A stretch of 63,893 bases of DNA, counting the filler, from Octopus bimaculoides (lineage: Eukaryota): the NCBI RefSeq assembly GCF_001194135.2. It is 5 parts of 4 records of this genome, joined end to end, with 100 filler letters (N's around TTAATTAATTAA, not from the genome) between each part and the next. Parts side by side here need not be neighbours in the genome. Positions count along the whole stretch, not along the records: positions 1 to 10,840 come from NC_068983.1; 4 more parts are not named here. One strand, given 5' to 3'. Made by a program: the position numbers and the translations under genes. Positions 1 through 63,893 of the stretch are shown here, piece after piece. Within the stretch, counting starts at the first letter, position 1. Each line of letters starts with the position of its first letter. The notes below the pieces were generated by a model. That model did no database searches, was not told the origin of the DNA, and saw only the letters and a program-made list of their open reading frames with translations.

Positions 1-41
<41 letters not shown>

Positions 42-254
42 CTGACAGACACACACACACACACACATACACACATCAGAATAAAACATATACCATCTCC
101 AAAGTCTGTCCAAGACATTTTTTTATTTACCGAACAATTCATCCATTCATTTTATTTGTGAATAGCGACTTTGAATATTGGCAAGATGCGCTTGTAATAA
201 GTCTGTGAAAAACATGTATAACAATAAATTGATTATTTTAAGTGTTGTACTTAC

Positions 255-368
255 AGACGTTACAGTAACGTCCAATATAACCAGGTCGGCATTTACACGA
301 GAATAGATGTCCCCTCCTACGACATACACCACCGTTCTTACAAGGACTACGGAGGCATGGATTAATCA
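255..368 (-). CDS. EGF-repeat secreted protein, exon 4: EGF-like domain 2 (INPCLRSPCKNGGVCRRRGHLFSCKCRPGYIGRYCNV); gene continues beyond the left edge
   Basis: Six-Cys EGF pattern. 114-nt phase 1-1 exon, acceptor tttttgttatgcag, donor gtaagt. Its EGF reading frame is not in the ORF track. Confidence 0.92.
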
Positions 369-1108
369 CTGCATAACAAAAAGCCATATTTTCCGGTTAT
401 TTTATATTTGTAATGGAGTTTTGATGATAAAAAACACACGCTGGCACTCAGATATACACATCTTTACATACTCAACACACATAATATATATATTTTTTTC
501 GCTTTATTGTATATTTGTTTCTTTTTGTATTTGCTCTCTGTTATTGATTTTCTATAAGATTGAAACCCAAGAAGTAAACATGCAGTAATAAGTTGTGCGG
601 AACAGAGTTTATTTTAGCGAGATACGCCTTATAACACCACATACAGAACTGACACGCACGTACCCCACAGAGTTAGCATATAAACAGCTTTCCAAACGCA
701 ACGAAAAACGTTTATACCAGGGATCATGTATGTATGGGAGTATTTCTATATACATATATGTATGTATGTATGTATGTGTGGGGGAATATATATATATATG
801 TGTCTGTCCCCCTCACATATGGTAACAGTGACTGTTAACTATTTTGGTATGCATGTGCAGCCATCTGTGTATGTGCATCTGAGCACACATGTATGTACTC
901 ATGTGTTTGTTTTTGTATTCATGTATATCTGTATATGGTAATGTATACATGCATATGCATGTATATATGAGTTTTTATGACTCTTTATATGTTTTTTCAT
1001 ATACTTTTTCTATATTTTTATATGCCTTATATTTTTATATTTTTTTATTTTTTATCTTTATTTTATATTTGTATGTAAATTTTGCAAACTTCATGAATTG
1101 AATTTTGT

Positions 1109-1244
1109 AAATCTCTGAAGAGGGCTAGTGAAGCATGCATGTACCTCCATTACATCATTTGCACCTACTAATTACTCCAGCGTACTGGAGTTATATAGAT
1201 AGAATGGGGCATGCCATGACTAGGCCGAAACAGCTGTAAGATTT
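1109..1244 (+). ncRNA. Type I hammerhead ribozyme motif with extended stem II (probably in a Penelope-like pLTR remnant)
   Basis: Stem I is AAATCT(1109-14)/AGATTT(1239-44). Core CTGAAGA at 1115-21. Stem II GGGCTAGT/ACTAGGCC has one G-G mismatch and is extended by GCATGC/GCATGC and an ACTCCAG/CTGGAGT hairpin. GAAA at 1227-30. Stem III is AC/GT with a palindromic AGCT loop. Cleavage triplet GUA (after 1238). AATAAA lies downstream near 1355. Confidence 0.8.
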
Positions 1245-1587
1245 TGTCCCTTCTCCAATTGCTAGATGTCCATTAAATTTGAAATCTTAATTGTTGATAT
1301 GACATGGTATGTCATAAGTGTCTGTATATTGTCATTTTTGTCATTTTGGCTATAAAATAAACAGATTAATCAACTGAATGTAGTGTCTGCAAGTTGATGA
1401 GTACCTCATATTCCCCTCCATTTTCTTATTGCTATATAAATTTAAGGTAAAACCCCCATTTCGCCCGCACCCACTTATTTCACTTGGTATAACACTAGTG
1501 TAACAATAATTGTGTACCCTCCCAGCAGTATATTGGATATATATTATCCCTTAGAGAGTTGGATCCTCAACTCCTAACTCTCTTGGA

Positions 1588-1625
<38 letters not shown>

Positions 1626-1734
1626 ACTATCAATATTTATATATATATGTATATATATATGTTTGTATTATGTATGTATGTATGTATGCATGTATATGTA
1701 TATGTATATATGTATATATGTATATATACAAGCA

Positions 1735-1798
<64 letters not shown>

Positions 1799-1811
1799 CA
1801 TACATACATGC

Positions 1812-1909
<98 letters not shown>

Positions 1910-2083
1910 GTTAAAATGGCACACGATCATTCTCCAAAACTTGCGCAAGACATGTTCATTTACCATGTCTTTCATCCATCCACCTAAGTATTCCTTATCC
2001 CTAATTGGATCTTACTATGTTATCTTTGCAGCAAATCAATGATAAATATATAAAGAGGATTTGTTTTGTAATGTTATACTTAC

Positions 2084-2209
2084 CAATTTGACACTGACGC
2101 CCAGTGTAACCAGGCCGGCATTTACATGCGAACACACGTCCTCTCCTGAAACATTGGCCACCGTTCTTACAAGGATTCCAGACGCATAGATTGAATACCG
2201 GGAAACTCT
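2084..2209 (-). CDS. EGF-repeat secreted protein, exon 3: EGF-like domain 1 (SFPVFNLCVWNPCKNGGQCFRRGRVFACKCRPGYTGRQCQI)
   Basis: Six-Cys EGF spacing with NPCxNGG and CxCxPGYxG motifs. 126-nt phase 1-1 exon, acceptor tttatacag, donor gtaagt. Confidence 0.93.
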
Positions 2210-2911
2210 CTGTATAAAGAATATAAAGGCATATTTTGCTGGGGTAATTTATATGCATTTACAAAGGAATATGTCTCCCATAACTTAGCGGTTCGGCAAG
2301 AGAGACCGACAGAATAAGTACTGGGCTTAAATAAGTAAAAGCCTAAGGATCGATTTCTTCGACTAAAACCCTTTAAGTCGGTGCTCCAGCATGGCCGCAG
2401 TCAAATGAGTGATTCAGGTAAAAAAAAAAAAACTAGCTGCAAGCATGGCTGTATGGTTAAGAACCTCCCTTTCCAACAACGTGGTTTTGAGTTCAGTCCC
2501 ACTGCGCGGCAACTTGAGAAAGTGTCTTCTACTTATAGCTCCGGGTCGATCAATGTGCCGTGAGTGAATTCAGTAGACGGAAATTGTGCGGAAGCCCGTC
2601 GAGCAGAAGTGGCTATGTGGTAAGAAGCTTCCTTCCCAGCCAAATAGTTCATGGTTGAGTCCCACTGCGTGACACTTTGGGCGAGTGTCTTCTACTATAG
2701 CCATGGGCCGACCAAAGCTTTGTGAGTGGATTTGGTACACGGAAACTGAAAAGAATCTCGTCGTCTAGCGGTTCGTCAAAAGAGGCCGATAGAATAAGTA
2801 CTAGGCTTACAAAGAATATGTCTTTAGGTCGATTTGTTCGACTAAAGGCGGTGCTCCAGCATGGCCGCAGTCAAAGGACTGAAACAAGTAAAGGGATAAA
2901 ACAATAAAATA

Positions 2912-2960
<49 letters not shown>

Positions 2961-3254
2961 ATTGTGTCTATGTTTGTCACAAACACACGCTAGCGTTTGA
3001 CAACCGGTCACGGTTTGGTTTTTGTTTCCGACTGAAACACTTCAAGACGGTGCCCCAGCATGGCCGCAGTCCAATTACTGAAACAACTAAAAGATTATAT
3101 AAACAAACAATGATTTGCGTAGTAATTCGATTCGTGGAATATTTTAAATTCAGAAAGTCTGCAGATCCCTCAATGTTTCTATTAAAGTCTTGGAGTAATG
3201 TGATTTATATCAAGTTAAAATTGTGTATAGTTTACATTAGATCTAATAACTTAC

Positions 3255-3293
3255 GTTTAGTTCCGCTTGTGCGCGTGAGTACCACGGCAATCA
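3255..3293 (-). CDS. EGF-repeat secreted protein, coding exon 2 (second half of signal peptide (V)IAVVLTRTSGTK)
   Basis: Strong acceptor ttttctcccttcctttcgtattaaatttcag, 39-nt phase 1-1 exon, donor gtaagt. Joined to exon 1 it completes a typical signal peptide with predicted cleavage after T-S-G. Confidence 0.8.
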
Positions 3294-3413
3294 CTGAAAT
3301 TTAATACGAAAGGAAGGGAGAAAATTAATTGTTTAATTAATAATAATAATAATAACGCCCACAACAATAATAATAATAATAATAGAAATAATAATAACAA
3401 CAACAATAATAAT

Positions 3414-3795
3414 AACCAGCAGATGACAACGTTTCTCTAAAATAAATGGAGAAACTTTCAAAATACAAAGATCTGGAAATAGTGGTAACTCGAATGTGGA
3501 ATCTAAAAACTGAAACAATTACTATCATAGTGGGTGCATTAGTTTAATGAAAAAAAATATTCAGACAAATACATAACAAAAACACCAGGACTTACAAATA
3601 TATATAGCATACAGAAAATTGCACTACTGGGCACTGCACACATCCTACGCAAAATACTTTCAATACAGTAACCATAAGAGCGTCACAGTAAACCACATCA
3701 CATACCCCAGGCACAAAGAGCTGCGCTCGGTAGTGAAGTGAAAGCACGCTATAAAAATAAAACTACTGAATAATAATAATAATAATAATAATAAT
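3414..3795 (+). mobile_element. 5'-truncated R4/Dong-like non-LTR retrotransposon 3' end (restriction-like endonuclease tail) embedded in (TAA)n
   Basis: Reads PADDNVSLK*MEKLSKYKDLEIVVTRMWNLKTETITIIVGAL..(frameshift)..IQKIALLGTAHILRKILSIQ* (stop 3669-3671), then a ~100-bp 3'UTR and a (TAA)n tail. (TAA/CAA)n also lies directly upstream. Confidence 0.8.
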
Positions 3796-4595
3796 GATTT
3801 CAAATTTTGGCACAAGGCCAGCAATTTCGGGGGAGGGGATGAGTCAAATATATCAAACCCAGTACTCAATAATAATAATAATAATAATAATCCTTTCTAT
3901 TAGAACTCATAACGTAAAGACTCTTTTCATCTCTAAGCATAAGGCCCGAAATTTTGGGGTCAGGGAGCCACTCGATTAGATCGACCTCAGTACGCAACTG
4001 GTACTTAATTTATCGAATTTGAACTCAGAACGTAGCGACGGGCGAAATACCGCTAAGCATTCTGCTGACGATTATGCCAGCTCGCTGCCTTACATAATAA
4101 TAATAATGATGATCATGATCATGATGATTTCAAATTGTTGCAACAAGAGCAGCTTGGGGGAGGGAATTAAGTCGATTACATTGACCCCGGTGCGTAACTG
4201 GTACTTATTTAATCTACCCCAAAAAAACTAAAGGTTAAGTCGACCTCGGCGGAATTTGATGTCAGAACGTAGCGAAATATAAACACATAAAACATCTAAG
4301 GGTATATTTTTTTCCCTCTGAAGATATTATGCTCAGGTCATATAAATTTAATATTTACTTAATATTTACCGAGTATTAATTGAAACAGCTGTAAGGGATG
4401 ATGGTTAATTTGCTGTTAATAATAAACAATTATTAACTTCCCAATCTCCATTTTCTTTTTCTTCTTTCACACACGCACATATATATATATATATAACTGG
4501 TCTATACGTGTTCCGATAAAATAGTCTGGACAGGCAGTCTGTCGGAGAAATGAGCCCCGCGAGGTGAAGTGGCTACTGCAGCGAGTGTTGCTGGC

Positions 4596-4676
4596 CAATC
4601 TCTGCGGCAACGCCATAACGGTCAATCTCTGCGGCAACGCCATAACGGTCAATCTCTGCGAAAGCGCCATAACGGT
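4596..4676. repeat. 27-bp tandem repeat x3 (CAATCTCTGCGGCAACGCCATAACGGT) in a CpG-rich island
   Basis: Units at 4596-4622 and 4623-4649 are identical; 4650-4676 has 3 mismatches. Confidence 0.95.
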
Positions 4677-5060
4677 CAGTACCGCGAGTTGCGGTTGAGC
4701 ATCCCACGTATTCTGGGATATGAAGCCCATCTTCCCCTCCATTTTCCGCTGTTGTATCCTACACACACACACACACACACACGCACACACACACACACAC
4801 ACGTTTTTCTCTTTTCATTTTGTTTCTTTTCTTTTCTCACCACTCTTCATTCCTGGTTGTGTCTGTGTAAATCTTTCAAAATCAACACTTCGAATAGACA
4901 ATACATAGTCTAACTGTAAGTTAATAGTTAAGAGTAAAAAGGAAAAAAAAGGAGTAGAAGGCGACGTTGAGGAAGCTGTAATGTAATGCAAACAGAAACC
5001 AAGGGTTTAGAGAGTAATTTGTTTCTCCCCTTTTTAAGAAAGAACTCATATCAGACTTAC

Positions 5061-5091
5061 CAATTAGGGTTAGAAAACACAAAGTTTTCAT
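5061..5091 (-). CDS. EGF-repeat secreted protein, coding exon 1 (start; first half of signal peptide MKTLCFLTLI)
   Basis: Minus strand reads ATCATGAAAACTTTGTGTTTTCTAACCCTAATTG|gtaagt, with A at -3 and an upstream in-frame TGA. The phase-1 donor GTAAGT is a perfect consensus. A possible acceptor at 5131-5132 would make the exon 5061-5130. Confidence 0.75.
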
Positions 5092-6298
5092 GATTATGCT
5101 GAGACAATGATGTTCAGCTAATCACCAAAACTATACATGCAATACAAAGGATACGACGATGGCATATATATATGAAAGATAGATCGGTTAATACATATGT
5201 AAATATATGTGTGTATACACACACATATACACACACATACATACATATATGCATATATGTATATATACGTATATATATATGTATATGTATACATATATAT
5301 GTATATGTATGTATATATAAATGTATATATATATATACACACGCACACACACTCATACACACACAAGCACTCGCACTCACCCATATGTACATGGACTGCC
5401 GTATTTTGTACACGCGGTTTCATTGGATAATTTTAATGGGAAATTTTCGTTGACCACGTGGTACGAAAAATGTGGGAGCAAAATCACCAGAACAACCACA
5501 TTATTAACAACAATAACAAACACAAATACAACAGCAATTCATGAAAGTAACATCAATAAACATATTAACATAACATCCTTTTGTTGACTAAATATTAACA
5601 TAATCAATTGATTGCTGGTTAACTTAATCTGCTTAATCTCCAGGTTTAAATGCAATATATTGTTTATTCCAATGTTCAGCTGGTTGTATAGAGAGAGAGA
5701 TGTATTCTGTAAATACATGGAGGATTATGTCCTTATCATGTATCTAATATTGGTTTCAAATTTTGGCACAACACCAGCAAGCTCGGGGGAAGGAGTAAGT
5801 CGATTACATCGACCCAATTGCTCAACTGGTACTTAGTTTAACGACCCCGAAAAAAATTAAAGGCAAAGTCAACTTGGTTTGAATTTGAACTTATGACGTA
5901 AAGACGGACGAAATGCCGCGAAGCATTTTGCCCGATGTGCTCCCGATTCTGCCAGCTCGCCGCCTAATCGACTATCTAATATTTCCATAACATTTTTTCA
6001 TTCTTTTATCTTTTACTACTTTCAGTCATTAGACTGCGGCCATACCGGAGCATTACCTTCAAGAATTTCTTTTAGTCAAATGACTCGACCCTATTATTTT
6101 TCTGAAGACTGGTATTCATTCTACCGGTCTCTTTTGCCAAACCGCTAGGTTTGAGTGAACACATAGAAAGATGTGCGGGTAATCTCCAACCAAACTTCAT
6201 GGTTTTCCCCATCTACCAGTGCAAGTAAACAATTTCTGCACAAGAACGATTAAATAAAGGAAATATATTTATCGAAAAATACAAAACACGCCAGAATA

Positions 6299-6735
6299 TT
6301 TACATTATTTCCATTTGACGGATATTCGTCCTAAGCTTGTTTCTTGTTAACACAACGTTTCCGCTGATATACCCTCCAGCCTTCATCAGGTGTCTTGGGA
6401 AAATTTCATCAGGTGTCTTGGGGAAACGATGTTTTAACAACAAACAAGATGAGAACAAATATCCGTCAAATGTAAATAATGTAAATAATGTACATAATTC
6501 CTCATCTCTTAAATATAGAACTGTATTATCTAATCGGTACGGAGCCGACATTAGACTTCAATGGAGACATATAGAGAAACTCCAACAAAAACTAATGAGA
6601 ACCCAGGTTCGAAATTTCCCCAAGACACCTGATGAAGGCTGGATGGTATATCAGCCGAAATGTTGTGTTAACAACAAACAAGTTGATGACAAATATCCGT
6701 CAAATGTAAATAATGTAAATAATGTAAATCGACCT
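6299..6735. mobile_element. Penelope-like (PLE) pLTR-derived repeat cluster: inverted copy, forward tail, ORF-start remnant, forward copy
   Basis: Minus copy 6299-6424, plus tail 6425-6524, RYGADIRLQWRHIEKLQQKL fragment 6525-6595, plus copy 6596-6730. The unit carries an HHR core. Confidence 0.75.
6625..6668 (+). ncRNA. Minimal hammerhead ribozyme motif (best-preserved copy of the family)
   Basis: ACAC-CTGATGA-A-GGCTG(gatggtatat)CAGCC-GAAA-TG-T-T-GTGT: stem I ACAC/GTGT, stem II GGCTG/CAGCC, vestigial stem III (A(C/T)GT). Confidence 0.65.
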
Positions 6736-7754
6736 CAGTTCTTATTTTTTAAGCTTGGTCCTTATTCTAGTGGCCACTTTTGCCGAACCGTTAAAGGGAC
6801 GCAATCAAGTTAAAGGGATGTAATAAAACCAACACCGACTGTCAAGTGTGAAGACACAAGGATTTCTGAAAGTTTTTTTTATAGCTCCCAGACTAAATTT
6901 ATTCTGGAAGTTGATTCTAATTACATCTAATTCTCTATAAAATGCAAACAGACAGTATTACCTGACTGGTAGACAACTGGGAAATAACAACGTTCCACAT
7001 CTTAGTGGCCCAGTCTTCATCATCATTTGACGCTGAAGTGCAGCTCTGTCTCAAAGACAATTTGTGGGAAGATACGCTTTATAAAAGGCGCTCACATCTG
7101 TTCACCGTCTCGAATATCTGCAGATGTCGCAGCCTGAGTGCATGCCTAAGCATCATCAGCTAAGTTATATCAAACTCTGACACAAAGCAAAAGTTGATGA
7201 AAGATGGACAGCCGAATCAGTGGTTCACGTCTTTTCCACAAGTAAAAACGAAGCGTCAAACAACTCAGGTGAAACTTCTAGAAAGCCACGATGGTCACGT
7301 AATAACAAATGATGGAAGTGAGACGTGCATTCACCACTTCTTCTAAGATGGAATTATCTTCTATCATGGGTAGCTTTCTCACAGCCAATTTTTAGGTGAG
7401 ACCGTCTTAATTTTTATCACTTGGAAGTCTGGCCCAAACCAATCCTAGACAATTGGCCCAAACCAATCCTGAGTGTAGCGAACGTTTCTTTCCAAGTACC
7501 GAACAGCAAGCCAACTATCTTGTCCCAGTTAACGTAAAGATGCCACTAACCTTATTTCTAAAGAACGAGTTATGTATTTTATGCATTTCTAAAAGGTACA
7601 TCAAAAGTCGCTAATCTGTTAATTTCTTCTAAGATCCCTTGTGACGAAGAAAACTTTCTTTCTGGGCCCTCTAAGATTTATATTATAGTTCTTACTAGAA
7701 GTCTCTTGGTACACCACTACTATGGTTTAATTGTCAGCCACTAGCTGAAATAGC

Positions 7755-8015
7755 TGATTTTATTTATTTATGCGCCCTTTTTCAAGCCTAGCCAGGCTCA
7801 TGGGCCTGGTTTCCCGGTTTCTATGGCGTATGTGTTCCCCCCACCTGGACGGGACGCCAGTCCATCGCAGCGTTACTCAAGAAACAGGAAGAAAGAGTGA
7901 GAGAAAGTTGGGGTGAAAGAGTACAACAGGGATCGCTACCACCCCCTGTCGGAACCTCGTGAAGCTTTAAGTGTTTTCGCTCAATAAATACACACAATGC
8001 CCGGTCTGGGCGTTG
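7755..8015 (-). mobile_element. Old SINE fragment with L2/CR1-type tail motif
   Basis: CCTGGACGGGACGCCAGTCCATCGCAG resembles tails of L2-mobilised SINEs (recalled family knowledge). Single copy here. Confidence 0.4.
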
Positions 8016-8673
8016 GCATTTTGGGAAAGTGTCTTCTACTATAGCTTCGGGCCAACCAAAGCTTTGTGAGTGGATTTGGTAGACGGAAACTGAAAGAAAC
8101 CTGTCGTATATANNNNNNNNNNNNNNNNNNNNNNNNNNNNNNNNNNNNNNNNNNNNNNNNNNNNNNNNNNNNNNNNNNNNNNNNNNNNNNNNNNNNNNNN
8201 NNNNNNNNNNNNNNNNNNNNNNNNNNNNNNNNNNNNNNNNNNNNNNNNNNNNNNNNNNNNNNNNNNNNNNNNNNNNNNNNNNNNNNNNNNNNNNNNNNNN
8301 NNNNNNNNNNNNNNNNNNNNNNNNNNNNNNNNNNNNNNNNNNNNNNNNNNNNNNNNNNNNNNNNNNNNNNNNNNNNNNNNNNNNNNNNNNNNNNNNNNNN
8401 NNNNNNNNNNNNNNNNNNNNNNNNNNNNNNNNNNNNNNNNNNNNNNNNNNNNNNNNNNNNNNNNNNNNNNNNNNNNNNNNNNNNNNNNNNNNNNNNNNNN
8501 NNNNNNNNNNNNNNNNNNNNNNNNNNNNNNNNNNNNNNNNNNNNNNNNNNNNNNNNNNNNNNNNNNNNNNNNNNNNNNNNNNNNNNNNNNNNNNNNNNNN
8601 NNNNNNNNNNNNNNNNNNNNNNNNNNNNNNNNNNNNNNNNNNNNNNNNNNNNNNNNNNNNNNNNNNNNNNNNC

Positions 8674-9345
8674 AGAATCGTTAGCACGCCGGGCGAAATG
8701 CTTAGCGGTATTTCGTCTGCCGTTACGTTCTGAGTTCAAATTCCGCCGAGGTCGACTTTGCCTTTCATCTTTTCGGGGGTCGATAAATTAAGTACCAGTT
8801 ACGCACTGCGGTCGGTGTAATCGACTTAATCCCTTTGTCTGTCCTTGTTTGTCCCCTCTATGTTTACCCCCTTGTGGGCAATAAAGAAATAAGAATCGTT
8901 AGCACGCCGGGCGAAATGCTTAGCGGTATTTCATCTGCCGTTACGTTCTGAGTTCAAATTCCGCTGAGGTCGACTTTGCCTTTCATCCTTTCGAGGTCGA
9001 TTAAATAAGTTCCAGTTACGCAATAGGGTCGGTGTAATCGACTTAATCCGTTTGTCTGTCCTTGTTTGTCTTCTCTATGTTTAGATCCCTGTGGGCAATA
9101 AAGAAATAAATATTTTATTATTCTTCAGGCGGTGAGATGGCAGAATCGTTAGTGCGCTGGACAAAATTCTTAGTGACATTTCATCGTCTTTGCGTTTTGG
9201 GTTCAAATTCCGCCAAGGTCGATTCTGCCTTTCGTTCTTTCGGGGTCGATAAATTAAGTACCAATGGAGTACTTGGGTCGATGTAATCGACTGGCCCCCA
9301 CCACCACCACAAAATTTTCAAGCCTTGTGTCTTCAGTAGAAAGGA
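8674..9345 (+). mobile_element. SINE family A (tRNA-like head), three adjacent copies (8674-8892, 8893-9109, 9128-9345)
   Basis: A-box-like TGGCAGAATCGTTAG, B-box-like GAGTTCAAATT, body GCCTTTCATCCTTTCGGGGTCGATAAATTAAGTACCAG. More than 20 further copies are scattered (e.g. 3895-4095-, 5750-5965-, 19510-19740-, 27880-28085+, 30290-30495-, 35825-36060-, 42430-42880-, 43730-43940+, 55210-55640+). Confidence 0.85.
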
Positions 9346-10720
9346 TTATTATTCCTTCGTAACACAGTGTAGGTAAAAATGCACCGGAGTCTTTAGTCAT
9401 GTGTCAAGTCACAAGGACCTCAGACAGATAATACTTTCCCTAAGATTTGTGTTGTGCCCAATAAGGCTGCTTTTTGCAAGACATCAATCGTGCACAGGAT
9501 TCCCACCCAGTTGCCTTAAGAAGTCTTAAAGTTTCAATGGAATTGAGCCCAGCGCTCCGATCACCACTGGTATCATTTCTAAATTACCCTCTCGCACTCC
9601 ATACAGTCTTGCCATTTCCACTTTCAATTCGGGGTATTTGATGATTTTTCAACCTCTTTACTCACAACATTCATGTCATTTGGTATGGCTACATCAATGA
9701 TCTGACAGTATTTGTCTCTCTTATTCAATATGACAATATGCGGCCGACGGTGTTCGATTACACGATCCGTCTGAAAATAAAAGTCCTAGAGTATCGTTGC
9801 TTTTACATCATCCTGCATAACTTTACTTGGTACATGCTCATACCAGTTCTCTGTTCACATTTTCCACACTCTTTCCACAGACTCTGCATTTCTGAGCGTC
9901 AGAAGTTTTATAAATGTTATACTTCACTGAATTGGTAGCGAGAGCCTGGTCTTGTGCAGACTTTCGGTGGTACGCTTCAAATCACCTCGCTCAAGCCATG
10001 CCCACAACGCTGCTTTATCCTTAACATCCTCTGCATTCCTTTCAAATTGTCCATGCATTCTCATTTCACGGTCTTTTTTCTCTTCTCCTCAGCTCTTTAG
10101 TTAAACTCTTCTTTGCCCATCATTTCAACTGCATTTGCAGCCTTATCTTTCGTGGTATTTTTCAGCAGGTCTTCATCACTATTTATCAAACACTCGGCAG
10201 GCGTTCTCCTTTCACTCCTTATACAATGATCTATACTAATTAGTCCTCTGCCACCATTCTTTTTTTTTTTTTTTTTTCATATACTGTCTGTTTACGTTTG
10301 CTTTAGGGTGTAGCGCCCCATGCAGCGTCATCAACTTTCTCGTCCTTCTATCCAGTGTTGATGTTTCCTCTTTAGTCCATTTGAGGATGGATGCACTATA
10401 TCTGACCAGCACAATTGCCCAAATATTCATTGCGGTAATCAAATTTTTGGCATTGAGGTTGGATTTCAACACCATCTTCACCCTTTTTTGATACGCCTCT
10501 CTAAACTTGACTTTCATTTCTCTGTGTAGAATGTCATCCAGCTCCAAAATCCCTAAATATCTATACCCGCTACCGTCGGGTTCACCCATGGTCTCTCCTG
10601 ATGGTAACCGCAATCCTCTGCAGGCTGCTTTCTTCCCTCTTTTCATATTAAGTGCTGAGCATTAGGTAATCCCAAATTCCATACCGATGTCCCTACCACA
10701 ATTCTGAACTGTTTTGGTTA
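9345..10720 (-). mobile_element. Degenerate R4/Dong-clade non-LTR retrotransposon (RT C-terminus to RLE endonuclease, 3'UTR)
   Basis: Minus-strand peptides: DIGMEFGI, YRYLGILE, LNAKNLITAMNIWAIVLVRYSA, LDRRTRKLMTLHGALHPKA, GRGL, MHGQF, AQDQAL, CRVCGK, RPHIVILNK, IIDVAIPND, IPVVIGALG, LQKAALLGTTQILGKVL*. Contains frameshifts and stops. Confidence 0.9.
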
Positions 10721-10840
10721 AGGAACGAGTCACCTTGGAAGAGTCTCCTTTTAATATTAACTTCTCCAAGGAATACATTACTTGAGTACAATTTGGTTTT
10801 CCACTTTTTCATGCTAAGCATCAAAAAATTTGTGATGTTG

Positions 10841-10940
10841 NNNNNNNNNNNNNNNNNNNNNNNNNNNNNNNNNNNNNNNNNNNNTTAATTAATTAANNNN
10901 NNNNNNNNNNNNNNNNNNNNNNNNNNNNNNNNNNNNNNNN
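10841..10940. other. Scaffolding gap with TTAATTAATTAA linker (assembly artefact); same at 39497-39596, 46888-46987, 60640-60739
   Basis: Four 100-nt blocks each have N44-TTAATTAATTAA-N44 structure. Confidence 0.95.
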
Positions 10941-12247
10941 CCTTACACCACCCACAAATCTGGTCAGTGGCTTTCAACATAAATAAGGATCAGATCGATA
11001 TTTAAAATATTGATCTTATCAAGTGGTCAGCATGGGAATAAAAACCATCAAAGGTAATAATTTATTGTGGTTTTAGAGTCAGGATTTGACTGCTATTTTT
11101 TCAGCGTGGTGGTATCTCTTGATACCCTGTATTATACAATGGGATTCTTTCAGTTTCTGTCTACCAAATCCACTCACAAGGCTTTGTTTGGCCTGAGGCT
11201 ATAGTAGAAGACACTTGCCTAAGGTGCCACACAGTGGGACTGAAACCAGAACCATGTGGCTGAACAGGAAGCTTCTTATCACAAAGCCACTCCTGCACAT
11301 AAATTTTAATAACCAAATCTTATATGGATCCTAGTTGAGAATCACTGGTTTAGTTGAACAGTTCAACCCCAGTACTTACAAAATAAGTACCTATTTTATT
11401 GATTCCTTTTTGCTGAACCACTAAGTTATAACCAACACCAATTATCAAATGGTTGGAGGTTGGGTAACAAATGCAAAGATACAAACATATAATGTGTGTG
11501 TGTACGTTATATACTTCCACACAGTTTCCATCTGCCAAGTTCACTCATGAGGCATTGGTCGGCCCAAAGCTATAATAGGAGATATTTGGCCCAAGGTGCC
11601 ACACAATGGGACTGAACCTAAAATCATGTGGTTGTGAAGCGAGTTTCTTAGCCATGCAGCCAAACCTGCACCTAGACTACAAACATCCAAATTAACTTGG
11701 TCATTTATTGACTCTGCAAAAATAGCCAAACAGAAGAAAATCTGGAAGAACTTAACCGATTTTATTGACAGAAATATGGTACAAGTGAATTCATAGAAAT
11801 AATCTTTTGTGATGTGACAGTTGTAAGATGAAAGAATCTGCAAACAAATGAAATATTTGCCATTTTCTTCAGTGCCTTTTCTGCTTATTGCAGCATATTA
11901 TACAGCCTTGGAATGCTTAGTATGAACTCGGTAGATTTTTACCATTTGAGATTTTAAGCTTCCCAGTTTTGGATTGGTGGGGAATCAATCAATCGGACAG
12001 AATTGTGGTTAAGTCACATGCAGTTGTGTTTGAGTTCAAATATTGTCTTTATCAATCACGTCTTTTGTCCTTGTAAGATCAATTAAACAAATACATCTAT
12101 CCTTGCAGAAAAGATTGTTTGCCAACATAACATGGTAGTCCTGGTTTAGGACTAATGTTGCTGTAATTTAGCCCCAGGAGACATCGTGTCAATGAATCTA
12201 CCATTTTTTTCCATTTATAAAGTGCGTGGAGATGAGAAATAGCAGCG

Positions 12248-12460
12248 AACCTGGTAGAAACCGCTTCTGGCTCTGTAGTACAAATGTCTTGTTTTCAAAA
12301 GTTCTGAATTAAAATCTTCCACCAAACCTTAGTCACAATTTATGTTCCTAACACTAGCTTAATGATAACTAAATTATTTTACTAAATTCTTTGTTATATT
12401 TAAAATTAATTGAAAAAAACACAGAGCATCTCAACAGAAATATAGTAATGAAAGGGTTAA
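12248..12460. mobile_element. Truncated copy of the same piggyBac-type MITE
   Basis: Near-identical body to 21572-21794. Ends AAAGGG-TTAA; the left TIR is missing. Confidence 0.8.
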
Positions 12461-13960
12461 TGTATATACATTGTCCATAGGTCGTCCTGAAATAACATAT
12501 TTTATTCTTTTATTCTGTTACTTCTTTTAGTCATTTGACTGTGGCCATGCTGGAGTACCACCTTTAGTCGAACAAATGAACCCCAGGACTTATTCTTTGT
12601 AAGCCTAGTACTTATTCTATCATGCTCTTTTGCCAAACCGCTATGTTACAGGGACACAAATACACCAGCACTAGTTATCAAGCAATGGTAGGGGACAAAC
12701 ACAGACACACATATATATGATGGGCTTCTTTCAAGTTTCCATCTACCATATTTACCCACATTGCTTTAGTTGGTCTGAGGCTATTGTAGAAGACACTTTC
12801 CCAAGGTGCCACGCACTGAGACTGAACCCGGAACCATGTGGTTGGGAAGCAAGCTTCTTACCAGACAGTAACAATGGCTAGCAAGACTGCCTCTCCATTT
12901 CATGCAGAGACCTTCTTCTGAATAAAATTGCTTATGCATTTCTCTGAGCCGAATATTATTTGGCTGGCATTCACCTCATAAGCAGCTCACCGTTTCTCTG
13001 GCATATTATATTTAGGACTTAATTCATTTCCAAGGTAACAGATTAAAAATTTGAAGGAGATTTAGCTGCTATTATGGCAAGTCAAGTGACCGCATAGCAG
13101 CGCCTTTGTTAGCTCGCCAGGAGTGGGCAAAGTTTAAATATGGGCTGTAACGATTTTATATTTTTTTTATGTGTTTCCCAAAGGCATTATTGGAATAAGC
13201 GAGAGGGCTTGAGATTGACTCCCTGACTCAACTCATCACAAATTCACTCCTATTCTTCAACACTGTTTATAATTATATTCCATATAGCAAAAAAAATAAT
13301 AATGATAATAATAATAATGATAATAATAACAATGTTTATTGACTTATTTCATTCATAAGACTTCCACCATTTTCTCCAGTGCAATCAGCTCAATCATAAA
13401 CACCACCACCATCACTTCCCCCATATCTCCTCCTCCTCCTCCTCTTCTTCTTCTGCTAACTCTTGTCACATTATGGACTTTCCTTTGTCTATTTCCAAAA
13501 TAATGGGTTCGCTTGATTCTTCCTTTGTCTTTTCCACAGAAGGATGATGCAGTAGGATGGACAAAAATGGAAGATGGTGGTGGTGGCAGTGGTGGTGGTG
13601 GCTGCAGTGATGGAATAGAATATCTCTTCAGTTTTATTCTCTTAGAACAAACATCTGTTTTCTTTCTTAAATAAATGCATCTGTGTATATCACTGCATAC
13701 ATCTACATTTTAAATATGCATGTGTGTGCATGTATGTGCACATGTACATGTGTGTATGAAAGGCCACATGTGTATTTTGTATATACGGCATAATATTCAT
13801 TTAATATCTATATAACATTCTATATTTTTTTATACAATATATAATACATCACACATTCTAATCTTCGTAATATATAAGAGTAAATAAAAGCATGTTCCAA
13901 TTTGTGTACATATTTAATTTTCATTTAATGTATGTATAACATTCTGTATGTTGTTATATA

Positions 13961-14345
13961 TGAGGGGAAGTCAAAAATTATATACATCCTTGTTTCTGTG
14001 ATTTATTAAAACAAAAACAGGGGTCGAACAATTACATAGTTATTCAAAAGAGTCTCCTTGCTTTTCGATGCACTTCTTCCAACGGTCCAACAAGCTTGAT
14101 TATTCCATCAGAGAAGAAGGTTTTGGGGTTGGTCAAACAGAGCCATTTATGCATTGCTTCTTGTGCTTCTTCAACAATAACAAATCACTGACCTTGTAAA
14201 GGATGTTTGAGTAGTCCTGAGAGGTGATAGTTGGAAGGAGTGAGATCTGAACTGTAAGCAGGATGTTCCAGCAACTTGAACCCCAAATTTTCAATGGTGT
14301 AAATCAGGCCTGGCCACCTTGAGTTGCAATGTGGGCCACTTTAAT
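13961..14345 (-). mobile_element. Mariner (Tc1/mariner) transposase 3' remnant with one TIR
   Basis: LEHPAYSSDLTPSNYHLSGLLK resembles the mariner HPPYSPDLAPSDYHLF motif. A TA(T)GAGGGGAAGTCAAAA terminal sequence lies at 13959-13977. Confidence 0.8.
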
Positions 14346-14798
14346 AACAGAAAGGTTTTTGAGGGCTGCTTGAATACTGACAGAATTTGTGCTAAATTTT
14401 TTCTATCGGTCTCTTTTTGCAAAATCACTAAGTTATGGTTACATAAACACACCTGCACAGTTCGTCAAGTGGTGGTGGCGGGGACAAACACATACACACA
14501 TATTTATATACCTCGATGGGCTTCGCTCAGTTTCCATCTACCAAATCCACTCACAAGGATTTGTTCGGCCTGACACTATGGTAGAAGAGACTTGCCAAAG
14601 GTGCAACACAGTAGGACTGAACCCAGAACCATGTGGTTGGGAAGCAAACTTCTTACCGCACAGCCATGCCTGTGCCTAATCAGTTTTACTTTTCTTTTTT
14701 TTTTTCCAATCCTTGGCAAAGATTAACTCTAATTGCCTCTTCAGCAAATGATGCAGGAAATTGAAAATATACATTATCTAAAAGAACTGATAAAGTCA

Positions 14799-15491
14799 TT
14801 AACTCTTTTGGTACCATATTTCTGTTGAAATCTGTTGCCTCTACTTCAGTCAATTTTTAAAATAATGAAGAATTTGTGGGTTTTTTTTTTTTTTTTTTTN
14901 NNNNNNNNNCTTGCTTACCAACCACATGGTTCCGGGTTCAGTCCCACTATGTGGCACCTTGGGCAAGTGTCCATAGGCATAGGAGTGGCTGTGTGGTAAG
15001 TAGCTTGCTTACCAACCACATGGTTCCGGGTTCAGTCCCACTCCATGGCACCTTGGGCAAGTGTCTTCTATTATAGCCTCGGGCCGACCAAAGCCTTTTG
15101 AGTGGATTTGGTGGAAGAAAACTGAAAGAAGCCCATCGTATATATGTATATGTATATATGTATGTCTGTGTATATGTTTGTGTGTCTGTTTGTCCCCCCA
15201 ACATCGCTTGACAACCAATGCTGGTGTATTTACGTCCCCGTAACTTAGCGGTTCAGCTAAAGAGACCAATAGAATAAGTACTAGGCTTACAAAGAATAAG
15301 TCCTGGGGTCGATTAGCTCGACTAAAAGGCGGTGCTCCAGCTTGGCCTCAGTCAAATCACTGAAACAAGTAAAAAAAAAAAAAGAGGATGCAATTTCGAT
15401 GGAAGGTTTTAATTTAGATCTTTTTGAAACAAGGAGTCTGAAATCATAGAACTAGAGGCGATCTCAGGAAGGTTGGTATCAAAAAGGTTGA
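14799..15491. mobile_element. Diverged related MITE (opposite orientation) split by nested SINE family B insertions
   Basis: Left arm TTAA-CTCTTTTGGTACCATATTTCTGTTGA (14799-14875) and right arm ...GGTTGGTATCAAAAAGG-TTGA (15384-15491) surround SINE sequence at 14910-15383. Confidence 0.6.
14910..15383 (+). mobile_element. SINE family B (tRNA-like head, internal (TA/TG)n microsatellite, conserved 3' body), representative copy with duplicated head
   Basis: Head GGTTCCGGGTTCAGTCCCACT..CACCTTGGGCAAGTG and tail GCTCCAGCATGGCCGCAGTCAAATGACTGAAACAAGTAAAA. About 25 copies in the window (e.g. 2270-2895+, 11190-11640-, 12500-12870-, 14380-14670-, 26010-26380-, 57170-57660+). Confidence 0.85.
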
Positions 15492-16101
15492 TAGGTTGCC
15501 CAGTTGTTTCTCTCAAAGTCTCTTGTTTTATTCTTTCACCGCATCTATTTTTGCTACTAGCAAATTTTAAAAGCAATGGAATTTTTATCTCTTCAACAAT
15601 ATGCAACACCATCTTCAGCCACCACTTGTATAAATTCAGACTCAACCAGCTGCTGTATCTCCCAGACAAATAGAAATAAATCCATTTTATCATTTTCATC
15701 TGGCTTCATAAAACTTAGGGTATCTTTTGAAAATTGATAATGAATATATGAATGGCCCCTACAGGATTCTCATTCTCATTTAGCACAGAGGGGTTATTTC
15801 TTATTAAGGGCTTAGGTTGGTTTTATAGAGTCTTGTCAAGTGTGAAAACTATTGTGATCTGTATTTTCAGGGAGTGAATTTTCTAACTGTAGATGTGTTT
15901 CACACTTCAGAAGTTGTTGAATAACAAAGTTGTATGGATGATAAATGGAAAAATTGTTCTACTACAGGCCAGTACACATAAGCATATGGGACTTCCATGG
16001 ACTTATATAATTTTACTGTTAGGAAATTATAGAATATTTAATGTAACATGTGTGTGTGAGTGTGGGGATAGGTGTGTATGTCTGTCTCTCTGTCACTGTA
16101 G

Positions 16102-16197
16102 CAACCAGACTGGATATTGTTATACACTGTTGGTTACAATGTGCTTCCTTGCATTGGTGTACCATTTTGAATGATACCAGCCTCACTGACTTGGCAA
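16102..16197 (+). CDS. Candidate orphan exon with an LRR_CC-like motif (TRLDIVIHCWLQCASLHWCTILNDTSLTDLA)
   Basis: Acceptor ctctctgtcactgtag, donor gtaggc, 96 nt phase 1-1. LxWCxxLNDxSLxxLA resembles cysteine-containing LRRs. No neighbouring exons found. Confidence 0.25.
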
Positions 16198-16803
16198 GTA
16201 GGCTTATATATGTATGTATGTATGTAAGCCGACTCAAGAAATCTCTAATGAGACTCGTTATTTTTGCATCTGAAGAGACCCAGAACGGGTTGAAACATGT
16301 GTTGTACCCAATAAAGTCTATTACAAATTCCTTCTATTTTATTAATACTGTTACCCTAACCACCACTACGAAGTTCCTGGTGGTGTGTTTACGTCCCCAT
16401 AACTTAGTGGTTCGGCAAAAGAGACCGATAGAATAAGTACTATGCTTACAAAGAATAAGTCCTGGGGTCGATTTGCTTGACTAAAGGCGGTGCTCCAGCA
16501 TGGCGGCACTGAAACAAGTAAAAGAGTAAAAGAGTATACCATTTTTTTGATCTTCTTAATTTGATTCCAATGCACACACGTGTGTGTGTGTGTGTGTGTG
16601 TGGCTATCAATCTATGAAAGTTGCTCTGTGATACTAGTGAATCTAAGTTCTGTGTCTATACATTATAATAACCAATTATCTGTTCTGTATGTCTGAAAAG
16701 TACTACATTAGTAGTCTTTTAAGATTAAACTTTAGTTCCTAACTTAGTATTCCCATATAAAACAGGTTTTCACTTCAATATAATGACATGAATTTATAAT
16801 ACT

Positions 16804-16852
<49 letters not shown>

Positions 16853-17904
16853 AAAAACAAAGAAAAACTAGAATTATTTTAGTTTTGAAGTTTAGTGTGT
16901 GTGTGTGAAGATGTGATTTTGAGAGATTGTTAGGAACATAATAGTGTCGATGATGAAATATTGCACCTGAAGATGGTTGGAGAAAAGACCAATTAAATAC
17001 AGTATAAATCTTAAACATGAGAGTAGATGATTTTAATAGCCTAATAATTCATACTATTTTAACAGATTTATGCTCTATTGTTTTTTTTTTTTAGACTAAT
17101 GAAGTGGTCCTCTGGTTTTTCACAAATGGTGATTAATGAGAAGATAACCCAAGGGAAAAAAAAAGATTTTGGTTAAGATTTTGTACAAGATTTCACATTC
17201 TAAGAATCCTAATTGGACTGTGTTTGACTGAAGTGTTTTAAATATTGCTGTTAAGTGTCTGGGTGGATAAGGAAACCAAAATCATGGGTCCTAAGTTCAG
17301 TTCTTATTGTGTCTTATGTTTTGGTGATTTTCTGAATTCCTCTTCATTGATACAAAGTGCAGGAATGGCTGTGTGGCAGGAAGTTTGCTTATCCTCTGGT
17401 TTTGGTTTCAGTCCCACTGCATGGCACCTTGGGCAAATGTCTCTGAGCTGACCAAAGCCTCGTGAGTGGATTTGGTAGATGTTGTGTGTGTGTGTGTGTG
17501 TTACTGTCTCCTTGCCTTATATCATGTAATAGTTGTCACCATGATGCAAGCATTATCCTTCATTTCCAATCTTCTGTGGACATGTGTCTGGTCATGGGGA
17601 AATACATGGCATGGAAACAGAGAAGGATTAGTGACAGGAAAGGCATCCAGCTGTAGAAAATTTGCCCCAACAAATTCTGTCTGAGTCATGCAAGCACGAG
17701 AAAGTGGACATTTAAGCAATGATGGTATGCAATCACTCTTTGATCCATATATAGACTAATATTGTATACAGAGTAAGATGTCTTTCGTCAACTTAGCTTT
17801 ATCAAAACAAGTTGCGGGCCTATAGATTGTAGGGGTTTGTAAAAGGATTCAATTTTAAAATGCTAGATAATAGAGATAGAAATGTCTTCAAAATATATAT
17901 ACTT

Positions 17905-18665
17905 TTATTCTTTTACTTGTTGCAGTCATTTGACTGTTGCCATGCTGGAGCACTGCATTTAGTCAAACAAATCAGCCTCAGGACTTATTCTTTGTGAGCC
18001 CAGTACTTATTCTATCGGTCTCTTTTGCCAAACTGCTAGGTTACGGGGACGTAAACAGACCAACATCGGTTGTCATGCGATGGTAGGGGGATAGACACAC
18101 AGACATACACACATATACTCTTTTACTTGTTTCAGTCATTTGACTGCGGCCATGCTGGAGCACCGCCTTTAGTCGAGCAAATCGACCCCAGGACTTATTC
18201 TTTGGAAGCCTTGTACTTATTGTATCGATCTCGTTTGCTGAACCGCTAAGTGACGGGGACGTAAACACACCAGCAGCGGTTGTCAAGCGATGTTGGGGGG
18301 ACAAACACAGATACACAAACACGCATACATATATATACATATATACATATATACGACGGGCTTCTTTCAGTTTCCGTCTACCAAATCCACTCACAAGGCT
18401 TTGGTCGGCCCGAGGCTATAGTAGAAGCCACTTGCCCAAGTTGCCACGCAGTGGGACTGAACCCAGAACCATGTGGTTGGTAAGCAAGCTACTTACCACA
18501 CAGCCACTCCCACGCCTATATACAACAGGCTTCTTTCAGTTTCTGTCTACCAAATCATCCACTCACAAGACTTCGGTCAGCCTGAGGCTATAGTAGAAAA
18601 CATTTGCCCAAGCTGGCACGCAGTGGGACTGAACCCAGAACCATGTGGTTGAGAAGCAAGTTTCT
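17905..18665 (-). mobile_element. Cluster of 2-3 SINE family B copies in tandem or nested arrangement
   Basis: The 3' body is repeated at 17905-18110 and 18118-18310. Heads lie at 18355-18515 and 18528-18665. Confidence 0.8.
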
Positions 18666-20333
18666 TTGGTAATATATCATTTTAATTTATTACCCTCATA
18701 TTTATGATATAAGATATATAAATGTATATATCTATGTGTGTGTGTGTGTGTCTGTTTGTCCCCTTCTCCCATCATCACTTGAGAACTGATGCTAATGTGT
18801 TTATGTCCATGTAACTTAGCGGGTCGGCGAAAGAGACCGATAGAATAAGTACTAGGCTTACAAAGAATAACTCCTGGGGTGGATTTCTTCGACTAAGACT
18901 GTTCAGGCAGTGCTCCAGCATGGCCACAGTCAAACGCCTGAAACAAATAAAGGAATAAATAAACAAAACTAAATGTAAACAATATTCGGAGATTTACACA
19001 TGCGTATACACATGCGTGCGTGCACACCGCATAAGGCTTGGACACGTTTTCCTCTCTCGTGTATAAAAATCCTTTTAGTCTTCCATCTTCTCTCGAAATG
19101 CTGTTTCCTTTTGTTGATTTAGATGTCTTTGATAACTTCGTTACTCTGTCATAAGTTTGACACCTTCCGGGTAACAAATGTTAAATCATTAAGCTGGTAT
19201 TGAACCTGGTTTTCATTATAACAGCAGCAAGATTTTTACTTCTTAAAAGTCAAGTCCTGTTGACACTGACACTTCAATATTATTTGCCAGTTGCCATCTG
19301 TTCACCAGACTTTCTTCAGTTTTTTGCCATATGGGCAAAGAACCAGCAAGGGAGCCTTTATATATATTGCTCGACCTACTAGAAATAGCAGTTGAATCTT
19401 GCTTTAAATCATACCCTACTGTCTTTAAATGAAAGCACATGGCTTAGTGGTTAGAGCATCGGCTTCACAATCATGAGATAGTGAGTTCAATTCCCAGTGC
19501 TCATTATAACTGAAATAATAATCCTTTCATGTATAGGCATGAAACCAGCAATTTGGGGGGAAGGGGTGACTCAGTTACATTGACCCCCCCTCCCCCTCAG
19601 TATTCAATTGGTACTTACTTTACTGACCCAAAAGGATGAAAGACAAAGCCGACCTTGGTGAAATTTGAACTCTGAATGCAAAGACAAAATGAAATGTATT
19701 TTACGTGGTGCGCCAATGATTCTGCCAGCTCACCACCTTAACTGAAACTAATAATGATTTCAAATTTTGGCACAAGGCCAGCAATTTTAGGGTTGGGGGN
19801 NNNNNNNNNNNNNNNNNNNNNNNNNNNNNNNNNNNNNNNNNNNNNNNNNNNNNNNNNNNNNNNNNNNNNNNNNNNNNNNNNNNNNNNNNNNNNNNNNNNN
19901 NNNNNNNNNNNNNNNNNNNNNNNNNNNNNNNNNNNNNNNNNNNNNNNNNNNNNNNNNNNNNNNNNNNNNNNNNNNNNNNNNNNNNNNNNNNNNNNNNNNN
20001 NNNNNNNNNNNNNNNNNNNNNNNNNNNNNNNNNNNNNNNNNNNNNNNNNNNNNNNNNNNNNNNNNNNNNNNNNNNNNNNNNNNNNNNNNNNNNNNNNNNN
20101 NNNNNNNNNNNNNNNNNNNNNNNNNNNNNNNNNNNNNNNNNNNNNNNNNNNNNNNNNNNNNNNNNNNNNNNNNNNNNNNNNNNNNNNNNNNNNNNNNNNN
20201 NNNNNNNNNNNNNNNNNNNNNNNNNNNNNNNNNNNNNNNNNNNNNNNNNNNNNNNNNNNNNNNNNNNNNNNNNNNNNNNNNNNNNNNNNNNNNNNNNNNN
20301 NNNNNNNNNNNNNAAAAAAAAAAAAAAGGGTTG

Positions 20334-20554
20334 GTCCTTTAGCATTTATGCAGGCCCATATCCATCTCCTACCTGTTCTATATTCAAACTGGCCAGATCC
20401 TGCATCTCACACCAACCTTACAGTGTTTTATACTAAAAATAAACAATCACATCATCAAAATCTCAAAGCTAAGAGATAATGTGTGATTAATTCAAAACAA
20501 TGTGAATAAATAAGCATTATATTTGACAGAGTAACCTGAATATTGAAGGGTTAA
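20334..20554. mobile_element. Second TTAA-type MITE family
   Basis: Begins (C)CTTTAGCATT and ends GAAGGG-TTAA. The body differs from 21572-21794. Confidence 0.55.
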
Positions 20555-21571
20555 AGGAATAGCAGAATAAAAGAACACATACTTGAGAATCTTTGGAAAT
20601 AGCAATGATTTGTCAAACACCATTTGAATTATATTCCCCCCACCCCCTACACAGCTCATGACTGTATATTATATATATATAAAACATACAAAGTCTTGCT
20701 GTGAAGGTTAATAATGCTCCATTGTAAATAAAAGACCTTAGATTTATCGGAGATGGTAAATAAGATTGTTTGATGTTTCAAAGAACATTAGCGGCTACAA
20801 AAGAAACTGTCTACCACAGACAATTAGAGCTAAGTTGCGTGTGTGCGCGCGCGCACACACACACCAAGGTGATGTGTGGGTTTGAGTTTACAATGTCCTG
20901 TTACATTTGAGTCAGTGAGTGGCTGGGATGGACATCTAAGGAGTTGTTCAATATGCCAGAAATAGCAGCCAGATTTCTCTTGCTCCACGTCTGCCTTGCC
21001 TTCTCTTTCTAGCAACTAATATACAAGTTTCGGTCAATAGCTGCCAGCTTTGATTGAGTAGAAGTGATATTTCTCTTTAGTCATATCCTAATTGAGAAAG
21101 ATATGTTTGATAATGTGGTACCGGGTGTATGTGCTGTACCCAGACAGGAACCGAAAGAGGAGGGGTGGTTACGATTTGAACCCCTTGTTCATAACTTGGC
21201 TGGATCTGGGCCGTTTGGGTAGAATTTGTATGTAAGTCTATCATCAAATGACGATGATAATATAATTGTGTGTGTGTGTGTGTTTTATATTAATAAATAA
21301 CCAGCAGAAGCTACAGAGTAACTCAAGGGCTGAGAGTTTCGTGTGTTGGTACTTATCAAACGCATGAAATTCTTGGTCCTTAAGTCACTCTGTAACTTTT
21401 GCCAATTATCAATTATAAAAAGAAAAAAACTATACTCAAGTTTTGAGTTCTGTTTTCCTGTTTGCATCACCAAACCTATACACACACACATACATATACA
21501 TGTATGTGTATTGTTTATCTCATAAGAATTCATAAGCTTTAAGAGGCATAAATGAAACATATCATATTTAA

Positions 21572-21794
21572 CCCTTTTGATACCAACCCAGCTGAAATTG
21601 CCCCTGGCTCTGTTAGTACAAATCTCTTGTTTTCATAAGTTCTGGATTAAAATCTTCCACCAAACTTTAGTCACTATTTATGTTCCTAACACCAGCTTAA
21701 TGATAACTAAGTTATTTTACTAAATTCTTTGTTATATTTAAAATTAATTGAAAGAAACACAGAGCATCTCAAACTAAATACTGTAACAAAAGGG
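21572..21794. mobile_element. Complete piggyBac-type MITE (CCCTTTT...AAAAGGG TIRs, TTAA target duplications)
   Basis: TTAA at 21568-21571 and 21795-21798 flank CCCTTTTG...CAAAAGGG. 223 bp, non-coding. Confidence 0.85.
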
Positions 21795-23152
21795 TTAATA
21801 GAGGAACTCGAAGCTTATGAATAAACCTTTCTACTATAGGGGCAAGGGGTTAGTTAATTACATTGACTCAGTGCACAACTGGTATTTATTCTATCAACCC
21901 TGAAAGGATAAAAGGTAAAATCAATCTAACTCAGAATGGTGCTGCAAAGCATTCTGTCCAGTGTGCTAAATGGTTCTGCCAACATTTTGATATCAGATTG
22001 AAAAATCTTGGTGATTGAGGAGTCTGTTTAGCAATATATAAGATTTAAAATTTTTATTTTGTTAGTTTTGTTTCTCCTGGTGGTGTGTGTGTGTGTAATA
22101 TATTATTTTCCATATATTCTAAGAAAAATTTCACTATCAAAAGAGGATAGAATATTCATTAAAAATGGCACGATATAATGGTATAATCCTATTCAATGTA
22201 ATGGTAATCCGATTTGTTTGGATATACCTGCTTCAACTACCTTGGGTAGTCCAGGCGGCTGACAGTAAGAATTGCTCGAGAGTAAGAATAGCTATCCTGG
22301 AATCCCTGAGCCATGGCAGTCAGTGGGTGGGTGGTGGGTAAAGTTTTGGGGTTAAGGTGAGTGGGGTAATGAATCGATGCAGTCTTTAAATGAAAGTTGT
22401 GATGTAAGGTGGAAATGTGAAGAGGGAAAGAGAGGGAAGGATGCGCCACGGACTTCAGTCGTGTATCAGTTTATATTAATTAAAGCTAACGAGATTGACT
22501 AAGCAAACCCGTTAATAAGCTGTTTCAGCCATCTTCGTCGTGTTTTATTCGAAGTATTCTATCCAAGACAACATAACGCAATATTTTCTTCCTCTTTTGC
22601 GATGCTATAGTGAGAATTGGCTGTTATTTTTAGCAGCCCGACTGACTACATTAACACCTCATGGTGTGTGTATGTGTGTGTCTAAATTGTGCATATATAT
22701 TTTCCGTATAAAAAGTAAACGAGGCAAAACATTTGCATGCACACGATGCGTATGTATGTATGTATGTATGTAGGTACATATATATATATACATATATTCA
22801 TATGCATAGAAGGCATATGCAAAGCATATCTATATTTCCCGCCGCTCCTTCTCCTCTTCCTCCTCCTCCTCCTCTATCGTTCTCTTTTTTTTTTCTTAGT
22901 CTAGTGTATTTTATATTCGCTTCTATTATCTTTATTTGGCCTCCAACCAATGTAAACAGATTCCAGATAGCTGTGAACAACAATATACTACATCTGTTAC
23001 TCATTTTCTGGCAGCTATCTGACTAGGCTCCGGGGAATCTTGATCTCTTGCCAGTCAGGCTTTCAGTTCAGACCGTCTCTTTCTCTCCCCCCCCTCTCTC
23101 TCTCTGTATTCTTCTCTTTCGTTGCTAACACAAATACTCACTCGCACACATG

Positions 23153-23187
<35 letters not shown>

Positions 23188-24217
23188 ACACATGTACTTT
23201 CGCTTTCTTTACTCGTTTTTCATCTACGCACACATGCACGCGCACATTTGCTTTCTCTTCTTCTTCTTCGCACTCTCTCTCTCTCTCTCATTCTCTCTCT
23301 CTTTCAATGCTCACACCCATTCACACATACACACACGCACGCGTATCTTTTCTTCTCCGCTCTCTGTATCTCTCCCTTTTTTCACACACACACAAACACA
23401 CAGGTTCCTCTCTCCCTCCCACACATATCCTCACACACGCTCGCCCATCTCTATATACACATGCAAACAAAATTTTGTTTTAATCAATCGCCTCTTTCTT
23501 CTCCCTCTCTCTCTTTCTCTCTCCCTTTCTGTTTTATAACCTTTTCCTTTAATTCGCCACCTTTTCTTTTGTTTTTCATTGTTCTTTTTCCTTATTCATC
23601 ATCTTGTCTTAATTTTCCTTTTCTCATCTCCACTACTCACCCCCCTCTCTGTTTTTCTAAGTTTTTTCCTTTTTCAATATATCTTAATTTTCTTTTATTT
23701 CCAACTCTCTCTCTCTTGCACTGTTTCTTTCTCTCTCTCTCTCTCGCTCGCTAAAATAGACATGCTTCTCAATTTAGATATCTTTATATTCTGCCGTAGC
23801 TGATGATGATGATGAGAAGGAGGATGAAAATATATCTGTATTCAAGGTTATGGATACTTCCTTTCTTAGTACTGAACGTTGCTGGGTCTATGTAATTGCT
23901 ATTACAATTAGAGAAGGAGTGAGAGAGTTAATGAATAGATAGAGAGATTAAGGTACGAAGACAGGGAGGGAGAGTTTCATGAATAGAGTGAGGAACGAAG
24001 GGGAGGGAGGCAGAGAGAGAGAGGGAGAGAGAGGAAGAAAGAGAGATTTACATGATTAAATAGTGTAGAAGGACGGGAGAAATATAGAGAAAGTTACATA
24101 GAGAGAGAGAGAGAAAGAAAGGAAGGGAGGGGAGAGGCAGAGCGGGGCAGACCTAACTTAATACTCGTTTCTTACGGTTTATGGTTTATTTCATCTATTT
24201 CGTTCTTATTTATATAG

Positions 24218-24284
24218 GATCTTTGCCCACTGCTAATATCTCAGCAGTTTTTAATGAAAAACTAAAACTGCCACAGGCTAAAAG
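24218..24284 (+). CDS. Candidate orphan exon (SLPTANISAVFNEKLKLPQAK)
   Basis: Acceptor ttcgttcttatttatatag, donor AAG|gtgaaa. Only one frame is open, and it stays in frame with an acceptor at 24348 after a 64-nt intron. Confidence 0.35.
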
Positions 24285-25123
24285 GTGAAATATGAACACA
24301 AGAGAGAGAATGTGTTTTTGTTTTTCCTGATCTGTGTGGTCCCACCAGGGAAGGTGGAGCCGAACTGCCCCCCCCNNNNNNNNNNNNNNNNNNNNNNNNN
24401 NNNNNNNTTCCTTCCTTCCTTCCTTCCTCGCCATCATCGTTAATGACTGGATCACTGATTCTAGTCTCATCAGACCTTCCCCTTAACACTCGATCTATCG
24501 CTTTTCTTTCTTTCTTTCTTTCCCCGGTGTATGCCTACATAACAATACAATTGCATTCGGAAACAGGTACATACGCGTCATAATTATTCATTAATTCATG
24601 CCCCACATGCTTAAAAACTGGTGCACTCATGCATGTACGCACGCACAATCGCTTTTAAAACAATCCAACGCACACTTGCAGACACAAACGTAATTAGACC
24701 TCACACAGAATAACAGAGTTTTACAGAAACAAGTGTACAGGTTTTCAAATAAATAAATGGGCAGAAAGCACATGATCCTACGTACATAAATTGCAGAGAA
24801 ACATGGCATATGATTTCACAATTAAACACCGAAACTCGTTAAAAGCTATTGCGGTATTTCAATACTACACACATACAACATATTTGAGCCAAACAGGAAG
24901 TCTCTGTGTGGTCGTTCGGCCTGTTAGAAATAACAGCCAAATCTCTCTGAATTCGCTCAACGAACTTTTGGCTTTATAGACTAGTTTCAGCGTGTTTGAC
25001 CCCTTATCAATATAGACTAGCTGAACCCAGGCGGAGGCAAAGAATACTCACACAACCCGTATTCGGTGTAACAAAAACCCTAACCCTAAACATCAGGTGT
25101 GCGTATTCTTTACCTTCGTCTAT

Positions 25124-25165
<42 letters not shown>

Positions 25166-26205
25166 GAGAGTATTGTAGTTCGCTTGAAGCATCGTGTATT
25201 GTTTGTAAAAATAATGTGTTTTGGATGGCACAACAATGCACTATAGTAACAACTGATGTGTCAGCACACACGATCTTGAGACATGGCCGCCCTCATGCAC
25301 TTCCCATAACGACTTCCATTAACAACTTTGCCCAGACTTGTGCCTCCAAGGGTAACCTTCTAGGTGCAATCCCATGGTCATTCATGACTCACACACATTC
25401 AGTTTCTGTCTAGCAAACTTTCACTTGCCCATGGTGTCACACAGTGAGACTGAACCTGAAACCATGTGATTTGGAGCTGCACTCTTACCTTTGATGATGG
25501 AATCAGACATGTTGTATGTCTGGTTTTAGACCTAATGCAAGTTGTAGTTGATGGTGATGATAACTATGATGATGATAATGGCGATAATGATTGTGATGAT
25601 GATGATGATGATGATGTTTGGCGTTATCGATCCAGATAATTAGGGAAACAACTTTAAAAAAAATTAGGCTTCAGTTTTTCTTGTCAGAGAATCAACATTC
25701 AGGTGATCCAGCTAAGCTTTATCTTTGTTCTGATGGATCTTAATTAACTTCTAATTAATTTTAACTATTCATGCTTTCACGATTCTCGTTAATTTTCATT
25801 CACACTTTGATTAAAAATCTCGATTCGTGACAAAACTGACTAAATAAATTTTAAAACAATATACTCAGCTAGAGTGCCAACCACCTATGTATAGTTGTTA
25901 TGCGGTTTGCTTCTGATTGAACGTGACCCCTATGGAAGAGGGGGTACCCAAGGACTCTACTCCAACAACCCTGCTAGAAATAGTGTGCGGAAATGATGGA
26001 TGGATACTGTCTTTGCTTGTTTCAGCCATTTGACTGCGGCCATGCTGGAGCACCACCTTTAGTCGAAGAAATCGACCCCAGGACTTATTCTTTGAAAGTC
26101 TAGTACTTATTCTGTCGGTCTCTTTTGCTGAACTGCTAAGTTATGGGGATGTAAACGCAGCAACATCGGTTGTCAAGCGATGTTGGGGGACAGACACACA
26201 AACAT

Positions 26206-26254
<49 letters not shown>

Positions 26255-26704
26255 ATGGGCTTCTTTCAGTTTCCGTCTACCAAATCCACTCACAAGGCTT
26301 TGGTCAGCCTGAAGCTATAGTAGAAGACACTTGCCCAAGGTGCCACGCAGTGGGAATGAACCCGGAACCATGTGGTTGGTGGACACTTTGTATAGATAGA
26401 GGTGAAAACTTTGTCTTCGTGCACAATATCTCGTAGTTGGGAAAAGCGGGATCGACAGGACTAGTTTCAAGCCTTTCTTGGGATTTCCTTCACAGAAGGT
26501 TGTACCTTGGGGGTCCTTCCTAAAGTATGGTCGACATTCTGATGGAGGTCAGTGGGAATGTGTGTGTGGGTGTTCATGAAAGTAGGATACTGACCATGGA
26601 GCTGTATATGTGCCACATTTGTATCCTGTCTGATGCAAGTGTAAACGATAAAACCGGTTTAAAACCATTTTGGTATTTTGTCTTCTTTCTGTCCATGAAA
26701 ATGT

Positions 26705-26738
<34 letters not shown>

Positions 26739-27123
26739 TATGTTATATATGGCTGTCTGGTTAAGAAACTCACATTACAACTGTCTTCTACAACTGTCAA
26801 TCCAATGCCTTGTAAGTGAATTTGATTGTGTATGTGTGATTGATTGTGCGTCTTGGTGTTGGTTTGTTTACATCCCTGTTTCGAGCATATGCTCTTCAAC
26901 AGAAAGGAATATGAGGAAATAGATAGAGAGAAAATGAAAAAAAAATGTGTCGATTTAGTGGCCAAGCATGGCAGTTGGCATTAGGAAGGGCATCTAGCCA
27001 TAAAAATCATGTCAAATCGGACTAGAGTCTAGTACAGCCTTCCAGCCCTGGTCAAACCGTCCAACCCATGCCAGCATAGATAATGGACGTTAAATGATAA
27101 TGATACACACACACACACACACT

Positions 27124-27327
27124 TATACATTATTTACATTTGACTGATATTTGTCCTCATCTTGTATGTTGTTAACACGTTTCGGCTGATATTACACTCC
27201 AGCCTTCATCAGGTGTCTTGGGGGAAATTTCGAACCTGGGTTCTCTAACAACAAACTAGATGAGGACAAATATCTGTCAAATGTAAATAATGTACATAAT
27301 TCCTCATCTCCTAAATATAGAACTGTA
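27124..27327. mobile_element. PLE pLTR-derived repeat, inverted pair (minus copy plus forward tail)
   Basis: Same sequence family as 6299-6735. Its HHR (27174-27216, minus) has a 3-nt deletion at the cleavage site and stem I. Confidence 0.75.
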
Positions 27328-28219
27328 TTAACACACACACACACACATGTTTATGAAGAGGCAGTTCTAGTCTTCCTCGACCAACTTTAAACTTTACCAA
27401 TAGTTGTTGAAGCAGAGATGACAGCATCACTAAGCAGATGCACTGTAATGCAGACGATTAGAATTTAGTGAATTCTAGAGAAGTGAAATGACCGAAGGGC
27501 ATGAAGGACACTAGCTAAAACGAGTGTTTGCCTTAGTTAATGTAGTGAACACTAAAAAGCTAATTAGAAATAATTTTGTTGTGAAGCACAGAGAATATTA
27601 GTTTCTGCTTCAAGACAAGCCTGTATAACATATACTTTCTGAAATCTAAGTAAAATATATTGTGTTATAAAAATGGTCATGTGTATATGTGTAAGGTGGG
27701 GGATAACTCACTAAAATTCATGTCTTATTTATGATTTGTAATTAAAAAATATGGCCTAGTGGTCAGGTTACCCTTGGAGGCACAAGTCTGGGCAAAGCTG
27801 TTAATGGAAGACCATCAGTTGCCCATGCATACCAGCCTCTCCACACCACTGATGTTATCCAAGGAAAGGCGGTGTGCTGGCAGAAACATTAGCACGCCGG
27901 GCGAAATCCTTAATGGTATTTCGTCTGCTGTTATGTTCTGAGTTCAAATTCCGCCATGGTCGACTTTGCCTTTCATCCTTTCGGAGTCAATAAATTAAGT
28001 ACCAGTTATGCACTGAGGTCGATGTAATCGACTTAATCCCTTTGTCTGTCCTTGTTTAGCCCCTTGTGGGCAATAAAGAAAGAAATAAGGCAAAGGCAAG
28101 GGCTGATACAACTTGGCACCAGTGACATCGCAACTCAATGTGAAATGAAGTGTCTCGCTCAAGAACACAACATGCAGCTCAGTCCAGTAATTGAACTCAC
28201 TACCTCGTGATTGTAACCC

Positions 28220-28556
28220 CTACACTGTAACCATTAAACACATCGCCTGACTGGCTCCTGTAGGATTTTCGAGCGAGATCGTTGCCAGTGCCCCTGGACT
28301 GGCTTGTGCGGGTGGCACATAAAAGACACCATTTCGAGCGTGGCCGTTTTCGTGCGGGTGATACGTAAAAGCACCCACTACACTCTCTGAGTGGTTGGCG
28401 TTAGGAAGGGCATCCAGCTGTAGAAACTCTGCCAAATCAGACTGGAGCCTGGTGTTGCCATCCGGTTTCACCAGTCCTCAGTCAAATCGTCCAACCCATG
28501 CTAGCATGGAAAGCGGACGTTAAACGATGATGATGATGATGATGATGATGATGATA
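28220..28556 (+). mobile_element. SINE-like family C with (GAT)n tail
   Basis: Motif GAGTGGTTGGCGTTAGGAAGGGCATCCAGCTGTAGAAA...GCTAGCATGGAAAGCGGACGTTAAAC(GAT)n. Partial copies at 17570-17725, 26960-27100, 30740-30890, 31000-31120(-), 35030-35160, 35500-35600(-) and 37470-37650. An RTE-type tail is suspected but not verified. Confidence 0.7.
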
Positions 28557-28723
28557 AACGGCTAATTTAGCTTTTTCTTCGTAGATTGAAAACTCTGAAT
28601 GACCTTAAATGATTTCAGAGATATCTACATCAATTTGACCGATTCCAGAGAAACAAGTAACCAATCTTTTGCTTTACATAAAAATGTGTATTTCATAATT
28701 ATTAAGCTAACATCATTTTTATG

Positions 28724-29013
28724 TACATTATTTACAATTGATGGATATTTGTTCTCATCCTGTTAGCTGTTAACACGACATTTCGGCTGATATACCCTCC
28801 AGCCTTCATAATAATAATAACATTGAAAAATACCTTAGGAATGAGAACCCAGGTTCAAAATTTCCCCAAGACACCTGATGAAGGCTGGAAGGTATATCAG
28901 CTGGAATATTGTGTTAACAATAAACAAGATGAGAACAAATATCCGTCAAATGTAAATAATGAAAATAATGTAAATAATGTACATAATTCCTCGTCTCTTA
29001 AATATAGAACTGT
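28724..29013. mobile_element. PLE pLTR-derived repeat, inverted pair (truncated minus copy plus full forward copy)
   Basis: Same family. The plus-strand HHR (28871-28914) has GAAA>GGAA. The minus copy lacks CTG but retains a GUC triplet. Confidence 0.75.
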
Positions 29014-29535
29014 ATCATTTTCTGTTATCTGGTCCAAGCGTGGGTTGGATAGATCTGCATTATGTGTGGTCTTAAATTTTTTCAACCCTATTTCATCACT
29101 GTTCTTTTCTGTATTGTTTTGCAATATGTTTTAAAGCACATAGTTATAGTTATATAAGCTGTCATCAAACAGCTTGTCTGGATGGGCCTTGTTGTTAGAC
29201 ACCACAGACGAACCTTGCTATTCAAGGGGTTGCATAGATAGAGCCTGTTTATTGTGAGGCCCTGTGAGGGTGCTCCCCCAATGTAAACAAAATTAGACTA
29301 CAAAAACAAATGCAGACAGATTTCTCTTGATATAATATTTATTTTGTATTGTAGCTAAAAGATAAGCAGAAACACACACACACACACACACACACATTGA
29401 TAACTGATATTTGAATTATAGTTTTAGAATACATATATACACATACAAACACATACGCATACATACATGCATACTTACACACACACATAGATATACACAC
29501 TCACATGCATGCGTGTGTGAGTGTGTGTGTGTGAG

Positions 29536-29573
<38 letters not shown>

Positions 29574-31687
29574 ATATATGTATGTATATGTATATGTATA
29601 TACGTGCATGCTTGCTGCAGCTCTCTTTTAGATCTTTGTCTCTGTTCAGGGGATTTACCACCCACAGTAAACTCTGATATGGTATGCCACCCTAATATAT
29701 AATGTGCTCTGAGTACAAGGGTAGCAGGAACCTTCTAGTTTGGCTGTTCTTTTATATCAGATTAGAATATTTATTCTTAGGAAAAGGCTCTGACTTCAGT
29801 GTGTGCTCAAGTTAAAAGCTAAGTTAGCTAAATTATCTAAATCAGAGGAATGTCAGTGGCTTAACTTAGTGATAAAGAGATAGACTCGGATTAGGTAAAA
29901 ATGTTCTAAGATTTAAAATTCTTTAAATGTATGTAACCTGGGATTACTTTTTTAAATAGTTTCAGACGTGTTTTTCTTTGTGTTTTTTTCGTCCCCACCA
30001 CCACCATCACTTTTTTTTTTTTTGCTACTGTTTGTATTTTTTACTTGTTTCAGTCATTAGACTGTGACCCTGCTGGAGCACCATCTTAAAGAATTTTAGT
30101 TGAACAAATCAGTCCCAGTGTTTTTTTTTGTTTTGTAAGACCTGGTACTTATTCTGTTCATGTCATTTGCTGAACCACTAAGCTAGGGGGGGATGTAAAC
30201 ACACCAACACCAGTTGTCAAGCTGTGTTGGGGGACAAACATCCATATACACGACGGGCTTTTTTCAGTNNNNNNNNNNNNNCAAGGGGCTACACACAGAA
30301 GGGACAAACAAGAACAGATAAAAGAATTAAGTTGATTACATCGACCCCAGTGCATAACTGGCACATAATTTATCGACCCCGAAAGGATGAAAGGCAAAGT
30401 CGATCTCGGCGGAATTTGAACTCAGAGCGTAAAGATAAACGAAATACCGCTAAGCATTTCACCCAGCGTGCTAACGATTCTGCCAGCTCACCACCTTAAC
30501 TGGTTTCTTTCAGTTTCTGCCTACCAAATCCACTCACAAGGCTTTGGTCAACCTAAGGACACTTGTCTAAAGTACCACACAGTAGGACTGAACCTGGAAC
30601 CAAGTGGCTGGGAAGCAAACTTCTTACCACACAACCGCAACTGCATCTACATGCTTGAAATTCTAAAATAGGTTGAATGCAATCCTCTGCCCTATTTAAC
30701 TCTATCTTTCTCCCCATTTGTTACTATTAATGAGTTGTAAGGATGCGGTTGGCGTTAGGAAGGGCATCCAGCTGTAGAAACCTTGCCAGAACAGATTGGA
30801 GCCTGGTGCAGCCTACTGGCTTGGCAGTCCTCAGTCAAACTGTCCAACCCAAGCCAGCTTGGAAAATGGACATTAAACGGTGATGATGATGGTACATATA
30901 TCTTTATATAAATAACTATACAAATGTCCCAATGCAGTAGCTGTATAAATTACCTAAGCCACATTTGAACTCAGTAACTTTATTTCTCATGCAGCCATCT
31001 TCATCATCATTTAACATCCACTTTTTTGTGCTTGCATGGGTCAGATGGAACTTTTGGGGGTAAATTTTCTATGGCTGGGTGCCCTTCCTATCACCAACCC
31101 TCACCTGTTTTCAAGCAAGGTAATAATATTTCTCTATAGCCAGATATGTTTTCTATGGAAGACCAGAAGTGAACATCACTTGTATAAGTGTAATGCTTTG
31201 TGTGTGTGTGTGTTTGTGTTTGGCTTAAAAAAAAACACTTGAAGGCAGTGCTCCAGTATGGCTACAGTCAAATGATTGAGACAAGTAAAAGAATACTCAC
31301 GCATACACATGATGGGCTTCTTTCAGTTTCTGTCTACCAGATCCATTCACAAGACTTGGTCAGTCTAAAGCTGAAAGAGAAAACACTTACCCTTACATAC
31401 TGCACAGTGAGAATGAACTCGGGAACACATGGTTGGGAAGGAAGCTCTTTAACCATACAGCCATGCCCATGCCAGTGTTGTCTCGGCATTCATGTTCTCT
31501 CAGACCTCTCCGCATCTCGACACAAGCTAAAAACAGCGTGTCGGCTAATAAAGTGTGAAATGTGAAGGCTGTTGAATTTGTTTTTGAGATGGAAGCGTAG
31601 CAAATGAACAATCACTAACCGTGTTACGAAAGAAATATAACGAATAATAAGATATTATTTCTTATTTCTTTAAAGTCTGGCATTTAC

Positions 31688-31794
31688 GTCTGGGTGAAAC
31701 GATTGAACAATCTGTCTAGACAAGAATAATATAAGCCTAGCTGCAAGGAAATCGCACAAGGGTGTCTCGTGTCGCAGATCGTTTGGTACATTAA
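31688..31794 (-). CDS. Candidate exon ((L)NVPNDLRHETPLCDFLAARLILFLSRQIVQSFHPD)
   Basis: Very strong polypyrimidine acceptor (ttttttctttttctcttaatatag), donor gtaaat. 107 nt. Confidence 0.4.
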
Positions 31795-32419
31795 CTATAT
31801 TAAGAGAAAAAGAAAAAAAATGAAGGAAGAAAATTCTAGAAAACTGAAACAACCCTTTGAAAACAAACTGAAAATGCAATTGCTAGTGCAGTATATAAGC
31901 ACTTTGGTGGTTTTTAATGGAAAAATGGAACATCAGACATGTAGATAAAGAAATTGCATCTTTGATATTTTTTTTACTCCATTCCATCCCAATGCATCAT
32001 TGTTTTTTTTTTTGGGGCGGGGGGGGGTATTGTATTTTATTTATTTATTTACTCATTTGTTTGTTCAGTGACAGCTCTGCAGCAAATGCAGATGACTGAA
32101 GCAATTAAATGTATTAATTTTTGTTGACTTTGATAGTAGCCGTAGTGGTGGTGGTGGTGGCAGCGACGAGTAATGGTGGTGGTGGTAGTAGTAGTGTGTG
32201 TGTGGGGGGGCTATATGGTTGTGTGTGTGTGTGTGTGGGGGGGGGCTCTATGGTTGTGTGTGTGTGTGTGTGTGGCTGTGTGTGTGTGTGTGTGAGCTTA
32301 GGAACTGTTTCTGCTTTCCTTCGCCATGGTTCCACTCTCCATTATCATTTTTAACTCTGGGAATACCAGAACCGATTGGCACTGCTGTAAACATTGTTTG
32401 TATTTCACTTGATTCTTAC

Positions 32420-32494
32420 GAACCGAACCGTCATCATTCTGTTGATAGGTTTCCTCTCTTCTCTTCCATGGCAACCATGGAATAGATCTGAGAT
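32420..32494 (-). CDS. Candidate exon ((D)LRSIPWLPWKRREETYQQNDDGSV or ISDLFHGCHGREERKPINRMMTVRF)
   Basis: Acceptor aactctgcctcag, donor gtaaga. 75 nt, in frame with the 34132-34203 exon in two frames. Confidence 0.4.
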
Positions 32495-32827
32495 CTGAGG
32501 CAGAGTTTAGAGAACAATCATTGGAAAAGTTTTAGAACAGTGACTAAATCACTTCTCTGTGTGTTGGGCATGGCTGTGTGGTTAGGGAGCTTGCTTCCAA
32601 ACCCTGTGATTTGGGTTTTAGTCCCTATTGCGTGGCATCTTGGGTAAGCGTTTTCTCCTATAGTCCCAAAACTGACTAATGCCTTTTCAGTCAATTCGGT
32701 ATGTGAAAGCTGTGTAGAAGCCCATAATATATATGTGATGTGTGTGTGTGTGTGTGTGTTTATATATATAGGGGCAGGAATGACTGTGTGTCTTTACCCT
32801 TATATATATGTTGTTGTACTTGACGGA

Positions 32828-32859
<32 letters not shown>

Positions 32860-33013
32860 TCTGTGTATGTGTGTATATATATATATATATGTATATATGT
32901 ATATGTATATGTATATATGTATATGTATATATGTATATGTATATATGTATATGTATATATGTATATGTATATATATATATATGTATATATGTTTATATGT
33001 ATATGTATATATG

Positions 33014-33046
<33 letters not shown>

Positions 33047-34131
33047 GTATATATGTATATGTATATNNNNNNNNNNNNNNNNNNNNNNNNNNNNNNNNNN
33101 NNNNNNNNNNNNNNNNNNNNNNNNNNNNNNNNNNNNNNNNNNNNNNNNNNNNNNNNNNNNNNNNNNNNNNNNNNNNNNNNNNNNNNNNNNNNNNNNNNNN
33201 NNNNNNNNNNNNNNNNNNNNNNNNNNNNNNNNNNNNNNNNNNNNNNNNNNNNNNNNNNNNNNNNNNNNNNNNNNNNNNNNNNNNNNNNNNNNNNNNNNNN
33301 NNNNNNNNNNNNNNNNNNNNNNNNNNNNNNNNNNNNNNNNNNNNNNNNNNNNNNNNNNNNNNNNNNNNNNNNNNNNNNNNNNNNNNNNNNNNNNNNNNNN
33401 NNNNNNNNNNNNNNNNNNNNNNNNNNNNNNNNNNNNNNNNNNNNNNNNNNNNNNNNNNNNNNNNNNNNNNNNNNNNNNNNNNNNNNNNNNNNNNNNNNNN
33501 NNTATATGTATATATATATGTATATATATATGTATATATATATGTATATATATATGTATATATATATGTATATATATATGTATATGTATATATATGTATA
33601 TGTATATGTATATATATATATATGTATATGTATATGTATATATATATGTATATATCTATGTTGGTATATATATATGTGTGAGTGTATATCTGTGTGTGTG
33701 TGTATCATTGTGTCTGTTTTCCCTCCCTGCTCCTACTTGACAAACTAATATTGGTTATTATTATTATTATTATTCAGGTCACTGCCTGTAATCGAACATC
33801 CTTAGTTAGTTCACATCCTTGTAACTTAGCAGTTTGACCAAAGAGACCAATAGAATACATATCAGATTTAAGAAAGGAAGTCCTGGGGTTGATTTGTTCA
33901 ACTAAACCCTTCAAAGCATTGCCCCAGCATGGCCACATTCCGATGAGTTAAATTGGTAAAAGATGAAAGTTAAAATATATAACAGTACAAATGAAACAGG
34001 TGATAAACTATTGACCTATAAACTCACACATCATGATTTCAAATCTGCCTTGGGCATTTTATTTTGCTTATAAACTTTTCTAGAAGCGGTATATCGACAA
34101 GAATAAGCACCAAATTGGTTAGTGTTCTTAC

Positions 34132-34203
34132 CTGCATTGTTAGACTTAGATGCTGACTCTGGGAATATTGGTTTTGTAATTTCTTCCATTTCCTGTTACG
34201 CAA
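34132..34203 (-). CDS. Candidate exon of an unidentified minus-strand gene (MEEITKPIFPESASKSNNA, or alternative frame LRNRKWKKLQNQYSQSQHLSLTMQ)
   Basis: Acceptor ttttctaatctttgcttcag and donor CAG|gtaaga are both near-consensus. 72 nt. Confidence 0.5.
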
Positions 34204-34719
34204 CTGAAGCAAAGATTAGAAAAAGATTTTTCACTCCATGTGATGGAGAAGGAATTTCCTTTATTTGTTTATTATGTTGCCGATTTAAAAAAAAAACAAA
34301 AAAACTATCAGCTTTAAGCTAATTAAACGGATTTCTATGGCTTGTTGGTTTTAATTTATTTTATTTTTGGTAAATATAATTTTTCTTGATTGTTTTGATA
34401 ATTAAAAATAGTCGAGAAAAAAATAACGAAGTTATCAACTTGACCAAATCAAATTAAGATCCAGCCTGAGGGTTCTACTCACTGTTGATTTCTTTTCTTT
34501 TTTTTTGTTGATGTAAAAACTTAGAATTTAAAAAAGAACAAACAAAAAAAAGAAGAAAAGTCAATAAAGAATGGCTCCAAGGGCCACCACCATTATTCAG
34601 TTTCTCTTAATCGTATTTGCCTCAAACCCTTCAGTCATGCAAGGAACAAAACAACTCTCTCTATCCTTCTCTCTCTCTCTCTGTCCCCTTTCTTGCTCTC
34701 TCTGTTTCTCACACACACT

Positions 34720-34918
34720 CTCTCTCCCTGTCTATCTCTCTCTGTCTCTCTCCCTGTCTATCTCTCTCTGTCTCTCTCCCTGTCTATCTCTCTCTGTCTC
34801 TCTCCCTGTCTCTCTCCCTGTCTATCTCTCTCTGTCCCTCTCCCTGTCTATCTCTCTCTGTCTCTCTCCCTGTCTATCTCTCTCTATCTCTCTCCCTGTC
34901 TATCTCTCTCTGTCTCTC
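34720..34918. repeat. 26-bp minisatellite (TCTCTCCCTGTCTATCTCTCTCTGTC), about 7.5 units
   Basis: Directly visible tandem units, with one partial unit. Confidence 0.9.
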
Positions 34919-35566
34919 TAGTCTAGTGGTGATGCCACAATGAAGATCACCCACGACTTTATATGATATGGTTGACAAACGAAGGCAAACAATCTTATGA
35001 TGGAGAAGGCTCTTCGGTTGTGTCCAAATACATGGCAACCCTTCTAATGCTGGTGCAATGGTAAAATTGTACCCAATGCACTCTACAAAGTGGTTGATGT
35101 TAGGAAAGGTATCTAGTTGTGGAAACCCTGCCAAAAGTGGAATACACAAATAAGAAATGGTCCTTTTGATTCCTCTTGGAGAGGATTAATTCTGAATAAG
35201 AACTGGTATGGATCACAACAACAATCCTGCTTCTTCAGCATATGAGCAAACGTAAAATAATGATGGTTGACTCCTCATTTATTCTATCAGGGCAGTGGAT
35301 TGGCTGAGTCAGTAGAGTATCTGCTGAAAAGGCTTTGCAGTATTTGTTGTGGTTCTTTAGGCTTTGAGTTCAAATACCACTGAAGTCAAAGTTCTTTTGG
35401 TGCTTTGGAGGCATTCACATTGTGAATATGTATTGTATTATACATGAATGTCCTTGTTTTAATATCCACTTTTCTGTACTTGTGTAGGTCTGATCAAATT
35501 TGTTGAAGTGAATTTTCTACAGCTGGATACCTTTCCTGTTGCCAACACTCATCTGTTTCAATCATT

Positions 35567-35599
<33 letters not shown>

Positions 35600-36067
35600 C
35601 GTCTGTTGTCCATTGAAATTATGTGGTTGGGAAGCAAACATCTTACAACAAAACCATGCCTCCACCTATATCTTTGATCTTTCAGGAATTTTTAGTCAAA
35701 TGAATTGACCCCAGTACTTCTGTTGTTATCTTTTGCCAAACTGCTAAGTTAGTGGGGAGGGACATAAACACACAAACACCTGTGTGGTGGGGACGAACCC
35801 AGACTCAAAGACGCATCCAAATATTTATTTCTTTATCACCCACAGGGGGCTAAACATAGAGGGGACAAGCAAGGACAGACAAAGGGCTTAAATTGATTAC
35901 CTTGATCCCCAGTACATAACTGGTACTTAATTGAATTGACCCCGAAAGGATGAAAGGCAAAGTCGACCTTGGCAGAATTTGAACTCAGAACATAAAACGT
36001 GATGAAATACCACTAAGCATTTCGCCTGGTGTGCTAACGTTTCTGTCAGCTCACCGCCCACATCAAG

Positions 36068-36121
<54 letters not shown>

Positions 36122-37204
36122 GGCTTCTTTCAGTTTCTGTCAACCAAATCCACTCACAAGGCTTCGGTTGGCCTCAGGCTNNNNNNNNNNNNNNNNNNNN
36201 NNNNNNNNNNNNNNNNNNNNNNNNNNNNNNNNNNNNNNNNNNNNNNNNNNNNNNNNNNNNNNNNNNNNNNNNNNNNNNNNNNNNNNNNNNNNNNNNNNNN
36301 NNNNNNNNNNNNNNNNNNNNNNNNNNNNNNNNNNNNNNNNNNNNNNNNNNNNNNNNNNNNNNNNNNNNNNNNNNNNNNNNNNNNNNNNNNNNNNNNNNNN
36401 NNNNNNNNNNNNNNNNNNNNNNNNNNNNNNNNNNNNNNNNNNNNNNNNNNNNNNNNNNNNNNNNNNNNNNNNNNNNNNNNNNNNNNNNNNNNNNNNNNNN
36501 NNNNNNNNNNNNNNNNNNNNNNNNNNNNNNNNNNNNNNNNNNNNNNNNNNNNNNNNNNNNNNNNNNNNNNNNNNNNNNNNNNNNNNNNNNNNNNNNNNNN
36601 NNNNNNNNNNNNNNNNNNNNNNNNNNNNNNNNNNNNNNNNNNNNNNNNNNNNNNNNNNNNNNNNNNNNNNNNNNNNNNNNNNNNNNNNNNNNNNNNNNNN
36701 NNNNNNNNNNNNNNNNNNNNNNNNNNNNNNNNNNNNNNNNNNNNNNNNNNNNNNNNNNNNNNNNNNNNNNNNNNNNNNNNNNNNNNNNNNNNNNNNNNNN
36801 NNNNNNNNNNNNNNNNNNNNNNNNNNNNNNNNNNNNNNNNNNNNNNNNNNNNNTTTCATCCAAATACCTATTTCTAACACAACTGACTCTGCAATTTTGA
36901 AATAATGTTTTGTTTCTGATTTCATTTTCTGATATCGGCGGCGGCGGCGTCATCATCATCACCCACCTCCACCACCATCATCACCACCACCACCAACTCC
37001 AGAATCATCACCATCACCAACTCCACAACCACCACCTCAACCATCACCACCACCAACTCCACAATCATCACCTCCACCACCACCATCATCACCACTATTT
37101 TGAATCTCTTGTCTTTCTTTTACTTGTTTCGGTCTCAAGATTGCAGCCATGCTGGAGCGCCACCATGAAGGGCTTAGTTGACCGAGCTGAGCCCCAGTAC
37201 TTAT

Positions 37205-37355
37205 TTATTATCCTGTGTGCGTAAACAAAAGCAGGGTATTATAATCACTCGTCTTTGTCTGTGTGTTTGCAAAATTACTGGAAAATGGCTGAATGGATTT
37301 TCACCAAATTTGGCAGAAATATTCATTGGGAGAGTGACTTGAAATGATGAAAATT
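37205..37355 (+). mobile_element. Possible DINE/HINE (Helentron-associated)-like fragment
   Basis: TGTCTGTGTGTTTG...GGCTGAATGGATTTTCACCAAATTTGGCAG resembles the core of DINE-like elements. Short and diverged. Confidence 0.35.
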
Positions 37356-37873
37356 TGACTTGAGTATCTTCAAGCATAACATAAATAGATACATAGATAT
37401 GCAACTCCACGAGTATGTGTGTAGAGTAACAGATTTGAGGGTTTCATTTATTTACGAGTTGGTCATGCAAATGGCACCCGTGCCACCCATTACACTCATG
37501 GAGTGGTTGACATTAGGAAGGCCATCCACCCTTAGAAAACTATGCCAAATCAGACTGGATCTGGCGCAGCCTTCCAGCGTGCCAAGCCAGTCAAACCGTT
37601 CAGCCCATGCCAGTATGGACAACAGACATTAAATGATGATGATGATGATTTCTTCATTTCACCTGAGTATAAATAAATACCTGTAATGATGATGCTTAAA
37701 AAATAAGAAATTTAAATCGAACTCACAAATTTCCCAATCAGCAAGTTTAGTCAGACACTTCCAAAGCTTAATTCAGTTCAATAAAAGAACATGGGTAAGC
37801 AAGAAAAATTTATCTTTATGCAGGGTGTGCATCGTCCCCTCCGATACCTTTTTTTTCCGTTCACTCTTTTCCT

Positions 37874-37897
37874 TAACCCTAACCCTAACCCTAACCC
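37874..37897. repeat. Short interstitial telomere-type repeat (TAACCC)4
   Basis: TAACCC x4, the reverse complement of TTAGGG-type repeats. Confidence 0.7.
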
Positions 37898-38373
37898 TAT
37901 CAATCTTGTTTGTGAAACTGTTAAGTTATAGAGACACAAACAAACCACATACATGCACCCATAGTTACAGGATAGATATATATATATATATATAGCTATG
38001 TTCATCAGCTGTAAGCATATGGAATAAACATCCACTGACTCACCTCACGTCTCCCATCTTTTCTATTTATACACATTCTCTCTACCACTGTTTTGCTTGG
38101 ATTTTTAGAACAATGCTAAGGTTAACCTAACCTCTATCACAGGTTGTCCTTGTTAGCCATGCACCTGGCAGCAAGTTTAATGTGAGATCTATTTGATTCT
38201 TTCAATCCCTATTACTACTATAATGTGTGTGTGTGGGTGGGTATGTATGACTTGGAAGGGTCATTATGCCAATAATAACACATACTGTGGTTCATATCAC
38301 TTCTTTACTGTTAGTTGGTTAAATATCTAACCAACTAATTAATTGATCATTTGCTTAATGTGCTAGATATACA

Positions 38374-38420
<47 letters not shown>

Positions 38421-38568
38421 CCTTTATTTTACTTGTTTCAGTCATTTCACTGTGGCCATGCTGGTGCACCTCCTTTAGTCGAAACAAATCAATCCCAGGA
38501 CTTATTCTTTATTCTATTGGTCTCTTTTGCTGAGCCGCTCTCTCTGGCTGTCTGTCACTCTCTCTCTC

Positions 38569-38611
<43 letters not shown>

Positions 38612-41244
38612 NNNNNNNNNNNNNNNNNNNNNNNNNNNNNNNNNNNNNNNNNNNNNNNNNNNNNNNNNNNNNNNNNNNNNNNNNNNNNNNNNNNNNNNNN
38701 NNNNNNNNNNNNNNNNNNNNNNNNNNNNNNNNNNNNNNNNNNNNNNNNNNNNNNNNNNNNNNNNNNNNNNNNNNNNNNNNNNNNNNNNNNNNNNNNNNNN
38801 NNNNNNNNNNNNNNNNNNNNNNNNNNNNNNNNNNNNNNNNNNNNNNNNNNNNNNNNNNNNNNNNNNNNNNNNNNNNNNNNNNNNNNNNNNNNNNNNNNNN
38901 NNNNNNNNNNNNNNNNNNNNNNNNNNNNNNNNNNNNNNNNNNNNNNNNNNNNNNNNNNNNNNNNNNNNNNNNNNNNNNNNNNNNNNNNTAGATATATAAA
39001 TTAAAGGACATACTAAGTATGTCTACCTGCTGGAAATAACAGTCGAAGCTCTTATTTAAATCTCCAAAATGCACTGATAAATAACTACAGAAATCAACTG
39101 TCAGAAGACAAAGGGGCCACGACAGTCTCCCAGCATACATTCAAGTATTTGAGATATATATATATATATATATATGACAGGCTTCCACACAGTTTCTGTC
39201 TAATAGATTCACTGAAAGGCACTGATTGGCCCAGAGCCATAAGTAGAAGGCACAGTGGGACTGAACCTGAAATCAAATGGTTGCAAAGCACTCACTTTCA
39301 TTTGCTCTCTCTCTCACTCTCTCTCTTCACATTTTTGTATTTGTCTTCTATTAAACCGTCTTGTCCTTACCTCCTCCTCCTCTTCCCATTACCCCTCTCC
39401 CTCCTTGTTCTTTTCTCCCCCCCCACCCGAAATTCCCACCCTTGGTTTCTCCCTTCAACCAAACATTTCCTGTCCCACCCCCTTTTCTCATAAGGTNNNN
39501 NNNNNNNNNNNNNNNNNNNNNNNNNNNNNNNNNNNNNNNNTTAATTAATTAANNNNNNNNNNNNNNNNNNNNNNNNNNNNNNNNNNNNNNNNNNNNTGGA
39601 TATATATATATATATATATATATATAAACGTATAAATATTTGTATATGTGTATATATGCATATATGTGCTTAACCTGTTAACCTCTTATCTTTTATAAAT
39701 TATTTTTCTTGTTCGTAAATAGATACTTTTCAGTTACTTAAATCTGTGCGAGATAGTTATACTATAACCATATAAAAGTATAAATATTTGTGTATGTGTA
39801 TGTGTGCACATATGTTAATATGTGTGTGTGTGTTTGTGAGTGTGTCTGTACGCATCTTTATTTTTTCTGATTCTTGGCTTATAATTAATATATAGATAGC
39901 ATGTTTATCTTTCCAGTATTCCATAAGTAAACACCCTGAGCAGTCTTTATAGAAACCACCTAAGTAATTAATTAAGTTCAATATTAAACAGGTTCTATGT
40001 AATCTTTCCTTTTTAATGTTTATAATTGGTATATACATACATTTTACCTATTTTAGTTATGACATCATTTTTGAAAATCTTAAACTTTAATTTTATACAA
40101 CATATTGTTTATAAACAATTATCCTTAGCAGCCAAAGATAAAATTTCCTCTATATTAACATCCTAGTTGCTATTAGCATCTTGTCCTTTTAACCATTAAT
40201 TAACATCATGATTTAAAGTCTTTCCCTACCCAGCCTCCTTTTATAGACAGTTAATCTATATCCAGTTGACTACTCCTAATGTCTTCTTTCCTCCCCGAGG
40301 AAAAGGGATACGTATCACAACATTTATGACCATACCTAGCCATGAGCTCTCAACTCACTCTTGTCCTTCATTCTAAGCAGACACAGTCCTCTAGTCTTAG
40401 ATTTAGTAGGTGATAAAGAGACGAATGTGTTAGAAATGAACAACAATCCTTTACAATGACCACAGTGGACTTCATGCCATTTTTAGCTACGATAGCGACA
40501 ACTCTCGCTTTACTCTTTTACTTGCTTCCATCATTTGACTGCGGAGAACCGCCTTTAATCGAACAAATCAACCCCAGGACATATTCTTTGTAAGCCCAGT
40601 ACTTATTCTAGCGAGTTCTTTCGCCGAACCGCTAAGTTACGGGAACGTAAACACACCGGCATCGGTTGTCAAGCGATGTTGGGGGGGGGAGACAAACACA
40701 AACACACACACACGCACGCACACACACACACACACACACACNNNNNNNNNNNNNNNNNNNNNNNNNNNNNNNNNNNNNNNNNNNNNNNNNNNNNNNNNNN
40801 NNNNNNNNNNNNNNNNNNNNNNNNNNNNNNNNNNNNNNNNNNNNNNNNNNNNNNNNNNNNNNNNNNNNNNNNNNNNNNNNNNNNNNNNNNNNNNNNNNNN
40901 NNNNNNNNNNNNNNNNNNNNNNNNNNNNNNNNNNNNNNNNNNNNNNNNNNNNNNNNNNNNNNNNNNNNNNNNNNNNNNNNNNNNNNNNNNNNNNNNNNNN
41001 NNNNNNNNNNNNNNNNNNNNNNNNNNNNNNNNNNNNNNNNNNNNNNNNNNNNNNNNNNNNNNNNNNNNNNNNNNNNNNNNNNNNNNNNNNNNNNNNNNNN
41101 NNNNNNNNNNNNNNNNNNNNNNNNNNNNNNNNNNNNNNNNNNNNNNNNNNNNNNNNNNNNNNNNNNNNNNNNNNNNNNNNNNNNNNNNNNNNNNNNNNNN
41201 NNNNNNNNNNNNNNNNNNNNNNNNNNNNNNNNNNNNNNNNNNNN

Positions 41245-41282
<38 letters not shown>

Positions 41283-41367
41283 CATACATACAACGTTATA
41301 TACAACATACATATATATTTGTATGTATTTATTTATCTTTCTACTTACCTATCTCTTCCTCTCTCTC

Positions 41368-41404
<37 letters not shown>

Positions 41405-43165
41405 AACACATTCACACATTCATATTGTGTATAGACGTATGTAAGTACGCAGACATATACACATATACATACACTCATACAGATATTTTGGGATAACTTT
41501 GGAACACATAAAATATCCGATTTCATTCATAGCAAAATAAAAAGAATTGAAATATGAAATGAATATCTCACTGCAATCAGCAAAAGAAATGAGCCTTGCT
41601 ATGGACGTGCAATTGAGAAATTCAATTGAAGTTACCTAATTCTGCGTGACATCTTGGACAAATATCTTCTATCATAATCTCAGGTTGGCCTAACGCTACC
41701 AGCCTTGTGAATGAAATTTAGTGCGTGAAAACTGTTCGGATGCACATCTGATTAAGTGTGTGTGATGTGGTGCAGTTCCCCTCTCTTTCTTACAACTGTT
41801 TCCAACATCATGAAAAGATCATGGACGCTAATTCTGCTCTTCTGTCTGACAGGAAACATATGCATGCACATCAACGAGGGTTTATTTCGAATGACTTCAG
41901 GTGTGAGCATGCTAAAAATGAACTTCCCGTCATTTAAAAATAAATGAATAAATAAACAAACAAGCAAACAAATAAATGAATAAAAATAAAGTGAATAAAG
42001 TGAAATAATGAAAAGTACGTATAACCTGCAGTTACTTGGCAACATGTACGGTACAGAAGTATGTACCGTGTTTTCGATGATTATTTATATGCCTGTGTAA
42101 TCGCGAAAAAATGTAGATCCCTTTCAACTTTGACAGAGCGGGACATCTAGGACGAGGTCATCTATAGGCGAGCTGGCTACTCCAGTATCCAGCTTGTACA
42201 CATAAGTGAAAAGTCTGAAATAATATGAAATGAAGTGACCAGCTGAAGGACAGGGTCGTCCGGTCAAGGAAATGAACCCACGCCTTTATGATCATGAGCC
42301 GAACACCATAACTACCAAACCGGGATTCTTCATAAAATAAAGTCATTGATGTGGATTAGTAACTGGCTCTCAAACACAGAGACTGCTACGAGTTCTAAGG
42401 CGATACTCCTTGCGGGGTTTCACAATCGTAATTATTCTTTCTATTTTTGACATAAGGCCAGGTATTTTGAAGGGAGGCAAGTCGATTGCATCGACCCCAG
42501 TACTTGAATGGTACTTATAATATCGTACATACCCAAAAGGATGAAAGTAAAAATAATCGATCTCGGTAGAATTCGAACTCAGAACGTAAAGAGCTGGAAA
42601 AAATTGCAAATCTTTCTCCGATGTGCTAATGTTTCAGCTTTCTCGCCGCTTTATTATACGAGTATAGTGGTTTCAAATCTTGGCACGAGGTCAGCAATTT
42701 TAGGGGAGGCGATAAGTAGATTACATCGGTTCCAGGACTTGATAACTAATTATTTTATCGATTTCGAAGAGATGGAAGGCAATCCTTAATGGAATTAGAT
42801 CTTAGAACGTAAAGAGCCGGAAGAAATGCCATATGCATTTTGTCCTATGGGCTAACGGTTCTGCAAGCTTGCTGCCTTAGGGTCCGAGTATAATAACATC
42901 TCATTAAAGTTTGGACCCAAATTCAATTGCTGGAATATGTTTATTACTGTTTTCCTAAAACAAGATGAAAGAGACTGGAAGAGTATGGAAGTGAGTTTGC
43001 TCGGATCTTGAAACACTGGTGTTTAATGTGAAATAGAGAGAACGGAATATCACTGCAACAAAAGATATGGTTAATTCAATAGTACATAGCATGGTGTGTG
43101 CGTGCGTGTGTATGTGTGTGTGTGTGTGTGTGTTTATGTGCGTGTTATATACCTTTATAGATAAG

Positions 43166-43488
43166 AAAAATAAGAAAATAGAGCTAAATCAATTAATAAT
43201 TATATTTATTAATTGTAAAAATAGACATAATCCCTGACAGCCGTTTCGACTCAGACTTTAAAGATTTTAGTTAAAATAATTAAATTATTATGAAGTAGAA
43301 TCTCGTCGGAGGTAGAAAGAATACCATTACATTTTTAATTATTTTCTATCCCCGAATAGATTCTACTTTATGATGATTTAATTATTTTAATTAAAATAGT
43401 CTGAATCAAAACGGCTGTCAGGGATTATGTCTATTTTTATAATTATATATATAATTATTAATTGATTTATCTCTATTTTCTTATTTTT
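43166..43488. repeat. Long inverted repeat / foldback (~140-150 bp arms, short loop)
   Basis: The left arm AAAAATAAGAAAATAGAG..ATAATCCCTGACAGCCGTTT..GTAGAATCT is the reverse complement, with scattered mismatches, of the right arm AGATTCTAC..AAACGGCTGTCAGGGATTAT..CTCTATTTTCTTATTTTT. Confidence 0.9.
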
Positions 43489-44039
43489 ATTAAGTCAACA
43501 TAAACCTTGGTTTATCTAATTACCTATTTATGAATATTAGAATTAATATTCAAAATAAATAGTAGGTAATAAACCAGTAAATTCATTGGATATTATTATC
43601 CCTTAATAAGGCTTATTTAACCTCTAATTGAACTCTTTATAGATAGATAGAGAGAGAGAGAATAAGAGACAGAGAGTTTGTTGTATTGAAACGGCATTTT
43701 AAATTGAAGGTGATATGATACAACTCACTCGAAGGCGGTAAGGTGGCAGAATCGTTAGCTCACTAGACAAATTGTTAAAATGTTTTGCGGCATTTCGTTT
43801 AACTTTACGCTCTGAGTTCATATTCTACCGAGGTCGACTTTGCATTTCATCCTTTCGGGGTCGATAAAATAAGAACCAGTTGAACATGGACGGATATAAT
43901 CGACTTACACCCTGTTTTTGTGCCAAAATTTGAAACCAGTATAATACAACTAATCACTTTCCCTGAATATCTTAATACGATCTTTAGACATTCTTAGTTG
44001 ACTGACATGAATATAGTTAGTCTTACATGACAGAACAGT

Positions 44040-44315
44040 GAAGGCATGTGGCTAAGTGATTCGTGTATTCAGCTCACGATAATAAGGTCATGAGTTAGAT
44101 ACCTAGTGGTGCGTTGTGTCCTTGAGCAAGTTGTGTCCACTCAACTGGCAAAAATGATTAGTACTTGTATTTCAAAAGGCCAGCCTTGTCATATTCCGTG
44201 CCACGCTGAATATTCTTGAGAACTACATTAAGAGTATACATTTGTCTGTGGAGTGCTCAGCCACTCCACAGTCTGTTCTGTTGATCGGATAAACTGGAAT
44301 CCTCGTCCTCGTAAC
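44040..44315 (+). mobile_element. SINE-like family E (distinct tRNA-like head)
   Basis: Head GCATGTGGCTAAGTG..CTCACGAT..GGTCATGAGTT. Related heads at 19435-19500(+) and 42270-42325(-). Confidence 0.5.
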
Positions 44316-45279
44316 TGTTGTAATTTCTGAGAGTAGATTAGAAAATAATGTGGTATGAATATAACAATCTTTATTTTGTTTAGCAACAAATCCAAAACAA
44401 AATATTACAAACCATCAAATTATTGTATACAAAAATAGAGTAAGTGGATTTTATTTTCTAGCAAATTAGTTTTGATTTGTTCAGGAAAATATAATAATGT
44501 CCCAGTAGAAATTAAGGTTTCTTGTTATAATTTAATTACTATTACCATGTGACTTTTATTTTGTAAAATTAGAAAATTTTGTTTTTTTCATTTTTATATT
44601 TTAAATTTTTATTCTATTTCTTCTTCTTAACTTTGTTCCTTCATTCCATTTTCTAGATCAGAAATAAATATATAAATAAAATTTGTATGAACATTTTCTT
44701 TCTCATTGAGGTTCATTATTATATTTTTTTAGAATTTTACGTATGTAATTAGCTTGTGCAAGATCACTTGTAATTAGATAGTACAATGTTATTATTATTT
44801 TTATTATTATACCTTCTCAAGGGAAAAGTAAACGTGATAGATCCTGAAAAAATAAAAAAAGCAAAATACGATAAAATTAGACACTGAAGCAATGCATCAA
44901 CACTTATTCATGGAAAAATCTAGAAATATCAACAGTAGACGAAAAAGATTAAAAAAATGGTATATGTCGAAACGATGCGGGAATCTCTACGGGATCGTTT
45001 AGTCTCCTAGATATAGCAGCTAAATCATGCAATGCCCTCTTAAAAGAAGACGGACGCATTAGACAAAGTAGTTCTGGATATACAATAGGACGTGTTGGTC
45101 GTGTTTGGATAACGTATAATCACAAGCTTGCTCAAGCAGCGCTTATATGAGACTAAACAACAACAACAACATTTGAAAAGCAGCCAATGCTCTTTGCAAT
45201 GCACACAATGTATTTATGTATGCATGTGTGTATATGTATGCATCTATACATACATATATGTGTGTGTGTATGTATGTAA

Positions 45280-45321
<42 letters not shown>

Positions 45322-46672
45322 GTGTGTGTGTATGTGTGTGTGTATGTGTGTGTGTGTGTTTCGAGGAAGCTAGTACCTGTTGGATACTGGTGTCGATGGA
45401 ATCGGCTAACACCTCCCACTAAATACGAGACCGTTGTATTTAAAGTGAGCTGACAGAGCATTTGAAAATGACTTGCATTATTTGTTCCGGTTCTTTACAT
45501 TCAGGATTCAAATGCCATTAATCTGTCTTTCATCATTTCGAAGCTGATTGAATAAAATAGTAGGGGTTTAGATAGTCGACTAAACTCCACCACCTCTAAA
45601 ATTGCTTGCCATGTGCCATAGTTTCAAACAATTATTATTATACACGCAGTAATGCACATAAAGATATTCAATTGCTTCTGCATTTCGTCTGTCCTTATGT
45701 TCTGAGTTCAAATTCCGCCGAAGTCGTGATAGAAATGATGGATCTTAGATTTAAGGCCTTTTGAACAGATACACAACAGATCATTTGTAACAAAAACATA
45801 AATAAAAAGAACTGAATTTAAGTAACTTTGAAATTAACGAAATTTTATTTGTAGCAAGTTAAGAAGAATAATACGAATGAAAGTCTATCTATATTATTGA
45901 AAAAGGAACCTGCTGACAATATGATTAAAACGATCTAGAAATCATCAGATAATCATGCTGCAAGCATTGATCATAAAAAAAACAAAAACAATTCGTTACG
46001 GATAAACATATATTCTATTTTAAACACAATCTGCATACCTCGAATAATTTAATTTCAAAATAAATAAACATTTATGTAAAACTAATATAAATTTCGCAGG
46101 TGTAATATGTTTTGTGTGGTGCTTTTTTTCTTAATATTTTTAATCAGTATTGAGAATGGTAAACATTGATTACAGGTTCACGGGAGAATATTGATTTTAT
46201 ATTCCTAGGCGTAAATAAAAAAGAAAAAATTAGGACGTTCATGGCTTTCCCAAAGAAATTATTGAAGAACGCTTTCCTATTATCGACAGCCAGTTTCTTT
46301 CTATTCACTAAAAGACTAATAAAACAACTATTACTCTCGAGAGGTTGGCGTAATAGATAATCGACGGGCTTTCGGAATAGCTACCACTAACTCAGAGAAA
46401 AGTACCTGTAAAAATTAATTGGAAAAGACCACAGAATTGAAAGGCAAAAAATATTCAAAAAATGGAATGCCTTGGACAAAGAATCCTTTCACGGAAGGAA
46501 ACAAACACTCAGTTCCTTGTCCGTTTCCTTCTTCATACGGTAGTGATAGCTGTTCTGAAAACTCACTGGTTAATTGTTACACACGTCTCACTAATGTAAA
46601 AAGAGCGGTTTATTTCTAATTGATGTAATGCTTGCATTGATCGATTAAATGGAGCTGCTTGAAACATCCTTG

Positions 46673-46733
<61 letters not shown>

Positions 46734-47142
46734 TATATATACACACAGAGAGGATGTTTTAAAAAAATTAATATCATTTCGCGATCTAATAACTTTGCCA
46801 GTTCTTGTTCAAATGACTTCAAATTTTAACAGCATGTGTAGAAACAGGTTAAAATTCTATGTTTAATGTTTGATATGTTTATCTTTTNNNNNNNNNNNNN
46901 NNNNNNNNNNNNNNNNNNNNNNNNNNNNNNNTTAATTAATTAANNNNNNNNNNNNNNNNNNNNNNNNNNNNNNNNNNNNNNNNNNNNTGTGTGTGTATGT
47001 ATATGTATATAAAATACTCACAGGCACTCACATAAATATATAAACAGCGCCAATGCATCTACACATGAGTGTATAAACACTGATATTAATTATATATAAT
47101 TTGATGTATGTGCGTGTGCCTCCATGTGAATGGATATTGCAG

Positions 47143-47177
<35 letters not shown>

Positions 47178-47379
47178 TAATCGTAGTTATAAATTATATA
47201 TATACATGCATATAACAATCTACCTCCCCCGCGCTCTACCACTAGCCCTTCTTTGAATATGAGTGTGTATGGATATGTATGCTTTTTTGGTGAATGCATA
47301 TGTGTATATATGAGGATATATGCGTGATTACGTTTCAAAGACACAGAATACTATCACAAACTAGATAACAAGCGTCCCC

Positions 47380-47463
47380 CTTATATCAGGGAAATATGGG
47401 TTCCACGCATGCGCATTTGCATACAGATGCATATATGTATATACATACATATATATAATCATC

Positions 47464-47496
<33 letters not shown>

Positions 47497-47595
47497 ATTT
47501 ATATACAGAGGGAAAGAGAGAGATAGAGATGGAGGTAAGGATGGATATGCATATGCACGTATGTATAAATGTGTGTATATATGTATGCATGTATG

Positions 47596-47658
<63 letters not shown>

Positions 47659-48460
47659 ATATAAATGAATTTCAGGAAACGTACTTCTTTCAAGCATTTT
47701 CAATGATACACACTCGTTAACACTGATACACACACAGACACACACATGCACTCGCACACATACTCACACGAACAGACACACACATAGATACACTCTCACA
47801 GACAAACATATATACCAACACACACAGACATATATATATATACATACATATATGTATGTATGTATGCATGGGAGATGTGCAGTATTAATGCATTTATGTG
47901 TGTATGTATATGGGTGCATAGGCAGGGTGGCTGTGAGCTCTCCACGATTAGATTACGGGAGGATAAAATTGATGGAAGAAAATACGTCAATCACGTGATT
48001 AGATCATGTGATCTAATATTGTCTTCTTTGTAAAGCACGACCGCCAGCTTTTGTTACGTCCATGTGCGTGCATACATACAGACACGTACACACACAAATA
48101 CACACACACACACACACACAAATATATATATATGTATATATATATATATGTGTGTGTATATGCATGAATGTATATGTGTACGTATGAATGATCGTATATA
48201 TGTATCTTTACATTCACATAATTGTAAGGTTTATACGAATATTATGCATGCATATTAATGATATATATATCTTTTTATTTTTTTCGTATGCGCTTGTATA
48301 TATGTATGTTTTCCCATTCATTCTTTACGAAGTCCTTAAAGAGAGGCTTGTCTACAAGGATGCCAACACAAGCCAGCTAAATCCTGCCATTTCCATCTGC
48401 CTTTTCAGTGACTTTGTCTTCCCTCTTGTGCATCTATCTACCGAACTATCTTTGTAAATG

Positions 48461-48531
<71 letters not shown>

Positions 48532-48730
48532 GTCTATCTATCTGTCTGTCTGTCTATCTCTCTATGCGTGTGTATGTATGTATGTATGTATGTACGTATG
48601 AATGAATGTATGTATGTATGAACGTATGTATGTATCTAACTATCCCTTTCTCTCTCTCTCTCTCGATCTATCTATCCCTTTATCTTCATCTGTCTATCTA
48701 TCTCTACCTATCTATCTATTTATCAATCGA

Positions 48731-48763
<33 letters not shown>

Positions 48764-48917
48764 GTGTATCTATCTATCAATTTATTTATCTATCTACTTA
48801 TCTATCGATCTATCTGTCTATCTCTATCTATCAGCATCCCCGTCTGTCTACCGCTCTGTTTGTTTCTCTATGTATGTATGTATCTATCTATCTATCGATT
48901 AGTCTGTCTGTCTGTCC

Positions 48918-49014
<97 letters not shown>

Positions 49015-49504
49015 AATATCTATTCCTCCATGAATCCATCTCTCTATTTCATATCGTTACTTTCTGTATTTCATTCTCTCATCTCACAACATAATAGCAT
49101 CGCTANNNNNNNNNNNNNNNNNNNNNNNNNNNNNNNNNNNNNNNNNNNNNNNNNNNNNNNNNNNNNNNNNNNNNNNNNNNNNNNNNNNNNNNNNNNNNNN
49201 NNNNNNNNNNNNNNNNNNNNNNNNNNNNNNNNNNNNNNNNNNNNNNNNNNNNNNNNNNNNNNNNNNNNNNNNNNNNNNNNNNNNNNNNNNNNNNNNNNNN
49301 NNNNNNNNNNNNNNNNNNNNNNNNNNNNNNNNNNNNNNNNNNNNNNNNNNNNNNNNNNNNNNNNNNNNNNNNNNNNNNNNNNNNNNNNNNNNNNNNNNNN
49401 NNNNNNNNNNNNNNNNNNNNNNNNNNNNNNNNNNNNNNNNNNNNNNNNNNNNNNNNNNNNNNNNNNNNNNNNNNNNNNNNNNNNNNNNNNNNNNNNNNNN
49501 NNNN

Positions 49505-49535
<31 letters not shown>

Positions 49536-61877: not shown

Positions 61878-63893
61878 TGTATGTATGTATGTATGTATGT
61901 ATGTACTGAGACAGGTGCATGAACAATAAGCGGGTGTATTAATTTGACGCTCGGGGAAAAATGAAAAAGTCTATTACGTTTCGAGCCTACGTTCTTCAAC
62001 AGAAAGAAATATGAGGAAATAAACAAAGAGAGAATGTAAAAAAAAAAAAAAAACTGTAGATTTCAATGATCCAGCATGGTGAATATTTATATATATTCAT
62101 ATACATGTATAAATACATCTATGAGAGTATACACATACATGCACACCACATTCATGTAATGAAATTTGTCACTCCAAAGAGCGAAATTTCCTCAAATCAT
62201 ACATGACCTCTTTTTACTTTTTCTGCTCAACACTATATCTAAGACTACATGACATAAAGTGTCCCAAACATTATGTAGGGTGCATTTGATCAGGGCTGAC
62301 CTGTTACCAAATGACAATAAAATCACTATAACGTTGGTAAACGAATTTCACCGCACAACATATTTAACGGCCGTTATAAACATTCGAAAGAGATGATTTT
62401 CTTTCTTACTATTTCAGTAATTCTTTTCTACATTTCCCGGCTCAGTTCGTTCCAAAATATTTCTGAGGTAGAAAAACAACCTACGCGGCTTCATATAATT
62501 ATTTTCTGTAACAATGAGATTTTATGCTTTATAAATTATTCAAGAGAAGTACAGCTTACATAGATTGATGTTGCTGATCCTTTACCGCTTAAGTACTGCA
62601 GCACAACTTTGTGAGGATAAAAATATGTTTTAATATCTCTTCCTCTAAATGAATCCAGTAACTAATAAATGGCGGTAAACCCGAAACTGAATTTGGCCCA
62701 TCGCTATGTTTATACTAACATTGATATATTTTTCTCAATCTCCAAAATTGTTCTCGCTATTTTCTTTTAGAAACCAATTTGTCTCGCATTATAATAAAAG
62801 CCTCAACACAGCTTATTTGCCAATGAGTTGTTAATTTTAGCTGATACAGTTAATTTACATAACGAATAAGGTGTCTTTTTCGTAACCGTGTTCATGCTGA
62901 TGTATGAAGTTTTATGAACAACATGGTAGTCAACTTCTCCATATAGAAACTGGAAAACACACGTTACGATGATTAATTGGTATATTTCCATCACATTGAA
63001 GCAGATTCTGGGCTCATTAGTTGGCTCGCATTTGGGTGCGACAGTTAGCCACTCCTGACGGTTTCTCACAATTTTCATTGGCTAATATTGTTAGAAGTTT
63101 CCTTTGATGTTATTATGTCAATTACCCATGTAAATGTGGCATACATACATGCACAAATACATACACGCACACACACATACACACACATATGTATGTATGT
63201 ATACATATATATATATANNNNNNNNNNATAGAAAAGAAAAAAACACAAAACTACACAACCTACAATCATTCATATTATATTACACTAAATAATGAACAAA
63301 CGTCATTGTAAAGACTTATTGCTTGTGTCTTAACAACAAAAGGAGCTCTTCACTTGGGAAATGTCTGAAAAGGGTTCTTAATGTTTCCAATCTTAATGGC
63401 GTACATGTAATCCAATATGAAGGCGAGGTGCTGTTTTATGCATATGTAATATTATATTTATATTCATTTATTTGTCCAATTTTTCCTAAATACACGCAGT
63501 CTTTAGTTGATATTTTACGTGACTAGTGCTGAGTTTAAATTTCACTGACAATTATAAATAGCTTAACGCTACCTCATTTTTTTGTTAGCAGATCTTATCA
63601 TTGACAATCAAAGGGCATGTGGGGAAGAAAAAAAAAAGGAGAGCGAGAAAGAGAAAGATTCCATGTACTTTATTCCTCATCATTCAAAATTTTTCAAAGG
63701 TAATATATAATTCTTGTCAGTTATATGTTTTCGATAAGAGCACATAAATACCGCAAGCAGATTTCGTTACGCTTTAAAAGAGCGTGGACGTCAAGAACTG
63801 TAACAGCATGAACAACAAGAAAAATCTACTTTAACCATCGAAGATATTAAACTTGATTTATAAACGCCGCAGAATATAATTGAGTATATTAAA

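Follow-up and report, generated by a model that had tools for sequence, protein, structure and literature searches.

The EGF proteins of the mussel plaque and foot, Mfp-2 and PVFP-5, are basic and do not bind calcium. Among proteins with VWA or D domains, PTMP1 is a collagen-binding protein and collagen VI a matrix collagen that has a collagenous domain; FCGBP, MUC2 and MUC5AC are mucus proteins in which, as in VWF, the D-assembly unit mediates disulfide multimerisation and packing; matrilins oligomerise via a C-terminal coiled coil; and zonadhesin combines MAM domains, a mucin domain and several D domains with a transmembrane anchor. Repeated EGF-like domains recur in marine holdfast proteins, namely mfp2, sbp9, sfp3/4 and the octopus protein octovafibrin (PMC12817120; PMC10336842). 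Mfp-2 provides the plaque of mussels with its cohesive bulk, and PTMP1 belongs to the byssal matrix as a VWA protein (PMC12817120); octovafibrin (O. bimaculoides XP_014771937.1) is a secreted structural egg-tether protein with 29 tandem non-calcium EGFs held by disulfides (PMC10336842).

The stretch of Octopus bimaculoides DNA analysed here (63,893 nucleotides, filler included; the window) matches chromosome CM046603.1 at 100% identity and holds the 5' end of a gene already predicted in RefSeq. The four small exons from which an earlier note on this DNA had assembled a protein are in fact no more than exons 1-4 of a 30-exon gene, which spans 80.6 kb and encodes at least 1545 aa. The four minus-strand exons themselves are real: the donors are GTAAGT at 4/4 exons, the acceptors are pyrimidine-rich and end in CAG at 3/3, and every junction among exons 1-4 is in phase 1. 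The junctions proposed in that note coincide exactly with the ones in two RefSeq models, XP_014776970.1 (927 aa, "neurogenic locus notch homolog protein 2-like") and a newer model of 1545 aa named "protein 1" in place of "protein 2", and the first 103 residues of both are identical (100%) to the product of exons 1-4.

Exon 1 (5061..5091, minus strand, 31 nt) begins with the ATG at 5091, which has an A at -3 and is the annotated CDS start (position 10001 of the gene-locus sequence), and carries 10 1/3 signal-peptide codons, encoding MKTLCFLTLI and supplying the G of the next codon. Exon 2 (3255..3293, minus strand, 39 nt, phase 1-1, acceptor tttcag, donor GTAAGT), the same in XP_014776970.1 and the newer model, supplies the remainder of the signal peptide together with the predicted cleavage region (VIAVVLTRTSG, then TK after the cut); exon 3 (2084..2209, minus strand, 126 nt, phase 1-1) encodes the short linker QSFPVFNL and EGF1; and exon 4 (255..368, minus strand, 114 nt, phase 1-1) encodes EGF2. 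Since exon 4 closes with a splice donor, the reading frame runs on beyond the left edge of the window. The spliced product, MKTLCFLTLIVIAVVLTRTSGTKQSFPVFNLCVWNPCKNGGQCFRRGRVFACKCRPGYTGRQCQIVINPCLRSPCKNGGVCRRRGHLFSCKCRPGYIGRYCNV, consists of a signal peptide and two EGF domains, as the earlier note had proposed, and a six-frame scan of the window returned no EGF modules beyond these two.

The introns are rich in repeats. Intron 1 (3294..5060, minus strand, 1767 nt) contains microsatellites, a 27-bp minisatellite in three copies and SINE-like repeats; intron 2 (2210..3254, minus strand, 1045 nt) carries a SINE-like element three times, along with a (TG)n run; and intron 3 (369..2083, minus strand, 1715 nt) has long TATA/GATA microsatellites. 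Of intron 4 the window takes in the first 254 nt (1..254, minus strand), which start with the GTAAGT donor at 254, and the EGF3 exon lies outside the window, about 2.1 kb downstream (16930-17040 of the gene-locus sequence). Window positions 5-566 are 88-93% identical to the two exon-plus-intron units that follow; the EGF2 exon shares 108/111 nt with each of the next two EGF exons, also outside the window, and identity is 97% among the EGF2, EGF3 and EGF4 exons, with their flanking introns at 71-95%. EGF2 and EGF1 share 74% of nucleotides and 62% of amino acids, with a likeness that ends at the exon borders and a dN/dS of about 0.4. We read these patterns of exon similarity as favouring constraint, and the array may have grown through recent duplication, in tandem, of exons that each encode one EGF.

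Signal-peptide cleavage is predicted between G21 and T22 from the -3/-1 rule together with a hydropathy scan, whose maximum at residues 3-21 is the sole hydrophobic stretch in the protein. The 82 mature residues encoded by exons 1-4 comprise 11 R, 5 K and 12 C with 0 D and 0 E, for a calculated pI of 10.0. Both EGF1 (CVWNPCKNGGQCFRRGRVFACKCRPGYTGRQC, net +7) and EGF2 (CLRSPCKNGGVCRRRGHLFSCKCRPGYIGRYC, net +8) have the six-cysteine pattern and no D/E; Pfam recognises EGF in the exon 1-4 product (E=3e-14), with a match at residues 32-61 in EGF1, while EGF_CA, at 12.6 bits, falls short of its cut-off of 27 and the PROSITE-style cbEGF pattern is not found. The description of the tandem EGFs as cationic, acid-free and not calcium-binding was correct. 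Their charge is far from typical: net charge averages -0.68 over a background of 5059 EGF domains, drawn from about 260 other proteins with multiple EGFs, and just 9 of these domains (0.18%) reach +7. The motif CRPGYTGRQC in EGF1 fits, as a pattern match only, C5-xxGx[ST]Gxx-C6, which we take to be the O-GlcNAc (EOGT) consensus.

In the RefSeq models 26 more exons follow in frame, and the exon map assigns one EGF to each phase 1-1 EGF exon among the 30. The 1545-aa order is signal peptide, 5 cationic EGFs, VWA, 12 cationic EGFs, VWA, 4 near-neutral EGFs and VWD-C8-TIL, and Pfam on the full model gives EGF x21, VWA x2 (4.8e-95) and VWD (4.9e-21). The 17 cationic EGFs form two arrays with a net charge of +139 and 3 acidic residues in 645 aa (EGF1-5: 30 R, 11 K, 0 D/E; EGF6-17: 68 R, 33 K, 3 D/E); Tyr is modest at 2 per EGF, the charge comes mainly from Arg, and the full mature protein has a net charge of +180 and a pI of 9.65. 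A pattern search found no calcium-binding EGF in the full protein, and by hydropathy the full model has no transmembrane segment, the N-terminal signal peptide being its only hydrophobic segment. The product is predicted to be secreted, as had been proposed, and the downstream exons, where a transmembrane or receptor architecture might have appeared, show a large secreted matrix-type one. The O. bimaculoides model is 3'-incomplete: its last exon comes after a 23.5-kb intron, and the locus carries 23.7 kb of N. The literature searched does not mention the accession or the LOC ids of the orthologues.

Both VWA domains have the DxSxS MIDAS motif. Per domain, VWA1 is closest to Mytilus PTMP1 (4cn8, 76-81 bits) and to collagen VI alpha3, the collagen VI VWA matches scoring 60-68 bits per domain. 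The C-terminal tail can be aligned over its whole length (residues 4-321) to the D assemblies of FCGBP (8rde), MUC2, MUC5AC and VWF. Pfam makes no C8 call in the protein; we infer a C8 from the alignment to these solved D assemblies and from a 33%-identical relative that carries one. The GDPH autocleavage motif typical of many mucus VWD domains is absent. In orthologues two PAN/apple domains follow, and the O. sinensis tail gives Pfam matches to TIL (2.2e-6) and PAN_1 x2 (6e-12). The gene has orthologues or paralogues in O. sinensis, O. vulgaris and Argonauta hians, and the O. vulgaris locus keeps at least 16 in-frame cationic EGF exons. The earlier view of the protein as lineage-specific holds only loosely: outside octopods a patchy search returned just domain-level similarity, while within them it has these relatives.

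From this architecture we suggest, with somewhat better than even confidence, that the protein is secreted, forms multimers and acts as a scaffold with affinity for polyanions and matrix, serving as a cohesive component of glue, mucus or egg cement. Once exported, it would act as an extracellular scaffold or cross-linker. Its rigid, disulfide-locked EGF rods, with about +139 carried mostly by arginine guanidinium, could bind polyanions electrostatically, the candidates being sulfated or acidic mucopolysaccharides, mucins and conditioned surfaces; the two MIDAS-intact VWA domains could dock onto fibrous matrix partners; and the C-terminal D assembly, with PAN where present, may provide disulfide-linked multimerisation or binding to mucus or matrix proteins, as in VWF, MUC2 and FCGBP, so that the whole would be a cohesive part of a secreted glue, mucus or egg cement. 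The idea of an adhesive, mucus or egg-coat protein in the earlier note appears to agree with the architecture of the whole protein and with its closest relatives of solved structure, PTMP1, PVFP-5, FCGBP and MUC2. Among solved structures the best single-EGF match is PVFP-5, a mussel adhesive, at about 40 bits (40-45 bits, E about 1e-10), with which an isolated Notch1 EGF ties at 39 bits, so the EGF sequence alone does not point to adhesives in particular.

The high positive charge would also suit an antimicrobial or agglutinating role. A giant, mucus-anchored antimicrobial, in which an Arg-rich cationic array tethered by the D assembly binds or agglutinates anionic microbial surfaces, would draw on the extreme, acid-free charge, on the similarity of the tail to FCGBP, MUC2 and MUC5AC above all, and on the PAN domains of the orthologues; we consider it unlikely, as the VWA domains resemble those of matrix or collagen-binding proteins (collagen VI and PTMP1), the long rigid EGF rods appear structural rather than microbicidal, and the EGF fold is not known to serve as an antimicrobial scaffold. 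A reproductive role, whether in zonadhesin-type egg-envelope or sperm-egg adhesion or as a part of the chorion or stalk beside octovafibrin, seems quite unlikely. In its favour, automated naming labels paralogues from O. bimaculoides, O. sinensis and O. vulgaris "zonadhesin-like", and the egg cases of O. bimaculoides are made of a tandem-EGF protein, with an uncharacterised green cement fixing them in place (PMC10336842). A ZAN-annotated transcript also rises in the oviducal gland of O. maya at fertilisation (PMC8976471), but it cannot be linked to this gene. Unlike zonadhesin, moreover, the octopus protein has one D assembly, no MAM match and no transmembrane segment, and the egg-thread study extracted one major protein, the 135-kDa octovafibrin, with which the thread amino-acid composition agrees (PMC10336842).

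Two further readings can be set against the secreted scaffold that we prefer. Seen in the window alone, a signal peptide and two EGFs would suit a small stand-alone secreted peptide of two or a few EGFs, such as a short adhesive or the EGF-fold toxin that had also been raised. This is highly improbable: exon 4 finishes in a consensus phase-1 donor with no stop, the RefSeq models continue in frame, the next units are tandem copies of the exon and its intron, and the toxin idea in particular is very unlikely because the gene encodes a multidomain protein that combines 21 EGFs, 2 VWA and VWD-C8-TIL in at least 1545 aa. A true Notch-pathway receptor or DSL ligand has the database name on its side, a Notch- or fibropellin-like label that the earlier note had foreseen, and the top whole-sequence PDB scores fall on the EGF arrays of DLL1 and Notch1; these high scores, however, add up from numerous generic EGF matches. 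Notch, Delta and ZP hallmarks are absent from the full model, and Pfam finds no LNR (PF00066), NOD/NODP, ankyrin, DSL (PF01414) or MNNL (PF07657) match in the protein, whereas true Notch and Jagged matches in the same search do carry Notch/DSL domains. With no Notch/DSL domains, transmembrane segment or calcium-binding EGF, we reject this reading on architecture as barely conceivable; the "neurogenic locus notch homolog" names are misnomers.

Like Mfp-2 and Perna viridis PVFP-5 (PDB 7qab), the octopus protein is secreted and built of tandem EGF modules, PVFP-5 standing for the mussel EGF proteins in the sequence comparison and Mfp-2 being likened by description only; it is much larger, carries two VWA domains and a D assembly besides its EGFs, and has an Arg-dominated charge and modest Tyr, with similarity at the domain level only. 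Its closest solved VWA relatives, PTMP1 and the N-terminal VWA of collagen VI, share the conserved MIDAS but lack cationic EGF arrays and a D assembly, PTMP1 consisting of two VWA domains only. The C-terminal 320 aa match the VWD-C8-TIL units of FCGBP, MUC2, MUC5AC and VWF end to end; compared with these mucus and haemostasis proteins, the octopus protein has a single D assembly, no PTS mucin domain and no GDPH. The VWA-EGF(n)-VWA core of matrilins, which are extracellular adaptors, recurs here, and a Branchiostoma "matrilin-2-like" protein with VWA, EGF, VWD, C8 and TIL is among the matches; unlike matrilins, the octopus protein has a D assembly at its C-terminus, with PAN or without, and its EGFs are far more numerous and cationic.

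Octovafibrin shares species, secretion and tandem non-calcium EGFs with the present protein but is the product of a different gene, with 29 EGFs between two C-type lectin domains and no VWA or VWD; its published description does not present it as cationic, and D or N is frequent at position 3 of its EGFs (PMC10336842). The molluscan EGFZP/EGFL shell-matrix proteins, a family reported in cephalopods (PMC9290575), likewise begin with a signal peptide and then two EGF exons, but EGFZP goes on to a ZP domain and a transmembrane segment, both absent from the octopus gene. After the octopus protein itself, the top per-EGF profile score (38 bits per EGF) belongs to a soft coral "Notch-like" protein, Xenia sp. 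XP_046863735.1, which has seven consecutive acid-free, Lys/Arg-rich EGFs with a mean net charge of +7.7; its flanks differ, with Cys/Trp-rich repeats and no VWA or VWD, and its likeness to the octopus cationic EGFs is probably convergence.

Assembled by script on the minus strand, four exons of the window reproduce exactly the gene model that the earlier note had proposed: E1 (5091..5061, 31 nt) and E2 (3293..3255, 39 nt), which encode the signal peptide, E3 (2209..2084, 126 nt), which encodes EGF1, and E4 (368..255, 114 nt), which encodes EGF2. All four have a GTAAGT donor, E2, E3 and E4 each follow a pyrimidine-rich CAG acceptor, and the junctions are in phase 1 throughout, the classical layout for shuffled EGF modules. 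Once spliced, the exons encode a hydrophobic leader of 21 residues and then TKQSFPVFNL-EGF1-QIVINP-EGF2-NV, so that EGF1 begins 10 residues past the signal peptide. The 82 residues after the leader, computed from the translation, comprise 11 Arg, 5 Lys and 12 Cys with no Asp and no Glu; the acid-free, Arg-rich character that the note had described is thus present in the window, and it extends well beyond it into the downstream EGFs. EGF domains of the PF00008 (hEGF) type show C-x-C spacing among six cysteines together with a G-[FY]-x-G motif. Pfam assigns the product to this class (E=3e-14, two domains), a six-frame cysteine-pattern scan of the 10.8 kb finds the six-Cys EGF pattern in E3 and E4 only, and both domains can be aligned with Notch and DLL1 EGFs of known structure. 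The note's claim that a Ca-binding EGF consensus is lacking also holds. That consensus pairs [DEQN]-x-[DEQN]2-C at the N-terminus with C-x-[DN]-x4-[FY]-x-C; EGF_CA scores 12.6 bits on the window product against a cut-off of 27, and a PS01187-style pattern for calcium-binding EGFs has no match across the whole of P0153, the newer O. bimaculoides model of the gene.

The DNA of EGF1 and EGF2 is 74% identical and the protein 62%; this likeness runs no further than 19 nt past the exon borders and, with a dN/dS of about 0.4, is the pattern expected of a duplicated coding exon under constraint. A pattern scan places the Asx-hydroxylation motif in EGF6 and EGF18-21 only, and not in EGF1 or EGF2 of the window. 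Between Cys5 and Cys6, EGF1 carries C-x-x-G-x-[ST]-G-x-x-C in the form CRPGYTGRQC, and EGF2 lacks it; by pattern match it is present in 12 of the cationic EGFs (P0153 residues 54-814). This motif corresponds to the consensus for extracellular O-GlcNAc addition by EOGT.

The gene was found by a profile search built from translations of the two EGF exons. Among 12,267 profile matches, one RefSeq model (P0008, XP_014776970.1, 927 aa) stood out at 43 bits per EGF with a match from residue 25, and its residues 1-103 are identical to the spliced product of the four exons. Its RefSeq name is 'PREDICTED: neurogenic locus notch homolog protein 2-like [Octopus bimaculoides]', and a search with it returned P0153, a 1545-aa model that shares its N-terminus. 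The P0153 locus (L002, CM046603.1:46170635-46271211) contains the window at 100% identity, and its annotated CDS start is the ATG at window 5091. P0153 maps there as 30 exons over 80.6 kb (gene extent 10001-90577 on L002), with a separate phase 1-1 exon (108-126 nt) for each EGF and one 564-nt exon for each VWA domain; by this exon map the window carries exons 1-4 and, from intron 4, the first 254 nt. Of the exons in P0153, P0008 lacks 12 that encode EGFs and the one that encodes the second VWA domain. These results show a real, intact gene, already predicted in RefSeq, that encodes a large secreted protein without a membrane anchor. Queried with the spliced 103 aa, a word-indexed protein search gave two generic EGF fragments only and did not recover the RefSeq protein that is 100% identical; with the 541-aa non-repetitive tail it gave only two matches, the query's own source protein not among them. 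No claim of absence here, such as the lack of a squid orthologue, rests on that search. No expression or protein evidence for the gene was found, and a literature search retrieved no paper mentioning XP_014776970.1 or the LOC identifiers of the orthologues.

Window positions 5-566 are 88-93% identical to the next two exon-plus-intron units, and the exons of EGF2, EGF3 and EGF4 are identical at 108/111 positions while their flanking introns are 71-95% identical. The pattern points to recent tandem duplication in which the exons have been held more alike than the introns. At the other end of the gene, the last exon of P0153 (L002 90482-90574) lies past a 23.5-kb intron, in a locus that holds 23.7 kb of N, and encodes a tail unlike that of the orthologues, standing in place of the PAN tail of O. 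sinensis, O. vulgaris and Argonauta. It is probably spurious and the 3' end wrong, which would leave the P0153 model 3'-incomplete.

Pfam identifies 21 EGF, two VWA (4.8e-95) and one VWD (4.9e-21) domains in P0153, in the order signal peptide, EGF1-5, VWA1, EGF6-17, VWA2, EGF18-21 and a VWD-C8-TIL tail. Both VWA domains keep the DxSxS MIDAS motif as DESGS (at 231 and 867), and the T and D metal-site positions are conserved in an alignment with mussel proximal thread matrix protein 1 (PTMP1), so that these are VWA domains with a MIDAS whose metal site is predicted from sequence. The nearest relative of VWA1, per domain, is PTMP1 itself (76-81 bits), with collagen VI alpha3 next. Over residues 4-321, the tail can be aligned to the whole D assemblies (VWD-C8-TIL) of FCGBP, MUC2, MUC5AC and VWF, consistent with a contiguous VWD, C8 and TIL in which C8 is assigned from the alignment, being uncalled by Pfam alone; the O. 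sinensis orthologue tail has a TIL match at 2.2e-6 (above the cut-off) and two PAN_1 at 6e-12. A GDPH motif is absent from P0153 by pattern scan. The folds are defined by these profile matches and by sequence matches to PDB entries. In a Kyte-Doolittle scan of the full model the signal peptide is the sole hydrophobic segment. Secretion, cationic character and a Notch-like automated name were all anticipated by the earlier note, and all three stand; a narrower reading as a small protein or toxin does not, since the exon map and the architecture (30 exons, at least 1500 aa) exclude a stand-alone EGF peptide.

The charge of the array is extreme. EGF1-5 contain 30 Arg and 11 Lys with no Asp or Glu, EGF6-17 contain 68 Arg and 33 Lys with 3 Asp/Glu, and these 17 EGFs carry a net charge of +5 to +10 each, +139 in total, giving the cationic arrays a pI of about 10; the last four EGFs are near-neutral. 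For the mature protein the computed net charge is +180 and the pI 9.65. By comparison, net charge averages -0.68 over 5059 EGF domains drawn from the other multi-EGF proteins that scored best, and just 0.18% of these domains are at +7 or above.

Searches with P0008 recovered relatives in O. sinensis (LOC115209189, 81%), O. vulgaris (85%) and Argonauta hians (48%), together with several octopus paralogues, some of them labelled 'zonadhesin-like'. Cationic EGFs are also found in an O. sinensis paralogue whose N-terminal domain differs, and another paralogue has neutral or acidic ones. The O. vulgaris locus contains at least 16 in-frame exons of the cationic EGF type, e.g. NPCHSRPCKNGGVCIGRGRSFSCKCRPGYSGRNC; the piece of that locus retrieved (L003, on OX597816.1) stops short of exons orthologous to exons 1-4, and no signal-peptide match was found in it. 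As annotated, two orthologue models (P0154 and P0155), of O. sinensis (LOC115209189 isoform X2) and O. vulgaris, have N-termini made up of repeats like LIHAIADLARTVAYVLEEDGASAVNADLDIADETVMH, which result from translating the cationic EGF exons in the +1 frame (L003, 483-24317). The wrong frame remains open because the EGF exons are all symmetric, phase 1-1. This frame error makes an Arg-rich array look acidic, and both orthologue models need re-annotation.

Short interspersed repeats crowd the introns and 5' flank of the gene (window 2286-2423, 2458-2533, 2621-2758, 2766-2893, 3029-3092, 3957-4232, 5745-5860 and 8014-8102), and a ~220-bp unit in tandem at 8673-9348 recurs many times, at 82-92% identity, in the O. 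bimaculoides and O. vulgaris loci. Intron 1 holds a 27-bp minisatellite, CAATCTCTGCGGCAACGCCATAACGGT (4596-4678; 3.1 copies, 94% match), in a locally GC-richer stretch adjoining an (AC)21 run. An inverted repeat with 111-nt arms (6297-6407 and 6611-6721; 91% complementary, 203 nt apart) lies ~1.2-1.6 kb upstream of the start codon, overlaps a direct repeat (D12) and (AATGTAAAT)n runs, and could be a MITE-like element or a hairpin. The 560-bp run of N at 8113-8672 is an assembly gap inside the genomic piece, and ORFs spanning it are artefacts. Upstream of the gene, 9400-10840 is a decayed minus-strand coding region with stops and frameshifts (ORF 10236-10646) and a poly(A)-like end, AAAAAAAAAAAAAAA, near 10270; its likeness to the 3' half of a non-LTR retrotransposon ORF2 (...LFQGDS..., ...YRYLGI...) stays a guess since Pfam gives no match in the region. 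ARAGORN and Rfam scans of the window found no tRNA or other match.

From these domains we infer a role as an extracellular scaffold or cross-linker, in which the polycationic EGF rods would attach to polyanions and the VWA domains with their MIDAS to fibrous partners in the matrix; the D assembly, together with the PAN domains that the orthologues have, would serve for multimerisation or for binding to other proteins of mucus or matrix. Octopus skin mucus is enriched in VWD proteins (PMC10138644), and O. bimaculoides egg clusters are fixed by a green cement that is uncharacterised (PMC10336842), a speculative home for the polycation. Tentatively, the octopod family may be an arginine-based underwater cohesive and a major component of a so far uncharacterised octopus secretion such as the green egg cement or sucker or skin adhesive mucus, its guanidinium-rich, acid-free EGF rods coacervating with acidic mucopolysaccharides and its VWA domains and D assembly locking the network; if so, the design would differ from that of mussel foot proteins with their Lys/DOPA chemistry. 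The protein might instead serve as an antimicrobial or agglutinin tethered in mucus, which we regard as unlikely. A reproductive function, zonadhesin-like or in the egg coat, seems quite improbable; zonadhesin combines MAM domains with a mucin-like domain, several D domains and a TM segment at the C-terminus, and here there is one VWD, no MAM and no TM. What makes the gene notable beyond these readings is its Arg-based charge, the misleading Notch name in RefSeq and the faulty orthologue models; because of the misnaming and the wrong frame, proteomics and transcriptomics of octopus secretions would miss or mislabel the protein. It overturns no concept, and gives bioadhesion and mucus researchers a concrete candidate and annotators a name and models to repair.

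Two further readings are excluded by the architecture, a component of the Notch pathway and a shell-matrix protein of the EGFZP type. In P0008 and P0153, Pfam finds none of the Notch, Delta/Jagged or ZP hallmark families: LNR, NOD/NODP and the ankyrin repeats that Notch receptors carry intracellularly are absent, as are PF01414 and PF07657, the DSL and MNNL domains that precede the EGFs in DSL ligands, and there is no TM segment. True Notch proteins among the matches to P0008 carry PF00066, PF06816, PF07684 and PF12796. EGFZP and EGFL have a ZP domain or ZP-like 8-Cys region after two EGFs, with a TM segment in EGFZP (PMC9290575), and the EGFZP reading is rejected because ZP and TM are both absent. 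Octovafibrin (XP_014771937.1), the O. bimaculoides egg-tether protein, has N- and C-terminal C-type lectin domains around 29 EGFs (PMC10336842), whereas the gene described here has a different accession (XP_014776970.1) and no Lectin_C match in Pfam; P0047 (1208 aa, 28 EGFs), considered as an octovafibrin candidate, is an unrelated TM protein. Matrilins carry a coiled coil for oligomerisation at the C-terminus, after VWA-EGF-VWA; the C-terminus here is VWD-C8-TIL, with PAN domains added in the orthologues.

Outside the octopods, only one protein of the sampled set has a comparable array of cationic EGFs, a soft coral protein that is likewise auto-named Notch-like (P0055, Xenia sp. XP_046863735.1): between Cys/Trp-rich repeats lie seven acid-free, Lys/Arg-rich EGFs in a row (mean net +7.7). 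The comparison suggests convergence. With Mfp-2 type adhesives the octopus protein shares a secreted, basic, tandem-EGF design, here with 17 cationic EGFs behind a signal peptide. Conversion of Tyr to DOPA and a place in an adhesive plaque also mark that type of adhesive, and each EGF here has two conserved Tyr. In comparisons of single EGFs, PVFP-5 scores 40 bits and an isolated Notch1 EGF 39. Tandem EGFs occur in the holdfast proteins mfp2, sbp9, sea-star sfp3/4 and octopus octovafibrin, and VWA in PTMP1 (PMC12817120), and the predicted EGF/VWA/VWD module set matches this literature on marine holdfasts and mucus. Joining three modules recurrent there (tandem EGF, VWA and a VWD D assembly) in a protein of at least 1500 aa, the octopus gene is a new, uncharacterised member of the modular secreted EGF/VWA/VWD matrix-adhesive class.
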